In this document: piece after piece, positions 1 through 64,000 of the stretch
Layout: each line of letters begins with the position of its first letter
Position numbering within the stretch: the first letter of the stretch is position 1
Sequence record: OY720014
Source: Escherichia phage vB_Eco_QOTSP
DNA: 64,000 nt
Reading direction: 5' to 3' (one strand)
Notes under the pieces: generated by a model
What the model was told of the DNA's origin: nothing
Seen by the model: only the letters and a program-made list of their open reading frames with translations
Database searches by the model: none
Made by a program: the position numbers and the translations under genes

Positions 1-1467
1 TTGTACTTCACGAACCATTTGAATAGTCGCTGATGAACCAATGACAGAATGATCTGCATCATCTACATATGTCAACATCTTAGACTTGGCAAAAGACGAG
101 TTAAAAATTTCTACATCTTCGGTATAATAACGATCAATTTTATCAATTATTTGACCTTCGAGCCACTGTTCGGATTCTTGCAGCTTATTTAAAGCATATG
201 TGACTTTTAAATTAGTCTTAATAAAAAGATAATTAGGAGAAATAATTGATGGCGTAATAGGAGCTAAATTATAGTCTTTGAGATAATTTTTAATATCTTC
301 ACGTTGCACAGTAGTTAAATACAATCCTGATTTAGGTTTAGCAGCAATAAATGCATACCCAGGTTTAGTAGAATCAGTGAAAGTCTGAACAGCTTGAATA
401 ATAGAACCAAATCTCTCTGAAACGAATGTATCGTAGTCAGTCGCAGTTACGCAGCGTTGCTGGGTTTCGCGTTTAATAGTACCCAATTCGCGAATACGCT
501 CAATATCTTCTGGATCACCGCCGCCATCTGCTCCGACAAAATCTGGGTCGTCGTTTGGATTTTCATTAATATTGATGACAGTTATATTTGTTAATGTATC
601 TGCATATGAAAATCCGACTGCTCCGTTCGCGTCAGCGCCATTAGTACTGATGTACTCAATAACAATCGTAGAGTTCTGAGTAGGTTTAAGACCTCCGATA
701 TAATTAGCGGTCAAAGCTCCTTCAGAAGCATTAACAGAAATTTCACCTTCACCAAAATAGAATTCAGTGTTTCCATCAATAGTTTCACGCATATAGTAAA
801 TCGTTGATGTTGAACCAGCATGAACCATTGACTTTCTCGTCCAGTTAATCCATTCCGCTCCATCAACATATAATTTAACCTGGTTTCTATCAATATTTTT
901 ATCATAAATGATAATAGGTGTTAATTTATCATAAATGATTTCAGTTCTTACTATACGTCCCTGGGCCAATTTTAAACGTGGAAAATATTGGTTATTTTTA
1001 TCACGAATAGCAATAACATCTTCGGTAGATACAAAGTTATAAGGATTAACAGAAGTATCCTTTGCATATGCTAAAAAGCGAGTACCGCGAGGAATAGTAA
1101 TGTAATTTCTATTCAATGCATCTGTGCATGTTAACATAATTTCGGTCTGCGCAGCGGATTTTGAAGTAGGTAAATATCCGTTATCTTGCGCAGCTTGAAC
1201 AACTGAACTTCGTAAGTTAGCAGTACGCATAAAGCTTTCATACACAGCAGCATTACCAAACTGCTGAATGTATAATGTATTATAAGCTAAAAGGTCACAC
1301 AGAACGTTTAATCTTGAGCCTTCAAAATCATAATCCAAAAATTCATTTTGGCCATTAAGCCATTCAATGAGGTTTTGTTTTATTTCAGCAAATGTACCCC
1401 CGACGAATATCTCGGGAATAGCATTTGCTGTTCTTGTTAATTGATAATTTACAGGGGTATTTGCCAT
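1..1467 (-). CDS. 6: baseplate wedge protein gp6, N-terminal part (gene runs off the window start)
   Basis: Minus-strand ATG at 1465-1467 opens a frame reading MANTPVNYQ...; position directly after 5.4/5 as in T4; only the first codons were translated by eye. Confidence 0.7.
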   Translation of the reverse strand, partial: MANTPVNYQLTRTANAIPEIFVGGTFAEIKQNLIEWLNGQNEFLDYDFEGSRLNVLCDLLAYNTLYIQQFGNAAVYESFMRTANLRSSVVQAAQDNGYLPTSKSAAQTEIMLTCTDALNRNYITIPRGTRFLAYAKDTSVNPYNFVSTEDVIAIRDKNNQYFPRLKLAQGRIVRTEIIYDKLTPIIIYDKNIDRNQVKLYVDGAEWINWTRKSMVHAGSTSTIYYMRETIDGNTEFYFGEGEISVNASEGALTANYIGGLKPTQNSTIVIEYISTNGADANGAVGFSYADTLTNITVININENPNDDPDFVGADGGGDPEDIERIRELGTIKRETQQRCVTATDYDTFVSERFGSIIQAVQTFTDSTKPGYAFIAAKPKSGLYLTTVQREDIKNYLKDYNLAPITPSIISPNYLFIKTNLKVTYALNKLQESEQWLEGQIIDKIDRYYTEDVEIFNSSFAKSKMLTYVDDADHSVIGSSATIQMVREVQ

Positions 1468-1475
1468 TTTAAATC

Positions 1476-1769
1476 CTATTTAATGAATACTTTAGATGAT
1501 GCCTGAGCCACAGTATCACCGCATGATATTGGATCAGCCATTTGAACAGCTTTCTTTCCAGTGACATATACCTTAGAAGTTCTGGGTTGTGTCACTCCGC
1601 CATGTGTTTCATATGGCTTTTTAATTTCTGTATGTTCTGTAATTGGATCACCTGCTACGAGAACAGCAATTCCTCCAGTGAATACTTTACTTTGTGTAGC
1701 ATTCACAACTGTTGGAGGCCACGCTTCATGGCCAGCAGTAACACACTTATCATAACTTAATCCTGACAT
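1476..1769 (-). CDS. 5.4: gp5.4 PAAR-repeat baseplate spike tip protein (97 aa)
   Basis: 97-aa ORF immediately downstream of gene 5 on the same strand; size and position match T4 gp5.4. Confidence 0.8.
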
Positions 1770-2327
1770 TTATGGCCTCTCATACACGTAGCTTCTCAGT
1801 TTATTAGCCCAACGACTCCAATTTCCAACTATAGTTTTAGTATAATTTTTAACGAGAGTTTTTCTTACTAGAGCAGGAGGATCTGTCGGTTCAGTAGTAT
1901 CAGAAGATGACCTAGAATTACTACCAGAACCTCCAGATTCACTTTGTTCTTGGTAGTCATATATTAATGTTACTTCGTAAGTGAATGTCTTCTGGAGATT
2001 TTGAGGAGCTTTCCACAAATACAACTGAGTATCAGAATCAGTAGGAAGTTCTTCCCATGAAGCAGCAGTTTTAAATTCATCGCCTAAACGATATTTCAAC
2101 GCGTCATTTCCGAAACCAAATACAGATTCATATGTTCCATATAAGCGATTTTCTTCTACTAAAACCCCAGGAGTTTCTTCGTAACTAGTTATATTTATAG
2201 ATACTAACGTTTCACCTGTTTCTAATTGAGCGGTAAAGGTGACGTCGATAGAAGAACCTTCCATGGATTCTCCTAAATCAGCGCTCATTGGAAGTATATT
2301 AGCCAATGTCAATCCTCGATCCATCAA
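1770..2327 (-). CDS. 5.1: gp5.1-like protein (185 aa)
   Basis: ORF between 5 and 5.4, overlapping the gene 5 stop; synteny with T4. Confidence 0.6.
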
Positions 2328-4026
2328 TTGTGTATTGACCAGATGAAATAGAACTCATAGATGCCATTTTTTCTGTCCAATCACCACCAACGTCCCAATC
2401 AACTGTCCCAGCAACTTTCCAAGAAAGATTTCCATTTACTGTATTAGTCTGATTTCCTTCAACTAAAGTGGTAGCATCTCCTTTAACTGTAATGTCAGCA
2501 TTACCTTCAACTACAATAGTAACATTACCTTTAACTAGGATAGTTCCATTACCTTCAACCGTCTTAGTTTCATCGCCTCTAACAAATATCGTATTGCTTC
2601 CATCTATTTGGTGAAGACGATTATCCATGTTGTAATAAATTTCTGATCCACCGACGTTAGTCTTTTTATCACCGGCTACCAAAAAATTACCATCAGCATT
2701 GGTTATATCATACAAATTATCAACAGTTTTTCTTGTTCTTCTTCCTGACGGTGATACTTCTTCATAAGTTCCAGTTGGATGAACTAATCTGTATCGTTCT
2801 TGCCCAGGGGTATCATCAAATTCCTGAATATGTCCACTTTCAGTTTCCATTGTATGCACATAAGGATATTCGCCTTTATATGAAGAAACTGGTTCTTTGA
2901 ATAAAATTCTCGAGTCATTTGGAATAGGAGGGTCAGCAGGGTCAGAAGATTTAGCTACAGTCGCAGCCATTGCCGATAAAGACCTAGCTGGAGTTTTCAC
3001 TTCAACACCATATGATTCCAAATTCCCCGTAAGAATAATCATGGTAACACGGGATGCACGGCCTTTTGTTTGTTGATACCACAATGAATCACGACCGGCT
3101 TTATATGCTTTTTCCCAATCTCCTGCTAACATAGCAGTTAACATTGTGTTAAATTTAGCTACACCGCCAACACCCATCTGAAATGCCATATTTTCTAATG
3201 CCATTTGACGAGAACGGTTGACAGCTTGCCAGACTGGTCCTACTTTAGAATGCGATTTAATGTCACGTTGCATATCAGCCAAATCACGCTCAAATAAAGT
3301 CGTCGCTTCTTCCATTGTAATAGAACCTGGATTTCCTGTAATTTCACGACCAACTTGTTTTGATAAAACTTTATTAATTTGAGCCATATCACGAACTGGC
3401 TGCTTCATGATAAGATGACCAATACCAATTGTCGGATATCCTTCAGTATCCCAATAAACTTTTAGTCTTAATCCTTCATCACGGCGAAGCATTTCAGCCA
3501 TTGACATGTTTGGATTATCATCAGTTGGAATCTCTGATAGTGGTCTATCATCGGGATTTATTGCGGTGTCTAAGTTACTATCTTGAATAACATTAGAAGA
3601 GGAATCATATCCTACTTCTCCGCCTTGGTTTAGTACGTTAGTATCATTTCCTAAACGTCTAGGATATTGCCCAGTTGGGTCAGAAAATCCTTCAAGTCTA
3701 TTCGGTTTTTCGCGAACTATTCCACCATACGTGCCAAGGACAATTCCGTTAGTTTTCCATTTGTCTAAAAAATGACCATAAACTCTAGTTCCTTCTACCG
3801 GTCCAGTAACAGAACCTCCAATTCCTGACATTGCTGCAGAAGTTATAGGTTGAATAACTGACATCCATGGTAATTTTTCAGTTGGAATACCCATTACATC
3901 ACCTTGTGCTCTTTGTGGTGGATGCAGACCAACCACACGAACACGAACACGACCTAATTTTAATGGGTCCATTCTATCTTCAACAACACCAACAAACCAG
4001 TTGAGGTTATTACTTATCATTTCCAT
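2299..4026 (-). CDS. 5: gp5 baseplate hub subunit / tail lysozyme (575 aa)
   Basis: 575 aa; internal lysozyme domain (EMLRRDEGLRLKVYWDTEGYPTIGIGHL) paralogous to gene e; C-terminal VxGxxxxx beta-helix repeats. Confidence 0.95.
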   Translation of the reverse strand: MEMISNNLNWFVGVVEDRMDPLKLGRVRVRVVGLHPPQRAQGDVMGIPTEKLPWMSVIQPITSAAMSGIGGSVTGPVEGTRVYGHFLDKWKTNGIVLGTYGGIVREKPNRLEGFSDPTGQYPRRLGNDTNVLNQGGEVGYDSSSNVIQDSNLDTAINPDDRPLSEIPTDDNPNMSMAEMLRRDEGLRLKVYWDTEGYPTIGIGHLIMKQPVRDMAQINKVLSKQVGREITGNPGSITMEEATTLFERDLADMQRDIKSHSKVGPVWQAVNRSRQMALENMAFQMGVGGVAKFNTMLTAMLAGDWEKAYKAGRDSLWYQQTKGRASRVTMIILTGNLESYGVEVKTPARSLSAMAATVAKSSDPADPPIPNDSRILFKEPVSSYKGEYPYVHTMETESGHIQEFDDTPGQERYRLVHPTGTYEEVSPSGRRTRKTVDNLYDITNADGNFLVAGDKKTNVGGSEIYYNMDNRLHQIDGSNTIFVRGDETKTVEGNGTILVKGNVTIVVEGNADITVKGDATTLVEGNQTNTVNGNLSWKVAGTVDWDVGGDWTEKMASMSSISSGQYTIDGSRIDIG

Positions 4027-4600
4027 AAGATTTCTCCATTATACGTATAAGGTCGTTCATAAATGAATTAATGTCTGATTTTGCTATTATTTTTATTTGA
4101 CGAAGTTTTTCATTTTCAAGAACAGCAGCTTCATACGTATCGACCGCAGCAAGTGCTCCTTCATATTGAGGATATTTTCTAGCTTTATCACCTTTGTCAT
4201 ACCAAACATATGGATTATCATCGTATGATATTAAATTATAAAATTTTTCACCGTTCTCATTTACATGATATACTATTTGGTCTCCACCTACGTTTTTGTA
4301 TTTTTGTATAGATGCTTGATAAGCAGCTTCTTGCGAAGTAATCCATCCATAATACGGGTCATAATTATCATTACACATCAATAAAACCCAATACAACTGT
4401 GGATTTCCATATATAGTATTTGCTAATTCTTCCGGGCGTGGTGAACCTTTAATATAATAAGTACGTAAGCGGTATCCCGCAAGAGCACGTTTGAAATAGT
4501 CTTTATAGTTTCTAAAAATATCTGTCATAGGAATAGTCGGCGCGTTTTTATTCACCGTTTTGGCCGCATATTCAATCGGATCAAAAAATGTAAAGAGCAT
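4010..4600 (-). CDS. 53: gp53 baseplate wedge protein (196 aa)
   Basis: 196 aa ORF upstream of gene 5, overlapping its start; matches T4 gp53 size and position. Confidence 0.85.
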   Translation of the reverse strand: MLFTFFDPIEYAAKTVNKNAPTIPMTDIFRNYKDYFKRALAGYRLRTYYIKGSPRPEELANTIYGNPQLYWVLLMCNDNYDPYYGWITSQEAAYQASIQKYKNVGGDQIVYHVNENGEKFYNLISYDDNPYVWYDKGDKARKYPQYEGALAAVDTYEAAVLENEKLRQIKIIAKSDINSFMNDLIRIMEKSYGNDK

Positions 4601-4613
4601 GGGCCCTCCTGTT

Positions 4614-4621
4614 TATAAATA
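4614..4621 (+). promoter_or_regulatory. late promoter TATAAATA for gene 4
   Basis: Exact TATAAATA about 27 nt upstream of the gene 4 ATG. Confidence 0.6.
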
Positions 4622-4628
4622 TATTATC

Positions 4629-4636
4629 TATTTATA
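4629..4636 (-). promoter_or_regulatory. late promoter (TATAAATA on minus strand) for gene 53
   Basis: Plus-strand TATTTATA is TATAAATA on the minus strand, about 30 nt upstream of the gene 53 start; divergent with the gene 4 promoter. Confidence 0.55.
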
Positions 4637-4647
4637 AGGAGAATCCA

Positions 4648-5100
4648 ATGGCATATTCTGGAAAATGGGTTCCTAAAAATATATCAAAATATAGAGGTGA
4701 CCCTAAAAAAATTACGTATAGATCAAATTGGGAAAAATTCTTTTTTGAATGGTTAGATAAAAATCCAGAAATTATTGCATGGGGTAGTGAAACAGCAGTA
4801 ATTCCTTATTTTTGTAATGCAGAAGGGAAAAAACGTAGATACTTCATGGATATTTGGATGAAAGATTCTTCTGGACAAGAATTTTTTATTGAAATAAAAC
4901 CTAAAAAAGAAACACAACCACCAGTTAAACCAGCACATCTAACAACTGCAGCGAAGAAAAGATTTATGAATGAAATTTATACATATTCCGTTAATACCGA
5001 CAAATGGAAAGCAGCGCAAGCTTTAGCTGAAAAGCGTGGAATAAAATTTAGAATTCTAACAGAAGATGGATTACGAGCTCTTGGCTTTAAGGGGGCATAA
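4648..5100 (+). CDS. 4: gp4 head completion protein (150 aa)
   Basis: 150 aa ORF; synteny 53/4/2/3/1. Confidence 0.85.
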
Positions 5101-5924
5101 TGGCTATTTTTCAAATAATTAATGAAAGCACTCCCCAAGTTCCAAAGGTTAAGCAATCATTAAACGAAAAGAAATGGATTCAGATAGGTCTTGAATATAA
5201 AAAGGCCAAAGCAAAAGGAATGACAGGAAAGCAATTTGCTGAAGAAAGAGGAATCAAATACTCTACGTTTACTTCAGCAATGTCAAAATATGCTTCAGGA
5301 ATTAAAACGGCTGAAAAGATTCAAAAGCTTGAATCAAAACCAATGAATAAACTCAATAAGCAAGAAAGACAACTGCTTATGATAAATTCATTCAGACAAA
5401 CATTGCGTGATAAAATTCGTAATGAAGGTGCAGCAATTAATAATAAAACCAGAAAGTGGTTTGCTGAAACTATTAAGCAAGTAAAAGGACATAAAGTTGT
5501 TCGCCCGCAGCCGGGACGAATATATGCTTTTGCTTATGATGCTAAACACAAGGAAACTCTTCCTTACTGGGATAAATTTCCTTTGATAATTTACCTTGGT
5601 TTAGGTAAGCATAACTTAATGTACGGATTAAACTTGCACTATATTCCACCTAAAGCTCGTCAGCAATTCCTAGAAGAGCTTTTAAAGCAATATGCAAATA
5701 CACCTACTATTACTAATAAAACGAAATTAAAAATTGATTGGAGTCAAGTGAAAGGATTTAGGGGTGCAGACCAAATGATTAAGGCATATATACCTGGTAA
5801 TATTATGGGTAGCCTTGTTGAAATCGCCCCGAAAGACTGGGCGAACGTTGTGTTGATGCCACTTCAGCAGTTCGTTTCAAAAGGAAAACGTTTCTCTGCA
5901 AACAAAGTCTGGTCAAATATTTAA
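5100..5924 (+). CDS. 2: gp2 DNA end-protector protein (274 aa)
   Basis: 274 aa basic protein, start overlaps the gene 4 stop; size matches T4 gp2. Confidence 0.85.
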
Positions 5925-6030
5925 TTCTATTATCTTCCATTCTTTTCTGTTGTTTGTTCTAAATGGAATTGAATGGAAGGGACTTAGACCCATTATACCA
6001 CCAACAGTTATAAAGCATTATGAGGAATAT

Positions 6031-6561
6031 ATGTCGCAAGCTCTGCAACAAATTTTTAACCAAGCAAATACAACTAACTTTGTAGTATCAATACCACATA
6101 GTAATACTACATCTGCTTTTACTTTAAATGCTCAGTCAGTTCCTATTCCAGGAATTAGAATACCTGTTACTGATACCGTGACTGGGCCGTTTGGACTGGG
6201 CCGAGCACAACGTCCAGGTGTTACATTCGAGTATGATCCACTCATTGTGAGATTTATAGTTGATGAAGAACTTAAATCATGGATAGGAATGTATGAATGG
6301 ATGCTAGGAACTAGCAACTATCTTACAGGTGAAAATACTGCTCAAAAAACAGGTCCTGAGTACATTACGCTTTACATCTTAGATAATAGCAAAACTGAAA
6401 TCGTGATGTCAATAAATTTTTATAAGCCTTGGGTTTCTGACCTATCTGAAGTAGAATTTAGCTACACAGAAGATTCAGACCCGGCTTTAGTATGTACTGC
6501 AACGATTCCTTACACATATTTTCAAGTAGAAAAAGATGGAAAAATTATAGCAGAAGTTTAA
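6031..6561 (+). CDS. 3: gp3 tail completion / sheath stabiliser (176 aa)
   Basis: Internal ATG of track ORF 5950-6561 preceded by GAGGAA; gives the 176-aa length I recall for T4 gp3. Confidence 0.8.
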   Translation: MSQALQQIFNQANTTNFVVSIPHSNTTSAFTLNAQSVPIPGIRIPVTDTVTGPFGLGRAQRPGVTFEYDPLIVRFIVDEELKSWIGMYEWMLGTSNYLTGENTAQKTGPEYITLYILDNSKTEIVMSINFYKPWVSDLSEVEFSYTEDSDPALVCTATIPYTYFQVEKDGKIIAEV

Positions 6562-6610
6562 TGCTTCAGTTTTGTGTGTTATAATCTTAATTAAATTTGA
6601 GGAGAAACAC

Positions 6611-7335
6611 ATGAAACTAATCTTTTTAAGCGGTGTAAAGCGTAGTGGAAAAGATACTACTGCTGATTTTATCATGAGCAATTATTCTGCAGTTAAATAC
6701 CAACTTGCTGGTCCTATTAAGGATGCATTGGCTTATGCATGGGGCGTATTTGCAGAAAACACTGACTATCCTTGCTTAACTCGTAAAGAGTTTGAAGGAA
6801 TTGACTATGATCGTGAGACTAATTTAAATCTGACTAAATCAGAAGTAATCACGATTATGGAACAAGCATTTTGCTATCTTAACGGTAAAAGCCCAATTAA
6901 GGGTGTGTTTGTTTTTGATGACGAAGGACAAGAATCAGTTAATTCTGTAGCATTTAACAAGATTATTGACGTTATAAATAATATTGAAGATCAATGGTCA
7001 GTCCGTCGTCTGATGCAAGCCCTAGGTACGGATTTGATTGTTAATAACTTCGACCGCATGTACTGGGTAAAATTATTTGCTTTAGATTATCTTGATAAAT
7101 TTAACTCAGGTTATGATTATTATATCGTTCCTGATACTCGTCAAGATCATGAAATGGATGCGGCTAGGGCGATGGGTGCTACAGTAATTCATGTAGTTCG
7201 TCCTGGTCAAAAATCCAATGATACACATATTACAGAAGCTGGATTGCCAATTCGTGATGGCGATTTAGTAATTACAAACGATGGTTCTCTTGAAGAACTT
7301 TTTTCTAAAATTAAAAATACACTAAAGGTACTATA

Positions 7336-7336
<1 letters not shown>
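6611..7336 (+). CDS. 1: gp1 deoxynucleoside monophosphate kinase (241 aa)
   Basis: P-loop GVKRSGKDT near N-terminus; internal ATG after GAGGAGA gives 241 aa. Confidence 0.9.
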
Positions 7337-8033
<697 letters not shown>

Positions 8034-8044
8034 TTTCACAAAGT

Positions 8045-8076
8045 TGTTTACATACTGATGAGGTAGTGATACTATT
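8045..8076 (+). promoter_or_regulatory. early promoter within a stem-loop (PeSL-type)
   Basis: GTTTAC -35, about 17 bp spacer, TGaTACTAT -10 embedded in inverted repeat GAGGTAGTGATACTATTACCTC. Confidence 0.6.
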
Positions 8077-8106
8077 ACCTCATCAAAATTAATTAGGAAA
8101 ATAAAA

Positions 8107-8364
8107 ATGAAAACTTTCAAAGAGTTTGCTACAGAAACTATTATCACTGAATCTTCTCATGGTATGGAAGTAAAGCTTGGAATGGCTTTAGCTGAAGCTG
8201 AGCGTCTTTTTTCTCGTATTAAAGAACTTGCTGCTGCAGTCGATCCTTCATCTTTTAAAGGAGACCAAACTAAAGTTAAAGCACTTTTAGCATTATGCTC
8301 TGATGCAGGAGAAATCGCTAAGAACGGTTCTAAGATGAAGAAACGATTAGAAGATTTAAAATAA
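8107..8364 (+). CDS. internal-protein-like small protein with variant capsid-targeting N-terminus (85 aa)
   Basis: N-terminus MKTFKEFATE resembles the T4 internal-protein targeting sequence MKTYQEFIAEA; own promoter. Confidence 0.5.
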   Translation: MKTFKEFATETIITESSHGMEVKLGMALAEAERLFSRIKELAAAVDPSSFKGDQTKVKALLALCSDAGEIAKNGSKMKKRLEDLK

Positions 8365-8376
8365 TTTCACAAAGTT

Positions 8377-8410
8377 GTTTACACGGGGTTTTAGTAGTGA
8401 TACTATTACC
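8377..8410 (+). promoter_or_regulatory. early promoter (PeSL-type)
   Basis: GTTTAC -35 and TGATACTAT -10 inside a palindrome. Confidence 0.6.
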
Positions 8411-8424
8411 CTATCAAAACAAAT

Positions 8425-8676
8425 GTGAAATTGGAGAATAAAATGAAAACGTATCAAGAATTTATTGCTGAAGCTGCTGATGTAAAAGTTGAGTTTATTT
8501 ACATTGGCAAGAAAGATAAAATGGGCGAAATGCCTCATGGAGTTCTTCGTGATGCATTAGATAATTTCGGTCAACTCGCCGCAGAAGATTACGGTGATAA
8601 AATTGTTGTTACTGGTCCGGCTGCAGTTATTGAAAAATGGGCAGCAGAAAATAAATCAATTTTTCGTAAAAAATGA
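8425..8676 (+). CDS. ipI: internal protein I-like (83 aa)
   Basis: Begins with exact capsid-targeting sequence MKTYQEFIAEA; position between 57B and tRNAs as for T4 ipI. Confidence 0.6.
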   Translation: MKLENKMKTYQEFIAEAADVKVEFIYIGKKDKMGEMPHGVLRDALDNFGQLAAEDYGDKIVVTGPAAVIEKWAAENKSIFRKK

Positions 8677-8712
8677 GTTTACTTTTAGATAGGGTAGTGA
8701 TACTATTACCCT
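8677..8712 (+). promoter_or_regulatory. early promoter (PeSL-type)
   Basis: GTTTAC then perfect palindrome ATAGGGTAGTGATACTATTACCCTAT containing the -10. Confidence 0.6.
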
Positions 8713-8734
8713 ATCAACTACTGAGGAGAATAAA

Positions 8735-8920
8735 ATGAAACGTTGTGAATTAATTCGAAATGTTGCTATTGCAATTTCTGCTTCCGCTTTTAGTTTTTCA
8801 ATGTTTGTTGGATTTATATGCGGATTATTAACTACAGCAGAAAATGTGTTTTCACTTGTAGTAGCATTTTTAATTGGTTTAATTGCTATCGTTATGGATA
8901 AAATTTCTAAAGGTGAATAA
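8735..8920 (+). CDS. small hydrophobic membrane protein (61 aa)
   Basis: ORF after GAGGAGAATAAAATG; mostly hydrophobic residues. Confidence 0.45.
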   Translation: MKRCELIRNVAIAISASAFSFSMFVGFICGLLTTAENVFSLVVAFLIGLIAIVMDKISKGE

Positions 8921-9331
8921 ATGAGTATTAACGAATATTATGTTTATGCCGGGGATTATGCAAATCCTTCTCATTTTGAAGGTAATTTAATACCTGATAA
9001 AGTTTTTAATACTCCTTTTGAAGCGTGGAGTTGGATTGAAAGTAAAAATGGATTTTCTTACCGTTATGTTGAAGTAACTGATTGGAGAGGAACTAAATAT
9101 CCTAAAGACCATTATTACGTAAATCCATCTAAGGTAAATTTTCTTTTATTCGCAGGTGATAATTATTATCCTTGTGGTGGATATGATGATTTAATTGCGT
9201 ATGCTGAAACAGAAGATAAACTGCGTGATATCATTAAAGAAAATGAAAATAAACCGGATTATGGTTCCAATCGCTTTGACTGGTGGCAAATCGTAAATGC
9301 CCATACTCATGCTATCGTTGATAGAGGCTGA
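8921..9331 (+). CDS. hypothetical protein (136 aa)
   Basis: ORF abutting the previous stop; no recognisable motif. Confidence 0.5.
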   Translation: MSINEYYVYAGDYANPSHFEGNLIPDKVFNTPFEAWSWIESKNGFSYRYVEVTDWRGTKYPKDHYYVNPSKVNFLLFAGDNYYPCGGYDDLIAYAETEDKLRDIIKENENKPDYGSNRFDWWQIVNAHTHAIVDRG

Positions 9332-9405
9332 CAATGATTCTTTATGCTAAAGTACTACCTTATAGGAATGATATTGCTTAAATTAATATTGAGGTAGCTG
9401 AGACT

Positions 9406-9786
9406 ATGAAATTAATTAAATCGGGTGGAACCAGATGGGTACTACTAACACGTAAGTATGCTATTAAGTTCCCTATCCCCAAGACATGGAAACACTTCGT
9501 GCAGGGTATGCTCAGCAATCTTACAGAAGGTCAGTGGAAGGGGTATGATAACAAGCACCTATGCCCAATAGCATACTCAAACAGATTTGGTCTCATGGTT
9601 GTGATGCACAAAGCAGAGCCAGTTGAGGATAAGGAGCTTTTTAAATCTGATTTGCAAAAGCTCTATAATGATGTTGATGGTGATGAATGCAGAACGCTTG
9701 ACCGTGATTTCTTTGAGTATGATGCCTTTCCAAAGAACTTTGGCTACTACAAAGGTAGATTGGTCAAGATAGACTACGGAGTGTGA
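9406..9786 (+). CDS. hypothetical protein on an inserted, higher-GC cassette (126 aa)
   Basis: ORF with own GAGG RBS; codon usage visibly more G/C-rich than neighbours; flanked by direct repeats at about 9328-9354 and 9783-9809. Confidence 0.55.
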   Translation: MKLIKSGGTRWVLLTRKYAIKFPIPKTWKHFVQGMLSNLTEGQWKGYDNKHLCPIAYSNRFGLMVVMHKAEPVEDKELFKSDLQKLYNDVDGDECRTLDRDFFEYDAFPKNFGYYKGRLVKIDYGV

Positions 9787-9788
9787 TA

Positions 9789-10079
9789 ATGATTCTTTAT
9801 GCAAAAGTATCATCCATTGAAAATGGATATAAATATGATCAAGAAGCAGCTAAAGCCTTGATTGATGATTATGGCATTTTAACATGTTTTGAAGTTGAAA
9901 AGGTTTACATTGACCGTTCATCTTCTCAGGTTAAATTAGTAAAAGAAGACCGTAAATTTAATACAGTAAATTTTGATTTCTTTATTGAAACAGAAAAAGG
10001 TCCTCTTGAATATGATATTTTCAAGAATCCTTTGGGTCTTGAATGTATTCAGAAAACGTATATTAATGCAGCGTGGTGA
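9789..10079 (+). CDS. hypothetical protein (96 aa)
   Basis: ATG at 9789 (MILYAKV...); its first ~22 nt are duplicated upstream of the inserted cassette. Confidence 0.5.
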   Translation: MILYAKVSSIENGYKYDQEAAKALIDDYGILTCFEVEKVYIDRSSSQVKLVKEDRKFNTVNFDFFIETEKGPLEYDIFKNPLGLECIQKTYINAAW

Positions 10080-10676
10080 AAATGAATATTTGTTTAGGTA
10101 CTACAATTCCGCAGGGTTACGTAATTGATGTCACTACCTGGGAAAATGATGGTGACAACTATAAAACTAAAACACTGTTTGGCGTAGAAGAGCATGAAAT
10201 CTTACAATTCCAATATCTTTTAAAGAAGTTTAAAAGCAGACATTCTAGTACTAAAGCTGAACGTTATTGTGGTAATGGCTTGTTCAGCGAGCAATCGCTT
10301 TTTATTTATGAATACTTGGTTGAAGGACTGTTCTCAGAACAACTTTATCCAGAATTCATTAAAAAGGTAGCAATCGCTTTTTATTTATGAATACTTGGTT
10401 GAAGGACTGTTCTCAGAACAACTTTATCCAGAATTCATTAAAAAGGTCTTTGACATAGAAGTTGACCTTGGTAATAAATCCGAAGAAGACGAAGAACGTG
10501 TATTTGACTTATTCTTTGTGAATGGTAATAAAGTGCTTGAAGGACTTATTAATATTTTAGGCAGTGCTTCTGAGTATTATGATTATGATTTTTTGCGTGT
10601 AGTTGAGAGTGTTAAATACTCTTATATAGAAAAAGAAATTGTTTTGCCGACCGTTAAAATGTTTAATTTGCTTTAA
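10073..10676 (+). pseudogene. hypothetical gene split in two by a 79-bp perfect tandem duplication (ORFs 10073-10390 and 10395-10676)
   Basis: Units 10290-10368 and 10369-10447 are identical; 79 is not a multiple of 3, so the first ORF terminates in copy 2 and the second re-reads the same peptide (LVEGLFSEQLYPEFIKKV) from a TTG. Confidence 0.5.
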
Positions 10677-10762
10677 GAATTATTTGTTATTATTAACTCA
10701 TACCGCACTGATTAATACCCTCTATCATCAAGGGTTCTTGTTTGAGAGCCTTTGTTAATAAT

Positions 10763-10835
10763 TGGGAATTAGCCAAGTTGGTAAGGCACTGGATTTTGAT
10801 TCCAGGATGCAAAGGTTCGAGTCCTTTATTCCCAG
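10763..10835 (+). tRNA. tRNA-Gln (anticodon UUG); no encoded CCA
   Basis: Cloverleaf by eye: acceptor TGGGAAT/ATTCCCA, anticodon stem CTGGA/TCCAG, loop TTTTGAT, T-loop GGTTCGAGTCC. Confidence 0.8.
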
Positions 10836-10836
10836 C

Positions 10837-10923
10837 GCGAGAATGGTCAAATTGGTAAAGGCACAGCACTTAAAATGCTGCGGAATGATTTCCTTGTGGG
10901 TTCGAGTCCCACTTCTCGCACCA
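10837..10923 (+). tRNA. tRNA-Leu (anticodon UAA), long variable arm
   Basis: Acceptor GCGAGAA/TTCTCGC, anticodon loop CTTAAAA, long variable arm, encoded CCA. Confidence 0.8.
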
Positions 10924-10928
10924 AATTT

Positions 10929-11002
<74 letters not shown>

Positions 11003-11048
11003 ATTTATGACTCGTCGTGAGACGCTCAGTTCTTTATTAGGGACTGAT

Positions 11049-11657
11049 ATGCATTTTTATCTTTATAAAATAACAAATAAAATTAATAATAAAATTTATA
11101 TTGGTGTGCATTCTACCGAAAATTTAGATGATGGATATATGGGTTCTGGTAAATTATTAAAAAGAGCCCAAGATAAATATGGTATAGAAAATTTTTCTAA
11201 AGAAATATTAGAGTATTTTGACGATAAAGAATCTATGCTTGAAGCCGAGAAAAATATTGTCACAGAAGAGTTTTTAAATAGACCAGATGTGTATAATTTA
11301 AAACTTGGAGGTGAAGGTGGATGGGATCATATAAATAATTATCCTATGACAGATCAGCAACGCGAATTAATTTCATTGGGTGTTAAAAAGGCGCATTCTA
11401 ACGGAAAATTAAAAGGATGGTCTTCAAATGGATTAATGAAGAATGGCTTTGCTGGTAAAACTCATTCTCAAGAAGCTAAACGTAAAATAGCAAAAGCAAA
11501 CGAAGCAAAAGTTTCTGCGGATGAAAGAAAAAGAAGAATAGAAATTTCTAAATTATATGATTTTTCTAAACGTGGCGAATTGTCTAAATATGCTAAGCAT
11601 ATTGGCGTAAGTCATACTCAAGCAAAAAGAATTCTAAATCAAATTAACAATATATAA
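11049..11657 (+). mobile_element. segB: GIY-YIG homing endonuclease (SegB-like) inside the tRNA cluster
   Basis: N-terminal FYLYKITNKINNKIYIGV GIY-YIG motif and basic C-terminal DNA-binding region; splits the tRNA genes; track ORF begins at 11007, ATG at 11049 preferred. Confidence 0.8.
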
Positions 11658-11663
11658 ATATTT

Positions 11664-11753
11664 GGAGGCGTGGCAGAGTGGTTTAATGCACCGGTCTTGA
11701 AAACCGGCAGTCGCTCCGGCGACTCATAGGTTCAAATCCTATCGCCTCCGCCA
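11664..11753 (+). tRNA. tRNA-Ser (anticodon UGA), long variable arm
   Basis: Acceptor GGAGGCG/CGCCTCC, anticodon stem CCGGT/ACCGG with loop CTTGAAA, encoded CCA. Confidence 0.8.
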
Positions 11754-11759
11754 GTTTTT

Positions 11760-11835
11760 GCTGATTTAGCTCAGTAGGTAGAGCACCTCACTTGTAATGA
11801 GGACGTCGGCGGTTCGATTCCGTCAATCAGCACCA
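11760..11835 (+). tRNA. tRNA-Thr (anticodon UGU)
   Basis: Acceptor GCTGATT/AATCAGC, anticodon stem CCTCA/TGAGG with loop CTTGTAA, encoded CCA. Confidence 0.8.
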
Positions 11836-11836
11836 A

Positions 11837-11911
11837 GGCCCTGTAGCTGGAAGGTTCAAGCAAGCGACTCATAATCGCCAGATGGTGGTTCAATTCCACC
11901 CAGGGCCACCA
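11837..11911 (+). tRNA. tRNA with CAU anticodon (Ile, lysidine-type as in T4, or Met)
   Basis: Acceptor GGCCCTG/CAGGGCC, anticodon loop CTCATAA, T-arm GGTGG/CCACC, encoded CCA. Confidence 0.7.
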
Positions 11912-11920
11912 AATTAATTT

Positions 11921-12007
11921 GGGGAGTTATCCCGTAGAGGTAGCGGTGTGGACTGTAAATTCATTGTCATTGCGACTCGGGTGGTTCGACTCCACCACTC
12001 CCCACCA
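11921..12007 (+). tRNA. class-II tRNA-like gene, candidate tRNA-Tyr (anticodon GUA)
   Basis: Acceptor GGGGAGT/ACTCCCC, anticodon loop CTGTAAA, long variable arm, T-arm GGTGG TTCGACT CCACC, CCA; anticodon stem has two G-U pairs. Confidence 0.55.
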
Positions 12008-12011
12008 ATTT

Positions 12012-12086
12012 GGATGTGTAGCTCAATGGCAGAGCGATCGCCTGTTAAGCGATTGGTTATAGGTTCGAATCCTATCACGTCCGCCA
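12012..12086 (+). tRNA. tRNA-Asn (anticodon GUU)
   Basis: Acceptor GGATGTG/CACGTCC, D-stem GCTC/GAGC, anticodon stem ATCGC/GCGAT with loop CTGTTAA, encoded CCA. Confidence 0.7.
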
Positions 12087-12200
12087 AATTTGTGACAACT
12101 GTCACATTAATATCTACTTGACGCGATTATAGGGGTTGAACTGATCACTCTTCTCTTAATTTCGTGTGAAGACATCTTGATTGTTGGAGTAGGTATTAAT

Positions 12201-12276
12201 GTGGCCGTAGTTCAGTTGGTAGAACTCGAGATTGTGATTCTCGTAGTCATGGGTTCGACTCCCATCGGTCACCCCA
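12201..12276 (+). tRNA. tRNA-His (anticodon GUG)
   Basis: Acceptor GTGGCCG/CGGTCAC, anticodon stem CGAGA/TCTCG with loop TTGTGAT, discriminator C, CCA. Confidence 0.7.
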
Positions 12277-12280
12277 ATTA

Positions 12281-12356
12281 CGGGGCATAGCTCAGAAGGA
12301 AGAGCAAGGACCTTCTAAGTCCTAGGTCGTAGGTTCGATCCCTACTGCCTCGACCA
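12281..12356 (+). tRNA. tRNA-Arg (anticodon UCU)
   Basis: Acceptor CGGGGCA/TGCCTCG, anticodon stem AGGAC/GTCCT with loop CTTCTAA, encoded CCA. Confidence 0.75.
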
Positions 12357-12374
12357 ATTATAAGTGAGGAAAAT

Positions 12375-12725
12375 ATGAAAGGTAATGTTTATTTAGTAGT
12401 TCATGATTTAACATTTTACTTCAATGAATATGAAAAACATATCTCATTTCGTGAAATTAATTTACTTTATCAACATGCGGATTATATTTATATTCAAAAC
12501 GAATTTGGTCATTGGCAATTTCTCAAAAATCGTTCATTTGGCTTAGATGGTTACGAATACTTTGAACGTAAAGACCTTTTAGATAAAATTCCGTTATCTA
12601 CGCAATATCAAAATCACAAATCTTTATATAAATGCCGTCCAATTCGAAATGTTGAATCCGCGTATGAAGCAATTGATTTATGGCGTGAACGCCGTAAACA
12701 GATTGATGCTTTAAAAGAATATTAA
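12375..12725 (+). CDS. hypothetical protein (116 aa)
   Basis: ORF behind strong RBS TAAGTGAGGAAAATATG immediately after tRNA-Arg. Confidence 0.5.
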   Translation: MKGNVYLVVHDLTFYFNEYEKHISFREINLLYQHADYIYIQNEFGHWQFLKNRSFGLDGYEYFERKDLLDKIPLSTQYQNHKSLYKCRPIRNVESAYEAIDLWRERRKQIDALKEY

Positions 12726-12729
12726 GAAA

Positions 12730-13033
12730 CCGGGTCGCTACCGGTAAGTCGTCGGACTGATGTTCCCTGAGTAAGGAATTGCGTTAATAATCTTTGCGTT
12801 TATTGATGCCCTCTTACATCACAGCAGAAACGGCGCACCGAATTATCGATTCGAGGAAATATCTTTGCCGTAAGCCGAGTAGCGTTTTTGACGGAACGTT
12901 CGGATATGGTCGAGATATGGCCTTTTAAAAATATTGAGTAGCGTCAACTGCTTAATAACCGGGTTCGAATCCCGGCGTTTCGTACAAACACTTGCCTTAG
13001 CAGGTGGAACCCCGACAAGGTTGCCGCAAGGCT
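12730..13033 (+). ncRNA. structured GC-rich non-coding region, candidate T4-type small stable RNAs
   Basis: About 300 bp with no credible ORF, GC-rich relative to flanks, contains tRNA-like T-arm CCGGGTTCGAATCCCGG, ends in a terminator. Confidence 0.35.
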
Positions 13034-13064
13034 TAGCCCCGACCGAAAGGTTGGGGCTTTTTGG
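13034..13064 (+). terminator. rho-independent terminator
   Basis: Hairpin AGCCCCGACCGAAAGGTTGGGGCT followed by TTTTT. Confidence 0.65.
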
Positions 13065-13112
13065 TATAAATATAGTAGTATATTAAATCCACGAATTAAA
13101 ACAGGAAATAAG

Positions 13113-13586
13113 ATGAAATCATATACTCAATTTTTAAATGAAGCGGTGTTAAATGAAGCATCTAGCACCGAAATTCAAGCTGTCGCAAAAGCAGCCATTG
13201 CAGCGGGTAAATATTCCTATAAAGATGCTTCTGATGAATCGCGATTCCAGTTCGCACGCGACATGAAAGCGGAAGGATTTACGGGAAATGCAGTTAGTAT
13301 GGCCTGGAAAAGTTTAGTTGCTACTGGAGCTGCTTTTGCAAAGGCTTCAGGTAAACCTGCTCCTAAGGCTGACCCTAAAGCAGCACAAGAAAAAAATATT
13401 GCTAAAGGAATTATCTCTAGGTATGAAGCAATTCTTAAAGAACTTTTGATAATTAAGACCGAAGGCCAGAAACTTGCGCGAGCTCATAGTTTCAAAGATA
13501 ATCCACATGCTCATGACCTAGAGTATGTTGAAGACATCCAAAAAATTATTAAAGATCGCATTTGGTCTGCTAAACAAATCAAATAA
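13113..13586 (+). CDS. basic Ala/Lys-rich internal-protein-like protein (157 aa)
   Basis: N-terminus MKSYTQFLNEA resembles the capsid-targeting sequence; Lys/Ala-rich composition. Confidence 0.5.
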   Translation: MKSYTQFLNEAVLNEASSTEIQAVAKAAIAAGKYSYKDASDESRFQFARDMKAEGFTGNAVSMAWKSLVATGAAFAKASGKPAPKADPKAAQEKNIAKGIISRYEAILKELLIIKTEGQKLARAHSFKDNPHAHDLEYVEDIQKIIKDRIWSAKQIK

Positions 13587-13593
13587 CATTCTT

Positions 13594-13623
13594 AGCCCCG
13601 ACCAAAAGGTTGGGGCTTTTTGG
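13594..13623 (+). terminator. rho-independent terminator
   Basis: Hairpin AGCCCCGACCAAAAGGTTGGGGCT plus T-run; near-copy of the 13034 terminator. Confidence 0.65.
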
Positions 13624-13754
13624 TATCTAGGCCTTTCCGGGCCTCTCTAGACATCATTTAGTTTCTACCCTTTATAATATATTATCCTATCTTTTAATTG
13701 CCCCTCCCTGCCCTAGAATTCCCCAAAACTTTTTAAAAATTTTTTCACAAAACA

Positions 13755-13786
13755 GTTTACATCCTTACCCTTCCATGGTACTATAC
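13755..13786 (+). promoter_or_regulatory. early promoter with A/T-rich upstream element
   Basis: TTTTTCACAAAACAGTTTACA...TGGTACTATACAACTATCAACTACTGA; GTTTAC -35 and TACTAT -10. Confidence 0.65.
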
Positions 13787-13827
13787 AACTATCAACTACT
13801 GATACAGAAAACAACTTGGAGAATGAA

Positions 13828-14091
13828 ATGGATAATTACGGCGAACTGTTCAACTTCTTTATGAAATGTGTTTCAGAAGATTTTGGTCGTACAGTGAATG
13901 ATATTAAAGTTATCGGTCCTGATCATCCGATGTTTGAAACTTACGCAGTAATGGGTAATGAAGATGGTCAGTGGTATACTGTAAAGGTTGTGATTAACAT
14001 GTTCACTGCTGAAGGTTATGTTAAACTGTCTTCTAAAGTTTACCATGATAACGATGAAATCGCAGAAGAATATTTCAATAATATGAAATAA
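13828..14091 (+). CDS. hypothetical protein (87 aa)
   Basis: ATG after GGAGA RBS; track ORF starts 12 nt earlier at TTG. Confidence 0.5.
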   Translation: MDNYGELFNFFMKCVSEDFGRTVNDIKVIGPDHPMFETYAVMGNEDGQWYTVKVVINMFTAEGYVKLSSKVYHDNDEIAEEYFNNMK

Positions 14092-14122
14092 GTTTACACG
14101 GGCTCATGATTGAGATATTATG
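14092..14122 (+). promoter_or_regulatory. early promoter (PeSL-type)
   Basis: GTTTAC then stem-loop GGCTCAT...ATGAGCC around the -10. Confidence 0.55.
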
Positions 14123-14147
14123 AGCCTATAACTTTGAGGAGAACATT

Positions 14148-14480
14148 ATGAAACGTAACTTTAGTAAAGCTTTTTGTAATAGAAATTATTATCCTGAAGA
14201 GCTTTTTGAATCTAAGGACTTTAAAGAGTTTAACGAACGTTCTCAAAACATGCCTGTACAATGGGTGTTAGATTATGCCAAACGTATCTTTGAAGGTGTA
14301 CGTTGGTTCAGTCCTGATGATGAAGCCCCATATTTTCAAAGGGCATGGTCTATAGTCAATCAAGCTTATATTGATGCTTTAGAAAATATTAATATTATGG
14401 ATGATGATGCTTTGTTAATCATCGATGAGTCTATTAATAGTAGTATCGATAAATTTATTGATGAATTGGACGAAGAATAA
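14148..14480 (+). CDS. hypothetical acidic protein (110 aa)
   Basis: ORF after GAGGAGAACATTATG. Confidence 0.5.
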   Translation: MKRNFSKAFCNRNYYPEELFESKDFKEFNERSQNMPVQWVLDYAKRIFEGVRWFSPDDEAPYFQRAWSIVNQAYIDALENINIMDDDALLIIDESINSSIDKFIDELDEE

Positions 14481-14512
14481 GTTTACAAACTCTTGGGAGT
14501 AGAGTATAATAC
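14481..14512 (+). promoter_or_regulatory. early promoter (PeSL-type)
   Basis: GTTTAC -35, TATAAT -10 inside stem GGGAGTA...TACTCCC. Confidence 0.6.
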
Positions 14513-14555
14513 TCCCACGGATTATAAAAACCCTTAATTAACTAAAGGAAATGCT

Positions 14556-15149
14556 ATGAACATGCTGAAGAAAATTGTTGAGTTTATTCGCACTAAACTT
14601 GGTTCTGCTATGGCTAAAAATCTATCTGTTGAAGAACAGTATACTGCTGCAGCAGCAAAACTACTTGATAAGATTAAAGATCTAAAAACTGCTTCTGTTA
14701 AATCTATTAATGAAGAAAAACGTATTCGTGAACTTATTGTCGAAAAGAATCGACAGGCCGAATCAAAAGAGCGTGAAATTCGCAAGCTTCTTTCTGAAGG
14801 TCAAGATGTAACAATGCATGCTAAACTTGGTTTACTATATCGTCGAACAGCTGAGCAGTTGACTACTAAAGCTGATGGTTATGCTGAAATGCGAATTGAA
14901 ATCGCCAAGAAAGTAGTTGAGTTAGATGATGCTCGCCAAGAACTTGCAGTTAAATTGGAATATATCCGTGAAACTCGCGCCGCGAATGCCCTCGGAATTA
15001 GTACTGCTGATGATGTAGTTGAAATTGCAGCACTGACTAAGGTTGATATTGAAGATACTCTTGCTCGAGTTGAAACCTTTAATGGCAATATTTCTGGGGT
15101 TGAAACTACCTCTGCCGATGTTCAGGAATACATTAATTCTCTGAAATAA
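14556..15149 (+). CDS. coiled-coil protein with weak PspA/IM30-like character (197 aa)
   Basis: Long heptad-like helical sequence; similarity to PspA is by eye only. Confidence 0.45.
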
Positions 15150-15154
15150 TGATA

Positions 15155-15177
15155 AGGGGCTTCGGCCCCTATTACTT
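15155..15177 (+). terminator. UUCG-tetraloop hairpin, possible terminator
   Basis: AGGGGCTTCGGCCCCT followed by a weak T-run. Confidence 0.4.
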
Positions 15178-15190
15178 GGAGTAAGTAGGA

Positions 15191-15799
15191 ATGAAAATGC
15201 AAAGTGATTTCAATTCAATGTTTGAAGAGTTCCAAAGACAGGTTGATGTTCCAGACCAATTATTAAATGCTCTTAAACGTATGGCAGAAGGACGTAATTA
15301 TTATTGGGGTTCTTCATATGAAACTGATGAAAGTCTTTCTAGAGGATTTTCTAGAGGTAAAAAGTCTTTAATACGTCCTGGAATACTTATTAACAGTATT
15401 GAATCAATTCATTTATTAACATGCGATTTTGACGTTGAATTTACTGATTTTGTTTCTCCTGAATGGACGGTCTGTTATTTAAACGACGATTATGATTATC
15501 TTGGCGTTTATAGTTTAAGTGATGCATGGTTTAAACGTAATTTACAAAAGTCAAATTTATTTTATATTGATACTACGGTAAAATTTCAGGGAAAGAAATA
15601 TTTCTTTACTCTTATAGTTGACTCTGAAACGAAACATGAAAATAAACGTATTCTTAGTAAAAAGAATATCTTAACTATTGTTGATGATCTTTTTGATAAA
15701 TTTGTGGAAAATCCCAATTTTGAAAGCGATTTATTACTAGAAAAATTTGTTAAGGAATGTAGAGAATATGTCAAAGCCATCACTATACCTTCCAAGTAA
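15191..15799 (+). CDS. hypothetical protein (202 aa)
   Basis: ORF after GGAGTAAGTAGGAATG. Confidence 0.5.
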   Translation: MKMQSDFNSMFEEFQRQVDVPDQLLNALKRMAEGRNYYWGSSYETDESLSRGFSRGKKSLIRPGILINSIESIHLLTCDFDVEFTDFVSPEWTVCYLNDDYDYLGVYSLSDAWFKRNLQKSNLFYIDTTVKFQGKKYFFTLIVDSETKHENKRILSKKNILTIVDDLFDKFVENPNFESDLLLEKFVKECREYVKAITIPSK

Positions 15800-16160
15800 A
15801 CCGTTGAAGTATGAATTAAAGCGTCAGATAATTTCTACTGATGTGTTAATAGGTCCTGTGGTAGCCGTATCATTTGTGATTCTGCTGATTGCTGGAATAG
15901 TTATAGACGTTATGACTGATATTGAATCTGGTGCAATATTTGGAGCAACACTAATTCTTCCATTGGTAGTTCCGCTTTTATTAGTACCTATAAATTGGAT
16001 AGGATATTGGTATCAAGGAAGACACTATCGTAAACGTGTACGTGATTGGAAAGCTCAGTGTAAAAAGATTAAAAAGGAACATCAGCTTAAACTTGCTGCG
16101 CATGAATTTGATGAAATTATGAAATTTGTTAAGGAATCACGATGCAAAAGCCAAAACTAA
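15768..16160 (+). CDS. small membrane protein (about 130 aa)
   Basis: Internal ATG of track ORF 15747; hydrophobic segment; overlaps previous gene. Confidence 0.45.
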   Translation: MSKPSLYLPSKPLKYELKRQIISTDVLIGPVVAVSFVILLIAGIVIDVMTDIESGAIFGATLILPLVVPLLLVPINWIGYWYQGRHYRKRVRDWKAQCKKIKKEHQLKLAAHEFDEIMKFVKESRCKSQN

Positions 16161-16504
16161 ATAAAGTCAAATATTCTCTTCCTGAGTCATTTTTAATTTT
16201 TGCTGTAGCGTTGGCTGCAGCTCTTGCGGGTAGTCTTTTTGGATTGTTAATTGACTGTCTTATTTTAAACATTGACGGCACAGTAAATATAATAGAAGTT
16301 TGGAGTGAACTTCACTATACTAAAATTATTTCATTATTTTCATTCTTTGGTACAATGTTATATTTTCATTATGATAATTTTAAAATAAATTGGCAAAGAA
16401 AAAAGGATTACAAAATACAATTAAAGGAATATAATAGCTACATGTCTTATATTGAAAAAGAATCAATGGAAGAGTTTGTGAGTGATTGTAGGAAAATTAA
16501 ATGA
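16142..16504 (+). CDS. small membrane protein (120 aa)
   Basis: Two hydrophobic helices; start overlaps upstream stop. Confidence 0.45.
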   Translation: MQKPKLNKVKYSLPESFLIFAVALAAALAGSLFGLLIDCLILNIDGTVNIIEVWSELHYTKIISLFSFFGTMLYFHYDNFKINWQRKKDYKIQLKEYNSYMSYIEKESMEEFVSDCRKIK

Positions 16505-16985
16505 TTTTAAAAACTCGCTGGTATGATTTAGATGATGGGGATGATGGCATTTCAGTTGATAGAGTTGACTGGAATGGTTGTTCCGAAGATATGAAAAATT
16601 TGTTGATTAGGGAGTTTAGAATGGGATATCAAGCAGCTAAGCCATCTATTATAACAGATGATAAATTCGTGTGTATTCATAATGGTCGTGCTAAGTTAAC
16701 AAATGCTGATTGGTTTACAAATAAGATTATGATTCTGTGGTATATCATTAGTCTTCCTGTGTCATCATTTGTATTTTGCTTCTTTGGTGAAAGTCCAATA
16801 GGCAGAACAGGAGATTGGATTCTTTTAATTATGCTTGTTAATATTTTGACAGCAGCAATATTATCTGGGATATGGTACACGTTCATTGAAATGCCATGGC
16901 GGCTACGCAGACAACAAAAGATTTTTGATGAAAAGAAATACGCTCAAAATTTAAATAACTTTATCACTGAATGCAGGAAATTAAA

Positions 16986-16989
<4 letters not shown>
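16501..16989 (+). CDS. small membrane protein (162 aa)
   Basis: Hydrophobic helices; ATGA stop/start overlap with neighbours. Confidence 0.45.
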
Positions 16990-17958
<969 letters not shown>

Positions 17959-17962
17959 AGTT

Positions 17963-17994
17963 GTTTACTTTCTCCTAGAATTGTGATAGTATAT
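17963..17994 (+). promoter_or_regulatory. early promoter
   Basis: GTTTAC -35, TAGTAT -10 within stem TGTGA...TCACA. Confidence 0.55.
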
Positions 17995-18017
17995 TCACAG
18001 TTACTTGGAGGGATAAA

Positions 18018-18434
18018 ATGACTCGTATTAATTTGACTTTAGTATCTGAACTTGCTGATCAACATTTAATCGCAGAATACCGTGAATTGCCGCGTGTTTT
18101 TGGTATAGTTCGTAAGCATGTGGCAAACGGTAAGCGCGTTAAAGATTTTAAAATATCTTCCGAGTTTATTTTAGGTTCTGGTCATGTTACGTTCTTTTAC
18201 GATAAGTTAGAATTTTTGCGAAAGCGTCAATCGGACATTATAACGGAATGCTTAAAACGCGGGTTCAGTATAAAAGATACTGAAGTTCCTGACATCAGCG
18301 ATATTCCAGTAGAATGGAAAAATGATTATAATCCATGCAAATCAGCTATTAAATTGAGTCAACAACGACTTGATGAAAAAATTTTAATGAAACCACATTG
18401 GTATAAGTATTACGGTAAAAATATTTACATTTAA
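18018..18434 (+). CDS. denV: endonuclease V, pyrimidine-dimer DNA glycosylase (138 aa)
   Basis: [17 protein letters not shown]... close match to T4 DenV; 138 aa. Confidence 0.92.
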
Positions 18435-18443
18435 AGGAAACAT

Positions 18444-18917
18444 ATGAAAACATATCAAGAATTTATCGCTGAAGCAGCTATTAATTCTCAAATTATTGCT
18501 GAATCTTTTACTGATCTTTTGAAATTTAAAAAAGGTCAAAAAATCACTGCTGTATTGGATGATGGTACAGAAGTTGAGATGGATGTACAGGGATATAATT
18601 ATGCAGTAGATGGAAAACTGTATAATAAATCTCATGCTAAATTTGATTCATTTGACGACTTTGTTAATACAGTTGAAGATGAAAAAACTCGTAGATCCAT
18701 TGCAACTGGTGATGCTAAGGTTCTTATGGCACATGGTCATGAACGCATTCGCGCTAAACAGAATAAAATGGGTGAAGATAATTTCGCATTAGTTGGTTAT
18801 CAATCTGGTAAACAAACTTATGGCTATCAACGTACTGCTACCATGTATAATAAAAATGGTAAAATTGCCTTTGTGAATAGTAAAGGTTCTATTCAGTACG
18901 TTAAATCGTTCAAATAA
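18444..18917 (+). CDS. internal-protein-like protein with canonical capsid-targeting sequence (157 aa)
   Basis: Starts MKTYQEFIAEA exactly as T4 internal proteins; located beside denV. Confidence 0.6.
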   Translation: MKTYQEFIAEAAINSQIIAESFTDLLKFKKGQKITAVLDDGTEVEMDVQGYNYAVDGKLYNKSHAKFDSFDDFVNTVEDEKTRRSIATGDAKVLMAHGHERIRAKQNKMGEDNFALVGYQSGKQTYGYQRTATMYNKNGKIAFVNSKGSIQYVKSFK

Positions 18918-19058
18918 TATGGGAACAACCTGGACCTCATGATTCTATGAGGGATTCCCGCCAACCTGTAATAAGGTCGAGCCTGAGTGCGGTAATGGGT
19001 AAATACAGAAATGGACAATTCATGCGCCACGGAATGGCCCAAATTTAGAGAGAATAAA

Positions 19059-19598
19059 ATGAGAACATTTTTAACTGGTCCTTATCTATCCCTGATGAAT
19101 GCTTTTACACACCATTCTGACGCTAGAGTAGAAGAAATTTGTAAAAACGAATATATCCCGCCATTTGAAGAATTACTTAAACAGTACTGCACACTTCGTA
19201 TAGATGGTGGACGTCAATCCGGTAAATCAATTGCTGTGACTAACTTTGCTGCTAATTGGTTGTATGATGGCGGAACAGTTATTGTTCTTTCTAATACTTC
19301 AGCTTACGCTAAAATTTCTGCAAATAACATTAAAAAGGAATTTTCGCGTTATTCTAATGATGATATACGTTTTCGTTTATTTACTGATTCTGTGCGCAGT
19401 TTTATTGGTAATAAAGGAAGCAAGTTCAGAGGTTTATCGCTTTCGCGAATTTTGTATATAATTGATGAGCCTGTCAAATCTCCTGATATGGATAAGATTT
19501 ATAGCGTCCATATTGACACTGTACACTACTGCTGTAATAGTAAATGTTGCATTGGTGGTATTACTCGTCCACAGTTTTTCGTAATCGGAATGCAATAA
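19059..19598 (+). CDS. small P-loop NTPase-like protein (about 180 aa)
   Basis: Walker A-like GGRQSGKS and Walker B-like ILYIIDEP; internal ATG of track ORF 19011. Confidence 0.45.
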   Translation: MRTFLTGPYLSLMNAFTHHSDARVEEICKNEYIPPFEELLKQYCTLRIDGGRQSGKSIAVTNFAANWLYDGGTVIVLSNTSAYAKISANNIKKEFSRYSNDDIRFRLFTDSVRSFIGNKGSKFRGLSLSRILYIIDEPVKSPDMDKIYSVHIDTVHYCCNSKCCIGGITRPQFFVIGMQ

Positions 19599-19924
19599 TG
19601 ACAGACACACAGCTTTTCGAATATCTCTATTTTTCGCCAAAAACTATTAAAAATAAATTGGTAAATCATTTTGAAATTTTGGCAAATAACAACATTTTAA
19701 GCGAATTTTATCCCAAGCAATACAAATTACAAAAAGGCGTATTCAAAGGATGCAGAGTTTTGTGCACTGCTCCTAACGCGCAGTTAATGAATAAAATTCC
19801 ATATTTTACCATGGAATTTATTGATGGACCTTTTAAAGGACTAATCACCCAAAGTTTAATGGCATATGATTCTGAGCCATTTTTAATTAAAGAACAATCT
19901 TGGATAAATTTATTTTCTAATTGA
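19598..19924 (+). CDS. hypothetical protein (108 aa)
   Basis: TAATG stop/start overlap with the upstream gene. Confidence 0.45.
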
Positions 19925-19931
19925 GGTTTAT

Positions 19932-20294
19932 ATGAAAGCATATCAAATTCTTGAAGGCACACATAAAGGTACTATTTATTTTGAAGATGGTATTCAAGCA
20001 CGAATTATTGTCTCTAAAACCTTTAAAGAGGACTCTTTTGTAGACCCGGAAATTTTCTACGGTTTGCATGCCCGTGAAATTGAAATTGAAACACAACCTA
20101 CAGTTAAAATTGAAGGTGGTCAACACCTGAACGTTAACGTTCTGCGTCGCGAAACTCTGGAAGATGCAGTTAAGCATCCGGAAAAATATCCGCAGCTGAC
20201 CATCCGTGTATCCGGTTATGCAGTTCGCTTTAACTCTCTGACTCCGGAACAGCAGCGCGACGTTATCGCTCGTACCTTTACTGAGAGTTTGTAA
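19932..20294 (+). CDS. GrcA/YfiD-like autonomous glycyl-radical cofactor protein (120 aa)
   Basis: C-terminal ~60 aa carry the glycyl-radical motif RVSGYAV and match E. coli GrcA as I recall it; that part of the DNA is GC-rich with host-like codons. Confidence 0.8.
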
Positions 20295-20515
20295 TGGCAA
20301 AGATAATTATTGAAGGTTCTAAAGATGTGCTAAATGCTTTCGCCGAGTGGTTTAGTAATTCAGGCGAACAGCAATTTAACGAAGCCTGGAATATGGGTGA
20401 TATTGATGGAATTTATCCTACGACAGAAATTTCTGTTCAAGGATATGGCATTCATGAACCTATTCGTTTAGTTGAATATGATTTATGTACTGGTGAGGAA
20501 GTCAAATATGATTGA
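20294..20515 (+). CDS. hypothetical protein (73 aa)
   Basis: ORF overlapping the GrcA-like stop (TAATGG). Confidence 0.45.
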   Translation: MAKIIIEGSKDVLNAFAEWFSNSGEQQFNEAWNMGDIDGIYPTTEISVQGYGIHEPIRLVEYDLCTGEEVKYD

Positions 20516-20774
20516 AGATATTAAAGGTTATAAGCCACATACCGACGAAAAAATCGGTAAAGTAAATGCTATTAAAGACGCTGAAGTTCGTTTAGGACTT
20601 ATCTTTGATGCTTTATACGATGAATTTTGGGAAGCATTTGATAGCTGTGAAGATGATGAACTCGCGAAGAATTATGCCGAAAGCCTCGATCAGTTAACTA
20701 TTGCTAAAACGAAACTCAAAGAAGCCAGTATGTGGGCTTGTCGTGCAGTGTTCCAACCAGAGGAAAAATACTAA
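20508..20774 (+). CDS. hypothetical protein (88 aa)
   Basis: ATG after GAGGAA RBS; internal start of track ORF 20472. Confidence 0.45.
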
Positions 20775-21052
20775 TGGCTCAATTAAGTGCAGGGTTTGGT
20801 TATGAGTATTATACTGCACCTCGTCGTGTATCTGCCGCTCCTAAGAAAATTCAAAGTCTTGATGACTTCCAGGAAGTAGTCCGTAAAGCTTTCCAGGACT
20901 ATGCACGTTATCTTAAAGAAGATTCACAGGACTGTCTCGAAGAAGATGAAATTGCTTACTATGAGCAGCGTCTTGAACAGCTTAAAAACTTACATGAGGT
21001 TCGTGCAGAAGTTTCAAAGTCTATGAATAAATTGATTAGATTTAAAGAATAA
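20774..21052 (+). CDS. hypothetical small helical protein (92 aa)
   Basis: ATG after GAGGAAAAATACTA; lies in the vs/regB neighbourhood. Confidence 0.45.
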
Positions 21053-21054
21053 CT

Positions 21055-21086
21055 GTTTACTTTTCCTCTTGACTGTGGTATAATTT
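21055..21086 (+). promoter_or_regulatory. early promoter (PeSL-type)
   Basis: GTTTAC -35, TATAAT -10 enclosed by inverted repeat CCTCTTGACTG...CAGTTAAGAGG. Confidence 0.6.
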
Positions 21087-21111
21087 TTCTATCAGTTAAG
21101 AGGAGAACAAC

Positions 21112-21573
21112 ATGACTATCAATACAGAAGTTTTTATCCGTCGAAATAAGCTTCGTCGTCACTTTGAGTCGGAGTTTCGTCAAATTAACAATGAGATTCG
21201 TGAGGCATCAAAAGCAGCAGGAGTCTCATCGTTTCATCTAAAATATTCTCAACATCTTCTTGATCGTGCAATTCAACGGGAGATTGATGAGACATATGTT
21301 TTTGAATTATTCCATAAAATAAAAGACCATGTTTTAGAAGTTAATGAATTCCTGAGTATGCCTCCGCGTCCTGACATTGATGAGGATTTTATTGATGGGG
21401 TTGAATATCGTCCTGGACGTTTAGAAATCACAGATGGAAATCTTTGGCTTGGATTTACAGTTTGTAAGCCTAATGAGAAGTTCAAAAACCCGTCACTTCA
21501 ATGCAGGATGGCAATTATCAACAGTCGTCGTTTACCAGGAAAGGCTTCTAAAGCAGTAATTAAAACTCAATGA
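21112..21573 (+). CDS. regB: RegB site-specific endoribonuclease (153 aa)
   Basis: MTINTEVFIRRNKLRRHFESEFRQ... essentially identical to T4 RegB. Confidence 0.92.
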   Translation: MTINTEVFIRRNKLRRHFESEFRQINNEIREASKAAGVSSFHLKYSQHLLDRAIQREIDETYVFELFHKIKDHVLEVNEFLSMPPRPDIDEDFIDGVEYRPGRLEITDGNLWLGFTVCKPNEKFKNPSLQCRMAIINSRRLPGKASKAVIKTQ

Positions 21574-21580
21574 GGTAAGC

Positions 21581-22126
21581 ATGAGAAAAGCACTACTCGC
21601 TGGTCTATTGGCCATTTCAATGATGGCACATAGCTCCGAGCATACTTTCAGTAATGTCCAACTCGATAACATGCGTTACGCGTATCAATTCGGGGAACAA
21701 TTTTCTAAGGATGGAAAATATAAAACACACAAAAATATCCACAAGAGCGGATTAGGTCATATAATGGCTGCTATTTTATGGCAAGAAAGCTCTGGCGGAG
21801 TTAATTTAAAATCTAAACCAAAGCATCACGCCTACGGAATGTTCCAAAATTATTTGCCTACTATGCGAGCAAGAGTTAAGGAACTTGGTTATAATATGAC
21901 CGATGCTGAAATAAAAAGAATGTTGAATAAACGGTCCAATTCAGCTTCCTGGGCGTACATTGAACTTTCTTATTGGTTAAATATACATAAGGGCGATATA
22001 AGAAAAGCAATATCCTCTTATAATTCGGGATGGAATGTTAAAGCAGGTTCTAAATATGCTTCTGAAGTCCTAGAAAAGGCTAATTACCTTAAAAATAATA
22101 AACTTTTGGAAATAGTAAATGACTAA
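21581..22126 (+). CDS. secreted protein with lytic-transglycosylase-like core (181 aa)
   Basis: N-terminal signal peptide MRKALLAGLLAISMMAHS; ES...GMFQ segment resembling SLT-domain catalytic region. Confidence 0.5.
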   Translation: MRKALLAGLLAISMMAHSSEHTFSNVQLDNMRYAYQFGEQFSKDGKYKTHKNIHKSGLGHIMAAILWQESSGGVNLKSKPKHHAYGMFQNYLPTMRARVKELGYNMTDAEIKRMLNKRSNSASWAYIELSYWLNIHKGDIRKAISSYNSGWNVKAGSKYASEVLEKANYLKNNKLLEIVND

Positions 22127-22460
22127 AATTTTGGTTTTATGTATAGGATTAATTTCATTTTCTGCGTTAGCAGATACATCATATACTGAAATTAGAGAGT
22201 ATGTAAACCGTACTGCAGCGGATTATTGCGGGAAAAATAAAGCATGCCAAGCTGAATTTGCGCAGAAATTAATATATGCATATAAAGACGGAGAAAGAGA
22301 TAAATCAAGCAGATACAAAAATGATACATTGTTAAAACGATATGCTAAAAAGTGGAATACCTTAGAATGTTCAGTTGCGGAGGAGAAAGATAAAGCCGCT
22401 TGTCATTCAATGGTTGACCGTTTGGTAGATTCTTATAATCGAGGATTGAGTACTAGATGA
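22119..22460 (+). CDS. secreted Cys-containing small protein (113 aa), possibly Vs
   Basis: Signal peptide MTKILVLCIGLISFSALA, four Cys; size and position fit T4 vs. Confidence 0.4.
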   Translation: MTKILVLCIGLISFSALADTSYTEIREYVNRTAADYCGKNKACQAEFAQKLIYAYKDGERDKSSRYKNDTLLKRYAKKWNTLECSVAEEKDKAACHSMVDRLVDSYNRGLSTR

Positions 22461-22936
22461 TTGTAAAATATATCAAGGGCGATATTGTCGCCCTATTTCT
22501 TCAAGGTAATATTATTGCGCACGGGTGCAATTGTTTTCATACTATGGGTTCAGGTGTAGCTGGTCAATTAGCAAGAGCCTATCCCAAAATTTTAGAAATA
22601 GATAAAACCACTACTGAGTACGGTTCTCGTGATAAATTAGGCGATATGTCTATTGTTTTTAAACATAAACCTAATGGTTTTGGTATATGCTATAACCTGT
22701 ATACGCAATACGAACCAGGTCCTAATCTTGATTATGGTGCTTTAGTAAACTGCATGATAGAATTAAATCTACAGGCAGAAACCCTTTTGTTTAAACCAGT
22801 AATTTACATTCCACGCATAGGTTGTGGTATTGCTGGCGGCGATTGGGATAAGGTTTCTAAATTAATCGACATGTTTACTCCTGATATTGATTTAATAGTG
22901 GTGGATTATGAAAGTACATTACCCACATCCGTTTGA
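22457..22936 (+). CDS. macro-domain (ADP-ribose binding/processing) protein (159 aa)
   Basis: Motifs resembling the macro-domain N-x(6)-G-x-G-V-A-G (AHGCNCFHTMGSGVAGQLA) and P-x-I-G-x-G-I-x-G (IPRIGCGIAGGDW). Confidence 0.6.
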   Translation: MIVKYIKGDIVALFLQGNIIAHGCNCFHTMGSGVAGQLARAYPKILEIDKTTTEYGSRDKLGDMSIVFKHKPNGFGICYNLYTQYEPGPNLDYGALVNCMIELNLQAETLLFKPVIYIPRIGCGIAGGDWDKVSKLIDMFTPDIDLIVVDYESTLPTSV

Positions 22937-23120
22937 TCCTAAAAACAAAGTGGAAATTATTCGTCAATGGGAACGCATTTGCCGTACTAAATGTCCAATT
23001 AATAGTCCACATGATGTAGATAAAGACTACATTGGAACATTCGTTGAATATACCTTTATTGATAAGAAAGGTCGTAAACAACATGTAGAAGAATATTGCT
23101 TAAAGGTTACATGGTTATGA
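22908..23120 (+). CDS. hypothetical protein (70 aa)
   Basis: ORF overlapping the macro-domain gene end. Confidence 0.4.
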   Translation: MKVHYPHPFDPKNKVEIIRQWERICRTKCPINSPHDVDKDYIGTFVEYTFIDKKGRKQHVEEYCLKVTWL

Positions 23121-23323
23121 GCCAAACTAGTATTCTTAAAAATGCCCACTGTGAAAAGTGTAAGTGGCCGGTTGTTTTTGCTTTATGCAACGATGAAATG
23201 GCTTGTGATTTCGATTATTGGTGCTATTGTTCTAATAAAGGATGCATCAATCATAAAGGTGAAGGATTTTATTCAGGATTTTATCCTTATCCTGATTTCG
23301 TTAAAGAAGGTAAACCAAAATGA
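23117..23323 (+). CDS. Cys-rich small protein, putative metal-binding (68 aa)
   Basis: ATGA overlap with upstream stop; 9 Cys including CEKCK and CYCSNKGC. Confidence 0.45.
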   Translation: MSQTSILKNAHCEKCKWPVVFALCNDEMACDFDYWCYCSNKGCINHKGEGFYSGFYPYPDFVKEGKPK

Positions 23324-23489
23324 ATAGTTTTGAGTTACAATACGAAGTGTTACGTGAGCTTGATAATTTAATTGAACTCGCTGTTAATAAAGGTTTTGCC
23401 ATTGGAATCGGTCAAAAAGATACTGGTCATTTAACTATGGAAATATTTAAGCAAAAGCGAATTATTTTAAAACTCCTGGAAATTAATAT

Positions 23490-23675
23490 ATGAGTCTGAG
23501 TAAAGAACAAAAAGATAAATTGTTTGAGCTTATCCATGAACTTCTAGATGAGCATATAGAAGCAAACACCTTTTATGATGAATACGGCCCGCTATCTCCA
23601 GAACAGCAGGAAGAATTTGCTGATCGGTTTGATAAGAAAGAAAACGAATTAATAGCTTATGTGAATACGCTTTAA
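23490..23675 (+). CDS. small acidic protein (61 aa)
   Basis: ORF upstream of tk. Confidence 0.45.
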   Translation: MSLSKEQKDKLFELIHELLDEHIEANTFYDEYGPLSPEQQEEFADRFDKKENELIAYVNTL

Positions 23676-23684
23676 GAAGGTGAT

Positions 23685-24266
23685 ATGGCGAGTTTAATTT
23701 TTACTTATGCAGCAATGAATGCTGGAAAATCTGCTTCTCTTTTGACTGCTGCGCATAATTATAAAGAACGTGGAATGAGTGTATTAGTTCTTAAGCCTGC
23801 TATTGATACTCGCGACTCTGTCTGTGAAGTCGTTTCTCGCATTGGAATTAAACAGGAAGCGAATATTATCACAGATGATATGGATATTTTCGAGTTCTAT
23901 AAATGGGCTGAAGCACAAAAAGATATTCATTGCGTATTTGTAGATGAAGCCCAATTTTTAAAAACTGAACAGGTGCATCAATTAAGTCGAATTGTTGATA
24001 CATATAATGTTCCTGTTATGGCTTATGGATTAAGGACTGATTTCGCTGGAAAATTATTTGAAGGTTCTAAAGAACTTTTGGCGATTGCAGATAAACTTAT
24101 TGAACTAAAAGCAGTTTGTCACTGTGGTAAAAAAGCGATTATGACAGCTCGATTAATGGAAGATGGAACACCAGTTAAAGAAGGTAATCAAATCTGTATT
24201 GGTGATGAAATTTATGTTTCTTTGTGTAGAAAACATTGGAATGAATTAACTAAAAAGCTCGGTTAG
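23685..24266 (+). CDS. tk: thymidine kinase (193 aa)
   Basis: P-loop NAGKSAS near N-terminus, C-terminal zinc-ribbon Cys; 193 aa as T4 Tk. Confidence 0.92.
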   Translation: MASLIFTYAAMNAGKSASLLTAAHNYKERGMSVLVLKPAIDTRDSVCEVVSRIGIKQEANIITDDMDIFEFYKWAEAQKDIHCVFVDEAQFLKTEQVHQLSRIVDTYNVPVMAYGLRTDFAGKLFEGSKELLAIADKLIELKAVCHCGKKAIMTARLMEDGTPVKEGNQICIGDEIYVSLCRKHWNELTKKLG

Positions 24267-24308
24267 TGCAAAAGTTATAAATAGGTTTATCTAACTAAAG
24301 GGGTATAT

Positions 24309-24521
24309 ATGCTACAATTAACTGAAAAGCAACTTCGCAATCTTACTGTGCTTCAATTAGATGAAATTCGTAGGGAAGTTGGAAATATCATTTCAGCTTT
24401 GCGTCGAGAAGTATCACTCAACCAATCTCCGGCAGACTATACTAGATTGCGAAATTTTGAAAAATACCTTGATAAAGTTAAGGCCGTGCATCGGCATAAA
24501 GTAAATACAGGACAAAAATGA
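24309..24521 (+). CDS. rI.-1-like small protein (70 aa)
   Basis: Position between tk and rI. Confidence 0.5.
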
Positions 24522-24533
24522 TAGGAGGCCTTT

Positions 24534-24827
24534 ATGGCCTTAAAAGCAACGGCACTATTTGCCATGCTAGGATTGTCATTTGTTTTATCTCCATCGATTG
24601 AAGCGAATGTCGATCCTCATTTTGATAAATTTATGGAATCTGGTATTAGGCACGTTTATATGCTTTTTGAAAATAAAAGCGTAGAATCGTCTGAACAATT
24701 CTATAGTTTTATGAGAACGACCTATAAAAATGACCCGTGCTCTTCTGATTTTGAATGTATAGAACGAGGCGCGGAGATGGCACAATCATACGCTAGAATT
24801 ATGAACATTAAATTGGAGACTGAATGA
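24534..24827 (+). CDS. rI: RI lysis-inhibition regulator / antiholin (97 aa)
   Basis: 97 aa with N-terminal signal-anchor MALKATALFAMLGLSFVLSPSIEA; position after tk. Confidence 0.8.
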   Translation: MALKATALFAMLGLSFVLSPSIEANVDPHFDKFMESGIRHVYMLFENKSVESSEQFYSFMRTTYKNDPCSSDFECIERGAEMAQSYARIMNIKLETE

Positions 24828-25210
24828 AATTCAGCGACTTTTCACAAAGTGGAAAACCTTCAAAGGCAGATGAATACTTAGGTTTATTAATGGCTGCACA
24901 AGCTTATTTTCATTCTGCACATTTTGAAACTAAAAGTTATGCTAGACACAAAGCATACGATTTTATTTTCTCCGAGTTGCCAGATTTGATTGATAAATTT
25001 GGTGAGCAATATTTGGGGTATTCTGGTAGAAAATACACACCTTCAATTCCAGATGCCAGTAAACTTCCTACCGACACAATTAAAATGATTGATCGCATAC
25101 TAGACCAATCTAACAGCATTTATAAAGAAATGCCTCCAGCCATTCAAAGCACGATAGATGATATTACTGGAATGTTTTACCAGAGTAAGTATCTTCTTTC
25201 CCTCGAATAA
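24824..25210 (+). CDS. rI.1-like protein (128 aa)
   Basis: ORF overlapping the rI stop. Confidence 0.5.
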
Positions 25211-25214
25211 CATT

Positions 25215-25239
25215 AGTCTCCTTCGGGAGACTTTTTTCA
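25215..25239 (+). terminator. rho-independent terminator
   Basis: AGTCTCCTTCGGGAGACT hairpin plus TTTTTT. Confidence 0.7.
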
Positions 25240-25247
25240 TTTTACCG

Positions 25248-25280
25248 GTTTACTTTCCGTTTGAGTTGTGGTACTATACA
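25248..25280 (+). promoter_or_regulatory. early promoter
   Basis: GTTTAC...GTGGTACTATACAACTATCA; same core as promoters at 13755, 30705 and 56458. Confidence 0.6.
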
Positions 25281-25305
25281 ACTATCAGATAAAGAGGAGA
25301 ACATC

Positions 25306-25494
25306 ATGAAAATTGAAGCACTCAATCAAGAAGGAAATATCTACGTCATCATTAATGGTGATTTTTTCGTCGACATGGATGAAGTTACTAGTGAAGAACT
25401 TGTAGAACTTCTTAAGAAACGTTATAATATGTGTGATGAAGTTGCAACTCACATGGCGTGTGCAATATTCTCTCTTTCATATGTGGTAGAATAA
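25306..25494 (+). CDS. hypothetical small protein (62 aa)
   Basis: ATG after GAGGAGAACATC. Confidence 0.45.
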
Positions 25495-25697
25495 TGATTA
25501 GTATCGAACAAGCGGATAAAATTAAGGAATTGGTAGCTTTAATTCGTAAAGCAGATGAGGAACTTAGTGACTTTGCTTGGTTTTCGTCAGGCATTGCAAA
25601 TAAAAGTATTGAAGAACTTGAAGATAAAGTTAATAATGCTGTAGAAGCGTTAGATATGTTTCTTGATGAAATTATCGATCATAATACGAGAGTTTAA
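25494..25697 (+). CDS. hypothetical small protein (67 aa)
   Basis: TAATGA overlap start. Confidence 0.45.
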   Translation: MISIEQADKIKELVALIRKADEELSDFAWFSSGIANKSIEELEDKVNNAVEALDMFLDEIIDHNTRV

Positions 25698-25699
25698 GT

Positions 25700-25894
25700 A
25701 TGCTAACACGCGAACAGTTTGAAAAAATCATTAAATTAGCACGTGATATTGAAATAGATTCATATCAATTGGCAGTTGAGCATTGTGAAGGATATTCATA
25801 CGACGGTATAGAAGCAGCTAAAAAGGATTTGGATAAATCCAAAGCTAAGTTAGTTCAATATCTTGAAATGATTAGGTGGAATAATGAAAACTGA
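25700..25894 (+). CDS. hypothetical small protein (64 aa)
   Basis: ORF 2 nt after previous stop. Confidence 0.45.
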   Translation: MLTREQFEKIIKLARDIEIDSYQLAVEHCEGYSYDGIEAAKKDLDKSKAKLVQYLEMIRWNNEN

Positions 25895-26059
25895 AAAGCA
25901 GATGTTTTTAATGAAGCTAATTGAAGAATATGCTAATGCAGTTTCTGACTATGAGTGTTCTTCTCGGGAAAGAGGTACAGCTTTCGCCAAAGAAGAAATG
26001 AAAATCATGGTTGATGCTCATACAAAGCTTCAGAATTTTATCGAAAACGTCATTTAATG

Positions 26060-26090
26060 GTTTACAAGTTGGCAAGGTTATGGTATAGTA
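26060..26090 (+). promoter_or_regulatory. early promoter (PeSL-type)
   Basis: GTTTAC -35, TATAGT -10 within stem GTTGGCAAG...CTTGTCAAC. Confidence 0.55.
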
Positions 26091-26221
26091 ATCTTGTCAA
26101 CTGCCAAGGAGAAGAGAATGAAAGTTTTGTTTGTTGTGTATGTGATGATTCAATATAATTACCCAATGTTTACTTATAATTTGGTAAACAACATTATTGA
26201 TATGATTCAGAGGAGTATGTA

Positions 26222-26407
26222 ATGACAAGTGAGCAGGCTTTTAAATTAAGAGAATTAATTGAGACGTATAGTAAAGCTGTTCATACATCAACAATTATTG
26301 ATGAATCAGCTTTCTCCGGACATGCTAACAAGATTAAATACAAAACTCTTATGGAAGAAGCTAAAGTAAATCTTGATTCTTATATTGAAACTTTAACTGG
26401 TAAATAA
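26222..26407 (+). CDS. hypothetical small protein (61 aa)
   Basis: ORF after GAGGAGTATGTAATG. Confidence 0.45.
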   Translation: MTSEQAFKLRELIETYSKAVHTSTIIDESAFSGHANKIKYKTLMEEAKVNLDSYIETLTGK

Positions 26408-26408
26408 T

Positions 26409-26951
26409 ATGAAAGCTGTAATTGAAACAACTGATTTGTTCGGTGACCTGGTTATCGAAAAACGTGATAATGTATACGTTCTGACGCAGGAAGACGATAG
26501 TATTACTATTCTTCCTATGGAACTGGCTGCGATTTTATCTTATGCTCCCTCAGGAGTTACCGGTGTAACTAATATTACAGGCGACCTCCAAGTTCGTTTT
26601 TATCGTGGCCTTTACGGCGGTAATATTGAAACTGAATTTATGTGTCTTTCTATCAACAATTGGGCAACATTCGTTGCCAAGGTGAAAGAATTCTTGGAAT
26701 CTGAAACAGTCGAAACACCCGAAAAGGCTAAACTTCAATGGGCTAAAGATCGCGGTGCTAGCATTATTAATCCAGTAGCTGCAAATTATACTACGACTTT
26801 GGATGTCAAGACTTCTTATGAAGATGGCGATGTCGTACTTGTTCGCCAAATTGATGATTCTCGAGCACATATTGTCACATTTACCAAAGACGAAGCTATT
26901 GCACTAAAGACTTATCTTGATTCTGTTATTCCAACTATGATTTCAAAGTGA
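26409..26951 (+). CDS. hypothetical protein, paralog A (180 aa)
   Basis: C-terminus ...ALKTYLDSVIPTMISK resembles the next ORF. Confidence 0.5.
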   Translation: MKAVIETTDLFGDLVIEKRDNVYVLTQEDDSITILPMELAAILSYAPSGVTGVTNITGDLQVRFYRGLYGGNIETEFMCLSINNWATFVAKVKEFLESETVETPEKAKLQWAKDRGASIINPVAANYTTTLDVKTSYEDGDVVLVRQIDDSRAHIVTFTKDEAIALKTYLDSVIPTMISK

Positions 26952-26957
26952 GGAAAT

Positions 26958-27479
26958 ATGTTTATTTCAAGTGAAAGCGGTTTAATTCGTGTTGAATTTA
27001 AAAATGACATCTTCCTTAGTCAAGGAGATGATATTATTAAAATGAGTTATGACGAAATCAAGAAAATTTGTCATACTCTTGAAAGCCGTGGAAACGTAAA
27101 TGCTGTTATTGACATTGGTGATTTATGGGTAACGCTTTATGAAGTATCCGAAGGATTTAACATTGAAGATGAAAATAACATTTTAGCTATTGATAAAAGA
27201 ACTGATTTGCTTGATGTATTAAAAGCCTATGAGCAGTCAAATGGCGGAAGAAAAGCTGTATTGATTTATCAAAAACCACATTCATGTGGAACTGCTTCAA
27301 TCATTTCAAATATTGAAGGTGAAACTGATACTTATATGTGTGTTTTAAAAGCTGGTGGTGACCGTCATCCGGATTTTATTTCTATTCGTCAAAACAATGG
27401 AGAAATTTCATTATCAAAATCAGAAGCTGAAGCTATGATTAAGTATTTAACAACCGTTACGCCTTCAATGAAAGGATAA
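26958..27479 (+). CDS. hypothetical protein, paralog B (173 aa)
   Basis: C-terminus ...AMIKYLTTVTPSMKG similar to upstream ORF. Confidence 0.5.
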   Translation: MFISSESGLIRVEFKNDIFLSQGDDIIKMSYDEIKKICHTLESRGNVNAVIDIGDLWVTLYEVSEGFNIEDENNILAIDKRTDLLDVLKAYEQSNGGRKAVLIYQKPHSCGTASIISNIEGETDTYMCVLKAGGDRHPDFISIRQNNGEISLSKSEAEAMIKYLTTVTPSMKG

Positions 27480-27481
27480 TT

Positions 27482-27943
27482 ATGATTATTAATGAAAACT
27501 CTTGGCACTATAAATTATTCAAATTGTTTAACGATGAATGGCAACGACCTAAGACACTATGCGCATATTTTTGGTCTATTGCCATTCCTACATTTTTCGT
27601 TTCTATTTTTGGGTGTGCTATACTCGTAGGGCTAACAATTATTTGTGCAGAAAGCCTACAACGTTGGCTTATTTTCGGTAGTTTATGGACTCTTCTTCCA
27701 TCGGCATTTATACTTGCGCTTTTGGTTGTTTTACTTATTATCGGTTCATTTGTTATTCCTGCACATTTGCGTGAAAAATATAAAGATTATAAATGGAAAA
27801 AGGATTATGCTTTACACGTAGAAAATATTGATAGGGCGTATAAAGGTTTACCTCCTATTCAACCCAAGAAATCGATTATCGTTGAATTTTTAAAAGCTCG
27901 TAAAGCTAAAGTATGTCCTGTTATTGAATATAAGGCTGAATGA
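27482..27943 (+). CDS. integral membrane protein (153 aa)
   Basis: Two long hydrophobic segments. Confidence 0.5.
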   Translation: MIINENSWHYKLFKLFNDEWQRPKTLCAYFWSIAIPTFFVSIFGCAILVGLTIICAESLQRWLIFGSLWTLLPSAFILALLVVLLIIGSFVIPAHLREKYKDYKWKKDYALHVENIDRAYKGLPPIQPKKSIIVEFLKARKAKVCPVIEYKAE

Positions 27944-28953
27944 TGAAAACAGTAATGAAAAGCTATTTTGGTAGTCATCTTTATGGAACTTCTACCCCAG
28001 AATCTGATGTAGATTTTAAAGAAATCTTTGTTCCTCCTGCTCGCGATATTCTTATCGGAAATGTCAAAGAGCACATGAGTAAAAACACTAACAACACATC
28101 ATCTAAAAACACTAAAGATGATATTGACCATGAACTATACAGTCTTAAATATTTCTTTAAATTAGCGGCAGATGGTGAAACTGTAGCATTGGATATGCTT
28201 CACACTCCACCTGAACTAGTGGTTAAATCTGATTTGCCTGATGTGTGGAAGTTTATTCAAGACAACCGTTCTCGTTTTTATACGACTAACATGAAATCAT
28301 ATTTAGGATATGTCCGCAAGCAAGCTTCTAAATACGGTGTCAAGGGTTCTCGTTTGGCTGCATTACGTGATGTATTGAAAGTAGTTAATCAAATCCCTGA
28401 GCAATGGGTTGATTACCAAGAAGATGGTTCTATTAAGCAGCGTCGCACTAAAGTTGAAGATATTAAGCATCGTCTTCCAGAAAACGAATTCTGTGAATGG
28501 GTGTTTCATAATCATGAGAAAACAGGCCCACAGACGTTTTACACAGTGTTGGGTCGTAAATATCAGACAACGCTTTCTCTTATTGAGCTTAAGCAGTCAC
28601 TGAACAAATTAGATGCTGAATACGGTGAACGTGCTCGTAAGGCTGAAGCCAATGAAGGTATTGACTGGAAAGCTTTGAGTCATGCTTGTCGTGGTGGACT
28701 CCAACTATTGGAAATTTACAAAACTGGTGACTTAGTCTATCCACTTCAAGATGCTCCATTTATTCTCGACGTGAAGTTGGGTAAACATCCATTTAAAACA
28801 GTTCAAGAGTTTTTGGAAGATGTGGTCGATCAAGTAGAAGCAGCATCTACTGAAGCTTCTAAGAACGGTATGCCTAAAACAGTAGACATGAGTTTCTGGG
28901 ATGACTTCCTTGAGAAGGTCTATCTTGAAAACCACCGAAGTTATTATAAATGA
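27940..28953 (+). CDS. Pol-beta-superfamily nucleotidyltransferase with extra C-terminal domain (337 aa)
   Basis: Exact NTase signature G-S-x3-G-x5-S-D-V-D-F (GSHLYGTSTPESDVDF) at residues 11-26. Confidence 0.65.
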   Translation: MMKTVMKSYFGSHLYGTSTPESDVDFKEIFVPPARDILIGNVKEHMSKNTNNTSSKNTKDDIDHELYSLKYFFKLAADGETVALDMLHTPPELVVKSDLPDVWKFIQDNRSRFYTTNMKSYLGYVRKQASKYGVKGSRLAALRDVLKVVNQIPEQWVDYQEDGSIKQRRTKVEDIKHRLPENEFCEWVFHNHEKTGPQTFYTVLGRKYQTTLSLIELKQSLNKLDAEYGERARKAEANEGIDWKALSHACRGGLQLLEIYKTGDLVYPLQDAPFILDVKLGKHPFKTVQEFLEDVVDQVEAASTEASKNGMPKTVDMSFWDDFLEKVYLENHRSYYK

Positions 28954-28955
28954 TA

Positions 28956-28980
28956 GGGAGCCTTCGGGCTCCCTTTTTTA
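28956..28980 (+). terminator. rho-independent terminator
   Basis: GGGAGCCTTCGGGCTCCC hairpin plus TTTTT. Confidence 0.7.
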
Positions 28981-29003
28981 TTTCAAAAATTTTTCACAAA
29001 ACG

Positions 29004-29035
29004 GTTTACATGGTCTGTAGTTGTTGATACTATAG
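29004..29035 (+). promoter_or_regulatory. early promoter (PeSL-type) with UP-like element
   Basis: AAAAATTTTTCACAAAACGGTTTACA...GATACTAT within stem GGTCT...AGACC. Confidence 0.6.
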
Positions 29036-29071
29036 ACCTATCAAAACAAATGAGTAAATTGGAGATACAAA

Positions 29072-29272
29072 ATGACTACTTTGAATAAACGTTTCGGTAA
29101 AGCTAAATCTGGTTGTGCAGCTGAACGTCGTTATGTTTTCGCTCAATTAGAAGATGTAGAGTATCAGATTAATCAAGTTCACATTACTGGTATCGAGCCT
29201 ATGTGTGGCCTTGAAGCTCTTCGTGAAGTTCGTGACGGGTATCGTCGTGACATCGAAGAAATGTCAAAATAA
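29072..29272 (+). CDS. hypothetical small protein (66 aa)
   Basis: ORF after GGAGATACAAAATG. Confidence 0.45.
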   Translation: MTTLNKRFGKAKSGCAAERRYVFAQLEDVEYQINQVHITGIEPMCGLEALREVRDGYRRDIEEMSK

Positions 29273-29305
29273 GTATACAAACTGATAGGACTATGTTATA
29301 GTAGT
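29273..29305 (+). promoter_or_regulatory. probable early promoter (PeSL-type)
   Basis: GTATAC(-35-like)...TATAGT inside palindrome GATAGGACTA...TAGTCCTATC. Confidence 0.45.
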
Positions 29306-29329
29306 CCTATCAAATCAAAGGAGAATAAA

Positions 29330-30298
29330 ATGAAAACTGTAACTATCAATAAGGGTATCTACTTCGGTAAAGAAATCTCTGGAACTTTTGAGCTCTTAGG
29401 CGAATGGTTCCCAGATAATGCTCCGGTAGATGCACAAGGAGATGGTAAAGTTTTTGTTGAAATTGACGGTAAACGTCGCGGTGTTTGGGTTTACAAATCA
29501 GACATTTCATATGATGGTGTAAAAGTTGAAGAAGTTAAAGAATCGTATGAAGATATGAAAACCCGCATTAATAAAAGATTTAATGTTATGGGAATGATGA
29601 CGAATGGTATTATTAATGGAAATATTCGTTCATTAATTATCTCTGGTGCGGCGGGTATTGGTAAAACGTATTCTTTAGATAAAGCTTTAAATAAAGCAAA
29701 TGATATTGGATACATTGAATATAAAAGCATTAACGGTAAAATCTCTGGTATCGGTCTTTATGAACAGCTTTGGAATAATCGTGAAGAGAATTCTGTCCTT
29801 TTGATTGATGATGTGGATGTTTTCTCTGATATGGACATTCTTAATCTTCTGAAAGCTGCTCTGGACACTGGAGAGACCCGTAAAGTCTGCTGGAGCACTG
29901 CATCTTCTTACTTAGAAGAAAAAGGCATTGAGCGTGAGTTTGAATTTAAAGGAACGATTGTTTTTATCACAAACGTTGACATTGACCGCGAATTAGACCG
30001 TGGTACTAAACTTGCTCCACATTTACAAGCATTAGTGTCCCGCTCAGTTTATTTGGATTTGGGTGTTCACACTAATGAAGAAATTATGGTCAGGGTTGAA
30101 GATGTTATTCTTTCGACTGATATGATGCAAAAGCGCGGTCTTTCTGATGAAGAAACTTATAAAGCATTATCATGGATGAAAGTCAATGTTAATCGTTTAC
30201 GCAATGTTTCACTGCGTACTGCTCTTTATCTTGCTGACTTTATTATGACCGACAAAAATGGTTGGGAAGAAATTGCTGAGGTTACTCTTCTGAAATAA
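29330..30298 (+). CDS. AAA-type P-loop ATPase with N-terminal extra domain (322 aa)
   Basis: Walker A GAAGIGKT, Walker B LLIDDVD, sensor-like TNVD. Confidence 0.65.
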   Translation: MKTVTINKGIYFGKEISGTFELLGEWFPDNAPVDAQGDGKVFVEIDGKRRGVWVYKSDISYDGVKVEEVKESYEDMKTRINKRFNVMGMMTNGIINGNIRSLIISGAAGIGKTYSLDKALNKANDIGYIEYKSINGKISGIGLYEQLWNNREENSVLLIDDVDVFSDMDILNLLKAALDTGETRKVCWSTASSYLEEKGIEREFEFKGTIVFITNVDIDRELDRGTKLAPHLQALVSRSVYLDLGVHTNEEIMVRVEDVILSTDMMQKRGLSDEETYKALSWMKVNVNRLRNVSLRTALYLADFIMTDKNGWEEIAEVTLLK

Positions 30299-30396
30299 TT
30301 CATAAGAGGCCTTCTATGACAAAAAGGCAGTTCAGAAATAGATTATATGGACTGCCATCAAAAAGATGACTAGAATTAAACTGGTAAATGGAGGTA

Positions 30397-30702
30397 ATGA
30401 TGTTATACTCAAAGGCTCGTGAAATTTATGAAACTAAAATTAAAGAAGCAGTATTTCAGTTCGCAACAACGATGCGATGGACAAATGATTGGGAGTATTC
30501 AAAAAATCATAAGAAGCCCTTGGTGACAAGAAAGGCTCATATGTTAGTGTTAATAGACCGTGAGCAGATTAAAGCCCGAGAAGCCCTCCAGAATCATAAA
30601 AAGGCTGCCTTTGAATGGTTTATGGATAACACTGCTCCTGAGACTAAGAAAGCAGTGAGCGCGTGGTTCAGTGGAAAAAATTGTGAAAGAAGTTTCTTTT
30701 AG
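30397..30702 (+). CDS. hypothetical protein (about 101 aa)
   Basis: ATG after GGAGG; track ORF starts at 30388. Confidence 0.45.
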   Translation: MMLYSKAREIYETKIKEAVFQFATTMRWTNDWEYSKNHKKPLVTRKAHMLVLIDREQIKAREALQNHKKAAFEWFMDNTAPETKKAVSAWFSGKNCERSFF

Positions 30703-30704
30703 TT

Positions 30705-30737
30705 GTTTACAAGACCGTTCCTCTGTGGTACTATACA
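30705..30737 (+). promoter_or_regulatory. early promoter
   Basis: GTTTAC...TGGTACTATACAACTATCAACTAC. Confidence 0.6.
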
Positions 30738-30762
30738 ACTATCAACTACGGAGGAACAGAAA

Positions 30763-31290
30763 ATGAATGCTAAAGATATTTTCAACTTGGTAAACTACAA
30801 TGATGGTAAATTTAAATCTGAAGCTCAAAGCAAGTTCTTTAATGACATCTCAATTGGAGGTGAAATCACGGTTGATGGAGGACAAATTTACAAATCTCGT
30901 TGGAATTGGATCGTTATTATCGATGAGATTGGTATTGTAGAAATTTACAAAAATACGAATAAAAATCGTACATTACACTGGTCTCGTGATACTAACGAAC
31001 AGTACAAAAAGGATAAAGCATCTAAATTATCTCGTGTAACTCAAGAAGATATTGAGTTCATCAAGAAAGATATTTTGATGTATGATAACTTAATTGCTGA
31101 AGAGCAAGCTGTTATTGATAAATTTGACGAGATTAAAGCTTCTCGTGAAATTCCTGATTTTATGAAAGAATCAGTAAATGAACGATACACTCTCATTTCA
31201 GAGCGTATTGAAACTTACAAAAAGCAAAGAGCTGAACGCCAGAATACTCTTCGGAAGTTTGAAGAACGGTTAAAGACGGTACTCGCATAA
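30763..31290 (+). CDS. hypothetical protein with C-terminal coiled coil (175 aa)
   Basis: ATG after GGAGGAACAGAAA. Confidence 0.5.
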   Translation: MNAKDIFNLVNYNDGKFKSEAQSKFFNDISIGGEITVDGGQIYKSRWNWIVIIDEIGIVEIYKNTNKNRTLHWSRDTNEQYKKDKASKLSRVTQEDIEFIKKDILMYDNLIAEEQAVIDKFDEIKASREIPDFMKESVNERYTLISERIETYKKQRAERQNTLRKFEERLKTVLA

Positions 31291-31345
31291 CCGCTTTATA
31301 CCAAGGATGGTATAATGGTTCTAAGCCCTTTTAATTGAGATTATT

Positions 31346-31753
31346 ATGAAACAGTTGATAATTAAAAGATTGAATTTATTGATATGTTGTTTATGTATAG
31401 TAATTGCATATGGTTATTACGCAATTAATGATTATATGCATTATAAAGATTATGATGTTACTGTAGTTAATACCCTTACAGGAACTCAAGGAAAGGGGTC
31501 TAGTTTATCGTTTATTGCCGTATATGAACTCAAAGACGGTTATAGATTTAGTGAATATATTTCCCCAGAGATGTATTCATCAATAGAAAAAGGCGATAAT
31601 ATTACTGTAAGTTTACGTCCTTTCGACGTAAAACAGACATTGTTTGATAATATTGTTTGGTTCTTTGGAATGGTATTAGTTCAATCTGTATGCGGTGCTT
31701 ATATAGTCTTTTCCATCATATTCTGTGTATTTAGTAAAATTGAAATTGAGTGA
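31346..31753 (+). CDS. membrane protein (135 aa)
   Basis: N- and C-terminal hydrophobic helices. Confidence 0.5.
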   Translation: MKQLIIKRLNLLICCLCIVIAYGYYAINDYMHYKDYDVTVVNTLTGTQGKGSSLSFIAVYELKDGYRFSEYISPEMYSSIEKGDNITVSLRPFDVKQTLFDNIVWFFGMVLVQSVCGAYIVFSIIFCVFSKIEIE

Positions 31754-31760
31754 GGAAAAT

Positions 31761-32648
31761 ATGTCAGTAGTAATTAATAATGTCAATACAGTAATTAAAT
31801 CTTTAGTTAATAAAAAAATGAATGAATGGACTGTACTTCGTCGTGGAGAGCCAGATAAATTTTTTCATAGATTTAACCCAACTTTGGATTTGAATGTTAT
31901 TGACAGAGATGTTCATGCAGAAATTTTAGATAAGTTTAAAGTTGATATTGGATTTGGATTAGAAAAACACTTACAGCGAACAAACGGGTCTGGAATGGGT
32001 TTATCTAATCGCATTATGAAAGCCCTTAATAAAATTGGAGCATTGTCTCGTATTAATGCAAGTGAAATTCTTCGCAATTATAATAAAGGCTATGATCTTT
32101 ACGGTCGACTAATGCCGAAATTATCATTTGACCAAATGATCGCAGATTTGTGGGAAAATCAACGACGATTATTAGCATTAGGCGCTCGATTAGCTAAAGG
32201 TCTAGATAAACAAATGATTTTTAAGACCAATAATACAGAAGACCTTAAATGCTTTAAATTTAGTATTCGCGGCGATGATTATTACGTCAGAGCTCGCTCT
32301 ACAGATTATGTTAATATGGGGCATCATCTCTGTTTAGCTTTTGAAGTTTTAAAAGAAGCCGGAACATTAGAATATGTGTCTGGTGCTAAATGCCCGATTG
32401 GTTCAAGTTGTATTTTAATTTATCGCCCGGATGAATCCAGTTTAACTAAATTGCCTACAAAACCTGTACCAGTTCGCAGTAATGAAAAACATTCTGAGCA
32501 AATTGATTATTTTAATAAGCAAATTGAAGAGCTGAATATTTCTATTCAACAGTATGACGATGAAATTTTCAGACTATCTGGATTGAGTAGTAAAGCTAAA
32601 TCTGAGCGTGAAAAATTAATTAAAATTGTTGATTTACTTAAATCTTAA
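31761..32648 (+). CDS. paralog-array member 1 with C-terminal coiled coil (295 aa)
   Basis: ATG after GAGTGAGGAAAATATG; shares architecture and C-terminal helix with the next three genes. Confidence 0.55.
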   Translation: MSVVINNVNTVIKSLVNKKMNEWTVLRRGEPDKFFHRFNPTLDLNVIDRDVHAEILDKFKVDIGFGLEKHLQRTNGSGMGLSNRIMKALNKIGALSRINASEILRNYNKGYDLYGRLMPKLSFDQMIADLWENQRRLLALGARLAKGLDKQMIFKTNNTEDLKCFKFSIRGDDYYVRARSTDYVNMGHHLCLAFEVLKEAGTLEYVSGAKCPIGSSCILIYRPDESSLTKLPTKPVPVRSNEKHSEQIDYFNKQIEELNISIQQYDDEIFRLSGLSSKAKSEREKLIKIVDLLKS

Positions 32649-32656
32649 GGAACACC

Positions 32657-33676
32657 ATGAAAACTCGTTCTCAAATTGAAGATATGGTTCGTAATGCCAG
32701 CTATACCCGTAATGTTATGACATTTTTGTGCCAAAATAATTTAGACCCTGATAAAGTTAATCGTGATATTCACTTTAAGTATATGAATAGCAGTGAATGG
32801 TTACGTCATTTTAGTAAAGCGGGATATATTACACAAATGACTGCTCGTGAGCAGCTCACCGATTTCTGTAAAACTATTGATTATAAAAATCCTCTATTTG
32901 TTCAAGGCGTTGGTCAGAGTAAGGTTGATTTATCAACAGGATTTTTTAATCCAAATCATTATCGTCTTGAATGGAGATTTATTGCTCTATTCCGTAAACA
33001 ATTAAAGCAAATTTTGTCGACGGCTAGTCGATTAAAAGGTTCTGACATTAACTTAAAGAACCTGAAATTTGATGGTTATACTCTTCAGATGGAAGTAAGA
33101 CCATTAAAAGAAAATAATAGAACTGCACGAATTAGCTTTAAACCTAATACAAAAAATTCTCTTTCAATTTGCGAATGCCTTAAATCGCAGTTGACAGAAG
33201 CATTTAAGTATATGGATGTTGTTGCCGCTGTTCATTCTAAGATTTTACCTCGTTTTGAGCGAAATTGGGAACATACAACAACATATGAACTTGATATGAT
33301 CGTTTCATTTAAATACGATTTTTTGAGAAAGGATGAAGTCCCGCAAGAGAAAAAGCAAGAAGTGCAAGATAACTTAAATTTATCTAATTACTCATCAAAC
33401 GATCCTAAATTTTGGATGTATAGTTCAGGCAATAAAGATGCATGGAAATTCAATAAAGTGAATTTTCTTCCTATTGAAAATCCGAGTCTTAAACCTGTTG
33501 AAAAATGGCACGCGGATGCGATTGAGAAGTCTATCAAGGCAGTAGATGATGAACTCGTTAAAGCGACCAATGAAGTGCTAGAAGCTGAAAAGATGCTAGA
33601 AAAAGCTCAAGAAAAAGTCAAAAATCTCACGAAGCAACGTTCTAAACTGAACAACGCACTAAATGCACTGAACTAG
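32657..33676 (+). CDS. paralog-array member 2 with C-terminal coiled coil (339 aa)
   Basis: C-terminal ...KVKNLTKQRSKLNNALNALN heptad helix; N-terminus MKTR... similar to member 4. Confidence 0.55.
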   Translation: MKTRSQIEDMVRNASYTRNVMTFLCQNNLDPDKVNRDIHFKYMNSSEWLRHFSKAGYITQMTAREQLTDFCKTIDYKNPLFVQGVGQSKVDLSTGFFNPNHYRLEWRFIALFRKQLKQILSTASRLKGSDINLKNLKFDGYTLQMEVRPLKENNRTARISFKPNTKNSLSICECLKSQLTEAFKYMDVVAAVHSKILPRFERNWEHTTTYELDMIVSFKYDFLRKDEVPQEKKQEVQDNLNLSNYSSNDPKFWMYSSGNKDAWKFNKVNFLPIENPSLKPVEKWHADAIEKSIKAVDDELVKATNEVLEAEKMLEKAQEKVKNLTKQRSKLNNALNALN

Positions 33677-33706
33677 TTTACTTCGCCACAAGGATGTGGT
33701 ATAATG
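33676..33706 (+). promoter_or_regulatory. early promoter
   Basis: GTTTAC -35 and TATAAT -10 17 bp apart. Confidence 0.6.
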
Positions 33707-33733
33707 TTCTTACTTTCTACTGAGGAGATTAAT

Positions 33734-34735
33734 ATGACTCGTAACGAATATATCAAATCATTCAATAGCGTTATTGATGATAAAGTTATACCGCTGTTTG
33801 GCCAAAATAGTGTTCTTTCTATTATCAATCAATGGCTCAATAATATTGATGCAAGTATTGTTTCTTCCGGCAAATTTATTCATGAAGTTCATGAAATTTC
33901 TAGTCGTACAAATAAAGATGCCATTAAGAAAACCTTTAAAGGATCTCGTCTTCTTTCATATTTGGTTAATCGGGATATTCTTGGTAATTTTGGGAAAGAA
34001 ATTAAACGAACCAAAGATGTAGTAGGATATAATTGGTTCGGTGATGTTAATTCTTATCATCTTAATATCAAAGAAGACCCTGAGAATATTTTTACTCGTC
34101 GTTGGATTAGTAATTTCAGACTTTTCAAAGGACAAATTCTAAAATCAGCTTCTAAATTATGTTATGGCGATTATCGTCAAATTCATCCTTTGGCTTCTGA
34201 TATGATTATCGTAAAAGAATATGAGCTTGATAAAAATAAAGTAGCTATTTTTGTGAATTATGGATTTTTTACACCAGCAGCTAATCAAAAGAACATTAAT
34301 AAATTTTTCTCAATTGCTAGCACTATAACTCATCAATTAGAGACGGCTTTGGGCTGTATGGAAACTGTAAAAAGTATTCATACATATCCTTTCAAAAATA
34401 TGTGTGGATGGGAAGGATATAAAATTATAATTAGTCTTCGTGAAGTAAAGTGTGCGTACTCACCGACTAATAAAGAAATTTACCAACAAAAATGTGATGA
34501 AATTGTGAATACTCCTAAAGAAGAAACTACCCTTGAGGAACTAATGGAATGTCTTGATGATTCACCTGAACCGGTAGAAATTCGTCCAGAAGTTATTGCG
34601 CTAGAAAAAGCTTATAAAGAAGTTCTAGAAATTTCTAATAAAGCGCACAAAGAATATGAGCAGGCTAAAAAGATTTGGGAAGAATCCGTTAATCGTCTTG
34701 ATCGTCTAGAACAAGCTTTACAGTTAATTAAGTAA
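33734..34735 (+). CDS. paralog-array member 3 with C-terminal coiled coil (333 aa)
   Basis: ATG after TGAGGAGATTAAT; C-terminal ...NRLDRLEQALQLIK. Confidence 0.55.
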   Translation: MTRNEYIKSFNSVIDDKVIPLFGQNSVLSIINQWLNNIDASIVSSGKFIHEVHEISSRTNKDAIKKTFKGSRLLSYLVNRDILGNFGKEIKRTKDVVGYNWFGDVNSYHLNIKEDPENIFTRRWISNFRLFKGQILKSASKLCYGDYRQIHPLASDMIIVKEYELDKNKVAIFVNYGFFTPAANQKNINKFFSIASTITHQLETALGCMETVKSIHTYPFKNMCGWEGYKIIISLREVKCAYSPTNKEIYQQKCDEIVNTPKEETTLEELMECLDDSPEPVEIRPEVIALEKAYKEVLEISNKAHKEYEQAKKIWEESVNRLDRLEQALQLIK

Positions 34736-34789
34736 AATTTAAAGCCAAGGATGGCTCGGAGTATAAATCATTAACCAAGTGAGAAGAAC

Positions 34790-35716
34790 ATGAAAACTCG
34801 TAAACATTATATTGATTATTTTGACAGTCTTATTACTAAACATCGTGATTATCAGATAGGACACAGAGCAGTAATCAATAATATTCTTCGTGATTTTTTA
34901 GATTATACTGGACAGGAAAATCATATCTGTAAGGATACTCAGAATGCGTATTCACAATCTCTTGGTTCTTTACTTGAGTGGTTCAAGCGTTCTCGTGTGT
35001 TATCTTCTACTGTAGCTCGTGAGAACATTAAAAAATTTATGTATCCAAGCTACATTGAGACTAATGTATCAAATGCTAGTGTTGTTACATTTAATATTAT
35101 TAACGACGTGAAAAGAACTTATTTAGAAGAATGGTTTTCTAAAAATAGTAAAGAAAAATTTACTAGTGAGTTTTCACGCGAATTCAATAATAACGTGAAT
35201 ATGCTTTTTAAGCATTCTCGTAGACTGTTTTGTCATGGCGATGATCGTACTATTAATGTGAATGTAAAAGACTGGGTTACGGCTAAATTCATTCCATCAT
35301 CCCAGAATAAATCATCTGAATTATCAGTTATTATCTGTGCTCCGCACGAGATATATAAAAATCTTCCGTATATGAAACCGCGTGAAGCTAATAAACACAA
35401 TGAAACAATTCGTTCTTTGACTTATAATTTGCGTATGTTATTATCTAAAATGGATGTAGTTGAATCCTTTGATGATAATACAAATTATGGTCTTTCGTTG
35501 TTTGAAACTAAAGTTGTTATTAAGTTAAAGGACCCTAGTGAATTTAAACCTACGTCAAAACCCAATCATGGGAATGATACTATGAAAGAAGAACGCGAAT
35601 ATCTCAATACTCGTTTGATTGAAGTTGAAGCCCAAATTGCAGAACACACCAAATTGTTAAAAGCTCTTAATGCAAAAGCAAATGGTTTACGTAATGCTAT
35701 TGAGGTATTGAAATGA
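34790..35716 (+). CDS. paralog-array member 4 with C-terminal coiled coil (308 aa)
   Basis: C-terminal ...[21 protein letters not shown]; N-terminus MKTRKHYIDYF. Confidence 0.55.
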   Translation: MKTRKHYIDYFDSLITKHRDYQIGHRAVINNILRDFLDYTGQENHICKDTQNAYSQSLGSLLEWFKRSRVLSSTVARENIKKFMYPSYIETNVSNASVVTFNIINDVKRTYLEEWFSKNSKEKFTSEFSREFNNNVNMLFKHSRRLFCHGDDRTINVNVKDWVTAKFIPSSQNKSSELSVIICAPHEIYKNLPYMKPREANKHNETIRSLTYNLRMLLSKMDVVESFDDNTNYGLSLFETKVVIKLKDPSEFKPTSKPNHGNDTMKEEREYLNTRLIEVEAQIAEHTKLLKALNAKANGLRNAIEVLK

Positions 35717-36102
35717 AAAAGCGTCTATTAGAAGATATTGCAGCTTCTAGTAATTCCAGTCTAATTAAAATTATTATGGCTGGTGAAGAAGACGATCTGG
35801 AAATGCGTGGAAAGATTCACGGCTGCGACGATTTAGATTTTAAACCTCCAGCATGGGATGCTATTATGGCTATGGTTGAACGACGTGAAAGAGCTTCTAA
35901 AAACGTTCCTAATTGCCCTGAATGCGGTACTGAACAAGTTCAATTGATTAACTGGCGTAAACCAGAGCTTGAATATAAATGCCGTCATTGTAAACATAAA
36001 TTTAATAAGCATGCTCCGGAAATGGTTAAATTGCCTGACTCTACTGAGTTCTTTAAAGAACTTGTGAGTGTTCAACCAATGCCTAATAATATTTTGGATT
36101 AA
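35713..36102 (+). CDS. zinc-ribbon protein (129 aa)
   Basis: CPEC...CRHC four-Cys motif; overlaps upstream stop. Confidence 0.5.
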
Positions 36103-36104
36103 AA

Positions 36105-36347
36105 ATGACCAAGCGTAAAGAATATATGGAGACTGCTAAAAAGGCAGTCCGTGAATTAGCAATAGCTTATTATAATGAACATGGTAAATTTCCTGATAGA
36201 TACAGCGTGCTTAAATCTGCTTTAACTCGTTCATATAAAAATATGCTATCAGAAGTAAGTGATATTATATACAAACATAAAGAACAAACGGGCCAAAGTC
36301 TTGATTACGACGAGACTTTTAAACAAGTACTAGGAATTAAGGAATAA
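36105..36347 (+). CDS. hypothetical small protein (80 aa)
   Basis: ORF just upstream of nrdC. Confidence 0.45.
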
Positions 36348-36348
36348 T

Positions 36349-36612
36349 ATGTTTAAAGTATATGGTTATGATAACAACATCCATAAATGTGTGTATTGCG
36401 ATAATGCAAAACGTCTTTTGACTGTGAAGAAACAGCCGTTTGAATTTATCAACATTATGCCGGAAAAAGGTGTTTTTGATGATGAGAAAATTGCTGAGCT
36501 TCTGACTAAACTGGGTCGTGATACTCAAATTGGCTTGACGATGCCTCAAGTATTTGCTCCTGATGGAAGTCATATTGGTGGATTTGACCAATTGCGGGAA
36601 TACTTTAAATGA
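36349..36612 (+). CDS. nrdC: phage thioredoxin/glutaredoxin NrdC (87 aa)
   Basis: Active-site CVYC; MFKVYGYD... matches T4 NrdC. Confidence 0.9.
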   Translation: MFKVYGYDNNIHKCVYCDNAKRLLTVKKQPFEFINIMPEKGVFDDEKIAELLTKLGRDTQIGLTMPQVFAPDGSHIGGFDQLREYFK

Positions 36613-36824
36613 TGCTCGAAGGAACTGACTATATTCATGATTACCGCGGAAGCGCGGTATATGTAGGTGATGAAGTTGCAGTTTATTATGGGTATGGAAC
36701 TTTGATGACAGCAAAGGTTATTCAAATTAAAAATAATCGTGCTAAACTTGAAGTTTATTATTCTAATGGTGAAAAGTCTATTTCTAAGTGGAAATACGGC
36801 GATTGTATGGTCAAACTGGGGTAA
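36609..36824 (+). CDS. hypothetical small protein (71 aa)
   Basis: ORF overlapping the nrdC stop. Confidence 0.45.
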   Translation: MMLEGTDYIHDYRGSAVYVGDEVAVYYGYGTLMTAKVIQIKNNRAKLEVYYSNGEKSISKWKYGDCMVKLG

Positions 36825-37119
36825 ATATGATTTACGATATTAATGTAGCAAAAGCTCCGTCAATGGTTACTATTCCTGCTGAAGAACTAGATCGTCTTCA
36901 TAAAATTGAAGAACTTCTTTGGGAAATTGAATCTGATTTGCCATCAGGATTAGAATCCTGGATTGATTATGAAGAACTTAATAAGCTTCGGGGTTAAACC
37001 TTGGTGGGCGGCTAGATGGGAAACTGTAGAGCCAGAGCCGGAAGAACCGGTTTACACTGATGAAGAAACAGTATATAATGAACCAACGATAAATGACTTA
37101 ATTGATATGGAGATGGGAC

Positions 37120-37605
37120 ATGATTACAGTAGATAAGTGGTTTAGAATTAATCGTGCTGATACAGGGCTGTGTAATTACTGGCCGGAACTTAGCGCAGGT
37201 ACTGTCTTTAAAGTTCGTGAACTTGCAAAAGAATGTGAAGATGATATAGAGCCTGATACTGGAATTATTGAAATTGAACTTTCCGACGGAAAGATTATTA
37301 ATATCTATGATAAGCCAATTACGTATTGGTGCTTGTGGAATACTGAATCAGTAGAAAATGGCGAAATTGAAGAAGTTGTAGATAGAACTAATCAAGTTGT
37401 TCAGAAGCCTAAAGCTGATTTTCAAGGTGAACGTATTTCATACGCATTAGCTAAATTAGCTGCACAAGAAAATAATGATGGCTATGAAGGAAATTTAATG
37501 CAAGCTGCCGCAGAGTACATTGAATGGCTTGAAACTCAAATTTCTTTTTCTGACCGAATGATTCAGCAATATAAGCGATTGCATCAAATGTTTTACAATA
37601 CTTGA
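37120..37605 (+). CDS. pin: Pin-like protein (host Lon protease inhibitor), 161 aa
   Basis: Internal ATG of track ORF 37102 gives 161 aa; position upstream of gene 49 as in T4. Confidence 0.6.
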   Translation: MITVDKWFRINRADTGLCNYWPELSAGTVFKVRELAKECEDDIEPDTGIIEIELSDGKIINIYDKPITYWCLWNTESVENGEIEEVVDRTNQVVQKPKADFQGERISYALAKLAAQENNDGYEGNLMQAAAEYIEWLETQISFSDRMIQQYKRLHQMFYNT

Positions 37606-37615
37606 AAATAATAAA

Positions 37616-37646
37616 TACCCTTATCTATTTAAGGTAAGGGTTTTAT
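37616..37646 (+). terminator. possible stem-loop terminator
   Basis: ACCCTTA...TAAGGGT stem followed by TTTTA. Confidence 0.35.
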
Positions 37647-37647
37647 T

Positions 37648-38121
37648 ATGTTATTGACTGGCAAATTATATAAAGAAGAAAAACAAAAATTTTATGATGC
37701 ACAAAACGGTAAATGCTTAATTTGCCAACGAGAACTAAATCCTGATGTTCAAGCTAATCACCTCGATCATGACCATGAATTAAATGGACCAAAAGCAGGA
37801 AAGGTACGTGGATTGCTTTGTAATCTCTGCAATGCTGCAGAAGGTCAAATGAAACATAAATTTAATCGCTCTGGTTTAAAGGGACAAGGCGTTGATTATC
37901 TTGAATGGTTAGAAAATTTACTTACTTATTTAAAATCCGATTACACCCAAAATAATATTCACCCTAACTTTGTTGGAGATAAATCAAAGGAATTTTCTCG
38001 TTTAGGAAAAGAGGAAATGATGGCCGAGATGCTTCAAAGAGGATTTGAATATAATGAATCTGACACCAAAACACAGTTAATAGCTTCATTTAAGAAGCAG
38101 CTTAGAAAGAGTTTAAAATGA
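37648..38121 (+). CDS. 49: endonuclease VII, Holliday-junction resolvase (157 aa)
   Basis: Zinc-binding CLICQ...CNLCN; 157 aa; matches T4 gp49. Confidence 0.9.
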   Translation: MLLTGKLYKEEKQKFYDAQNGKCLICQRELNPDVQANHLDHDHELNGPKAGKVRGLLCNLCNAAEGQMKHKFNRSGLKGQGVDYLEWLENLLTYLKSDYTQNNIHPNFVGDKSKEFSRLGKEEMMAEMLQRGFEYNESDTKTQLIASFKKQLRKSLK

Positions 38122-39935
38122 CAATTGAAAAAGAAATTGAAGGATTGATTCATAAAACTAATAAAGACCTTTTAAACGAGAATGCTAATAAAGATTCTCG
38201 TGTTTTTCCAACTCAACGGGACCTTATGGCTGGTATTGTGTCTAAACACATTGCCAAAAATATGGTCCCGTCTTTTATTATGAAAGCGCATGAAAGCGGA
38301 ATTATCCATTTCCATGATATTGATTATTCCCCTGCTCTTCCATTTACTAATTGCTGTTTAGTAGATTTAAAAGGAATGCTTGAGAACGGATTTAAGCTTG
38401 GTAATGCGCAGATTGAAACTCCTAAATCAATCGGTGTTGCTACTGCAATTATGGCACAAATTACTGCGCAAGTTGCTTCCCATCAATACGGCGGAACGAC
38501 TTTTGCTAATGTAGATAAAGTACTTTCTCCTTATGTTAAACGCACCTATGCAAAACATATTGAGGATGCAGAAAAATGGCAAATCGCTGATGCGTTGAAT
38601 TATGCTCAATCTAAAACAGAAAAAGACGTATACGATGCATTCCAAGCTTATGAATATGAAGTAAATACTCTCTTTAGTTCAAACGGGCAAACACCTTTTG
38701 TAACAATTACATTTGGTACGGGAACTGACTGGACTGAACGAATGATTCAGAAAGCAATTCTGAAAAATCGTATTAAAGGTCTCGGTCGTGATGGGATAAC
38801 TCCTATTTTTCCTAAGCTTGTTATGTTCGTCGAAGAAGGCGTTAATCTTTACAAAGACGATCCGAGCTATGATATTAAGCTGCTTGCTCTAGAGTGTGCA
38901 AGCAAAAGGATGTATCCTGATATTATTTCAGCTAAGAACAATAAAGCTATTACTGGTTCATCTGTTCCTGTTTCTCCAATGGGTTGCCGTAGTTTCTTGA
39001 GCGTATGGAAAGATTCGACTGGTAATGAAATTCTTGATGGACGTAATAATCTTGGTGTTGTAACACTGAATCTTCCTCGTATTGCATTAGATTCTTATAT
39101 TGGAACACAGTTCAATGAACAGAAATTTGTTGAATTGTTCAATGAACGAATGGATTTGTGTTTTGAAGCTTTGATGTGTAGAATTAGTTCCTTAAAAGGA
39201 GTTAAAGCGACTGTTGCTCCTATTCTTTACCAAGAAGGTGCATTTGGGGTTCGTCTTAAACCTGATGACGACATAATTGAGTTATTTAAAAACGGTAGAA
39301 GTTCAGTGTCTTTAGGATACATTGGTATTCACGAATTGAATATTCTTGTCGGTCGTGATATTGGACAAGAAATTTTAACTAAAATGAATGCCCATCTTAA
39401 ACAGTGGACTGAAAGAACCGGATTTGCTTTTAGTTTATATTCGACTCCTGCTGAAAACCTTTGTTATCGCTTCTGTAAACTTGATACAGAAAAATATGGA
39501 AGTGTAAAAGATGTTACCGATAAAGGCTGGTACACTAACAGTTTCCATGTTTCAGTAGAAGAAAATATTACTCCGTTTGAAAAGATTTCTCGTGAAGCGC
39601 CATATCATTTCATTGCGACAGGTGGTCACATTTCTTATGTTGAACTTCCTGATATGAAAAATAACCTAAAAGGTCTTGAGGCTGTATGGGATTATGCTGC
39701 ACAACATTTAGATTATTTTGGTGTTAACATGCCGGTAGATAAATGTTTTACATGCGGAAGTACCCATGAAATGACTCCTACTGAAAACGGATTTGTTTGT
39801 TCTATTTGTGGAGAAACTGATCCTAAAAAGATGAACACAATAAGAAGAACATGTGGTTATTTGGGAAATCCGAACGAACGCGGATTTAATCTCGGTAAAA
39901 ATAAAGAAATCATGCATAGGGTTAAACACCAATGA
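38118..39935 (+). CDS. nrdD: anaerobic ribonucleotide reductase NrdD (605 aa), uninterrupted
   Basis: 605 aa continuous ORF with C-terminal zinc Cys cluster and glycyl-radical region; no intron. Confidence 0.92.
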   Translation: MTIEKEIEGLIHKTNKDLLNENANKDSRVFPTQRDLMAGIVSKHIAKNMVPSFIMKAHESGIIHFHDIDYSPALPFTNCCLVDLKGMLENGFKLGNAQIETPKSIGVATAIMAQITAQVASHQYGGTTFANVDKVLSPYVKRTYAKHIEDAEKWQIADALNYAQSKTEKDVYDAFQAYEYEVNTLFSSNGQTPFVTITFGTGTDWTERMIQKAILKNRIKGLGRDGITPIFPKLVMFVEEGVNLYKDDPSYDIKLLALECASKRMYPDIISAKNNKAITGSSVPVSPMGCRSFLSVWKDSTGNEILDGRNNLGVVTLNLPRIALDSYIGTQFNEQKFVELFNERMDLCFEALMCRISSLKGVKATVAPILYQEGAFGVRLKPDDDIIELFKNGRSSVSLGYIGIHELNILVGRDIGQEILTKMNAHLKQWTERTGFAFSLYSTPAENLCYRFCKLDTEKYGSVKDVTDKGWYTNSFHVSVEENITPFEKISREAPYHFIATGGHISYVELPDMKNNLKGLEAVWDYAAQHLDYFGVNMPVDKCFTCGSTHEMTPTENGFVCSICGETDPKKMNTIRRTCGYLGNPNERGFNLGKNKEIMHRVKHQ

Positions 39936-40402
39936 ATTATGATAGATTTTATCCTTGCGATTTTGTGAATGGCCCTGGTTGCAGGGTCGTTCTTTTCGTT
40001 ACAGGTTGTTTGCATAAATGCGAAGGGTGTTATAATAAATCAACATGGAATGCTAGAAATGGTATTCCATTCACTGGTGAAACACTAGAACAATTAATTG
40101 AATGTTTGAATAATGATTATATAGAAGGATTAACTATAACTGGAGGAGACCCTCTCTATCCTGATAATCGAGATGTTATTCATTGCATTGTTCAAACAGT
40201 AAAAAATCTTTATCCCAATAAAAGCATTTGGTTGTGGACAGGATATAAATTTGAAGATATTAAACAACTAGAAATGCTTAAATATGTTGATGTTATTATT
40301 GATGGGAAGTATGATAAAAATCTTCCGACCAAAAAGCTGTGGAGAGGATCAGATAATCAGCGGCTTTGGTCAAATACCGATGGGGTGTGGAAACATGATT
40401 AA
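39932..40402 (+). CDS. nrdG: anaerobic RNR activase NrdG, radical SAM (156 aa)
   Basis: CxxxCxxC radical-SAM motif (CLHKCEGC); overlaps nrdD stop. Confidence 0.9.
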   Translation: MNYDRFYPCDFVNGPGCRVVLFVTGCLHKCEGCYNKSTWNARNGIPFTGETLEQLIECLNNDYIEGLTITGGDPLYPDNRDVIHCIVQTVKNLYPNKSIWLWTGYKFEDIKQLEMLKYVDVIIDGKYDKNLPTKKLWRGSDNQRLWSNTDGVWKHD

Positions 40403-40517
40403 ATTGAATTACATTATGGATACTATAAATGATATGATTTTTCATTTTGGTCCAGAATTTTATTCGCAGTATAGTTTAGTGCTTATCAATGCTTGGTTAA
40501 TCAATTAAGGGTAAAAT

Positions 40518-40733
40518 ATGTATAAATTTCGTAAAGGTTTAGCTGATTTTCTTACAACTGTAACATTCTTTTTGTTTATGGCAGTTGGAGCTATTTTCCT
40601 TATTCCTTTTATTGCTATATTTTTCGTGATTAGTTTGATTTCTCCAGAAAAGGGCTTATCTTCTAGTGAGTTCAATGAGCGTCTGGATAAAATTACTAAC
40701 AAGCTGAATTCTGTTCTTGATAAAAAGGCTTAA
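40518..40733 (+). CDS. small membrane protein (71 aa)
   Basis: Hydrophobic helix. Confidence 0.45.
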   Translation: MYKFRKGLADFLTTVTFFLFMAVGAIFLIPFIAIFFVISLISPEKGLSSSEFNERLDKITNKLNSVLDKKA

Positions 40734-40735
40734 TT

Positions 40736-41047
40736 ATGATTAGTTTTGAGCGGTATGTGGTAGAGAGTTGGAAGGGTTTTGATATGTTCGGTAATGACTA
40801 TTATTTTTACGAATGTAGTCTAAATCCTAGTTTTTGGGCTGGACGTGAACGAGATCTCGAAGAAATTAATGCTCGTGCCGAATTGTTAGGTGAACTGCCT
40901 ACGGTTTATTTTACCTTTGATGCATCTGGATTTGTTATCCAGGTTTATTTTCCTGAAGAAAACTCTGGTGAGGATTCTGTTAATCCTCCTTATTGGGCTT
41001 ACCAAGGAATTATTTCTCGTGGAACAAAACTCGAACTTAAAGAATAA
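40736..41047 (+). CDS. hypothetical protein (103 aa)
   Basis: ORF; its 3' half overlaps the only in-frame initiator of the nrdH frame. Confidence 0.5.
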   Translation: MISFERYVVESWKGFDMFGNDYYFYECSLNPSFWAGRERDLEEINARAELLGELPTVYFTFDASGFVIQVYFPEENSGEDSVNPPYWAYQGIISRGTKLELKE

Positions 41048-41342
41048 GATTGAAGTCTATGGAATTCCAGATGAAGTAGGTCGTTGTCCTGGATGTCAAT
41101 CAGTTACAAAACTTCTAAAGGAGCTCAATGCTCCTTTTACTTTCTATAAAGTTCTTACTAATAATGGTAAGATTGAGTACGATCGCCCATTGATTGTATC
41201 TCTTGCCAAACGCGCCGGATTCACATCTCTTAATATTCGGTATCCTGTCATTTTCATTAATGATTCTAGACAAAAGAACATTAAACACTTCAAAGAAACT
41301 CTCATTTCACTTGGATATGATAGAGATATCATAGAAGATTAA
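40890..41342 (+). CDS. nrdH: glutaredoxin-like NrdH; conserved domain begins near 41046, start codon unclear
   Basis: Conserved KIEVYGIPDEVGRCPGCQS (CPGC active site) has no ATG/GTG/TTG just upstream; frame open back to GTG at 40890. Confidence 0.6.
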   Translation: MNCLRFILPLMHLDLLSRFIFLKKTLVRILLILLIGLTKELFLVEQNSNLKNKIEVYGIPDEVGRCPGCQSVTKLLKELNAPFTFYKVLTNNGKIEYDRPLIVSLAKRAGFTSLNIRYPVIFINDSRQKNIKHFKETLISLGYDRDIIED

Positions 41343-41344
41343 GA

Positions 41345-41368
41345 CGGGCCCTCTGGGCCTTTCTTTCT
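41345..41368 (+). terminator. probable terminator hairpin
   Basis: GGCCC TCT GGGCC stem-loop followed by TTTCTTTCT. Confidence 0.45.
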
Positions 41369-41440
41369 CGCATTCTGTATATTACCATTCTAAGCTATCG
41401 TTCCTTTCTTATCATTCCCTAAAATATTTTTCACAAAGTT

Positions 41441-41472
41441 GTTTACAACAAGTTCAAACCGTGGTATTATTA
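41441..41472 (+). promoter_or_regulatory. early promoter with UP-like element
   Basis: TTTTTCACAAAGTTGTTTACA...TATTAT. Confidence 0.55.
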
Positions 41473-41676
41473 ACATATGAATTACCTTTGAGGAATTGAT
41501 ATGGTTGTGGTTGATAAAGAAATTAAAAAGGGGGCAGTATTATCTCATTAATGGTAATGCTGTTCGTGTTACTCATGTAAATAGTTTTGAAGTTTGCTAT
41601 ATTATACTCAAGTTACATAAACGCATGATTTGCGATCGTGCTGCATTTAGTTCAGTTGCTAAGGAAATTAAACTCC

Positions 41677-41970
41677 ATGGGTAAAACGTATCGTCGTAAA
41701 GATTTAAAAGTACGTGATTATGACTATTTCGGAAAGCGTAAAGCTCCTGATGGGGTAAGTCATAAAGATATGGTTGAAAACATTTTTCGCTCAGATAAAT
41801 GGCGTAGAATGAAAGGTATTGATTCAGAAGTTAAAGATGAGCTAAATCGCCAATTACGTGGTGAAGTAAGAAAGTTGAAAAAATCAGTTTACATTGACGA
41901 TGATTTTGATTATAATACTTCTCAACGAGTTGCTAAACGTAAATCAAACGAGTGTTATCGTTACAGCTGA
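41677..41970 (+). CDS. basic small protein (97 aa)
   Basis: ATG after AAGGAAATTAAACTCC; Arg/Lys-rich. Confidence 0.45.
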   Translation: MGKTYRRKDLKVRDYDYFGKRKAPDGVSHKDMVENIFRSDKWRRMKGIDSEVKDELNRQLRGEVRKLKKSVYIDDDFDYNTSQRVAKRKSNECYRYS

Positions 41971-42109
41971 GGAAATTATGAATATCAAACGAATGCTTTT
42001 TAAGCAGGGGTTATACACTTTAAATGTTACTCCAAAAGGTGATACAACTAAGTGGTCAGTAAATGACTGGATTAAATTTATTGATGAAAACGGTAACTGG
42101 AAAATTTAA

Positions 42110-42310
42110 ATGAATCCTGAATCTAAATTATCACAACGAATTGCCGAATCTCGTCGTCAGTTCTTTGAAAATATGATAGCCCAAGGTATTGATGATGAAG
42201 TTTTTCTAAACTGGTTTTGGAATCACAAATATTCAAGTTGCTCAGGAGCAATATTAATATCAGCCGCAATGATGTATGAAGGCTGGAAGGGTGCCAAAAA
42301 GTTTAGCTAA
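42110..42310 (+). CDS. hypothetical small protein (66 aa)
   Basis: ORF followed by terminator. Confidence 0.45.
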   Translation: MNPESKLSQRIAESRRQFFENMIAQGIDDEVFLNWFWNHKYSSCSGAILISAAMMYEGWKGAKKFS

Positions 42311-42328
42311 GGGCTTCGGCCCTTTTTG
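42310..42328 (+). terminator. rho-independent terminator
   Basis: GGGCTTCGGCCC hairpin plus TTTTT. Confidence 0.65.
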
Positions 42329-42362
42329 GATAATAAAATTTTAACGTAATTGAGGATAATGT

Positions 42363-42689
42363 ATGACTATTCAAATTAAAAACGCCATCAATTCTTACGC
42401 ATATGATAAAGTAGTTTCTTTGTTAGAAAAAGGCGATATTGTAACTCCTCAAATTTTGGATAAATGGGAAAAAGAGCTTCATCAGACGATGAAACAGAAT
42501 GATCAGAAGATTGGACGTAATACTGTCCGTGAATTGCTGGTTCAATATATCTTGTCGGAATTTGATGTTAAAGCTTTTGGCGTAGAATCTAAAGCTTATC
42601 AAAAGCATGAAATTTCCGATAAAACTATTCGTCGCATGAAAAATCAACGCAAGAAAAAATTTGCAGACCTGAAAATTGCTAAGGTATGA
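42363..42689 (+). CDS. hypothetical protein (108 aa)
   Basis: ORF after GAGGATAATGTATG. Confidence 0.45.
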   Translation: MTIQIKNAINSYAYDKVVSLLEKGDIVTPQILDKWEKELHQTMKQNDQKIGRNTVRELLVQYILSEFDVKAFGVESKAYQKHEISDKTIRRMKNQRKKKFADLKIAKV

Positions 42690-42907
42690 ATATGAACGAA
42701 GCTCTTATTAACGATTTGCGTCTTTCCGGATATGAAGTAAATACAAATGGCATTGGTTTAACTCAAATTGAAGGAAACGGATTCATCCTTGAGTATGAAT
42801 TTAGCCAATGGTGGTTATATGCCAATTACGGCGAATTGATTGAATATGTTGATCAATTTGATTCACTAGATGCAGCTCTTGAAGCGGCTAAGTTGATGAA
42901 TGTATGA
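42686..42907 (+). CDS. hypothetical protein (73 aa)
   Basis: Overlapping start/stop. Confidence 0.45.
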   Translation: MNMNEALINDLRLSGYEVNTNGIGLTQIEGNGFILEYEFSQWWLYANYGELIEYVDQFDSLDAALEAAKLMNV

Positions 42908-43173
42908 AATTTATTAATATTTCTATTACTATTGAAAATTATGGCATTTTCTATGTTGACCAATACATGAAAATTTCATTTTTCCCAAATAAGACTGGTG
43001 TTGGATATTGGGAAAGTCATGTTTCTGAATTAAATGAAAGTGAATATGCTAGCACACATGAAAAGTTTTTAGACTTTTTATATCATGCTGATTTAACTAG
43101 TCATTATATAGATATTCATGAATTTAAAAAGATGATGGAGAAAGTGTTCCAAGCATACTGTTTACTTAGATAA
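42904..43173 (+). CDS. hypothetical protein (89 aa)
   Basis: Overlapping start/stop. Confidence 0.45.
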   Translation: MKFINISITIENYGIFYVDQYMKISFFPNKTGVGYWESHVSELNESEYASTHEKFLDFLYHADLTSHYIDIHEFKKMMEKVFQAYCLLR

Positions 43174-43253
43174 CTGATTCATCCTCTATGCTTTAAGATA
43201 GATCTTCAAATATTATGATATAATAGATCTATGAATTGAGCTAAGAGGTGAAA

Positions 43254-43811
43254 ATGTCAGAAACTAAGCCTAAATATAATTACGTAAACAATAAAGAGCT
43301 TTTACAAGCTATTATTGATTGGAAAACAGAATTAGCAAATAATAAAGACCCAAATAAAGTAGTTCGTCAGAATGATACTATCGGATTAGCCATTATGCTT
43401 ATTGCAGAAGGCTTATCTAAACGTTTCAACTTTTCAGGATACACCCAGTCTTGGAAACAAGAAATGATTGCAGATGGTATAGAAGCTTCTATTAAGGGGC
43501 TTCATAATTTTGATGAAACGAAATATAAAAACCCACATGCGTATATAACTCAAGCTTGTTTTAATGCATTCGTCCAACGTATTAAAAAAGAACGTAAGGA
43601 AGTTGCAAAGAAATATAGTTACTTCGTTCACAATGTCTATGACAGCCGTGACGACGATATGGTTGCGTTAGTAGATGAAACTTTTATTCAAGACATCTAC
43701 GATAAAATGACGCATTACGAAGAATCAACCTATAGAACACCGGGGGCTGAAAAGAAAAGTGTTGTAGACGATTCTCCTAGTTTGGATTTTTTATATGAGG
43801 CTAACGATTAA
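43254..43811 (+). CDS. 55: gp55 late-transcription sigma factor (185 aa)
   Basis: [24 protein letters not shown]...; 185 aa from ATG after GAGGTGAAA. Confidence 0.9.
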
Positions 43812-44013
43812 CCTCTCCGGATTCTTGGAAGAAATACCTGAAGTTGAAGCTATTCCCTATTTACTTAAAATGTATCTCAGGGAAGTTTTAGCTCTTGACA
43901 TTGATATTGATCCAGAAAATCCGTATGATACCGCTTTTAAATCTAATGGTGTAGAATTAAATTACAGGTATCATTTAACAGATGATGATTTTTATTTTAT
44001 ATTAGAGAAATAA
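43795..44013 (+). CDS. hypothetical small protein (72 aa)
   Basis: ORF overlapping gene 55 end. Confidence 0.4.
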
Positions 44014-44014
44014 T

Positions 44015-44332
44015 ATGACTGATAAACCCGAAATTAATGATGAAGTGGAAAAGCTTATTTCTTCTATTGAAGAAAAGAACCGTCTTGAAGCAGAAAGAAA
44101 AGCAAATAAGTTATTGTCTAAAAACAAACGCGAACTGAATCGTCTTTATAAGCACGCTCAGATCGCAGCTGAAAACAATAATTTTGCTCAATACGAATAT
44201 GCTATCAAGAAAAGTCGGGATATTCTAAAACAGCCATATAACGATGAACTCATCAGTATTCTTTGGAAGACTACTAGATCGCAAATTGAGGATATGATTG
44301 ATGCTTACACACGTAAAATTCAAGCGTCTTAA
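44015..44332 (+). CDS. hypothetical coiled-coil protein (105 aa)
   Basis: ORF 1 nt after previous stop. Confidence 0.45.
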   Translation: MTDKPEINDEVEKLISSIEEKNRLEAERKANKLLSKNKRELNRLYKHAQIAAENNNFAQYEYAIKKSRDILKQPYNDELISILWKTTRSQIEDMIDAYTRKIQAS

Positions 44333-44504
44333 AATTAATGCAGGATTTACTGAATCTTTGAATGGTCATCTTTGTGTGAAAATTTCTGAAAAAGAATACC
44401 ATGATAGTTCAATTAAAGAAGTTAATCCTCCTATTGTAAGAGCAGACCCTAATATGAAAGTGTGGGTTGATTCTTATCAAGTCAAAAAATGGTGGCAGTT
44501 ATGA
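44298..44504 (+). CDS. hypothetical small protein (68 aa)
   Basis: Overlapping ORF. Confidence 0.4.
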   Translation: MMLTHVKFKRLKINAGFTESLNGHLCVKISEKEYHDSSIKEVNPPIVRADPNMKVWVDSYQVKKWWQL

Positions 44505-44677
44505 AAGATGAACACCCAGACTTCTGAAATAGATTATAATAAAATTCGTTCCTCTAAAGAGGAAATGATGAGACTCTTTAAAGCGTCTCATGATAAAGCT
44601 AAAGCAGAAGGAACTATAAAATATAAGCGCATAAAATTTAAAAGTTCTAACGAGCCTCTGTATGGCGTATTATGTGG

Positions 44678-44705
44678 ATAGGAGCTTCGGCTCCTATATT
44701 GCTTT
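44678..44705 (+). terminator. UUCG-tetraloop hairpin, possible terminator
   Basis: ATAGGAGCTTCGGCTCCTAT. Confidence 0.45.
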
Positions 44706-44747
44706 ATAAATTTTTGGTAAAATAAACCAAAACAAAGAGGATATTAA

Positions 44748-45950
44748 ATGAAAGTATGTATTTTTATGGCTCGAGGTCTTGAAGGTTGTGGTGTAACTAA
44801 ATTTTCTCTTGAGCAACGTGATTGGTTTATTAAGAATGGTCATGAAGTAACTTTGGTTTATGCTAAAGATAAATCATTTACTCGTAATTGCGCGCATGAT
44901 TATAAATCATTTTCAATTCCGGTTTTATTGGCAAAAGAATATGATAAAACACTTAAGCTGGTAAATGATTGTGATATTCTAATTATCAATTCAGTTCCTG
45001 CTACTTCGGTTGAAGAAGACACTATTAATAACTATAAAAAAATTATTGATAACATTAAACCTTCTGTTCGTGTTGTAGTTTATCAACATGACCATTCTTC
45101 TCTTTCTTTGCGCCGAAATTTGGGATTAGAAGAAACTGTTCGTCGAGCTGATGTTATTTTTAGCCATTCTGATAATGGTGATTTTAATAAAGTTCTGATG
45201 AAAGAATGGTATCCTGAAACAGTTTCTCTGTTTGATGATATTGAAGAAGCACCGACAGTATATAACTTTCAGCCTCCTATGGATATTGCGAAGGTTCGGT
45301 CAACCTACTGGAAAGATGTTTCTGAAATTAACATGAATATCAATCGTTGGATTGGTCGTACGACTACATGGAAAGGTTTTTATCAGATGTTTGATTTTCA
45401 TGAAAAACATCTTAAACCTGCAGGACTAAGTACTATTATGGAAGGTCTGGAACGTTCTCCAGCGTTCATTCCTATTAAAGAAAAAGGAATTCCATACGAG
45501 TATTATCGTCTTCATCAAGTAGACCAAATTAAAATTGCTCCTAATTTGCCAACGCAAATTCTTGACCGTTATGTAAATAGCGAAATGCTTGAACGTATGA
45601 GTAAATCCGGATTTGGTTATCAGTTGAGTAAGTTGGATAAAAAATATCTACAGCGCTCTTTAGAATATACTCATCTCGAGCTTGGTGCATGTGGAACAAT
45701 TCCGGTATTTTGGAAATCTACTGGCGAAAATTTAAAATTCCGTGTTGATAATACTCCTTTGACCTCGCATGATAGCGGTATCATTTGGTTTGATGAAAAT
45801 GATATGGAATCAACATTTGAACGTATTAAAGAACTGTCATCTGACCGAGCTCTTTATGACCGTGAGCGTGAAAAAGCATATGAATTTTTGTATCAGCATC
45901 AAGATTCAAGCTTCTGCTTTAAAGAACAGTTTGACATTATTACAAAATAA
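44748..45950 (+). CDS. agt: DNA alpha-glucosyltransferase (400 aa)
   Basis: 400 aa; MKVCIFMARGLEGCGVTKFSLEQRDWFIKNGHEVTLVYAKDK... close to T4 alpha-gt. Confidence 0.92.
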   Translation: MKVCIFMARGLEGCGVTKFSLEQRDWFIKNGHEVTLVYAKDKSFTRNCAHDYKSFSIPVLLAKEYDKTLKLVNDCDILIINSVPATSVEEDTINNYKKIIDNIKPSVRVVVYQHDHSSLSLRRNLGLEETVRRADVIFSHSDNGDFNKVLMKEWYPETVSLFDDIEEAPTVYNFQPPMDIAKVRSTYWKDVSEINMNINRWIGRTTTWKGFYQMFDFHEKHLKPAGLSTIMEGLERSPAFIPIKEKGIPYEYYRLHQVDQIKIAPNLPTQILDRYVNSEMLERMSKSGFGYQLSKLDKKYLQRSLEYTHLELGACGTIPVFWKSTGENLKFRVDNTPLTSHDSGIIWFDENDMESTFERIKELSSDRALYDREREKAYEFLYQHQDSSFCFKEQFDIITK

Positions 45951-45972
45951 AGGGCTTCGGCCCTTTAGCTTT
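45950..45972 (+). terminator. UUCG-tetraloop terminator-like hairpin
   Basis: AGGGCTTCGGCCCT followed by TTAGCTTT. Confidence 0.5.
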
Positions 45973-46126
45973 ATACGGAGTTTGATATAATGATATTTCT
46001 TGGATATGTGATACTTTTTCTTGCATTTTATCTATTCACTAGAGCATGTTGGATTGGGTTCTTTAGCACTCCAGATGGATTTATTTCAATAATTTTATTT
46101 TGCATTTCAATGACGGTTCTTGATAT

Positions 46127-47146
46127 ATGAAAATTTTAAATTTAGGTGATTGGCATTTAGGCGTTAAAGCCGATGATGAGTGGGTTCAATCCATTCAGTT
46201 GGATGGAATTAAGCAAGCGATAGAATATTCTAAGAAAAATGGAATTACTACCTGGATTCAATACGGCGATATTTTTGATGTGCGAAAAGCAATCACGCAT
46301 AAAACTATGGAGTTCGCTCGTGAAATAGTTCAAATGCTTGATGATGCTGGTATTACCCTACATACTGTTGTAGGAAACCATGATATGCACTTTAAAAATA
46401 CTTTAACTCCAAATGCCTCTACTGAGCTTTTGGCTAAATATCCTAATGTTAAAGTATATGATAAGCCTACTACAGTAGATTTTGACGGATGTTTAATTGA
46501 TTTAATTCCTTGGATGTGTGAAGAAAATACTGGTGAAATTCTTGAACACATCAAAACTTCATCTGCTTCTTTTTGCGTTGGTCACTGGGAACTGAACGGA
46601 TTTTATTTTTATAAAGGAATGAAATCTCACGGTCTTGAACCTGATTTCCTTAAGACTTATAAGGAAGTGTGGTCTGGTCACTTCCATACTATCTCTGAGG
46701 CTGCTAACGTCAGATATATTGGGACACCATGGACACTAACTGCAGGTGACGAGAATGACCCTCGTGGGTTCTGGATGTTTGATACAGAAACAGAACGAAT
46801 GGAATTTATTCCAAACAACACTACCTGGCATCGTAGAATTCATTATCCATTTAAAGGAAAAATTGATTATAAAGATTTTACAAATCTATCAGTACGTGTT
46901 ATAGTAACTGAAGTAGACAAAAATCTAACGAAGTTCGAATCTGAACTAGAAAAAGTTGTGCATTCATTACGAGTTGTGTCAAAAATTGATAACTCTGTCG
47001 AGTCAGATGACAGTGAAGAAGTTGAAGTTCAATCTCTTCAGACGTTGATGGAAGAATACATTAATGCAATTCCAGACATCACTGATTCTGACCGTGAAGC
47101 ACTTATTCAATATGCAAATCAGCTATATGTAGAGGCAACACAATGA
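46127..47146 (+). CDS. 47: gp47 recombination nuclease subunit (Mre11/SbcD-like), 339 aa
   Basis: Metallophosphatase motifs (GDWH, GNHD); 339 aa. Confidence 0.92.
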   Translation: MKILNLGDWHLGVKADDEWVQSIQLDGIKQAIEYSKKNGITTWIQYGDIFDVRKAITHKTMEFAREIVQMLDDAGITLHTVVGNHDMHFKNTLTPNASTELLAKYPNVKVYDKPTTVDFDGCLIDLIPWMCEENTGEILEHIKTSSASFCVGHWELNGFYFYKGMKSHGLEPDFLKTYKEVWSGHFHTISEAANVRYIGTPWTLTAGDENDPRGFWMFDTETERMEFIPNNTTWHRRIHYPFKGKIDYKDFTNLSVRVIVTEVDKNLTKFESELEKVVHSLRVVSKIDNSVESDDSEEVEVQSLQTLMEEYINAIPDITDSDREALIQYANQLYVEATQ

Positions 47147-47406
47147 CTTTTGATGAATTTAAAAATGTTATGATGAGTCAGCATTTTGAATGCGAAGTAA
47201 AAGATGATATTGGGCATAAAGAAATTATTGAATATTGGTTTGAACCGTTAGAGGTTGAAGATAATTGTATTAAAAAGGTTACAGTCTGCACTGACTGGGC
47301 TGTATCTTTTAACTTCAACATTTTAGATAATGACACACCTAAATCATTACGAGATATGGCTGTATCTTGTATTAAGGATGCATACTGTGAAGTTTTCGAC
47401 ATTTGA
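47143..47406 (+). CDS. hypothetical small protein (87 aa)
   Basis: ORF overlapping gene 47 stop. Confidence 0.45.
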   Translation: MTFDEFKNVMMSQHFECEVKDDIGHKEIIEYWFEPLEVEDNCIKKVTVCTDWAVSFNFNILDNDTPKSLRDMAVSCIKDAYCEVFDI

Positions 47407-47593
47407 CATTAATGATGAATTCATAGCAAATATTGATTATATCGAAGAAGATTCTAGATATGTTGGAATAATTTACATTACATCAAAAACAGCACAAGGC
47501 GTTGTTTGCATGGCTGAATTTGACGAATACTTTTTAGATTATGATGATATGATAGAATGGTCTAAAAGATACATTAAAAGGAATCTTTTGTGA
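47378..47593 (+). CDS. hypothetical small protein (start uncertain: ATG 47378 or GTG 47387)
   Basis: In-frame starts with AAGGA RBS; overlaps upstream ORF end. Confidence 0.4.
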   Translation: MHTVKFSTFDINDEFIANIDYIEEDSRYVGIIYITSKTAQGVVCMAEFDEYFLDYDDMIEWSKRYIKRNLL

Positions 47594-49278
47594 AGAATTT
47601 TAAACTAAATCGAGTTAGGTATCAAAATATAATGTCAGTAGGTGGAAATCCTATTGACATTCAATTAGATAAGGTTCAAAAAACTCTTATTACTGGACGA
47701 AATGGCGGTGGTAAGTCTACTATGTTAGAAGCCATCACATTTGGGCTTTTTGGCAAGCCATTCCGTGATGTAAAGAAAGGTCAATTAATAAACAGCACAA
47801 ATAAGAAAGAACTTTTAGTTGAACTGTGGATGGAATATGATGAGAAAAAGTACTATATCAAAAGAGGACAAAAACCAAACGTTTTCGAAATCACCGTTAA
47901 CGGTACACGTCTTAATGAATCTGCCAGCAGTAAAGATTTCCAAGCAGAATTTGAACAGCTTATCGGAATGTCATATGCCAGTTTCAAGCAGATTGTTGTC
48001 CTTGGTACAGCAGGGTATACCCCTTTCATGGGTTTGTCGACCCCTGCGCGAAGAAAGCTCGTGGAAGACCTGCTCGAGGTAGGAACATTAGCTGAAATGG
48101 ATAAGCTTAATAAAGCACTAATACGTGAATTAAATTCACAAAACCAAGTGCTTGATGTTAAAAAAGATAGTATTATCCAACAAATTAAAATATATAATGA
48201 TAACGTTGAACGCCAGAAAAAATTAACGGGTGACAACCTTACTCGTCTTCAAAATATGTATGATGATTTGGCAAAAGAAGCTAGAACGCTAAAATCGGAA
48301 ATAGAAGAAGCTAATGAAAGATTAGTTAATATTGTTTTAGATGAAGACCCGACTGATGCATTTAATAAAATCGGTCAAGAAGCAGTTTTAATTAAATCAA
48401 AAATTGACTCGTATAATAAAGTCATTAATATGTATCACGAAGGTGGATTATGTCCAACCTGCTTGTCACAATTAAGTTCCGGTGATAAAGTTGTTTCTAA
48501 AATTAAAGATAAAGTTTCTGAATGTACGCATTCGTTTGAACAGCTTTCAACACATCGTGATAATTTAAAAGTTCTTGTTGATGAATACCGAGATAATATT
48601 AAAACCCAGCAGTCGTTGGCAAATGATATTCGCAATAAAAAGCAATCTCTAATCACGACGGTAGATAAAGCTAAAAAAGTTAAAGCAGCTATAGAAAAAG
48701 CATCTTCTGAGTTTATTGACCATGCTGATGAAATAGCACTGCTTCAAGAAGAACTTGATAAAATTGTTAAGACAAAAACTAATTTAGTAATGGAAAAATA
48801 CCACCGAGGAATTTTGACTGATATGCTCAAAGATTCTGGTATTAAAGGTGCTATTATTAAAAAGTACATTCCATTATTTAATAAGCAGATTAACCATTAT
48901 CTTAAAATAATGGAAGCGGATTATGTGTTTACATTAGATGAAGAATTTAATGAGACAATTAAATCCCGTGGTCGTGAAGATTTTAGTTATGCTTCATTCA
49001 GTCAAGGTGAAAAAGCGCGAATTGATATTGCTCTTTTATTTACTTGGCGTGATATTGCTGAAAAAGTTTCAGGTGTTAAAATAAGTTGTTTATTTCTTGA
49101 TGAAGTGTATGACGGTGCATTTGATGCTGAAGGTATTAAAAATGTAGCTAAAATTTTAGATGGTTTGAAGGATACCAACTTCTTCATAATTTCACATAAA
49201 GACCATGACCCACAAGAATATGGTCAGCATATTCAGATGGAAAAAGTTGGTAGATTTAGTTTAGCTAAGATTAGCTAA
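47590..49278 (+). CDS. 46: gp46 recombination ATPase subunit (Rad50/SbcC-like), 562 aa
   Basis: Walker A GRNGGGKST, central coiled coil with CPTC zinc hook, C-terminal signature/Walker B; GTG start. Confidence 0.92.
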   Translation: MKNFKLNRVRYQNIMSVGGNPIDIQLDKVQKTLITGRNGGGKSTMLEAITFGLFGKPFRDVKKGQLINSTNKKELLVELWMEYDEKKYYIKRGQKPNVFEITVNGTRLNESASSKDFQAEFEQLIGMSYASFKQIVVLGTAGYTPFMGLSTPARRKLVEDLLEVGTLAEMDKLNKALIRELNSQNQVLDVKKDSIIQQIKIYNDNVERQKKLTGDNLTRLQNMYDDLAKEARTLKSEIEEANERLVNIVLDEDPTDAFNKIGQEAVLIKSKIDSYNKVINMYHEGGLCPTCLSQLSSGDKVVSKIKDKVSECTHSFEQLSTHRDNLKVLVDEYRDNIKTQQSLANDIRNKKQSLITTVDKAKKVKAAIEKASSEFIDHADEIALLQEELDKIVKTKTNLVMEKYHRGILTDMLKDSGIKGAIIKKYIPLFNKQINHYLKIMEADYVFTLDEEFNETIKSRGREDFSYASFSQGEKARIDIALLFTWRDIAEKVSGVKISCLFLDEVYDGAFDAEGIKNVAKILDGLKDTNFFIISHKDHDPQEYGQHIQMEKVGRFSLAKIS

Positions 49279-49987
49279 GTTTATATTTACAGTTATCATT
49301 ATGCCATCTTGATAAATTTCCGAAAGTGGTAACTTTACCACAATGGACGCAAGTACCAGTCTTTTCAGTTTTCTTGCGTCCATTTGGATTTTTCTTGCAG
49401 AAATTTCTATGCGCTGCGATAACGCATTTCTTGCCTATCATTCCGCAGAATTCGCAGGATGTTTCTTCAAGAACGATTGCTTTAAGCCCGTTTGAGATAT
49501 TATTTCTGTGTTCTTTAGACATTGGTGGTCTAACTTTAGGATTAGGGTGATTTGGGCAGTTATCAAAATGCCAACGATTCATATTCCCGCTTAATCCAGA
49601 CTTACCGCAATGAGGACAAGTTAGTCTTGCTTTATTAGCTACTGCATCAGACATTTTCTTTCGTGTCTCCTGGGAGAATTCTTTATTCTTTTCTATTTCC
49701 CAGAGTTTACGACGAATCCAACCGAAAGTTTTATTGTTGCGTTTAGCGTATTTCGTAGAAACTGTCATCATGTTAGCAGCATAGACTAATTTTGGTTCAG
49801 AAGGATAAATTTTTACTAAAAGTTGATGAGCTACATAGTGCTCTTCTGGTGTTAAATCTACTAAGTTTGAAGCATCATCGCTGCCATTTAAACAGCGTGG
49901 TATAATGTGATGAGATTCAGTATAACAATCAAGTTTTCGAGATTTAGCATTAGAGATTAACTTTTCATAAATTAGTTTATAATTCAT
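49271..49987 (-). mobile_element. free-standing HNH homing endonuclease with three Cys2-His-Cys repeats (238 aa)
   Basis: HNH motif ESHHIIPRCLNGSDDASNLVDLTPEEHYVAH; three C-x2-C...RWH-x-DNC-like repeats; opposite strand to all neighbours; 3' end overlaps gene 46 stop. Confidence 0.8.
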
Positions 49988-50020
49988 AACATATCCTTTT
50001 GATACAGCGAGTGATAAACA

Positions 50021-50028
50021 TATTTATA
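50021..50028 (-). promoter_or_regulatory. late promoter (TATAAATA on minus strand) for the HNH gene
   Basis: Plus-strand TATTTATA about 30 nt upstream of the minus-strand ATG. Confidence 0.5.
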
Positions 50029-50038
50029 CGGAGGAACT

Positions 50039-50230
50039 GTGGCAGAATATTCAACTGGACAGCATCTATTAACTATTCCTGAAATAAAACGATATATTCT
50101 GAGAAATAATTTTTCTAATGAAGAGCATATAGTTACTGAATCTATGCTTAGGAATGCATTTAAATCAGAATATACAAAAATAATGTCCAATAGAAATGAA
50201 GCTTGGACTGTTACTGATTATTATGACTAA
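50039..50230 (+). CDS. small protein 45.2-like (63 aa)
   Basis: GTG start after GGAGGA RBS. Confidence 0.45.
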   Translation: MAEYSTGQHLLTIPEIKRYILRNNFSNEEHIVTESMLRNAFKSEYTKIMSNRNEAWTVTDYYD

Positions 50231-50239
50231 AGGTGTATT

Positions 50240-50629
50240 ATGACTAAAATTACTGTGAATTATACTGTTGATGTAAAAGATATTCAGCCAAAACACGTGC
50301 GTTCTGAATCAAATCCACAAAACCAAAATAAAATTCGTCGAGCATGGGTTTTGTCTCTTTCTGATAACGCAATGGAAGTTATTCAGAACAAAATTAAATC
50401 TGCACCTGCTCGTCATGCGTATTATGAAGCTATCGATCGTGAAGTAAGTAATAAATGGATTGAACTAATGCGCAAACATACTACAGAATCCCTAAACGCC
50501 GGTGCTAAATTTATTATGACTTCATGTGGTGAACGTCTTGAAGATGATTATTGCGGTAATGCAGATGAACGTCTAATTGTTGCTGCTCAAATTGTTGCCG
50601 AAACAATCGCAGCTGATTTTAATCGTTAA
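50240..50629 (+). CDS. rpbA: RpbA RNA-polymerase-binding protein (129 aa)
   Basis: 129 aa ORF immediately upstream of gene 45. Confidence 0.75.
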
Positions 50630-50655
50630 TTGCTTTATTAAATTAGTTATAAAAT
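50628..50655 (+). promoter_or_regulatory. middle promoter (MotA box) for gene 45
   Basis: TTGCTTTA MotA-box-like element about 10-12 bp upstream of TATAAAAT. Confidence 0.5.
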
Positions 50656-50684
50656 TAAATCTCATTTGAATTGAAGGAAATTAC

Positions 50685-51371
50685 ATGAAACTGTCTAAAG
50701 ATACTACTGCTCTGCTTAAAAATTTCGCTACTATTAACTCCGGTATTATGCTTAAATCCGGTCAATTTATTATGACTCGCGCAGTTAATGGTACAACTTA
50801 CGCGGAAGCAAATATTTCTGACACTATTGATTTTGATGTAGCAATTTACGATTTAAACGGTTTTCTTGGTATTCTGTCTCTAGTTAATGATGATGCAGAA
50901 ATTTCCCAGTCAGAAGATGGAAATATTAAAATTGCTGATGCCCGTTCAACAATTTTTTGGCCAGCAGCCGATCCGAGTACAGTAGTTGCTCCTAATAAAC
51001 CAATTCCATTCCCGGTAGCATCTGTTGTTACTGAAATTAAAGCTGAAGACCTTCAACAACTGTTGCGTGTATCTCGTGGTCTGCAGATTGATACAATTGC
51101 TATCACGGTAAAAGAAGGTAAAATCGTAATTAACGGTTTTAATAAAGTAGAAGATTCTGCTTTGACTCGTGTTAAATATTCTTTGACTCTTGGTGATTAT
51201 GATGGTGAAAATACATTTAATTTCATTATCAATATGGCAAATATGAAAATGCAACCAGGAAATTATAAACTTCTGCTCTGGGCAAAAGGTAAACAAGGTG
51301 CTGCTAAATTTGAAGGTGAACATGCGAATTATGTAGTAGCTCTTGAAGCTGATTCTACCCACGATTTTTAA
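50685..51371 (+). CDS. 45: gp45 sliding clamp (228 aa)
   Basis: 228 aa acidic protein; synteny 45-44-62-regA-43. Confidence 0.95.
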   Translation: MKLSKDTTALLKNFATINSGIMLKSGQFIMTRAVNGTTYAEANISDTIDFDVAIYDLNGFLGILSLVNDDAEISQSEDGNIKIADARSTIFWPAADPSTVVAPNKPIPFPVASVVTEIKAEDLQQLLRVSRGLQIDTIAITVKEGKIVINGFNKVEDSALTRVKYSLTLGDYDGENTFNFIINMANMKMQPGNYKLLLWAKGKQGAAKFEGEHANYVVALEADSTHDF

Positions 51372-51374
51372 TAG

Positions 51375-51395
51375 AGGGCTTCGGCCCTTTATAAT
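51375..51395 (+). terminator. UUCG-tetraloop hairpin between 45 and 44
   Basis: AGGGCTTCGGCCCT followed by TTATAATTT. Confidence 0.5.
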
Positions 51396-51422
51396 TTACA
51401 CTAAAACTTGAATGAGGAAATT

Positions 51423-52382
51423 ATGATTACCGTAAATGAAAAAGAACACATTCTTGAACAGAAATATCGTCCATCTACTATCGATGAATGTATTCTTCCC
51501 GCCTTTGATAAAGAAACCTTTAAATCTATTACAAGTAAAGGTAAGATTCCACATATTATTCTTCATTCTCCTTCTCCAGGAACAGGTAAAACAACTGTAG
51601 CAAAAGCATTGTGTCATGATGTAAATGCTGATATGATGTTTGTGAATGGTTCAGATTGTAAAATTGATTTCGTTCGTGGTCCTTTGACTAATTTTGCCAG
51701 CGCCGCTTCATTTGATGGTCGTCAAAAAGTAATCGTTATTGATGAATTTGACCGTTCAGGTTTAGCAGAATCTCAGCGACATCTTCGTTCCTTTATGGAA
51801 GCTTATAGTTCAAACTGTAGTATTATTATTACTGCTAACAATATTGATGGTATTATTAAACCGCTTCAGTCACGCTGCCGAGTTATTACATTCGGTCAAC
51901 CAACTGATGAAGATAAAATTGAAATGATGAAGCAGATGATTCGTCGATTGACTGAAATCTGTAAACATGAAGGAATTGCTATAGCTGATATGAAAGTTGT
52001 AGCAGCTTTGGTTAAAAAGAATTTTCCTGATTTTCGTAAAACTATTGGCGAGCTCGATAGTTATTCATCTAAAGGTGTTTTGGATGCTGGTATTTTATCA
52101 CTGGTTACTAACGATCGTGGTGCTATTGATGATGTTCTTGAGTCTCTCAAAAATAAAGATGTTAAACAACTCAGAGCTTTAGCACCAAAATATGCAGCCG
52201 ATTATTCGTGGTTCGTGGGTAAACTTGCCGAAGAAATCTATTCACGTGTAACTCCACAGAGTATTATTCGTATGTACGAAATTGTCGGCGAAAATAATCA
52301 GTATCATGGTATTGCAGCTAATACTGAATTGCATTTAGCTTATCTTTTCATTCAGTTAGCATGTGAAATGCAGTGGAAGTGA
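51423..52382 (+). CDS. 44: gp44 clamp-loader large subunit, AAA+ (319 aa)
   Basis: Walker [11 protein letters not shown], Walker B VIVIDEFD; ATG after GAGGAA gives 319 aa. Confidence 0.95.
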
Positions 52383-52383
52383 T

Positions 52384-52947
52384 ATGAGCTTATTTGAAGA
52401 TGATATTCAATTAAACGAGCATCAAGTTGCTTGGTATTCAAAAGATTGGACAGCTGTCCAATCCGCTGCTGATTCTTTTAAAGAAAAAGCTGAAAATGAG
52501 TTTTTTGAAATAATTGGAGCTATTAATAATAAAACTAAATGCTCTATTGCTCAAAAAGATTATTCAAAATTCATGGTTGAAAATGCATTATCACAATTTC
52601 CAGAGTGCATGCCAGCTGTATATGCTATGAATTTAATTGGATCAGGTTTAAGTGATGAAGCTCATTTTAATTATCTAATGGCTGCAGTTCCTCGTGGTAA
52701 AAGATATGGTAAATGGGCAAAACTGGTTGAAGATTCCACCGAAGTATTGATTATTAAGTTACTTGCTAAACGGTATCAAGTTAATACAAATGATGCAATT
52801 AACTATAAATCAATTCTTACTAAAAATGGAAAACTTCCTTTAGTATTAAAAGAACTAAAAGGTTTAGTCACGGATGATTTTTTGAAAGAAGTGACTAAGA
52901 ACGTAAAAGAACAGAAACAACTCAAAAAACTAGCATTGGAATGGTAA
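52384..52947 (+). CDS. 62: gp62 clamp-loader small subunit (187 aa)
   Basis: ATG overlapping the gene 44 stop (TGATATG); 187 aa. Confidence 0.9.
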
Positions 52948-52948
52948 A

Positions 52949-53317
52949 ATGATTGAAATTACTCTTAAAAAACCTGAAGATTTTCTGAAAGTAAAAGAAA
53001 CTTTGACTCGTATGGGAATTGCTAATAATAAAGATAAAGTTCTGTATCAGTCCTGTCATATTCTTCAGAAAAAAGGACTATACTATATCGTTCATTTTAA
53101 AGAAATGCTTCGTATGGATGGCCGTCAAGTTGAAATGACAGAAGAAGATGAAGTTCGTCGTGATTCGATTGCATGGCTATTAGAAGATTGGGGACTGATT
53201 GAAATCGTTCCTGGTCAAAGAACTTTTATGAAAGATTTAACTAATAACTTCCGAGTTATTTCTTTTAAACAAAAACATGAATGGAAACTCGTTCCTAAAT
53301 ATACGATTGGTAATTAA
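52949..53317 (+). CDS. regA: RegA translational repressor (122 aa)
   Basis: 122 aa; MIEITLKKPEDFLKVKETLTRMGIANNKDKVLYQSCHILQKKGLYYIVHFKEM... Confidence 0.92.
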   Translation: MIEITLKKPEDFLKVKETLTRMGIANNKDKVLYQSCHILQKKGLYYIVHFKEMLRMDGRQVEMTEEDEVRRDSIAWLLEDWGLIEIVPGQRTFMKDLTNNFRVISFKQKHEWKLVPKYTIGN

Positions 53318-53327
53318 GGTAAATTAT

Positions 53328-53564
53328 ATGACACAATCAGAGATTCAGTTTACCGAAGCTTTTCTAATATTCGAAAATCTAAAACAAACATATGGTCTGT
53401 CTTCTACCCAACTGGTTTTTGACCTCCCGGAAGATAAACAAATAGAATTCCAAAAAGAATTCCAACGATTAGTTTACCCACGCCAACGCGCATTTCATGC
53501 GATTATCAAAACCACAAATACAGATGGCAAGTCCGTTATATCGCGTCGTACAATAGAAATTTAA
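53328..53564 (+). CDS. hypothetical small protein (78 aa)
   Basis: ATG after AAGGTAAATTAT; lies between regA and gene 43. Confidence 0.4.
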   Translation: MTQSEIQFTEAFLIFENLKQTYGLSSTQLVFDLPEDKQIEFQKEFQRLVYPRQRAFHAIIKTTNTDGKSVISRRTIEI

Positions 53565-53569
53565 AGCAA

Positions 53570-53592
53570 AGGGGCTTCGGCCCCTTATTTGG
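53570..53592 (+). terminator. rho-independent terminator
   Basis: AGGGGCTTCGGCCCCT hairpin plus TATTTGG. Confidence 0.6.
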
Positions 53593-53644
53593 AGTATAAT
53601 ATATCAAGAGCCTAATAACTCGGGCTATAAACTAAGGAATATCT

Positions 53645-56341
53645 ATGAAAGAATTTTATATCTCTATCGAAACAGTTGGAAATAACATTGTTGAACGTTA
53701 TATTGATGAAAACGGAAAGGAACGTACTCGTGAAGTAGAATATCTTCCAACTATGTTTAGGCATTGTAAGGAAGAGTCAAAATACAAAGACATCTATGGT
53801 AAAAACTGTGCTCCTCAAAAATTTCCATCAATGAAAGATGCACGAGACTGGATGAAGCGAATGGAAGACATCGGTCTCGAAGCTCTCGGTATGAACGATT
53901 TTAAACTCGCTTATATCAGTGATACATATGGTTCAGAAATTGTTTATGACCGAAAATTTGTTCGTGTAGCTAACTGTGACATTGAGGTTACTGGTGATAA
54001 ATTTCCTGACCCAATGAAAGCAGAATATGAAATTGATGCTATCACTCATTACGATTCAATTGACGATCGTTTTTACGTCTTTGATTTGTTGAATTCAATG
54101 TACGGTTCAGTATCAAAATGGGATGCAAAGTTAGCTGCTAAGCTCGACTGTGAAGGTGGTGATGAAGTTCCTCAAGAAATTCTTGACCGAGTAATTTATA
54201 TGCCATTCGATAATGAGCGTGATATGCTCATGGAATATATCAATCTCTGGGAACAGAAACGACCTGCTATTTTTACTGGTTGGAATATTGAGGGATTTGA
54301 CGTTCCGTATATCATGAATCGCGTTAAAATGGTTCTCGGTGAACGCAGTATGAAACGTTTCTCTCCAATCGGTCGAGTAAAATCTAAACTTATCCAAAAT
54401 ATGTACGGTAGCAAAGAAATTTATTCTATTGATGGCGTATCTATTCTTGATTATTTAGATTTGTATAAGAAATTCGCATTTACTAATTTGCCGTCATTCT
54501 CTTTGGAATCAGTTGCTCAGCATGAAACCAAAAAAGGTAAATTACCGTATGATGGTCCTATTAATAAACTTCGTGAGACTAATCATCAACGATACATTAG
54601 TTATAACATCATTGACGTAGAATCAGTTCAAGCAATTGATAAAATTCGCGGGTTTATCGATCTAGTTTTAAGTATGTCTTATTACGCTAAAATGCCTTTT
54701 TCCGGTGTAATGAGTCCTATTAAAACTTGGGATGCTATTATTTTTAACTCATTGAAAGGTGAACATAAGGTTATTCCTCAGCAAGGTTCACACGTTAAAC
54801 AGAGTTTTCCGGGTGCATTTGTGTTTGAACCTAAACCAATTGCTCGTCGATATATTATGAGTTTTGACTTGACGTCTCTGTATCCGAGCATTATTCGTCA
54901 GGTTAACATTAGTCCTGAGACTATTCGTGGTCAGTTTAAAGTTCATCCAATTCATGAATATATCGCAGGAACAGCTCCTAAACCGAGTGATGAATATTCT
55001 TGTTCTCCGAATGGATGGATGTATGATAAGCATCAAGAAGGTATCATTCCAAAGGAAATCGCTAAAGTATTTTTCCAGCGTAAAGATTGGAAAAAGAAAA
55101 TGTTCGCTGAAGAAATGAATGCCGAAGCTATTAAAAAGATTATTATGAAAGGCGCAGGGTCTTGTTCAACTAAACCTGAAGTTGAACGATATGTTAAGTT
55201 CAGTGATGATTTCTTAAATGAACTATCGAATTATACTGAATCTGTTCTCAATAGTCTGATTGAAGAATGTGAAAAAGCAGCTACACTTGCTAACACAAAT
55301 CAGCTAAACCGTAAAATTCTCATTAACAGTCTTTATGGTGCTCTTGGTAATATTCATTTCCGTTACTATGATTTGCGAAATGCTACTGCTATCACAATTT
55401 TCGGCCAAGTTGGTATTCAGTGGATTGCTCGTAAAATTAATGAATATCTGAATAAAGTATGCGGAACTAATGGCGAAGATTTCATTGCAGCAGGTGATAC
55501 TGATTCGGTATATGTTTGTGTAGATAAAGTTATTGAAAAAGTTGGTCTTGACCGATTCAAAGAGCAGAACGATTTAGTTGAATTTATGAATCAGTTCGGT
55601 AAGAAAAAGATGGAACCTATGATTGATGTTGCATATCGTGAGTTATGTGATTATATGAATAACCGCGAGCATCTGATGCATATGGACCGTGAAGCTATTT
55701 CTTGTCCTCCGCTTGGTTCAAAGGGCGTTGGCGGATTTTGGAAAGCGAAAAAGCGTTATGCTCTGAACGTTTATGATATGGAAGATAAGCGTTTTGCTGA
55801 ACCACATCTAAAAATCATGGGTATGGAAACTCAGCAGAGTTCAACGCCTAAAGCGGTCCAAGAAGCTCTCGAAGAAAGTATTCGTCGTATTCTTCAGGAA
55901 GGTGAAGAGTCTGTCCAAGAATATTACAAGAACTTCGAGAAAGAATATCGTCAACTTGACTATAAAGTTATTGCTGAAGTAAAAACTGCGAACGATATAG
56001 CGAAATATGATGATAAAGGTTGGCCAGGATTTAAATGTCCGTTCCATATTCGTGGTGTGCTAACTTATCGTCGAGCTGTTAGCGGTTTAGGTGTAGCTCC
56101 AATTTTGGATGGAAATAAAGTAATGGTTCTTCCATTGCGTGAAGGAAATCCATTTGGTGACAAGTGCATTGCTTGGCCGTCGGGAACAGAACTTCCAAAA
56201 GAAATTCGTTCTGACGTACTGTCTTGGATTGACTACTCAACTTTGTTCCAAAAATCGTTTGTTAAACCGCTTGCGGGCATGTGTGAATCGGCTGGTATGG
56301 ACTATGAAGAAAAAGCTTCGTTAGACTTCCTGTTTGGCTGA
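53645..56341 (+). CDS. 43: gp43 DNA polymerase, family B (898 aa)
   Basis: 898 aa; MKEFYISIETVGNNIVERYIDENGKERTREVEYLP...; exonuclease and polymerase motifs (DxE, YGDTDS). Confidence 0.98.
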   Translation: MKEFYISIETVGNNIVERYIDENGKERTREVEYLPTMFRHCKEESKYKDIYGKNCAPQKFPSMKDARDWMKRMEDIGLEALGMNDFKLAYISDTYGSEIVYDRKFVRVANCDIEVTGDKFPDPMKAEYEIDAITHYDSIDDRFYVFDLLNSMYGSVSKWDAKLAAKLDCEGGDEVPQEILDRVIYMPFDNERDMLMEYINLWEQKRPAIFTGWNIEGFDVPYIMNRVKMVLGERSMKRFSPIGRVKSKLIQNMYGSKEIYSIDGVSILDYLDLYKKFAFTNLPSFSLESVAQHETKKGKLPYDGPINKLRETNHQRYISYNIIDVESVQAIDKIRGFIDLVLSMSYYAKMPFSGVMSPIKTWDAIIFNSLKGEHKVIPQQGSHVKQSFPGAFVFEPKPIARRYIMSFDLTSLYPSIIRQVNISPETIRGQFKVHPIHEYIAGTAPKPSDEYSCSPNGWMYDKHQEGIIPKEIAKVFFQRKDWKKKMFAEEMNAEAIKKIIMKGAGSCSTKPEVERYVKFSDDFLNELSNYTESVLNSLIEECEKAATLANTNQLNRKILINSLYGALGNIHFRYYDLRNATAITIFGQVGIQWIARKINEYLNKVCGTNGEDFIAAGDTDSVYVCVDKVIEKVGLDRFKEQNDLVEFMNQFGKKKMEPMIDVAYRELCDYMNNREHLMHMDREAISCPPLGSKGVGGFWKAKKRYALNVYDMEDKRFAEPHLKIMGMETQQSSTPKAVQEALEESIRRILQEGEESVQEYYKNFEKEYRQLDYKVIAEVKTANDIAKYDDKGWPGFKCPFHIRGVLTYRRAVSGLGVAPILDGNKVMVLPLREGNPFGDKCIAWPSGTELPKEIRSDVLSWIDYSTLFQKSFVKPLAGMCESAGMDYEEKASLDFLFG

Positions 56342-56353
56342 TAGAATAAATCT

Positions 56354-56376
56354 AGGGACCTCCGGGTCCCTTTTTC
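56354..56376 (+). terminator. rho-independent terminator after gene 43
   Basis: GGGACCTCCGGGTCCC hairpin plus TTTTT. Confidence 0.7.
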
Positions 56377-56457
56377 ATACAAGTAATATAAATCTATACT
56401 TATGAAAAACAGATGATTCTGGACATTTAGAATTCCCTAAAAAATTTTCACAAAACT

Positions 56458-56490
56458 GTTTACAAGAATGTTCTTCCATGGTACTATACA
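56458..56490 (+). promoter_or_regulatory. early promoter with UP-like element
   Basis: AAAAAATTTTCACAAAACTGTTTACA...TGGTACTATACAACTATCAACTACTGA. Confidence 0.65.
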
Positions 56491-56524
56491 ACTATCAACT
56501 ACTGATACGGATTTGGAGAATAAA

Positions 56525-56761
56525 ATGAAAATTGTTATGGGATGCTTAGCAGTTTGTTTAGTTGCATTAGCAGCAGTTCCATTTGTTAGTGTTGAAAATG
56601 ATACTCAACCTGTGATTGAATCTAGCACTGTTATTCACACTAATGGTAAAATATCAGTTAAAATTGATGATAATCTTCATGTGAATACAAATGGATCTTT
56701 AGGTGTGCAAATGGGTAATACCTGCATAAGCACTACTGAAGTAATTACTACTTGCATTTGA
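56525..56761 (+). CDS. secreted small protein (79 aa)
   Basis: Signal peptide MKIVMGCLAVCLVALAAVPFVSV; internal ATG of track ORF 56468. Confidence 0.5.
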   Translation: MKIVMGCLAVCLVALAAVPFVSVENDTQPVIESSTVIHTNGKISVKIDDNLHVNTNGSLGVQMGNTCISTTEVITTCI

Positions 56762-56771
56762 GGAAATTATT

Positions 56772-57152
56772 ATGAAAATCGCTATTTTGGTTATTGCATT
56801 AGGTCTTACTGGTTGTGTAGCTCAAGGACCGGTAGTAAATCAGTCTGATGCAGGAAAAATTGTAAACTGTTCAAGCAAATTTTATAATCCTAATGTCAAG
56901 TGTTATAAAGAAGCTCCAAAGCAAACAGTCGAACAAATGCAGGCGAATTTTGACGAAGCTATTCGTCCAGATGAATCTGCTCAAGCATATCGTAATTCGG
57001 ATGTAATTACACGCGAAGAAAAAATTGAAAACTACTGCGCCGAGCTTTGGGCTAATTGGGCTAATAATTACCAATGGCGTACTGGTAAAAATGCTCCGAT
57101 GGAGTATGTAGTGAATTCTTATAATTCATGTGTAAAAAATTTGACTAAGTGA
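56772..57152 (+). CDS. putative lipoprotein (126 aa)
   Basis: Signal peptide with lipobox LTGC. Confidence 0.55.
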   Translation: MKIAILVIALGLTGCVAQGPVVNQSDAGKIVNCSSKFYNPNVKCYKEAPKQTVEQMQANFDEAIRPDESAQAYRNSDVITREEKIENYCAELWANWANNYQWRTGKNAPMEYVVNSYNSCVKNLTK

Positions 57153-57159
57153 GGAAAAT

Positions 57160-57411
57160 ATGGAAACTTTAGTAGCAGGTTCAATTTTTATGGTTTTAGT
57201 TTCAGGTGTGTTGGCTATTATTATATACATGCTTCCATGGTTTATTGCTTTGATGCGTGGGTCAAAATCGACAGTAGGAATCTTTTTCACATCTTTACTG
57301 TTTAACTGGTCAATTATTGGTTGGTTTATTACATTTATTTGGTCAATTGCGGGTGAAACTAAAAAGTCTGCACAACCAAATCAGGTAATTATCATCAGAG
57401 ATAAGGAATGA
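57160..57411 (+). CDS. imm: Imm superinfection-immunity membrane protein (83 aa)
   Basis: 83 aa with two transmembrane helices; position between 43 and 42. Confidence 0.8.
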   Translation: METLVAGSIFMVLVSGVLAIIIYMLPWFIALMRGSKSTVGIFFTSLLFNWSIIGWFITFIWSIAGETKKSAQPNQVIIIRDKE

Positions 57412-57564
57412 AAAGCAAAATTATAACAGTGTTGCTTTTAATCTTGATGATTATAATAAGTATATACTATAGTGTAACGGTTCCTCTTATGATTCCAACT
57501 ATTATTTTAGGTTGGGGTTTATTACTGTTACAAGTTAAATATGAATGTATCAATTGAGGTTTAA

Positions 57565-58305
57565 ATGATTAGTGACTCTATGACAGTTGAAGAAATCCGT
57601 CTTCATTTGGGGCTTGCATTAAAAGAAAAAGATTTCGTAGTTGATAAAACTGGTGTTAAAACTATTGAAATTATTGGCGCATCATTTGTAGCAGATGAAC
57701 CGTTTATTTTTGGTGCTCTTAATGATGAATACATTCAGCGCGAACTTGAATGGTATAAATCTAAGAGCTTGTTTGTTAAAGATATTCCAGGTGAAACACC
57801 AAAGATTTGGCAGCAGGTAGCATCTTCTAAAGGCGAAATTAACTCGAATTATGGTTGGGCTATTTGGTCAGAAGATAACTATGCCCAGTATGATATGTGT
57901 TTAGCTGAACTTGGTCAAAATCCTGATTCTCGGCGTGGTATCATGATTTATACTCGTCCATCCATGCAATTTGACTACAATAAAGATGGTATGTCAGATT
58001 TCATGTGTACTAATACAGTACAGTACCTGATTCGTGATAAGAAAGTCAATGCAGTAGTAAGCATGCGCTCAAATGACGTGGTCTTCGGATTCCGTAATGA
58101 TTATGCATGGCAAAAATACGTATTAGATAAATTAGTATCTGATTTGAATGCAGGCGATTCAACTCGTCAGTATAAAGCAGGTTCTATTATATGGAATGTT
58201 GGAAGTCTTCATGTATATTCTCGTCATTTTTACTTGGTTGATCATTGGTGGAATACTGGCGAAACTCATATTGTGAAAAAAGACTATAAAGGTGAGTGGA
58301 AATGA
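57565..58305 (+). CDS. 42: gp42 dCMP hydroxymethylase (246 aa)
   Basis: 246 aa thymidylate-synthase-fold protein; synteny. Confidence 0.92.
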   Translation: MISDSMTVEEIRLHLGLALKEKDFVVDKTGVKTIEIIGASFVADEPFIFGALNDEYIQRELEWYKSKSLFVKDIPGETPKIWQQVASSKGEINSNYGWAIWSEDNYAQYDMCLAELGQNPDSRRGIMIYTRPSMQFDYNKDGMSDFMCTNTVQYLIRDKKVNAVVSMRSNDVVFGFRNDYAWQKYVLDKLVSDLNAGDSTRQYKAGSIIWNVGSLHVYSRHFYLVDHWWNTGETHIVKKDYKGEWK

Positions 58306-59144
58306 TTCAATTCGTAATTCCAAGTTATCAGCGTGTCGGGGCAGTTTCTGCCCTTGATATGTTTCCGACTAATTATGAACCCCATATTGTAGTGCGTGAA
58401 CATGAAGAAAAAGCTTATTATGATGCCTATGGGTCTAGAGCTAAAATTATAACTATTCCTGACGATGTAAATGGAATTGCTGGTACTCGTAAAGCAATTA
58501 CTGATATGTATGCAGGTCAACGAATCTGGATGATTGACGATGATACTACTATTCGTATGAGTTCAATGCGAAAAAGAGATGACCGTCGTTGTGTAGATAA
58601 AGTCAATCAATTAACCCGTGAACAGTTCTATGAATTGATTCAATACGTCGAAGATGCCATGGATTGCGGGTATTATCATGGCCATGCTCGTCTACCAATT
58701 TTTAAAATTACTTCATCTTGGGGTAATTATCGTGAAAATTCATATGGATTCACGAATACATGGTATGACCTTGGAAAACTTACGACAGAACAAATTGGGT
58801 ATGGAAAAATTGATTTGTGCGAAGATATGTATGCATTTCTCAATTTAATTAATCAAGGTTATCCGCATTTGGCCTTGTTCAAATATCTGGTTGTATCTGG
58901 AAAAGCACAAGCTCCTGGCGGGTGCAGTTCAATTCGTAGTAATTCTAAACATAATAGAGCGCTTGAGCAAATCAATAGAGAGTTTCCAGAGCAAGCTCGT
59001 TGGAAAACATCGAATATTGAAAAACGAAAATCGTTGGGTGAAGAAGACGAGCCATTAAAGGTTCTTCGCATGTGTGTTTCACGTAAAGAAAAATCAGAAG
59101 CATTTCATAAGTTTAATGCTATTCATCCAATAGCAGTTGATTAA
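58302..59144 (+). CDS. DxD-motif glycosyltransferase at the beta-gt locus, candidate beta-glucosyl-HMC alpha-glucosyltransferase (280 aa)
   Basis: DxD-type motif (WMIDDDTT); does not resemble T4 beta-gt as I recall it; ATG overlaps gene 42 stop. Confidence 0.55.
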   Translation: MIQFVIPSYQRVGAVSALDMFPTNYEPHIVVREHEEKAYYDAYGSRAKIITIPDDVNGIAGTRKAITDMYAGQRIWMIDDDTTIRMSSMRKRDDRRCVDKVNQLTREQFYELIQYVEDAMDCGYYHGHARLPIFKITSSWGNYRENSYGFTNTWYDLGKLTTEQIGYGKIDLCEDMYAFLNLINQGYPHLALFKYLVVSGKAQAPGGCSSIRSNSKHNRALEQINREFPEQARWKTSNIEKRKSLGEEDEPLKVLRMCVSRKEKSEAFHKFNAIHPIAVD

Positions 59145-59221
59145 TGCCTAAATTTATTGTGTTATAATTACTCTATCTTTAACCAGTGAGGAAAATATAA
59201 TGATGCCTATGGAAAAAATGA

Positions 59222-60403
59222 ATGTCTATTGCAGATTTAAAATCCCGTTTGATTAAAGCTTCCACTTCTAAAATGACTGCTGAACTGACTACATCTAAAT
59301 TCTTTAATGAAAAGGATGTAATCCGTACAAAAATCCCAATGCTTAATATTGCTATTTCTGGCGCGATTGATGGCGGTATGCAGTCTGGTTTAACTATTTT
59401 CGCAGGGCCTTCTAAACACTTTAAATCAAATATGTCTTTGACTATGGTTGCGGCATATTTGAACAAATATCCTGACGCGGTTTGTCTATTCTATGATAGT
59501 GAATTTGGTATTACTCCAGCTTATTTACGATCCATGGGAGTTGACCCGGAACGAGTAATTCATACGCCAATCCAGTCAGTTGAACAGCTGAAAATTGATA
59601 TGGTGAATCAGCTTGAAGCTATTGAGCGCGGTGAAAAAGTTATTGTATTCATCGACTCAATCGGTAATATGGCTTCTAAGAAAGAAACGGAAGATGCCTT
59701 GAATGAAAAATCTGTGGCAGATATGACTCGTGCTAAATCACTGAAGTCATTATTCCGTATTGTTACTCCTTACTTTAGCATTAAAAATATTCCATGTGTT
59801 GCGGTTAATCATACAATTGAAACAATTGAAATGTTTAGTAAAACCGTGATGACAGGTGGTACAGGCGTAATGTATTCGGCTGATACCGTATTCATTATCG
59901 GTAAGCGTCAGATTAAAGATGGTTCTGATCTTCAGGGGTATCAATTTGTTCTAAATGTAGAAAAATCTCGTACCGTTAAAGAAAAAAGTAAATTCTTTAT
60001 TGATGTTAAATTTGACGGTGGTATCGATCCTTATTCTGGATTGTTAGATATGGCTCTAGAATTAGGATTCGTGGTAAAACCTAAAAATGGCTGGTATGCT
60101 CGTGAATTTCTTGATGAAGAAACCGGCGAGATGATTCGCGAAGAAAAATCTTGGCGTGCAAAAGATACCAACTGCACTACATTCTGGGGTCCTTTATTTA
60201 AGCATCAACCATTCCGAGATGCTATTAAACGTGCTTATCAGTTAGGTGCTATTGATAGTAATGAAATTGTTGAAGCTGAAGTTGATGAATTGATTAACTC
60301 AAAGGTTGAAAAATTTAAATCTCCAGAAAGTAAAAGTAAATCAGCAGCTGATTTAGAAACTGACCTCGAACAGTTAAGTGATATGGAAGAATTTAATGAA
60401 TAA
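59222..60403 (+). CDS. uvsX: UvsX recombinase, RecA-like (393 aa)
   Basis: Walker A-like segment and RecA fold signature; MSIADLKSRLIKASTSK... Confidence 0.95.
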   Translation: MSIADLKSRLIKASTSKMTAELTTSKFFNEKDVIRTKIPMLNIAISGAIDGGMQSGLTIFAGPSKHFKSNMSLTMVAAYLNKYPDAVCLFYDSEFGITPAYLRSMGVDPERVIHTPIQSVEQLKIDMVNQLEAIERGEKVIVFIDSIGNMASKKETEDALNEKSVADMTRAKSLKSLFRIVTPYFSIKNIPCVAVNHTIETIEMFSKTVMTGGTGVMYSADTVFIIGKRQIKDGSDLQGYQFVLNVEKSRTVKEKSKFFIDVKFDGGIDPYSGLLDMALELGFVVKPKNGWYAREFLDEETGEMIREEKSWRAKDTNCTTFWGPLFKHQPFRDAIKRAYQLGAIDSNEIVEAEVDELINSKVEKFKSPESKSKSAADLETDLEQLSDMEEFNE

Positions 60404-60740
60404 AGATGATTTAGATTTAGATCTAGAAATTATCGATGAATCCCCCTCTTCGGAGGGGGAAGAAGAAAGAAAAGAACGTCTTTTTAATGAGTCTCTTAAG
60501 ATAATTAAATCTGCCATGGAAAATGTTATCCAGGAGATTGTCATTAAACTAGAAGATGGTTCTACACATATAGTGTATGTAACAAAACTGGATTGGGTTG
60601 ATGGAAAGGTTGTAATGGACTTTGCTGTTCTTGACCAAGAAAGAAAAGCTGAGTTAGCTCCTCATGTAGAAAAATGTATTACAATGCAACTACAAGATGC
60701 ATTTAATAAAAGGTCAAAGAAAAAATTTAAATTCTTTTAA
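60396..60740 (+). CDS. 40: gp40 head vertex assembly chaperone (114 aa)
   Basis: ATG overlapping the uvsX stop gives 114 aa; track ORF starts at GTG 60378. Confidence 0.75.
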   Translation: MNKDDLDLDLEIIDESPSSEGEEERKERLFNESLKIIKSAMENVIQEIVIKLEDGSTHIVYVTKLDWVDGKVVMDFAVLDQERKAELAPHVEKCITMQLQDAFNKRSKKKFKFF

Positions 60741-60749
60741 GGAGTAAGT

Positions 60750-62177
60750 GTGGTAGAAATTATTCTTTCTCATCTCATATTTGATCAAGCTTATTTTTCA
60801 AAAGTTTGGCCATATATGGATTCAGAATATTTTGAAAGTGGTCCAGCTAAAAATACATTCAAATTAATTAAATCTCATGTTAATGAGTATCATAGCGTTC
60901 CATCTATTAATGCGTTAAATGTTGCATTAGAAAATAGTTCATTTACTGAAACAGAATATTCTGGTGTAAAAACACTTATTTCAAAACTGGCTGATTCTCC
61001 AGAAGACCACAGCTGGTTAGTAAAAGAAACAGAAAAATATGTTCAGCAAAGGGCGATGTTTAATGCTACGTCTAAAATAATCGAAATTCAAACTAATGCT
61101 GAGCTTCCTCCGGAAAAACGAAATAAGAAAATGCCAGATGTAGGTGCTATTCCTGACATCATGCGCCAAGCATTATCAATTTCATTTGATAGCTACGTTG
61201 GTCATGATTGGATGGATGACTATGAAGCGCGTTGGCTATCTTATATGAATAAAGCTCGTAAGGTTCCATTTAAACTCAGAATTCTAAACAAAATTACTAA
61301 AGGCGGAGCTGAAACTGGAACACTGAACGTTTTAATGGCTGGCGTTAACGTTGGTAAATCATTAGGATTGTGTTCATTAGCGGCAGATTATTTACAGCTC
61401 GGACATAATGTTCTTTACATTTCCATGGAAATGGCAGAAGAAGTCTGTGCTAAGCGTATTGACGCTAACATGCTTGATGTTTCTCTTGATGACATTGATG
61501 ATGGGCATATTTCTTACGCTGAGTATAAAGGAAAAATGGAAAAATGGCGCGAGAAATCTACTCTCGGTCGTTTAATCGTTAAACAGTATCCTACTGGTGG
61601 AGCAGATGCTAATACATTTCGATCACTTTTAAACGAATTGAAGCTTAAGAAGAATTTTGTTCCAACAATCATTATTGTCGACTATCTGGGTATTTGTAAA
61701 TCTTGCCGCATTAGAGTTTATTCAGAAAATAGTTACACAACTGTTAAAGCTATTGCAGAGGAATTGCGTGCTCTTGCTGTTGAAACCGAAACTGTTCTTT
61801 GGACTGCAGCACAGGTTGGTAAACAAGCTTGGGACTCTTCCGATGTTAACATGAGCGATATTGCAGAATCTGCCGGTCTTCCAGCAACAGCCGATTTTAT
61901 GCTTGCGGTCATTGAAACCGAGGAGTTAGCAGCTGCTGAACAACAACTCATTAAGCAAATCAAATCACGATATGGTGATAAAAATAAATGGAATAAGTTT
62001 TTGATGGGTGTTCAAAAGGGAAATCAGAAATGGGTAGAAATCGAACAAGATTCTACTCCAACTGAAGTGAGTGAAGTAGCAGGTTCACAACAGATTCAGG
62101 CTGAGCAGAATCGCTATCAAAGAAATGAATCCACTCGAGCTCAGTTAGATGCTTTGGCGAATGAATTAAAATTTTAG
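60750..62177 (+). CDS. 41: gp41 replicative DNA helicase, DnaB family (475 aa)
   Basis: 475 aa, GTG start after GGAG; Walker A GVNVGKS. Confidence 0.97.
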   Translation: MVEIILSHLIFDQAYFSKVWPYMDSEYFESGPAKNTFKLIKSHVNEYHSVPSINALNVALENSSFTETEYSGVKTLISKLADSPEDHSWLVKETEKYVQQRAMFNATSKIIEIQTNAELPPEKRNKKMPDVGAIPDIMRQALSISFDSYVGHDWMDDYEARWLSYMNKARKVPFKLRILNKITKGGAETGTLNVLMAGVNVGKSLGLCSLAADYLQLGHNVLYISMEMAEEVCAKRIDANMLDVSLDDIDDGHISYAEYKGKMEKWREKSTLGRLIVKQYPTGGADANTFRSLLNELKLKKNFVPTIIIVDYLGICKSCRIRVYSENSYTTVKAIAEELRALAVETETVLWTAAQVGKQAWDSSDVNMSDIAESAGLPATADFMLAVIETEELAAAEQQLIKQIKSRYGDKNKWNKFLMGVQKGNQKWVEIEQDSTPTEVSEVAGSQQIQAEQNRYQRNESTRAQLDALANELKF

Positions 62178-62208
62178 TTTACAAGCTGACGAGACTATGG
62201 TATAGTAG
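62177..62208 (+). promoter_or_regulatory. early promoter (PeSL-type)
   Basis: GTTTAC -35 and TATAGT -10 in stem-loop. Confidence 0.55.
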
Positions 62209-62235
62209 TCTTGTTGGTTAAATGAGGAGATTGTT

Positions 62236-62418
62236 ATGGAATTGGTAAAGGTAGTTTTTATGGGGTGGTTTAAGAATGAAAGCATGTTTACTAAAGAAAC
62301 CACAATGATGAAAGATGACGTTCAATGGGCTACTACTCAATATGCTGAAGTTAATAAAGCATTAGTTAAAGCTTTCATTGATGACAAGAAAGTATGTGAA
62401 GTAGATTGCCGAGGATAA
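62236..62418 (+). CDS. hypothetical small protein (60 aa)
   Basis: ORF after GAGGAGATTGTTATG. Confidence 0.45.
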   Translation: MELVKVVFMGWFKNESMFTKETTMMKDDVQWATTQYAEVNKALVKAFIDDKKVCEVDCRG

Positions 62419-62419
62419 T

Positions 62420-62677
62420 ATGCATATTGTTTTATTTAAACCTACTCCGTATAACGTCAGGAAAAATACTCAATTCAAAGCACTTATTGCAGATACGTGG
62501 GAATTGGTGCTAGATATTCCAGCAGAAGAAAGTCCTCCATTTGGTCGAGTGGAATTTATTAAGTTTGCTGTACGTCCTACGAAGAGGCAGATTCGTCAGT
62601 ATAAAAGGTATTTTCGTAAAATCGTTAAGCTAGAGAAACAGTTTGTAACATGTGATTACGCAGAAGTTTTAAAATAG
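62420..62677 (+). CDS. basic small protein (85 aa)
   Basis: ORF 1 nt after previous stop. Confidence 0.45.
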   Translation: MHIVLFKPTPYNVRKNTQFKALIADTWELVLDIPAEESPPFGRVEFIKFAVRPTKRQIRQYKRYFRKIVKLEKQFVTCDYAEVLK

Positions 62678-62679
62678 CT

Positions 62680-62711
62680 GTTTACTTTTGTTGGAAATTG
62701 AGATACTATAT
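62680..62711 (+). promoter_or_regulatory. early promoter
   Basis: GTTTAC -35, TACTAT -10. Confidence 0.55.
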
Positions 62712-62737
62712 AAACATAAACTACTGAGGAGATTATC

Positions 62738-63031
62738 ATGAAAAAATTTATTTTTGCTACAATTTTTACTTTGGCTTCTTGTGCTGCTCAGCCTGCTATG
62801 GCAGGATATGATAAAGATTTGTGTGAATGGTCTATGACTGCAGATCAGACTGAAGTTGAAACTCAAATTGAAGCGGATATTATGAATATCGTTGAGCGCG
62901 ATCGTCCTGAAATGAAAGCTGAAGTGCAAAAACAACTTAAGTCTGGTGGTGTAATGCAGTATAATTATGTTCTGTATTGCGATAAAAACTTTAATAACAA
63001 AAATATCGTAACCGAAATCACAGGCGAATAA
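62738..63031 (+). CDS. putative lipoprotein (97 aa)
   Basis: Signal peptide MKKFIFATIFTLASCAAQPAMA with lipobox-like LASC. Confidence 0.5.
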   Translation: MKKFIFATIFTLASCAAQPAMAGYDKDLCEWSMTADQTEVETQIEADIMNIVERDRPEMKAEVQKQLKSGGVMQYNYVLYCDKNFNNKNIVTEITGE

Positions 63032-63032
63032 T

Positions 63033-63665
63033 ATGATTTATTATATGCACAAAAATCCACCGTTTAAATACGGTAAATTTCCTGATGCACAATGTTATAA
63101 TATAACACCTGATGAAAATAACCGTGGATATCTTATTGGCACAATTTTTGTAATTGTTAAAGATAACGAAATCGTTGCCTGGGCAGATTTTAAAGGTACA
63201 ACATATGATGTTAATCCGGTGCCTTTCACATATTACAATTTAATGGATTTGGCATACGATTATAATTGGTTTAATCATGATACTTTGGCTCATATTGAAG
63301 GTGTAGGATTTGATATTTCATATTCGGAATACACTTTAAGCCCTATGAGTCGAGCCCATAAAGAACCTGAATATTTTTCATTTAGGAAACGTGTAAACTT
63401 TAAACGCAGCACAGAGTATGTCGGTGGAATCTTTGTTAAAGATAATCGAATTATTCGTATTAATTATCCTTTGAGCGTTAGTCAAAAAGATATTGATGTT
63501 GATTTAGATTTCACTGAAAATAATATTAATAATATTGCTTCTGTGTATTTTGGTATCGATCACAAAATTGTAATATGTGGATATGAATTACCGTTTGAAG
63601 AACAGCCTAAAGTAAAAGTTTCTATTGACGATCAAATTTTTAATGCTTTTATGAATAAAGGTTAA
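63033..63665 (+). CDS. hypothetical protein, tandem paralog 1 (210 aa)
   Basis: Shares motifs (VKDN.I, SIDDQIF) with the following partial ORF. Confidence 0.5.
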   Translation: MIYYMHKNPPFKYGKFPDAQCYNITPDENNRGYLIGTIFVIVKDNEIVAWADFKGTTYDVNPVPFTYYNLMDLAYDYNWFNHDTLAHIEGVGFDISYSEYTLSPMSRAHKEPEYFSFRKRVNFKRSTEYVGGIFVKDNRIIRINYPLSVSQKDIDVDLDFTENNINNIASVYFGIDHKIVICGYELPFEEQPKVKVSIDDQIFNAFMNKG

Positions 63666-63666
63666 T

Positions 63667-64000
63667 ATGTATAGTTCTGAATTTTCATATTTAAAAATGG
63701 AAAAAATTTCATACGATTTTATAGATGAAAAGGTTTATTACAGTTTCCATGAACCGCGTTTTAATAGTGAGGTTGGGTTTATTGTAGTAAAAGACAATTT
63801 CATTTTAAAGATATATTCGGCATTAAAGGATTTTCACTACGAAAATATTAACCTAAAATTTGATAAAGAAAACGTTCGTAATTGTGCAGTAACAATTACA
63901 GGAAATAAAGGTACATGTGTTATGCTATCCGATGAAATTAATGATTTGCTAAATGATGCAGAAAATATTACTGCGCCATCTATTGATGACCAAATTTTTA
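63667..64000 (+). CDS. hypothetical protein, tandem paralog 2 (partial, runs off window end)
   Basis: ATG at 63667; open to window end; FIVVKDNFILKIY and terminal SIDDQIF echo the upstream paralog. Confidence 0.45.
   Translation, partial: MYSSEFSYLKMEKISYDFIDEKVYYSFHEPRFNSEVGFIVVKDNFILKIYSALKDFHYENINLKFDKENVRNCAVTITGNKGTCVMLSDEINDLLNDAENITAPSIDDQIF

Follow-up and report, generated by a model that had tools for sequence, protein, structure and literature searches.

A foreign single-gene cassette between tRNA.3 and tRNA.2 of a T4-like phage and the predicted protein-kinase-like core of its product

Analysis of a 64,000-nucleotide stretch of Escherichia phage vB_Eco_QOTSP (OY720014; hereafter the window) revealed that the segment 9355-9783 is a foreign single-gene cassette, located exactly at the junction between the stop codon of the tRNA.3 homologue and the start codon of the tRNA.2 homologue of this Tequatrovirus (T4-like). 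[quoted passage not shown] Taking the locus as a whole, we consider it likely that a foreign cassette inserted at this junction provides a predicted kinase-core enzyme acting as a dispensable fitness or counter-defence factor. The locus represents an unusually clean natural case of a T-even phage gaining a gene from an unrelated phage family, in which filled and empty sites, a boundary of donor type and the microhomologies can all be seen.

The insertion site and its direct repeats

The flanks of the cassette matched 848 phage records, chiefly from Escherichia, Shigella and other T4-like phages, and the flanking genes are named tRNA.3 and tRNA.2 in the annotation of phage RB32. The genes for Acb1 and gp57A lie upstream of the cassette, and ten tRNA genes and a GIY-YIG Seg endonuclease gene are found downstream. 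The Acb1 gene is located 1.4 kb from the cassette, and its product degrades, rather than sequesters, signalling nucleotides. The Seg gene, at 11007-11657, is the nearest endonuclease gene and is separate from the cassette. The RB32 annotation also records, in the same region, a 43-bp direct repeat flanking Ip7/Ip9. The features of the locus are collected in Table 1.

Table 1. Features of the cassette and its surroundings, with positions in the window.
Feature	Position	Strand	Basis or remark
PeSL-like early-promoter and stem-loop motif (GTTTAC...TGATACTAT...)	8677..8717	+	Directly upstream of tRNA.4
tRNA.3 homologue, upstream flank	8921..9331	+	PHROG 1411, E 9e-51; RB32 annotation
Left 26-nt repeat: tRNA.3 TGA stop (9329-9331), 2 nt and the first 21 nt of a tRNA.2-type CDS	9329..9354	+	
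Stub ORF MILYAKVLPYRNDIA, 15 codons and a stop	9334..9381	+	Direct reading; RB32 alignment
Donor-derived cassette leader	9355..9405	+	Homologue of the intergenic leader preceding the gene in phi G17
Gene for the 126-aa minimal protein-kinase-like protein (predicted)	9406..9786	+	PHROG 4301
Right 26-nt repeat: TGA stop of the cassette gene, 2 nt and the genuine tRNA.2 start	9784..9809	+	
tRNA.2 homologue, downstream flank, intact	9789..10079	+	PHROG 2023, positions 1-94 of 95

A preliminary description of this DNA had reported that the 126-aa ORF is bracketed by near-identical direct repeats of about 26 bp, the first opening only a short stub and the second being the true start of the next gene. 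This architecture was confirmed, the repeat coordinates being slightly corrected to 9329-9354 (TGACAATGATTCTTTATGCTAAAGTA) and 9784-9809 (TGATAATGATTCTTTATGCAAAAGTA), with 2 mismatches over 26 nt. The repeat can be extended to 31 nt, 27 of which are identical (9324-9354 against 9779-9809), at a spacing of 455. No third copy is present in the window, and the repeat did not occur in any of 100 dinucleotide-preserving shuffles. The right copy leads from the ATG at 9789 into MILYAKV..., the product matching its PHROG over nearly the full length, and tRNA.2 keeps the same coupling of stop, 2 nt and ATG that is seen at the empty sites. In the stub, codons 1-7 are a copy of the tRNA.2 start and the remainder is derived from the donor leader, which carries a GAGG Shine-Dalgarno sequence at 9391-9394 and a TGAGGT motif conserved with phi G17.

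The excess of G/C-ending codons noticed in the preliminary description proved to be the most extreme in the window. Among its 86 non-nested ORFs on the + strand, the cassette gene shows both the highest GC3 and the lowest codon adaptation: GC3 was 0.452 against a mean of 0.249 for the other 85 ORFs taken as reference (sd 0.044, maximum 0.394, z=+4.6), and the codon adaptation index was 0.489 against 0.679 (sd 0.051, z=-3.7). The GC content at codon positions 1 and 2 was unremarkable (0.393). The donor-like loci have a GC content of 40-43%, compared with 34.9% for the window. The suggestion that the repeat arose by chance and that the ORF is not a gene, for which the short length of the ORF is the only argument, has a negligible probability and is already refuted by the absence of matches in the 100 shuffles, by about 2,000 homologous clusters and by a predicted fold with a pLDDT of 93.

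Distribution of the cassette and route of insertion

The cassette was found in 9 of the 848 matching records (about 1%), corresponding to 7 phages. Empty sites bearing a single 26-mer occur in teqhad, where the sequence reads GGCTGATAATGATTCTTTATGCTAAAGTATCATCC, and as variants of it in RB18 and RB32. Rarity, empty sites and extreme codon usage thus support the earlier proposal of a recent insertion of foreign DNA, with duplication of the 5' end of the next gene; far from being present throughout the family, the gene shows a sporadic distribution that bears out the label "accessory" given to it. Among the carriers the insert is 99.1-100% identical, while the right flank of the same phages is 92-96% identical, and in PaulHMueller (Bas45), where the gene is bas45_0262, the repeat is perfect (26/26). 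Since the junctions are identical in all carriers, a single ancestral event took place, after which the cassette appeared in several otherwise different tequatrovirus backgrounds.

The nearest relatives of the insert outside the T4 group share 74-78% DNA identity and reside in N4-like and rV5-like coliphages, namely phi G17 (Gamaleyavirus), A7_1 (Vequintavirinae), Moonfish and GaoY1-9D. The similarity to phi G17 starts at about position 9359 and takes in the 47-nt leader. Alignment showed that the gene boundaries of these relatives share the microhomologies TGAnnATGATT and AAAG(T/C)A with the insertion site, thus indicating a recent horizontal insertion. A search for a closer donor returned metagenomic relatives with 83-85% amino-acid identity, but lacking the shared leader and flanks.

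These data also bear on a different history, in which the gene was an old resident of the site and most tequatroviruses later deleted it across the 26-bp repeats. Direct repeats of this length (26-31 bp) do serve as substrates for T4 recombination, which requires less than 50 bp of homology (PMC2839356); loss is therefore expected and could account for part of the empty sites. As an account of the origin of the locus this history is very improbable and largely refuted, as a duplicated tRNA.2 5' end arises solely by insertion, the codon usage is unameliorated (z values above), the insert is better conserved among carriers than the right flank, the closest relatives, non-coding leader included, belong to unrelated phage families and only about 1% of the records carry the insert.

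The horizontal insertion would have occurred by two crossovers at microhomologies between a gene boundary of the donor and one of the recipient. At the right crossover, the donor sequence ...TGAnnATGATT, comprising its own stop and the start of the next gene, would have paired with the recipient TGAnAATGATT, and at the left crossover the donor leader ...AAAG(C/T)AC would have paired with the recipient ...GCTAAAGTA. Campbell-type integration of a small circle bearing such a junction would be an equivalent route. According to this scheme, 26 bp were duplicated because, along the recipient, the left crossover fell on the 3' side of the right one. The lengths of the microhomologies are uncertain, as the closest outside relative is only 74-78% identical and the donor was not found. 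The insertion would have preserved the translational coupling of tRNA.2 and created a harmless 15-codon stub, and it left a cassette that T4 recombination could excise or move, given the length of its flanking repeats.

The cassette has neither a promoter nor a terminator of its own. Scanning for sigma-70 promoters returned nothing promoter-like in the leader that precedes the ORF; three matches on the + strand of the insert all fall inside the ORF, and the total of 8 is below the shuffle expectation of 9.1. A MotA-box-like TGCTT at 9375-9379 was discarded on visual inspection, as no -10 element lies at the proper distance from it. The insert would instead be transcribed by read-through from the early promoter and stem-loop at 8677-8717, the third of three copies of a PeSL-like motif (8046, 8377 and 8677). 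On the basis of the T4 early-promoter consensus and of PMC2839356, this motif is the probable promoter of a unit comprising tRNA.4, tRNA.3, the insert and tRNA.2, and no terminator-like site was found by scanning between it and position 10278. The kinase-fold protein is encoded by the sole ORF of the 455-bp unit, which therefore lacks the endonuclease or transposase of an autonomous mobile element.

The locus resembles PeSL cassette shuffling and moron-type gene gain (Arbiol et al. 2010, PMC2839356; Comeau et al. 2014, PMC4122927) in that a single ORFan cassette lies between short direct repeats in a hyperplastic region, is present or absent among near-identical phages and has three PeSL-like motifs closely upstream. 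Shuffling of cassettes at short repeats, also through mini-circles, has been described for T4-type hyperplastic regions (PMC2839356). Unlike PeSL cassettes, the repeats here are a duplicated stop/start coding junction and not promoter and stem-loop elements, and the donor is a member of another phage family; the first event must therefore have used microhomology rather than shared PeSLs.

The predicted kinase-like core

The preliminary description had recognised no motif in the 126-aa protein. The protein carries, however, the core signature of protein kinases, with invariant Lys, Glu and DFG-type Asp, a catalytic-loop residue that is always acidic and a loop Asn that is mostly retained. The key residues are G6-G7, R10, K21, E41, D106, N111 and D123-Y-G, and the predicted structure comprises the elements of a PKL core, i.e., a five-stranded N-lobe, helix C, hinge, helix E, catalytic loop and Mg-binding loop.

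Conservation was evaluated on 138 diverse members taken from the representatives of 50%-identity clusters. Residues G7, R10, K21, P23, N38, E41 and D123 were present in all 138 sequences; position 106 is occupied by D in 103 members and by E in 35, and position 111 by N in 108 and by S in 30. K21 is located in a predicted strand (18-23) and E41 in a predicted helix (28-42), and by position they would correspond to the beta3 Lys/alphaC Glu pair. Their spacing of 20 residues matches that of PKA, where K72 and E91 are 19 residues apart. D106 and N111 form a D-x-x-x-x-N catalytic loop that aligns with HSDLKPAN of TTK, RDLKPEN of PKA and RDVKPAN of PknB. D123, the Mg-binding Asp of DFG type, is followed by Y in 131/138 members and then by G or A, and aligns with the DFG of TTK and PKA. 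A basic loop residue occurs at D+2 in 109 of the 138 members and at D+4 in the subfamily of the window protein (DAFPKN), whereas 19 members have none in the catalytic loop. The tail beyond the DFG-type Asp has a median length of 3 aa in the family, and the window protein itself ends 3 residues past D123, the helical C-lobe that follows DFG (activation segment, helix F onward) being absent.

Among the sequence-based searches, weak but consistent kinase matches came from the 138-sequence profile alone: when it was searched against the PDB, 23 of 25 weak matches were kinases (best E-value 0.06), and the family consensus "sDakpeNfGy...iDYg" was aligned with "HSDLKPANF...IDFG" of TTK; hhalign placed the family in the same register with PKA and PknB. 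Kinase family placement at a significant E-value was not obtained by sequence-only methods (Pfam, NCBIfam, PDB profile). At its curated gathering thresholds, Pfam assigned no kinase family to the window protein or to 37 relatives, the Pfam matches being a sub-threshold DUF3440 and, for one member, a sub-threshold PIP49_C (E 0.2), and NCBIfam gave no match. A phmmer match to the MS2 coat protein in the PDB (E 0.009) was spurious, and the one match of a 37-sequence profile was judged to be due to chance.

The only PHROG matched by the window protein, PHROG 4301, has no function annotation. The family counts 1,989 representatives at 50% identity with E<=1e-3. Its members have a median length of 124 aa, and among the 150 best matches listed almost all are stand-alone proteins of 107-150 aa. 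Members occur mainly in phages and are annotated as hypothetical, save a few automatic "kinase" labels; our literature searches found no paper on the family, and no informative domain fusions were found among its longer members. Forms of 267-273 aa in OBP and Kc263 were considered as full-length kinases and rejected, as they lack D106 and their extra 130 aa contain no recognisable C-lobe motifs, such as APE, and no Pfam match. Gene neighbourhoods in other phages, from a small and poorly annotated sample, were mostly uninformative; some copies in this sample adjoin RNA ligase and phosphoesterase genes.

Possible functions and comparison with known kinases

The predicted core suggests that the protein would bind ATP-Mg and act as a free-standing phosphotransferase of about 15 kDa, whose substrate specificity would be conferred by its own small surface, by oligomerisation or by a partner. 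To our knowledge, all kinases characterised so far rely on helix F and the remaining C-lobe to organise their catalytic spine and substrate binding; as these parts are missing here, activity of the monomer is not assured. The target would most probably be a macromolecule of the host or the phage, modified early in infection, and the protein itself a dispensable factor for fitness or counter-defence. A counter-defence role is a guess drawn from the neighbourhood (Acb1, internal-protein genes, tRNA cluster) and from the precedent of the T7 kinase. PADLOC returned no match for the window protein and four distant relatives, which is weak evidence on anti-defence, as PADLOC covers defence rather than anti-defence proteins.

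The missing C-lobe, activation segment and helix F might also be taken to indicate a non-catalytic nucleotide binder or pseudokinase. The kinase core would then serve for binding alone: the protein would either take up ATP or signalling nucleotides as a sponge, or engage a host protein as decoy or scaffold. The long forms of OBP and Kc263 are maintained although they lack the catalytic Asp, 19/138 members lack the basic loop residue, and nucleotide sponges are a common counter-defence strategy of phages, with the Acb1 gene lying 1.4 kb upstream. We regard this possibility as unlikely, since the complete catalytic set is conserved (K21, E41 and D123 in 138/138, position 106 acidic, position 111 N or S) and binding alone seldom demands an acidic loop residue together with a Lys that can relocate between D+2 and D+4. 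An RNA-acting enzyme, which would phosphorylate 5'-OH ends for ligation or the 2'-OH of tRNA and thereby repair or shield tRNAs against anticodon-nuclease defences, is likewise an unlikely alternative.

The closest minimal PKL enzymes of solved structure are the Ark1/ArkI tRNA 2'-kinase (8yv5, 7vnx), Bud32 (8unk, 3en9), Rio1/Rio2 and the effector kinases OspG (4bvu) and HopBF1 (6pwd). These enzymes keep helices after DFG, whereas the present family stops about 3 residues past the DFG-type Asp; their PDB chains have 171-178 residues in Ark1, OspG, HopBF1 and Bud32, and this length or more in the group as a whole. Searches of the PDB detected no significant sequence similarity of the family to these enzymes. 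Compared with Hanks-type kinases (PknB 1mru, TTK/Mps1, PKA), the family lacks the HRD His/Arg, the APE motif and helices F-I, is not matched by the Pfam Pkinase model and has the loop Lys shifted from D+2 to D+4 in the subfamily of the window protein.

Among phage kinases, T7 gp0.7 and JSS1_004 exert broad counter-defence, and the T7 kinase is assigned to phrog_2828 (bioRxiv 10.1101/2024.12.20.629319). Both are early-expressed, dispensable, phage-encoded kinase-fold proteins, as is proposed for the window protein, and demonstrate that host defences can be disarmed by a kinase of phage origin. The T7 kinase differs in possessing a complete kinase domain (about 240 aa) and a nucleic-acid-binding tail, and in belonging to PHROG 2828 instead of 4301; no homology of the window protein to gp0.7-type kinases was detected, phrog_4301 being its sole PHROG match.

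The family thus comprises some 2,000 clusters in which every catalytic residue of a protein kinase is held within about 120 residues and the whole C-lobe is discarded. If active, these proteins would redefine the minimal requirements of the kinase fold and extend the phage repertoire for counter-defence or host takeover by a portable enzymatic module. More speculatively, and with a low probability, the 107-150-aa proteins would be active "half-kinases" without a C-lobe, the smallest enzymes of the PKL fold, traded by virulent phages as single-gene cassettes against host immunity. Such half-kinases may possibly phosphorylate tRNA or RNA ends, or else act on defence proteins with the promiscuity of the T7 kinase; phosphorylation of RNA ends would explain a copy in a tRNA cluster and others beside RNA ligase and phosphoesterase genes. 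Isogenic natural pairs, such as Bas45 (PaulHMueller), which has the gene, and teqhad-type phages, which lack it, make the question directly testable.

Insertion of a single-gene cassette between tRNA.3 and tRNA.2

The ORF encoding the 126-aa mini-kinase is bracketed by near-identical direct repeats of about 26 bp, as the preliminary description had indicated. The two copies differ at 2 positions, extend to 31 nt at 27/31 identity and have no further copy in the window, and no match occurred in 100 shuffles. The second copy is indeed the true start of the downstream gene, which, read from the ATG at 9789, yields a protein matching PHROG 2023 at positions 1-94 of 95. The stub attributed to the first copy is also present, with a length of 15 codons plus a stop rather than 16.

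Codon statistics were calculated on the 86 non-nested + strand ORFs of the window. The expected excess of G/C-ending codons was recovered, as the mini-kinase ORF showed the highest GC3 (0.452, z=+4.6; remaining ORFs, mean 0.249, sd 0.044, maximum 0.394) and the codon usage least adapted to that of the remaining window (0.489 vs 0.679, sd 0.051; z=-3.7), while its GC at the first two codon positions is ordinary. The ORFs that rank next in atypical codon statistics are listed in the table and may likewise have been acquired horizontally.

The flanks of the cassette matched 848 phage records, most of them from the genus Tequatrovirus (T4-like phages of Escherichia and Shigella), and the 429 bp between the repeats occurred in only 9 of them. 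These records correspond to seven phages, vB_Eco_EL, PaulHMueller (Bas45), ESh17, PhiZZ30, G10400, G4507 and ECP52, with an insert identity of 99.1-100% and both junctions exactly alike in every carrier. The carriers have different backgrounds, since the sequence beyond tRNA.2 varies between them, and the insert is more conserved than the adjacent tRNA.2 flank (92-96% identical). Phages devoid of the insert showed an uninterrupted junction, consisting in teqhad of a single 26-mer (GGCTGATAATGATTCTTTATGCTAAAGTATCATCC) and in RB18 and RB32 of variants of it, while the two copies of PaulHMueller are identical at 26/26 positions. The cassette is thus a recent insertion at a gene start, as had been proposed, and entered only once. 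It exemplifies with textbook clarity how T-even phages are known to gain genes in hyperplastic regions; its distribution bears out the status of accessory gene.

Features of the region and atypical ORFs of the window; gene order compiled from Pfam, PHROG and RB32 annotation (tRNA.2 and tRNA.3 are protein-coding genes)
Feature	Position	Remark
gp57A	7336-7578	
Acb1, anti-CBASS phosphodiesterase	7578-8033	Pfam PF23474, E 2.6e-60
PeSL-like motif, copy 1	8046-8086	
Internal-protein-like gene 1	8107-8364	small
PeSL-like motif, copy 2	8377-8417	
Internal-protein-like gene 2	8425-8676	small
PeSL-like motif, copy 3	8677-8717	
tRNA.4	8735-8920	
tRNA.3	8921-9331	upstream neighbour of cassette
Direct repeat, copy 1	9329-9354	
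Stub	9334-9381	
Mini-kinase ORF	9406-9786	
Direct repeat, copy 2	9784-9809	
tRNA.2	9789-10079	downstream neighbour of cassette
RB32ORF135c homologue	10073-10390, 10395-10676	directly after tRNA.2; split
79-bp tandem duplication	10290-10368, 10369-10447	
tRNA-Gln, tRNA-Leu, tRNA-Gly		between RB32ORF135c homologue and Seg gene
GIY-YIG/NUMOD3 Seg-type homing endonuclease	11007-11657	inserted between tRNA-Gly and tRNA-Ser
Seven further tRNA genes		beyond Seg gene
tRNA cluster	10763-12356	10 tRNA genes
Atypical ORF	30388-30702	GC3 0.394, CAI 0.554
Atypical ORF	53277-53564	CAI 0.539
Atypical ORF	40920-41342	GC3 0.336, CAI 0.562

Donor, route of entry and genomic setting

Outside the tequatroviruses, genes with 74-78% DNA identity were found in phi G17 (an N4-like Gamaleyavirus), Moonfish, and the Vequintavirinae A7_1 and A5-4, and the GaoY1-9D gene is 66% identical to the insert. 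These donor-like loci have 40-43% GC, in agreement with the ORF (41%) and not with the window (34.9%). In phi G17 the similarity includes the leader of 47 nt that precedes the ORF. Metagenomic relatives with 83-85% protein identity lack this leader, which means that the actual donor is not among the sequences sampled.

In the alignments, the 3' end of the donor-type gene, ...GTnTGACTATGATT, contains the stop codon of that gene, then 2 nt and the following gene's start, and resembles the recipient GGCTGATAATGATT, while the donor leader ...CCAAAGCACCATCTTATAG resembles the recipient ...GCTAAAGTA. The cassette was probably introduced either by two microhomology crossovers between donor and recipient gene boundaries or by integration of a small circular DNA with a junction of this type. 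In recipient coordinates the left crossover would fall 3' of the right one, so that 26 bp would be duplicated. The stop-2 nt-ATG arrangement is retained at both new junctions, which leaves translational coupling into tRNA.2 intact.

No convincing promoter or terminator was detected within the cassette. A plausible promoter candidate, the nearest one, is the third of three copies of a motif, GTTTAC...GTAGTGATACTATTACC..ATCAA, resembling the T4 early-promoter-plus-stem-loop element (PeSL). Each internal-protein-like gene is preceded by one copy and tRNA.4 by the third. Copies 1 and 2 form part of a longer repeat of 95 nt, spaced at 331 nt, which suggests that the internal-protein-like genes are themselves shuffled cassettes; in RB32, a direct repeat of 43 bp is annotated around Ip7/Ip9 at this location. 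In T4-type phages, PeSLs have been associated with the shuffling of cassettes and the formation of mini-circles (Arbiol et al., PMC2839356). The same kind of element occurs upstream here, but the repeats flanking the cassette are not PeSLs, so the insertion resembles PeSL shuffling without being an instance of it. As T4 recombination acts on homologies shorter than 50 bp, according to work cited in PMC2839356, the 26-31-bp repeats should permit excision and loss of the cassette.

The stretch around the cassette is a well-known variable region in T-even genomes. With the Acb1 gene 1.4 kb upstream, the cassette is located where known counter-defence and accessory genes cluster, and a counter-defence role, judged from Acb1, the internal-protein genes and the tRNAs, is plausible. 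The adjacent Seg endonuclease might drive co-conversion of the cassette into related phages. A SegB-driven, double-strand-break-dependent segmental amplification of anti-defence loci was described for this region (2026; PMC13096335) and may bear both on the spread of the cassette and on an exact 79-bp tandem duplication within the RB32ORF135c homologue. Since 79 is not divisible by three, the duplication causes a frameshift that divides the gene into two ORFs, whereas the gene is intact (516 nt) in PaulHMueller, ESh17, teqhad and RB18. The duplication was absent from the matches listed (of 173 records), where the junction query mapped to a single 79-80-bp copy, and represents either a private mutation of the phage or an assembly artefact.

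A predicted minimal kinase-like fold

Although no motif had been recognised in the protein by the preliminary description, kinase-like motifs are readable (GGTRW, YAIKFP, E41, DAFPKN and KIDYG). In sequence libraries its sole match was PHROG 4301, a group without assigned function. Homologues collected in two search rounds and by an exhaustive profile search revealed a large family, with 1,989 representatives of clusters at E<=1e-3 (1,086 at E<=1e-10); among the best 150, nearly all have 107-150 aa, with the match reaching the C-terminus. In 138 diverse members, G7, R10, K21, P23, N38, E41 and D123 are invariant (138/138), position 106 is always acidic (D 103, E 35), position 111 is N (108) or S (30), and a median of 3 residues follows D123. 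The family catalytic-loop consensus, D-x-K-P-x-N-F/Y-G, corresponds to the Hanks Ser/Thr-kinase signature. The loop lysine is at D+4 instead of D+2 in 26/27 close relatives forming the subfamily of the window, the two positions being almost mutually exclusive throughout the family.

AlphaFold2 returned a confident model (pLDDT 93.2, pTM 0.83), and Foldseek matches in the PDB were consistent with a kinase core (TTK, OspG and Ark1, TMq 0.63), those in BFVD being phage and giant-virus kinases. The 138-sequence profile gave weak PDB matches (E 0.06-0.3), 23/25 of them kinases, placing D106, N111 and D123 on the TTK HSD, N and DFG; alignment to PKA and PknB by hhalign gave an identical register. 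On these models, the mini-kinase is a protein-kinase-like superfamily member by fold and catalytic residues; it lacks the C-lobe membership features of the superfamily and fails every curated sequence model. The predicted structure is the universal kinase-fold core and nothing more, without activation segment, helix F or substrate-binding lobe, whereas among the solved relatives retrieved, the smallest have chains of 171-178 residues.

Automatic "kinase" labels are attached to a few database entries, and our literature search found no study of the family. The mini-kinase bears on kinase structural biology and phage-host conflict and is testable with existing BASEL-collection phages, the Bas45 protein being identical.

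Putative function and distribution of the family

Judging from its residues, we incline slightly towards the mini-kinase being an ATP-dependent phosphotransferase. A non-catalytic binder or pseudokinase appears unlikely, as so diverse a family retains the complete set of catalytic residues, which favours catalysis over mere binding. Some support exists for each of two candidate substrate classes. A protein substrate is suggested by the D-x-K-P-x-N loop, which indicates an origin from protein Ser/Thr kinases; the T7 kinase illustrates that a phage kinase can be a broad counter-defence factor (bioRxiv 10.1101/2024.12.20.629319). An RNA substrate is a lead noticed after the fact rather than a result. 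In about 18 independent neighbourhoods, where most neighbours are hypothetical, homologues directly adjoin RNA ligase genes in two unrelated phages, lie near metallophosphoesterase genes in two others and adjoin an ASCH-domain gene in one; the gene of the window is located in a tRNA cluster, and the tRNA 2'-kinase Ark1 is among the best structural matches.

A distant member (P0066, L022 792-1184) directly precedes Cas6 and Cas3-like genes on a 153.6 kb ENA contig (k141_3118952); these may form a CRISPR-Cas locus carried by a phage or a plasmid. Another (P0060, L020 3001-3411) is located on a 361 kb JGI contig between tyrosine integrase and ArdC-type anti-restriction genes, close to relaxase and NikA genes, indicating that the family extends beyond phages to conjugative elements.

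Follow-up and report, generated by a model that had tools for sequence, protein, structure and literature searches.

Is the gene ahead of the tRNA cluster in Escherichia phage vB_Eco_QOTSP truly broken into two reading frames, or does the break belong to the assembly? The question is raised by a tandem duplication of 79 bp at 10290-10447 of the window (the whole stretch of 64,000 nt analysed here). The duplication is a sequence feature of the record. In biological terms, it is most probably not real, and we consider it quite likely that the second copy is a product of assembly or finishing and not phage sequence.

The window is a Tequatrovirus (T4-like) genome in the orientation opposite to the T4 map, and the best phage record for its first 25 kb is 97.8% identical. 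A 921-nt query matched 665 phage records, mainly of Escherichia and Shigella phages; among the matches listed for it, the best were slur07, AndreasVesalius, and teqhad (~99%). The split gene is the final protein-coding gene ahead of a cluster of ten tRNA genes. The features of the locus are as follows:

9783-10079, plus strand: homologue of T4 trna.2 (Phage_T4_Y07B, phrog_2023), the directly upstream neighbour of the split gene
10082-10390, plus strand: ORF1, 102 aa, with native residues 1-96, then the out-of-frame residues AIAFYL and a TGA stop
10290-10368, plus strand: first copy (copy 1) of the 79-nt unit, spanning gene nt 209-287 and thereby codons 70-96 in the native protein of 171 aa
10369-10447, plus strand: second copy (copy 2) of the unit, matching copy 1 at 100% over 79 nt
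10395-10676, plus strand: ORF2, 93 aa, with native residues 79-171, read from a TTG 4 nt past the ORF1 stop
10763-10836, plus strand: tRNA-Gln(ttg), the downstream neighbour and first gene of the ten-gene tRNA cluster
10837-10923: tRNA-Leu(taa), phage-encoded

An earlier note on this DNA had described the duplication as perfect, and this was confirmed by all methods used. Direct string comparison and a repeat search agree that 10290-10368 and 10369-10447, 79 nt each, are 100% identical. Tandem Repeats Finder gives a period of 79, 2.0 copies, 100% matches, 0 indels, and a score of 316 for 10290-10447. The repeat has 0 extension on either side, as the left flank is G at 10289 vs T at 10368 and the right flank is C at 10448 vs A at 10369. 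Microhomology at the duplication endpoints is 0 bp, and the junction is blunt at 10368/10369. It reads ...CATTAAAAAGGT / AGCAATCGCTTT..., also given as ...GAATTCATTAAAAAGGT / AGCAATCGCTTTTTATT..., and in the single-copy form ...AAAAAGGT would continue directly into CTTTGACATAG. For a blunt random join, the computed odds of zero chance extension are ~53%. The chance expectation for a 79-nt tandem match is ~2e-40 in the 64 kb window at the given base composition. For periods of 20 to 300 in this window, the runner-up exact run at the same spacing is 24 nt, and the 79-nt duplication is the sole repeat of such kind.

As 79 = 3 × 26 + 1, reading of the second copy is shifted by one base (+1), and the gene is split into two ORFs. 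GGTGA stands ahead of the ORF1 ATG at 10082, and this ATG overlaps the upstream gene's stop; a GTG at 10073 is the alternative start. Both starts are in use among the relatives, ATG in slur07 (171 aa) and GTG in AndreasVesalius (174 aa), and many relatives annotate a hypothetical protein of one or the other length at this locus. The earlier note had proposed that a gene of ~174 aa is broken into ORFs at 10073-10390 and 10395-10676. Both ORFs were found, and deletion of one copy reopens a single frame of 525 nt that encodes 174 aa from GTG 10073 or 171 aa from ATG 10082. That VEGLFSEQLYPEFIKKV is encoded twice was also correct, with ORF1 holding residues 1-96 and ORF2 residues 79-171. The single-copy gene is identical to that of phage slur07 (516/516 nt), and its protein is 100% identical to a protein of vB_EcoM-UFV05. 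The arrangement has the form of a tandem duplication: it is head-to-tail, comprises tens of bases, and disrupts the frame (79 nt, +1 shift, two ORFs).

The protein of the split gene belongs to PHROG 2290, where no function is assigned, and the single-copy protein had no match in Pfam or PADLOC. By tblastn, it was found in 573 phage records, and in 572/573 of them one place covers at least 80% of the protein. The records include Tequatrovirus, straboviruses of Klebsiella, Enterobacter, and Aeromonas, and some jumbo phages; a profile search gave 213 homologues. In 60 sequences, a near-invariant TTWENDGDNYKT motif is located near the N-terminus, with E, N, D, and the second D being invariant. A GN in mid-protein and an RVVES-like motif near the C-terminus are conserved as well. 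The AlphaFold2 model of the single-copy protein (P0001) is confident (pLDDT 92.2, pTM 0.85) and combines a beta-hairpin at the N-terminus and a strand at the C-terminus with several helices. It has no fold match in the PDB, and its BFVD matches are uncharacterised phage proteins only.

The split gene might still be functional if the two fragments reassembled, or if ribosomes either re-initiated at the UUG at 10395 or reached it by a hop from the UUA that precedes the stop of ORF1. All native residues are still encoded, the ORF1 stop is just 4 nt ahead of the TTG, and UUA and UUG are both readable by the phage tRNA-Leu(taa). However, the sequence upstream of the TTG (GCAATCGCTTTTTATTTATGAATAC) contains no Shine-Dalgarno sequence, and the arrangement occurs in no relative examined. 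Moreover, the N-terminal hairpin and the C-terminal strand are part of one compact, confidently predicted domain and, hence, likely work together. The ORF1 product, without helices 108-133 and the conserved C-terminal strand, would probably be non-functional. A split protein or a UUA-to-UUG hop is conceivable on paper, with nothing observed in support, and we regard a functional split gene as extremely improbable.

The earlier note had considered a two-ORF layout common to all relatives and had suggested a search for the single-copy allele. The former was not found, as none among the relatives examined has the duplication, and the latter is present in all of them. A 50-mer spanning the junction had 0 matches among 50,697 phage records, and the exact junction patterns were not found in IMG/VR, JGI metagenome contigs, or GTDB genomes. 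The junction is in none of 24 fetched loci, 11 of which contain the exact 79-mer, once in each. All megablast matches listed (40/40) are split into two pieces and span ~79 nt less than the query. The blastn alignment to AndreasVesalius breaks exactly at 10368/10369, with subject positions 21805-21883 (79 nt) used twice. The remainder of the window is collinear with a close relative and aligns with no unpaired coding indels. The exact products of ORF1 and ORF2 (the latter also with M as the first residue) are not on record, and no similar DNA was found in complete E. coli genomes and a plasmid collection. Absence from independent assemblies of close relatives and restoration of the normal sequence upon removal of one copy are both in line with an artefact.

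An alternative is a real and recent duplication. Here, illegitimate recombination or a replication error would have doubled codons 70-96, and the resulting +1 shift would have inactivated a dispensable gene. The allele would have been fixed by the bottleneck of plaque purification, and its product would be a 102-aa N-terminal fragment without the conserved C-terminal RVVES strand. From the gene content of related phages, the gene is clearly accessory and dispensable, which fits such an event. T4 lacks it, as do five fetched relatives (L005, L006, L009, L010, and L012), and it is intact in most others; for gene absence, window positions 10082-10676 were compared with loci L002, L005, L006, L009, L010, and L012. 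In the relatives without the gene, no protein gene is called between the trna.2 homologue and the SegB-like gene. The remaining window looks cleanly assembled, and two copies that match at 100% are in keeping with a very recent event.

Two of the fetched loci carry other broken alleles of the gene, which also fit its inactivation being tolerated. In L004 (9766-10282; JAEJWA010000009.1, GCA_016390365.1, labelled E. coli), a G is inserted at gene position 229, inside the stretch that is duplicated at 10290-10447, and this yields the same 93-aa ORF2 started from TTG. In L007 (2156-2670; ERZ27286912 k141_205737), a C is missing at gene position 354. Both frameshifts are single-base, independent, and unrelated to the 79-nt duplication, and they could be real pseudogenes or sequencing errors. 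The 93-aa protein P0038 had been a candidate for a second split allele, but its lesion is the single G insertion, and it gives no evidence for inheritance of the duplication.

Against a real duplication stand the junction, which is in no other genome or contig searched, the length, which equals that of a documented assembler artefact (PMC10438801), and the endpoints, which lack the microhomology that is normal for the slippage type (5-8 bp in bioRxiv 10.1101/2020.03.03.972455). In addition, a perfect direct repeat of 79 bp should be lost quickly by homologous recombination in T4 and be short-lived, and a real allele would, therefore, have to be very recent. Altogether, we consider a real duplication unlikely. 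A more far-reaching version, in which the duplication is real and among several independent knock-outs of the PHROG 2290 (TTWENDGDNYKT family) gene in circulating T4-like phages, is very unlikely. If it were true, one would suspect that selection on some hosts has repeatedly acted against the gene. As 79-bp repeats can recombine, the allele would be readily reversible, i.e., a one-step OFF able to return to ON.

A biological comparison is with the microhomology-mediated tandem duplications (MTDs) of yeast, 55, 68, and 92 bp in length, which have 5-8 bp of homology at each end (bioRxiv 10.1101/2020.03.03.972455). As in QOTSP, they are head-to-tail, comprise tens of bases, and frameshift and inactivate a gene. 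MTDs can revert precisely, and their repeated tract runs past two copies owing to the 5-8 bp ends. In contrast, the QOTSP tract has exactly 2.0 copies and 0 bp of microhomology; identical stretches of 5-8 bp at both endpoints, as expected for slippage or microhomology, are thus missing from the 79-nt duplication.

The comparison also bears on a reversible ON/OFF switch, in which recombination or slippage would often add and remove a 79-bp copy, so that phages with the gene on and off occur side by side. In yeast, tandem duplications of similar size are rapidly reverting frameshift alleles (~1e-4; bioRxiv 10.1101/2020.03.03.972455), and two perfect 79-bp repeats would be a good substrate for copy loss. 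However, the copy number of the unit is constant in the relatives examined, each of which has a single copy, and hundreds of phage records have the uninterrupted protein and none the junction. A sequence context that promotes both gain and loss, as in phase variation, was not found at the locus, and with no microhomology at the endpoints, regain would not be frequent. As loss would be easy and re-formation rare, the repeat would not act as a two-way switch. The slippage-prone switch suggested in the earlier note, hence, finds no support and is highly improbable.

GLFSEQ: The earlier note had also seen the peptide GLFSEQ twice in the unit and took this repeat as favouring slippage. One of the coding stretches is indeed inside the unit (10325-10342), but the other (10277-10294) straddles its left edge. 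These stretches share 12/18 nt at a spacing of 48 nt, not 79. Relatives of 80-85% identity read GNTPFSDCS, i.e., the first GLFSEQ motif is not conserved. On these grounds, slippage driven by GLFSEQ was rejected.

How, then, could an assembly give rise to the second copy? De Bruijn-graph assemblers leave the two ends of a contig with one and the same sequence of length k if the genome is circular or circularly permuted, and the facing ends of neighbouring contigs likewise carry a shared sequence of length k. If such ends were pasted together untrimmed, for instance because the genome was reopened at a new start or contigs were ordered against a reference, the outcome would be a tandem repeat of length k with two exact copies and a blunt join. 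The join may fall anywhere in the genome, here within a gene. In the present case, k would be 79, and the join would have been made by software or by hand. The phage itself would have a single copy, with its 171-aa gene intact and no different from the slur07 gene.

For SPAdes, overlaps of contig ends have been described, perfect overlaps being n or n-1 in length with n as the largest k (Unicycler, PMC5481147; Chen et al. 2020, PMC7111523). Overlaps set by k also occur at the start and end of circular replicons and need trimming by hand or software (PMC5481147, PMC7111523). If joined untrimmed, such end overlaps would give the exact, blunt, two-copy tandem seen in QOTSP, where exactly two adjacent copies are 100% identical and have blunt ends. 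Unlike these end overlaps, the QOTSP repeat is internal to the window, and a rotation or a contig join must be assumed. The Phage Annotation Guide recommends checking contigs for duplicated regions.

A case of equal length was reported by Elek et al. (2023, Microb Genom; PMC10438801), who found repeats of ~79 bp in short-read-only Shovill/SPAdes assemblies of 7/10 phages. Phage Tokugawa was assembled with two 79-bp repeats, but only one was present by Sanger sequencing. The QOTSP repeat resembles these cases in its length of 79 bp, in having two copies, and in being internal to the genome rather than at true termini. Their repeats were noticed among errors in coding regions, and the QOTSP repeat is within a gene, too. 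The differences are that Elek et al. dealt with T7-like Klebsiella phages and repeats near or within the terminal-repeat region, which had experimental verification. In QOTSP, a T4-like and circularly permuted genome carries the repeat within an accessory gene by the tRNA cluster, and the case is made from sequence.

Hence, an assembly artefact is favoured for several reasons. The join is blunt, with 2.0 copies and 0 bp of microhomology. The length of 79 is odd, k-like, and equal to that of the published artefacts. The junction occurs nowhere else searched. Finally, removal of one copy gives the slur07 gene and the vB_EcoM-UFV05 protein without a single difference. A single repeat in 64 kb of clean collinear sequence also fits one closure point. 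Of the pair, we take copy 2 (10369-10447) to be the spurious one. Thus, among the three explanations left side by side in the earlier note, the artefact is the best supported, the inactivating mutation is kept as the unlikely alternative described above, and the switch is dropped.

Some points speak against the artefact. The k values of SPAdes and MEGAHIT are odd, but 79 is not the commonest final k, with 55, 77, 127, and 141 being more usual. A dispensable gene is, moreover, a place where a real disruptive duplication could survive. As an artefact can land anywhere, the position in a non-essential gene mildly favours a real duplication.

A spurious copy would mean that the deposited genome has 79 bp too many and that two false ORFs replace one conserved 171-aa gene. 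Such artefacts spread to protein databases as truncated "hypothetical proteins," and the chief value of the finding is in quality control. A real copy would amount to a minor, recent loss-of-function or pseudogenising allele of an accessory gene and, as such, be ordinary. Either outcome leaves the knowledge of T4-like phage biology unchanged.

Several further features of the window were noted. At the locus itself, a promoter scan found promoter-like sites no commoner than in shuffled sequence. Two weak terminator-like hairpins are located at 10278-10299 vs 0.8 expected. One of them (10286-10299; AGCG AGCAAT CGCT, then a T-run; 5 pairs) crosses the left edge of the duplicated unit, and we gave it no weight.

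8394-8417 and 8694-8717: These positions hold an exact direct repeat of 24 nt (part of TAGTGATACTATTACCCTATCAA) with GTTTAC before each copy. The copies are upstream of two consecutive small genes and look like a T4-type early promoter.

2452-2559: An imperfect tandem repeat of period 24 (4.5 copies, 73% matches) is located in the gene for the gp5 baseplate hub/lysozyme (2299-4026, minus strand). At the protein level, it may correspond to a repeat of 8 residues.

8924-9783: This stretch differs from AndreasVesalius, the closest relative. An extra ORF of 126 aa (9406-9786, phrog_4301) is present between the trna.3-like (8921-9331) and trna.2-like genes. The ORF is also found in loci L015-L024 and is no paralogue of its 136-aa neighbour.

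11007-11657: A gene for a SegB-like GIY-YIG homing endonuclease with a weak NUMOD3 match is located within the tRNA cluster, between tRNA-Gly and tRNA-Ser. The exact protein was found in many T4-like contigs.

11837-11911: ARAGORN assigns this gene as tRNA-Met(cat). As the counterpart in AndreasVesalius is annotated as a tRNA-Ile reading ATA, it is probably a lysidine-modified tRNA-Ile.

Follow-up and report, generated by a model that had tools for sequence, protein, structure and literature searches.

Orthologues of the T4 stable RNA genes rnaD and rnaC at the end of the tRNA operon of Escherichia phage vB_Eco_QOTSP

What is encoded by a stretch of about 350 nucleotides that is rich in GC, follows a group of tRNA genes and offers no convincing protein-coding frame? 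This question is raised by positions 12726-13075 of the stretch of Escherichia phage vB_Eco_QOTSP DNA analysed here (sequence record OY720014; 64,000 nucleotides, hereafter the window), for which a first-pass annotation had proposed candidate stable RNAs. The features on which that proposal was built are real. The GC content of the interval is 47.4%, versus 34.9% for the whole window and 29.1% and 38.8% for the ORFs flanking it on the left and on the right, respectively. The claim that no credible ORF spans the interval also holds: the only frames all begin with TTG and never with ATG, the + strand having two (12794-12928, 44 aa; 12934-13086, 50 aa) and the - strand another two, of 34 and 24 aa. 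ARAGORN places ten tRNAs upstream, the last at 12281-12356, in agreement with a location after the tRNA genes, and reports no tRNA inside the interval and no tmRNA anywhere in the window. The stem-loops that had been pointed out are reflected in a predicted folding energy of -126.1 kcal/mol for 12722-13075 (z = -4.9 relative to dinucleotide shuffles); folded separately, 12847-12983 and 12984-13075 reach z values of -4.4 and -4.0, and 12722-12840 only -1.55. The Rfam scan that had been suggested returned tRNAs as the sole matches at the gathering thresholds of Rfam 15 and no family for the interval; at E <= 10 no credible match falls within 12722-13075, the only tRNA-related one being tRNA-Sec (16.6 bits, E = 5.5, threshold 47).

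Alignment to T4 provides the answer, and the guess that the interval is the counterpart of the T4 stable RNAs proved correct. Positions 12725-13067 match the T4 genome (NC_000866, 71168-70825) with 98% identity over 344 nt, and the aligned stretch is labelled there as misc_RNA 'rnaD, species 2 RNA' and 'rnaC, species 1 RNA' (T4s001/T4s002); the same features are found in X03016 as 'species 2 RNA', 'species 1 RNA' and 'pot. terminator'. With the ends mapped from X03016, the rnaD orthologue (~119 nt) occupies 12722-12840 and the rnaC orthologue (137 nt encoded) 12847-12983, separated by the 6-nt spacer AAUUAU (12841-12846), which forms the 5' leader of rnaC and has U at position -1; these and all the RNA features described below lie on the + strand. 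Homology extends over the full length of both genes, with 99.1% identity to T4 rnaD over 116 nt and 98.5% identity to T4 rnaC over 137 nt. Judged from the sequence, the interval consists of the orthologues of rnaD and rnaC, followed by a trailer and the terminator of the tRNA operon. The sequence identity, the synteny and the covariation-supported secondary structures are direct observations, and we regard the identity, gene boundaries, structure and biogenesis proposed here for the two RNAs, function excluded, as highly probable. The find itself is already known, these being the species 1 and species 2 RNA genes of T4, which have been on record since the 1970s.

It had also been supposed that the counterpart is placed differently from T4. 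The order of tRNA-Arg, species 2, species 1, terminator and e.8 is as in T4; the difference is limited to two inserted ORF cassettes. The first, ORF 12375-12725 (116 aa, phrog_3355), is located between tRNA-Arg and rnaD, and the second comprises ORF 13113-13586 (157 aa, phrog_2280) together with a duplicate terminator, ahead of the e.8 homologue. T4 rnaD begins 1-2 nt past the 3' end of tRNA-Arg, whereas in the window ORF 12375-12725 intervenes; a start right after tRNA-Arg is a positional trait of T4 and no property of the RNA. In addition, the tRNA regions of phages T2L, RB1 and RB3 contain extra tRNA genes, ORFs without assigned function and the species I and II RNA genes (PMC2330249).

As in T4, rnaC is the last RNA gene of the tRNA operon and is followed by the operon terminator; the T4 primary transcript terminates past the species I gene (PMC2330249). 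The predicted intrinsic terminator of the tRNA/stable-RNA operon (13035-13063), homologous to the 'pot. terminator' of T4, has a 10-bp stem and a T-run (13035-13058), and its described recurrence was found at 13594-13617. The repeat covers 36 nt (13032-13067 versus 13591-13626) with a single mismatch, located in the loop. This second copy of the terminator (13591-13626) bounds the inserted ORF 13113-13586, and past it the sequence resumes what follows the single terminator of T4.

Covariance-supported structure, whose absence had been named as evidence against stable RNAs at this site, is found for both rnaC and rnaD in a comparison covering about ten Tevenvirinae genera. In alignments that were fitted to the covariance models, and are therefore biased towards the structures tested, 91.4% of the cells are paired among 20 distinct rnaC homologues (36-46% in slid controls) and 92.9% among 11 rnaD homologues (31-47% in slid controls), with double changes in 33 of 52 and 17 of 32 pairs, respectively. 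The observed values for rnaC were matched by none of 500 shuffles, and a plain MAFFT alignment, made independently of the model, displays these compensatory changes as well. Such changes in 33 of the 52 rnaC pairs point to selection on RNA structure. The rnaC model (R1) scores 177 bits for the rnaC of the window, which has a minimum free energy of -50.1 kcal/mol, and 179 bits for that of T4, and the rnaD model (R2) scores 131.8 bits for the rnaD of the window.

The fold predicted for rnaC is tRNA-like in one half. The 5' strand of its acceptor stem, CGAUUCG (12847-12853), pairs with 12976-12982, within a segment that comprises the 3' strand CGUUUCG and the discriminator U12983 (12976-12983), CCA not being encoded. 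Acceptor pairs 1, 2, 6 and 7 are constant; covariation is seen at pair 3, with 6 A-U and 14 G-C sequences, and a tandem U·U mismatch occupies positions 4 and 5 in 20/20 sequences. The tRNA-like T-arm noticed in the first-pass annotation, CCGGGTTCGAATCCCGG, is present at 12959-12975 and belongs to rnaC; it reads CCGGG-UUCGAAU-CCCGG, with a loop that fits the tRNA T-loop consensus, and all five stem pairs are retained in 20/20 sequences, two of them covarying. The rnaC of Serratia phage LC53 has a non-canonical T-loop, UGCAUCC. When run on real tRNAs, R1 gives about 20 bits and places the acceptor start and the discriminator exactly at the annotated tRNA ends. Both sequence and model indicate that rnaC has a genuine tRNA top half, with a 5-bp T-stem (UUCGAAU loop) on which the 7-bp acceptor stacks, and discriminator U. 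A complete cloverleaf with D and anticodon arms was not detected in rnaC by ARAGORN or by the Rfam tRNA model. In the place of the D arm lies a long irregular hairpin (12855-12922) supported by covariation, with compensatory changes in 20 of the 22 pairs of helices 3-5; in Karamvirus, Kanagawavirus and Gelderlandvirus the helix is kept and its sequence is wholly different.

An alternative acceptor stem, the one behind 'tRNA-Lys' calls, was considered and rejected. In the T4-like subset ACGGAAC (12891-12897) pairs perfectly with GUUUCGU (12977-12983), and across the family 85% of the cells are paired. This stem shows no compensatory change, and the sole informative column backs the canonical one: column 12980, which is U or C, pairs with 12849 in 20/20 sequences, as against 7/20 for 12894.

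The two hairpins of rnaC end in complementary loops. The apical hexaloop UUGACG of the long hairpin (12888-12893) is the exact reverse complement of the hexaloop CGUCAA (12942-12947), which closes a 10-bp hairpin (12932-12957) labelled 'pot. stem-loop structure' in X03016; the stem of the latter covaries at 9 of 10 pairs, and its loop is constant. The two loops are mutually complementary in 20/20 rnaC sequences, the only variant being that of the Marfavirus clade, in which UUGGCG faces CGCCAA (A to G in one loop and U to C in the other, a double change). A loose split-pattern search of IMG/VR produced 120 loci. R1 was run on 80 of them and retained a single real one, a Marfa contig, the other 79 being chance matches. 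With tighter patterns, 10 viral loci (for the most part isolate genomes recovered before, plus some uncultivated contigs) and 3 metagenome loci were obtained, among which no kissing-loop variant was present beyond the Marfavirus clade. The loop-loop duplex is predicted at -7.5 kcal/mol and the chance of such complementarity is 2.3e-4. Most likely, the hexaloops are candidate kissing partners that pair with each other within the molecule, a suggestion that draws on one evolutionary event plus invariance; each of them could instead bind some other partner. The two hairpins stand where a tRNA has its D and anticodon arms; if their loops kiss, rnaC would be a compact molecule without an anticodon.

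The rnaD RNA is organized differently, with a constant core, as far as its alignments indicate, and hairpins that vary. Hairpin P1, ACCGG-GUCGCUA-CCGGU (12729-12745), is supported by folding and by covariation, with compensatory changes across genera in 4 of 5 pairs (CCGG/CCGG becoming, for example, CCAUG/CAUGG or GCG/CGC). From the alignment of homologues, the 5' core (12748-12769) comprises the P2 5' strand GUCGUCG, an internal loop and GUUCCCUG (12762-12769), and the 3' core (12820-12838) CACAGCA, GAAAC and the P2 3' strand CGGCGCAC. The motif GUUCCCUG is unchanged in 11/11 rnaD homologues; upstream of it, AAGUCGUC is unchanged in 10 homologues and phage ZX14 has AAGCCGUC. In Moonvirus and phage ZX14, C-G replaces G-C as the inner P2 pair. 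Several readings of this core were discarded. For a hammerhead (CUGAUG..GAAAC), the flanking strands pair with each other and form a two-way junction, whereas a hammerhead needs a three-way one; in addition, the equivalent of A9 is U or G in rnaD and Rfam gives no match. Kink-turn and loop-E readings, judged by eye, do not match the consensus. The 3' end of T4 rnaD encodes ...CACCA, and a tRNA-like reading was considered. As a second tRNA-like RNA, rnaD lacks a T-arm ahead of the 3' end, and its 3' strand pairs internally with GUCGUCG.

A match to these RNAs is found in 801 phage records, and R1 recovers full-length rnaC homologues in at least 10 genera. In other genera rnaC is located between tRNA-Trp and tRNA-Gly or between tRNA-Phe and tRNA-Trp, and rnaD after tRNA-His or before tRNA-Asp. 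Genera that differ by 12-23% in rnaD share rnaC with 97-99% conservation. In turn, rnaC is absent from Dhakavirus IME08 and an ORF takes its place in Gaprivervirus TH55, from which it follows that rnaC is dispensable, at least in those lineages. The 3' trailer (12984-13021), recognized by its conservation as ACAAACACUUGCCUUAGCAGGUGGAACCCCGACAAGGU with a hairpin CACUUGC/GCAGGUG, is almost unchanged across Tequatrovirus, Gaprivervirus, Dhakavirus and Mosigvirus, and is retained in IME08 and TH55 even without rnaC. In most of the roughly 800 carrier records the RNAs are unannotated or appear as 'hypothetical protein', 'tRNA-Lys' or 'tRNA-OTHER'; neither RNA has an Rfam family, and the two covariance models, R1 and R2, would fix these annotations.

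Regarding their biogenesis, species 1 RNA has a length of 140 nt, undergoes CCA addition and is cleaved by RNase III. In T4, 8 tRNAs together with species I and II derive from a primary transcript of ~1.75 kb (PMC2330249). The gene arrangement suggests that rnaC and rnaD ride as passengers on the polycistronic tRNA transcript, from which the enzymes of tRNA processing most likely release them. On account of the tRNA top half of rnaC, RNase P would cut at C12847, the 5' end of this RNA; an acceptor stem plus T-stem and loop suffices as a model substrate of the enzyme (PMC11143913). Trimming of the 3' trailer would then stop at U12983, to which CCA would be added, and the 3' end of rnaD would be set by the same RNase P cut plus 3' trimming. 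A different nuclease would be needed for the 5' end of rnaD, which is preceded here by an ORF and not by a tRNA. In T4, a northern blot has confirmed RNAC, which together with RNAD is classed among the late RNAs of unknown function (PMC9697503). The RNAC probe of that study falls in a part of T4 rnaC with ~98% identity to the window and should therefore detect the rnaC of this phage.

The function of the species 1 and 2 RNAs has been an open question for about 50 years; for T4, that of both is given as unknown (PMC3014915). We tentatively suggest that rnaC is a non-decoding tRNA mimic, which would occupy or titrate a factor that recognizes the acceptor/T-arm half of tRNA, and that rnaD is a separate structured RNA affecting growth on particular hosts, which would act via its sequence-constrained core. 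The tRNA top half with its U·U mismatches, the kissing hexaloops with their natural compensatory variant and the locked core of rnaD are the handles for addressing this function.

A more pointed version of this proposal, which we consider rather speculative, holds that rnaC and rnaD are host-interaction (counter-defence) RNAs and not by-products of the tRNA operon, with rnaC as a kissing-locked decoy and rnaD acting through its core. Phage tRNAs have lately been linked to the evasion of tRNA-targeting defences, and this link, together with a 2025 evolution experiment that altered rnaD, makes a role in host range plausible. Under such a scheme, rnaC would use its acceptor/T-arm half, with the tandem U·U, to decoy or titrate a host factor that recognizes tRNA, for instance a defence nuclease directed at tRNAs or an enzyme of tRNA processing or modification, and the core of rnaD might, in one speculative variant, mimic a type I-F CRISPR repeat. 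Both RNAs would then tune which strains support the phage, consistent with the finding that one rnaD SNP is common to all BW1 lines evolved on E. coli ECOR34, the virulence score of BW1 with this shared SNP rising from 0.17 to 0.98 on ECOR34 (PMC12685909).

It is also conceivable, and to us about as doubtful, that the RNAs have no function in trans and are cis structural or processing modules (spacers) of the tRNA-operon transcript, which would organize cleavage by RNase P, RNase E or RNase III, or shield the 3' end, and would accumulate only through being structured. The constant location of the RNAs within tRNA clusters or at their end is in line with this notion, as are the conservation of the trailer without rnaC, the lineages that lose rnaC yet keep their tRNAs and the 50 years that have passed without a function being found. 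Such modules, however, are hard to reconcile with the constancy of UUGACG/CGUCAA and of the tandem U·U over about ten genera while the stems turn over, which is more than a spacer needs, nor with that of most rnaD core motifs, equally constant; furthermore, the shared rnaD SNP accompanied host-specific gains in virulence in the ECOR34-evolved lines.

An action as base-pairing regulatory sRNAs on host or phage mRNAs appears unlikely. Both molecules are abundant late RNAs, termed 'small regulatory RNAs' in one study (PMC9697503), and both display constant single-stranded or loop motifs; the constant loops of rnaC, however, complement each other and hence are not free. No target has been identified. 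A blastn search with rnaD and rnaC against 5,426 complete E. coli genomes gave no match at the level of extended similarity, rather than of short seeds, and no trans-acting sRNA has been characterized in T4 according to a review (PMC3014915).

Considered on its own, the possibility that rnaD serves as an anti-CRISPR RNA, by mimicking a solitary type I-F repeat of enterobacteria and thereby binding Cas6f and Cascade subunits, strikes us as improbable. According to this reading, GUUCCCUG, a hairpin and CACAGCAGAAAC would imitate GUUCACUG..CAGCUUAGAAA. Outside the upper stem and loop, 16 of the 19 repeat positions match rnaD, including the three basal pairs CUG/CAG, and it is in the near-invariant motifs of the family that the matches lie. 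A split-pattern scan of both strands of 1.12 Mb of unrelated viral DNA gave 1-5 hits (0.45-2.2 per Mb), that is, an expectation of 5e-5 to 3e-4 per 120 nt; nevertheless, the same scan yields 1-3 other hits in this AT-rich window, and the resemblance was spotted post hoc and is of borderline significance. Type I-F repeat sequences appear in papers on E. coli, Cronobacter and Pseudomonas, and solitary-repeat RNA anti-CRISPRs (Racrs) are an established phage strategy (PMC10651486). The repeat-like register, on the other hand, clashes with the one that the model and the fold favour. The equivalent of the critical G20 is A in Kanagawavirus phage PEi26 (CACAAC), which breaks the repeat-like closing pair and instead fits a U·G to U-A change in the pair of the model. 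The hairpin of rnaD is ~55 nt long versus 15 nt in the repeat, and none of the Rfam CRISPR-DR families matches. DNA modification in T-even phages already blunts several CRISPR types.

Finally, that rnaC is a decayed tRNA pseudogene and the rest non-functional or coding for small proteins is very improbable, even though annotation pipelines place tRNA-Lys, tRNA-OTHER or hypothetical proteins there: rnaC is 97-99% conserved between genera with compensatory changes in 33/52 pairs, the frames have TTG starts only, ORFs are impossible where tRNA genes flank rnaC within a few nucleotides on either side, and the tRNA-Lys call relies on the alternative stem that lacks covariation support.

Compared with known systems, the two RNAs are closest to rnaC and rnaD of T4, with which they share 98-99% identity, order, strand, the 6-nt spacer, the 3' trailer, the terminator and the neighbours tRNA-Arg (upstream) and e.8 (downstream). 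They differ in that an extra G of the T4 rnaD internal loop is missing in this phage, the final rnaD base is G here and A in T4, and two stem positions of rnaC show swaps between wobble and Watson-Crick pairs. With Racrs (PMC10651486), rnaD has in common that it is a small structured phage RNA with a conserved core that resembles, at borderline significance, a type I-F repeat split by a hairpin; this hairpin, however, is far longer, and the closing pair is not kept in all rnaD homologues.

With respect to tRNA (RF00005), rnaC shares the 7-bp acceptor stem, the discriminator, the adjoining 5-bp T-stem, the 7-nt UUCGAAU loop and a gene position among tRNA genes, but it lacks a D arm, an anticodon and the anticodon arm with its 7-nt loop, carrying instead two hairpins and a tandem U·U in its acceptor. 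It differs from tmRNA in pair 3-70, which is A-U or G-C in 20/20 sequences and not G3·U70, and in having neither a tag ORF nor pseudoknots; in this regard, ARAGORN calls no tmRNA and Rfam gives no match. The tRNA-like domain of tmRNA and mascRNA are stable, non-decoding RNAs, processed by RNase P, that mimic a tRNA top half through their paired 5' and 3' ends and T-arm, and rnaC appears to embody the same concept.

Judged by its sequence, the interval 12726-13075 is an already known feature, namely the orthologue of the species 1 and species 2 RNAs of T4. Over 344 nt, window positions 12725-13067 share 98% identity with T4 NC_000866 71168-70825, a stretch labelled in the T4 record as misc_RNA rnaD ('species 2 RNA') and rnaC ('species 1 RNA'). 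X03016, the original entry by Broida and Abelson, has features for species 2 and species 1, and also for an internal stem-loop and the terminator. Boundaries transferred from the T4/X03016 features place rnaD at 12722-12840, a spacer AAUUAU at 12841-12846, rnaC at 12847-12983, a conserved trailer at 12984-13021 and the terminator at 13035-13058. The alignment and these boundaries therefore bear out the first-pass annotation, which had proposed a counterpart of the T4 stable RNAs and an alignment to their genes as a check. The properties on which it had drawn are also found: GC content is 47.4%, versus 34.9% in the window and 29.1% and 38.8% in the flanking ORFs; the only ORFs across the interval are short and start with TTG; a T-arm-like CCGGGTTCGAATCCCGG lies at 12959-12975; the folding it had suggested gives z = -4.9 for a 354-nt stretch; and the terminator recurs at 13594-13617, within a 36-nt repeat with 1 mismatch. 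Its proposed Rfam scan returned only tRNAs at gathering thresholds and no family for the interval even at E <= 10, and ARAGORN, which calls ten tRNA genes at 10763-12356, makes no call inside it.

Matches to 12700-13100 occur in 806 phage records, and Escherichia phages slur02, slur04 and Sa45lw are examples of Tequatrovirus isolates that match the interval and its surroundings at 100% identity; blastn against complete E. coli genomes gave no similarity. Both RNAs are members of the tRNA operon, and their neighbours vary: in other genera rnaD directly adjoins tRNA-His or tRNA-Asp, and rnaC is flanked by tRNA-Trp and tRNA-Gly or by tRNA-Phe and tRNA-Trp. Moreover, two phages lack rnaC through independent losses. 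Dhakavirus IME08 (locus L006, 1498-1705) has the trailer directly after rnaD, and in Gaprivervirus TH55 (locus L011, 598-1295) a 131-aa ORF (825-1220) takes the place of rnaC between rnaD and trailer. Together with the varied tRNA neighbours, these losses mean that rnaC and rnaD are independent modules. The 38-nt trailer ACAAACACUUGCCUUAGCAGGUGGAACCCCGACAAGGU (12984-13021; L006 1618-1660; L011 1222-1260) is nearly invariant across four genera and is kept even where the phage has lost rnaC, a conservation exceeding what the approach to a terminator should need.

On its own, rnaC folds with an MFE of -50.1 kcal/mol (z = -4.4) into a structure whose 5' and 3' ends are closed by a stem and whose remainder comprises the T-arm and two hairpins, one long and irregular, the other of 10 bp. 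R1, a covariance model of rnaC built from eight sequences, finds full-length homologues in Tequatrovirus, Mosigvirus, Gaprivervirus, Karamvirus, Winklervirus, Moonvirus, Kanagawavirus, Marfavirus, Gelderlandvirus, Kagamiyamavirus and unclassified Erwinia and Citrobacter phages. Among 20 distinct sequences, standard pairs fill 91.4% of cells as against 36-46% when the partners are slid, and 33/52 pairs change on both sides, values attained by none of 500 shuffles; these counts come from alignments fitted to the model and are biased accordingly, and the same compensatory changes also appear in an unfitted MAFFT alignment. The terminal stem comprises 7 bp (12847-12853 with 12976-12982), with no change at pairs 1, 2, 6 and 7, covariation at pair 3 (A-U or G-C) and U·U at positions 4 and 5 in all sequences. 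It abuts directly on a T-stem of 5 bp, whose loop is UUCGAAU, and one discriminator U follows it. Real tRNAs receive about 20 bits from R1, and at three loci the acceptor start and discriminator of the model coincide exactly with the annotated tRNA ends. Because of this geometry and of where R1 lands, rnaC has the 'top half' of a tRNA; it differs from a tRNA in having neither D arm nor anticodon arm. The tRNA top half is recognised by the CCA-adding enzyme, TrmA and TruB. In model substrates, the acceptor/T-arm half also suffices for RNase P (PMC11143913).

An alternative acceptor stem, ACGGAAC (12891-12897) with GUUUCGU (12977-12983), is perfect in T4-like phages, which explains the 'tRNA-Lys' calls in some records. 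It was rejected for want of any compensatory change; in the informative column, 12980 (U/C), pairing with 12849 holds in 20/20 sequences and pairing with 12894 in only 7/20. A tmRNA reading of the interval was likewise discarded, as neither ARAGORN nor Rfam reports a tmRNA and the pairing in homologues also speaks against it.

In rnaC, the hexaloop UUGACG at the apex of the long hairpin (12888-12893) and the hexaloop CGUCAA of the 10-bp hairpin (12942-12947) are exact reverse complements. The stems change across homologues but the loops stay the same, with the sole exception of the Marfavirus clade, where UUGGCG is paired with CGCCAA, a compensatory double change seen in isolate MY02 and five more viral or metagenomic contigs. 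The loop-loop duplex amounts to -7.5 kcal/mol, and the chance of two fixed hexamers being complementary is 2.3e-4. An intramolecular kissing complex is thus a good hypothesis rather than a proven structure, since a single evolutionary event stands behind it.

Folded alone, rnaD reaches only z = -1.55, but comparison makes the case for its structure. In its alignment a variable hairpin is framed by two conserved blocks, AAGUCGUC..GUUCCCUG on the 5' side and CACAGCA..GGCGCA on the 3' side, and R2, a covariance model of rnaD, together with BLAST walking extends it to divergent homologues in Moonvirus, Marfavirus and Kanagawavirus. Across 11 sequences, 92.9% of cells are paired versus 31-47% in slid controls, and double changes occur in 17/32 pairs, among them pairs in hairpin P1 and in the distal hairpin as well as the inner pair of helix P2. 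The near-invariance of the core points to a sequence-specific partner. A hammerhead reading was rejected on topology, which is a two-way junction.

Biogenesis would proceed through RNase P, trimming and CCA addition. RNase P would cut at C12847 (nearly all homologues have U at the position before it); exonucleases would trim the trailer back to U12983, after which CCA could be added. The same RNase P cut, with 3' trimming to helix P2, would set the 3' end of rnaD.

As to function, a 2010 review described the biological roles of RNAC and RNAD as unknown (PMC3014915), and a 2022 omics study listed both as late RNAs of unknown function, RNAC being confirmed by northern blot (PMC9697503). In a 2025 evolution experiment, one rnaD SNP was common to all T4-like BW1 lines adapted to E. 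coli ECOR34, the virulence score of which rose from 0.17 to 0.98 (PMC12685909). We tentatively propose that rnaC may be a non-decoding tRNA mimic occupying an acceptor/T-arm reader and that the rnaD core may act on a host-specific target. That the two RNAs are processing modules devoid of any trans function seems doubtful, and a role as base-pairing sRNAs improbable. Mimicry of a type I-F CRISPR repeat by rnaD is a distinctly remoter prospect: GUUCCCUG, hairpin and CACAGCAGAAAC (12762-12831) resemble the enterobacterial repeat GUUCACUG..CAGCUUAGAAA, whose strings are confirmed in the literature, with 16/19 flank positions matched, and a pattern scan gave 1-5 matches in 1.12 Mb of unrelated viral DNA. 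However, the scan found 1-3 further matches elsewhere in the window, the likeness was spotted after the fact, and Kanagawavirus phage PEi26 has A for the key closing G, which suits the model register and not the repeat register. With one clade as counter-example, this likeness, of borderline significance, is a lead and not a result. A pseudogene or small ORFs can practically be dismissed.

GenBank annotation over matches to 12722-12990 is mostly missing or wrong (e.g. comparison loci L002 2607-2729 and L008 564-657). Most records in the BLAST listings carry no feature under the match, some a 'hypothetical protein' (KAW1E185_00138 and many others) and a few 'tRNA-Lys(ttt)' (G4507, G4500) or 'tRNA-OTHER' (G9062); among those listed, few name rnaC or rnaD (T4, T4T, RB5, RB59, RB68, ATK47 and GiZh). 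Our analysis contributes an annotation fix and a set of concrete structural hypotheses that bear on the decades-old question of what these RNAs do.

A further conserved structured element of about 95-114 nt (12087-12200) sits between tRNA-Asn (12012-12086) and tRNA-His (12201-12276), its 3' end exactly at the tRNA-His 5' end. It folds with an MFE of -32.7 kcal/mol (z = -4.4) and has a 14-bp closing helix, AUUAAUAUCUACUU / GGAGUAGGUAUUAAU, with compensatory changes. The element also precedes tRNA-His in Winklervirus, Karamvirus, Gelderlandvirus, an Erwinia phage and Citrobacter phage Ursula, whereas ZX14 lacks it. It has neither Rfam match nor annotation, and could be a leader specific to tRNA-His or a third stable RNA.

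Gene order in the window is that of T4 with two insertions, a layout shared with KAW1E185, G4507 and EC121. In T4 merely 1-2 nt separate tRNA-Arg from rnaD, and tRNA-Arg maturation would free the rnaD 5' end, whereas here a 116-aa ORF (phrog_3355, 12375-12725) intervenes. Its stop codon (12723-12725) overlaps the rnaD start as mapped from T4, so that the rnaD 5' end would have to be cut from an mRNA; another endonuclease would be needed there, since rnaD follows an ORF. The second insertion, a 157-aa ORF (phrog_2280, 13113-13586) between the terminator and the homologue of T4 e.8 (phrog_2678, 13828-14091), is preceded by a late-promoter-like motif TATAAATA (13065-13072) and flanked by the two operon-terminator copies (13032-13626 in all). 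T4 has a single terminator and lacks this ORF, and beyond the second copy the sequence picks up what follows the T4 terminator; by sequence, ORF and copies have the look of a cassette that recombination at the terminator brought in. The tRNA at 11837-11911, called Met(cat) by ARAGORN, is probably a lysidine-dependent tRNA-Ile, because the same slot after tRNA-Thr is annotated tRNA-Ile in T4. An ORF (11003-11660) between tRNA-Gly and tRNA-Ser is probably Seg-like, given the 'group I intron endonuclease' annotated in the homologous place of KAW1E185; T4 segB lies between tRNA-Ile and tRNA-Arg instead. The tRNA regions of T2L, RB1 and RB3 contain the species I/II genes along with extra tRNA genes and ORFs of unknown function (PMC2330249), and T2L in particular resembles the present phage in its additional tRNA genes and ORFs.

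Follow-up and report, generated by a model that had tools for sequence, protein, structure and literature searches.

The open reading frame at positions 19932-20294 (+) of the window, by which we mean the whole stretch of 64,000 nucleotides that was analysed, raises the question of how one small phage gene comes to consist of a phage-like 5' half and a 3' half that reads like grcA of Escherichia coli, and what its product would do in the infected cell. The frame is intact and encodes 120 amino acids. The source phage is a Tequatrovirus, and on the sequence evidence the gene is classed as the orthologue of T4 vs.6, with a product (Y06I) of the type of a phage-encoded, GrcA-like autonomous glycyl radical cofactor. 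Gene and biochemical role are already known from T4, and the window holds no new kind of system. We consider it highly likely that a Y06I-type cofactor, a mosaic drawn from host grcA and recurrent conversion of the 3' half together form one explanation of the locus.

The gene and its setting

The encoded protein is identical to T4 Vs.6 in 119 of 120 residues, and the DNA is 98.3% identical to T4 and 99.4% to RB51 and wV7. In a profile search, PHROG 1209 (phrog_1209) matched over the full length (residues 1-120, 5.4e-63), which, together with the place between vs.7 and vs.5, defines the T4 vs.6 orthologue group. The order vs.8-vs.7-vs.6-vs.5-vs.4 is common to the window, T4, RB51 and RB69, with synteny extending to AV117, and the surrounding block of the window corresponds to denV, vs.8, vs.7, vs.6, vs.5, vs.4, vs.3 and regB of T4. 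At the megablast level vs.6 was matched in 756 phage records. Nolan et al. (2006, PMC1524935) counted it among eleven ORFs kept in all T4-like genomes examined; identity with the host gene goes unmentioned there.

The gene is tightly packed between its neighbours. A candidate Shine-Dalgarno motif, GAGG (19923-19926, +), read from the sequence at consensus level, lies 5 nt before the ATG and overlaps the TGA stop of the upstream vs.7 homologue (19544-19924), while the TAA stop of vs.6 overlaps the ATG of the vs.5 homologue (20294-20296). A scan for sigma-70 promoters and terminators across 18800-21200 found 7 promoter-like sites where 8.6 would be expected. The second gene downstream of vs.6, the vs.4 homologue (about 20508-20774, +; ORF listed as 20472-20774) matches the Acb2/Tad1 hairpin domain (Pfam PF24729, 1.4e-19) and thus belongs to the anti-CBASS cyclic-nucleotide sponge family.

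The initial annotation had described the frame as a GrcA/YfiD-like glycyl radical spare part, which is borne out by a Pfam Gly_radical match (PF01228, 2.2e-18, 67.2 bits, cutoff 22.2) and by a C-terminus whose last 60 residues are exactly those of E. coli GrcA. The product shares with the GrcA/YfiD family (TIGR04365, IPR011140) its small stand-alone form with a C-terminal glycyl radical domain, the duplication of the C-terminus of pyruvate formate-lyase (PFL), and the radical glycine of the RVSGY motif, which is intact as predicted: it is Gly95, encoded by the GGT codon at 20214-20216 (+), and it aligns with the glycines of GrcA (PDB 6OWR) and PFL (PDB 1CM5/1H16). We take Gly95, partly from established knowledge of PFL, to be the equivalent of GrcA G102 and PflB G734, the radical-bearing glycine. 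The whole-protein score on the NCBIfam GrcA equivalog model TIGR04365 (154.6 bits, E = 1.4e-45, residues 20-120) falls below the 170-bit cutoff, compared with 234 bits for E. coli GrcA itself, because the N-terminus has diverged.

A 3' half identical to host grcA

The gene falls into three parts. Its phage-type 5' half (19932-20109, +; residues 1-59) is AT-rich and only distantly related to the GrcA N-terminus: of 40 residues aligned with GrcA residues 28-67, about 13 are the same. In YfiD its counterpart is the disordered region 1-60. The 5' half is followed by a patch (20110-20284, +; residues about 60-118) that covers the glycyl radical domain and is identical to the K-12-type allele of grcA at 175 of 175 consecutive bases. 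The last 10 nt (20285-20294, +) are phage-specific, GAGAGTTTGTAA in the window vs GAAAGCCTGTAA in the host, and differ from K-12 grcA at three synonymous positions. These differences (GAGAGTTTG vs GAAAGCCTG) could be read as forming a Shine-Dalgarno sequence for vs.5; as a general explanation this was rejected because T4T has A at 20285, as the host does.

A maximum chi-square analysis placed the breakpoint at 20110, with 79/178 bases (44%) identical to grcA upstream and 182/185 (98.4%) downstream (Fisher p = 4e-35). Among complete E. coli genomes, the 3' half was matched in 5426 of 5426 (95-99% over 185 nt), and the 175-nt patch at 100% in roughly a fifth of the E. coli rows sampled. The shift in composition foreseen by the initial annotation, a GC-rich, host-like 3' half behind an AT-rich 5' half, occurs at the same place: GC rises from 0.33 in the 5' half to 0.50 in the patch (window mean 0.349), a value reached by only 0.5% of the 175-nt windows in the 64 kb, and GC3 from 0.20 to 0.47, the long ORFs having a mean of about 0.24 and only 0.7% of their 58-codon windows reaching the patch value. 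In megablast searches of window positions 1-25000 and 39001-64000, nothing but the patch matched E. coli chromosomes. An abrupt change in identity, a shift in composition and a donor allele at 100% are the marks of a gene-conversion mosaic, and a host origin of the 3' half, for which an alignment with grcA had been proposed as the check, is upheld.

Other compositional features of the window may be recorded at this point. Its main GC-rich island is a cluster of 10 tRNA genes at 10763-12356 (+) (Gln, Leu, Gly, Ser, Thr, Met/Ile-CAU, Tyr, Asn, His, Arg), of which a 101.8-kb plasmid of E. coli O111:H8 (NZ_CP077546.1) matches the tRNA-Tyr region (11918-12010) at 88% identity. Further stretches rich in GC or GC3 lie at about 9405-9670 (+), by synteny with RB51 the region of an Ip5-like internal head protein, and at 47920-48094 and 61764-61938; none of these three gave a megablast match in E. 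coli genomes.

Conservation of the protein would be the simplest reason for such identity. However, homologues with the same C-terminal amino acids diverge in their DNA: three phage homologues (L013-L015) are only 83% identical, and grcA of Citrobacter, whose C-terminal protein is identical, differs at 15 of 175 nt (dS 0.42-0.53). Protein constraint therefore does not explain the identity of the patch. The 5' half is itself under purifying selection (dN/dS about 0.2 vs RB69 and 0.15 vs PSE-D1).

That the mosaic arose from contaminating host reads or from a chimeric assembly, a possibility of a general kind, can be given practically no weight, as about 640 phage genomes that were sequenced independently have the same mosaic at identities of at least 95%, among them the T4 record X04567.1 of the Sanger era, and the junction lies in frame within an intact, conserved ORF. 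Sequence identity alone does not give the direction of transfer, and the 3' half of the bacterial gene might in principle have come from phage DNA. This is rendered very improbable by the composition of the patch, which is host-like in the window (GC3 0.47) and in Klebsiella phages (0.54-0.62), as opposed to a phage GC3 of about 0.24. The bacterial gene, moreover, is uniform in composition over its whole length, including a 5' half absent from phages, and occupies a conserved chromosomal context with ung upstream (annotated in E. coli, recognised by eye in Klebsiella-like contigs) and eamB or srmB downstream. In 80 species its divergence follows the taxonomy of the bacteria, and each phage patch matches the species-typical allele. 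Composition, chromosomal context and taxonomy-tracking divergence thus point to transfer from host to phage.

One acquisition or recurrent conversion

Once the direction is settled in favour of the host as donor, the question becomes whether the patch was taken up once or many times. The initial annotation had suggested a recent recombination with host grcA; the breakpoint and the low synonymous divergence of the patch agree with this, with the amendment that conversion appears to have been recurrent and not one event. By the Nei-Gojobori method, the Tequatrovirus T4 was compared at synonymous sites with the Mosigviruses RB69 or AV117. In the genes around vs.6 (vs.8, vs.7, vs.5, vs.4 and regB) dS is 0.8 to >2, in the 5' half of vs.6 it is 0.27-0.40 and in the 3' half 0.05-0.12, and a sliding identity profile has the same pattern. 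Relative to its flanks the patch is thus far younger than the split of these phage genera.

The leading alternative is a single old acquisition, in which one ancestral T-even phage took up the 3' half of grcA once, the patch being maintained thereafter by constraint and by vertical or phage-to-phage inheritance. All E. coli-type alleles of Tequatrovirus and Mosigvirus indeed have the same 5' junction, AAAA|TTGAAGG, and a similar 3' end; the dS of the 5' half, being lower than that of the flanks, is compatible with a lateral spread of the whole gene; and some Tequatrovirus patches have drifted to 96-97% identity with the K-12-type patch of the window, from which it follows that conversion is not continuous in every lineage. 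An old patch is nevertheless difficult to reconcile with a dS of 0.05-0.12 between genera whose flanks stand at 0.8 to >2, the more so since amino-acid-identical homologues elsewhere are only 83-91% identical in DNA.

Within the constant outer limits, the inner differences among the E. coli-type phage alleles mirror E. coli polymorphism, with phage alleles at 20123, 20150 and 20213 coinciding with alleles that segregate in the bacterium. Position 20150 is C in the window, in contig L002 and in RB69, as in K-12, and T in T4T, RB51 and AV117, as in most E. coli, so that both alleles are present in both phage genera. In T4T, 178 nt agree fully with another of the common E. coli alleles, and this tract ends at 20287, 3 nt further than in the window. 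AV117 (Mosigvirus) and contig L005 of the T4/RB69-like group combine T20150 with A20213, an allele that 485 E. coli genomes carry with at most one mismatch; at 20123, L002 shares G with O157; and at 20213, Escherichia phage vB-Eco-KMB39 (KMB39) shares T with Escherichia sp. MOD1-EC7003. Among about 58 synonymous positions, 3 of the 9 phage-variable sites coincide with the 5 E. coli-variable sites (hypergeometric p about 0.02), a count subject to ascertainment in that some of the E. coli alleles were found by searching with the phage alleles. The evidence for recurrence in the E. coli phages is accordingly to be regarded as suggestive, and part of the allele pattern could be due to mutations that arose in parallel or to the passage of one ancestral patch between phages. 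Tequatroviruses isolated on Yersinia, Salmonella or Citrobacter have retained the E. coli-type patch, which means that the tracking of the host is imperfect.

Three irregular copies of vs.6 were also encountered. In KMB39 (L229, locus 301-718) a 55-nt tandem duplication (AGTTAAAATTGAAGG...GAAACT) lies exactly across the 5' junction of the host patch and splits vs.6 into two annotated ORFs; it may be a recombination footprint or an assembly error. Salmonella phage Lv5cm (L230, locus 1038-1563) has a 163-nt tandem duplication comprising the ribosome-binding site and the 5' part of vs.6, and an IMG/VR contig (L027) has a 1-nt frameshift in the 5' half.

The Klebsiella phages of the genus Jiaodavirus bear most directly on the number of events. 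In their vs.6 genes, GC3 climbs from 0.19-0.25 in the 5' half to 0.54-0.62 in the 3' half, which encodes the Klebsiella-type residues LLDAVEH. A pattern scan of metagenomes yielded two phage contigs and 45 grcA loci of bacteria, the latter on contigs of up to 1 Mb with typical chromosomal flanks. Phage contig L185 carries a host-identical tract of 158 nt (gene positions 181-338); the matching allele occurs on 21 contigs and is 100% identical to grcA of K. pneumoniae, a species label that rests on a 100% match to the PLSDB record NZ_CP093490.1. Phage VMC02 shares 164 nt (181-344) with a different, K. pneumoniae-like allele, that of locus L183, which is 96% identical to K. pneumoniae grcA. The allele of loci L176/L189, closest to Raoultella, is matched over 155 nt (190-344) by phage contig L180 and over 115 nt (230-344) by phage ATCCa. 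Best matches are reciprocal: ATCCa agrees with the Raoultella-like allele at 168 of 175 positions and with K. pneumoniae at 157, and for phage PSE-D1 the relation is reversed. The Jiaodavirus haplotypes differ from one another at 11-16 of 175 sites in the patch vs only 4-10 of 178 in the 5' halves. When these patches were compared with 80 GTDB host loci, a set from which K. pneumoniae was absent, the best donors were only 90-94% identical.

Thus, independent events in different phage lineages with different donors are what the Jiaodavirus tracts of 155-164 nt display, and these tracts make a strong case, at the level of sequence comparison, for separate conversion events. A single old acquisition would have to accommodate three haplotypes that are each identical over 155-164 nt to the allele of a different bacterial species, as well as tract starts that differ (gene position 181 vs 190 or later); taken together with the divergence and polymorphism data, this makes it unlikely.

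Some records used in the donor comparisons have peculiarities of their own. Several PLSDB 'plasmid' records, CP125156.1, NZ_OL790696.1 and NZ_CP141089.1 among them, measure 4-5.4 Mb and are evidently chromosomes; a contig labelled Vagococcus sp. WN89Y has an Enterobacteriaceae-type grcA, which suggests mislabelling or contamination; and grcA of K. aerogenes NCTC10006 has an indel and a truncated CDS annotation.

Outside the converted lineages, the T4-like contigs L008-L012 have a phage-type 3' half (GC3 0.28 in L008) that is 74-79% identical to E. coli grcA and plausibly represents the unconverted state. In a sample of 80 IMG/VR contigs, other phage GrcA homologues, whose contigs measure about 104-122 kb, about 180 kb or 345-357 kb, showed no host-identical tract, and their identity to the closest of the 81 host grcA genes in the comparison was no more than 70-84%. 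A further group of IMG/VR contigs (L020-L025 and L032, 32-154 kb) encodes 130-residue GrcA homologues in which EYREV... upstream of the radical domain and NPDKYPQ within it resemble Pasteurellaceae GrcA; the best DNA match is Haemophilus grcA (81-83%), and L022 contains one stretch of 53 nt without a difference. Phages of hosts other than enterobacteria may thus also carry host-related GrcA alleles.

All this can be rationalized if the 3' half of vs.6 is, as we think probable, a hotspot at which gene conversion from host to phage recurs and is still going on in strictly lytic phages of the T-even type (Tequatrovirus, Mosigvirus, Jiaodavirus), with a patch that tracks the recent host and an N-terminal half that is never overwritten. 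The radical domain of the ancestral phage gene would already have been GrcA-like, with a DNA identity of about 75-80% to the host gene. We infer that host DNA fragments present in infection would invade the homologous segment of the phage gene, presumably by means of a recombination machinery, and that the heteroduplex would extend until homology stops, its two limits being the beginning of the radical domain and the stop codon; in the N-terminal half the divergence is too great for recombination. A lineage that has gained a host tract would then have perfect homology, and later conversions would be easier, which is proposed as the reason why the outer limits are constant and the inner alleles variable. 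Each lineage would thereby repeatedly overwrite some 155-178 bp with the grcA allele of the bacterium in which it recently grew.

A survey of the searchable literature, exclusive of the T4 genome review and the original 2001 paper, yielded nothing that connects grcA, vs.6 or Y06I with horizontal transfer or recombination. Earlier authors may have remarked on the mosaic at the nucleotide level, for instance Miller 2003 (the T4 genome review), Mosig 2001 or Bowman 2019. The proposal of recurrent host-templated conversion of the radical domain is modestly novel, well supported and easily testable. A virulent phage that recombines with the host chromosome at a defined 175-bp target would offer a clean, datable case, with donor alleles resolvable to the species and even to the allele within a species, and the grcA/vs.6 pair would provide a simple assay for host-to-phage gene flow. 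If the proposal is true, the patch holds the radical domain in agreement with the host and preserves a trace of the recent host species or allele, such that it may serve as a marker of the recent natural host of a phage lineage. The split into a host-matched radical domain and a phage-specific N-terminal half could also serve the study of spare-part control.

Function and closest known systems

According to PMC8683613, which reports the work of Wagner et al. 2001 (Knappe group), the PFL activating enzyme installs a glycyl radical on YfiD and T4 Y06I alike, and each of the two combines with oxygen-cleaved PFL into a complex in which activity is restored; the C-terminus of YfiD is described there as a duplicate of the PFL C-terminus, and its disordered region 1-60 as necessary for radical installation. 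The structural matches of the protein encoded in the window agree with such a role. The best solved structure is E. coli GrcA (6OWR, 4.6e-42), followed by PFL residues 697-759 (4.8e-26), with which residues 58-120 align over 63 residues. During infection at low oxygen, the host activase PflA would install the radical on Gly95, the C-terminal domain would dock onto PFL that oxygen has cleaved at Gly734, and the restored PFL activity would sustain acetyl-CoA and formate metabolism for phage production. These three steps come from the literature on T4 Y06I and YfiD and are extended to the source phage by the 99% identity to Y06I; PFL repair is the best-supported function on that basis.

A different partner had been considered in the initial annotation, namely the anaerobic ribonucleotide reductase NrdD of the phage, the protein acting as its spare part after activation by phage NrdG. 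The two genes are present as had been stated, nrdD at 38118-39935 and nrdG at 39932-40402, about 18 kb downstream of vs.6 in the same genome. A role of vs.6 in nucleotide metabolism has been speculated upon (Nolan et al. 2006, PMC1524935), as has, in PMC8683613, the repair of other glycyl radical enzymes by members of the GrcA family. The C-terminal likeness to the glycyl radical domain of NrdD that such a spare part should possess is, however, absent: a BLASTP comparison of the window's NrdD with the vs.6 product gave E = 3.9, i.e. no detectable similarity, and NrdD does not figure among 33 solved-structure matches (E <= 1e-3), a set in which PFL 697-759 aligns over the length given above. 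The C-terminal domain is, furthermore, copied from host grcA, whose documented partner is PFL. Since Vs.6 and NrdD have no detectable similarity, the rescue of phage NrdD finds no support, and we regard it as very unlikely, the repair of host PFL being the preferred reading.

Among known systems the closest is T4 Vs.6 (Y06I, early name ORF 63.1), which shares with the gene of the window the mosaic junction and the neighbours vs.8, vs.7, vs.5, vs.4, vs.3 and regB in addition to the protein and DNA identities given above. It differs in residue 54, which is T here and P in T4T, and in the E. coli allele from which the patch derives (20150 C here and T in T4T; 20285 G here and A in T4T). E. coli GrcA (YfiD, 6OWR), likewise a small stand-alone protein, has in common the C-terminal 60 residues, the 175 nt and the RVSGY motif, whereas the N-terminal half is only about one-third identical over 40 alignable residues and residues 1-21 are unaligned; the phage protein is 7 residues shorter and is encoded by an AT-rich gene in a phage early-gene block. 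The glycyl radical domain of PflB (1CM5, 1H16, 2PFL) is likened to residues 58-120 by the alignment with PFL 697-759, the very segment that a spare part must replace. In contrast to PflB, the phage protein is devoid of the catalytic barrel and the Cys418/419 site, and it can therefore act only in a complex with damaged PFL.

With regard to the mosaic, the nearest parallel is found in the photosystem genes psbA and psbD of cyanophages, for which intragenic recombination between host and phage and mosaic GC patches were reportedly described by Zeidner in 2005 and Sullivan in 2006. There, too, a lytic phage carries its own copy of a host metabolic gene with sharply bounded segments of the host type. 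In vs.6, on the other hand, only the C-terminal domain is exchanged, in a tract of about 155-178 nt, while the remainder of the gene is too diverged to recombine, and the donors can be identified at 100%, to the species or to the allele.
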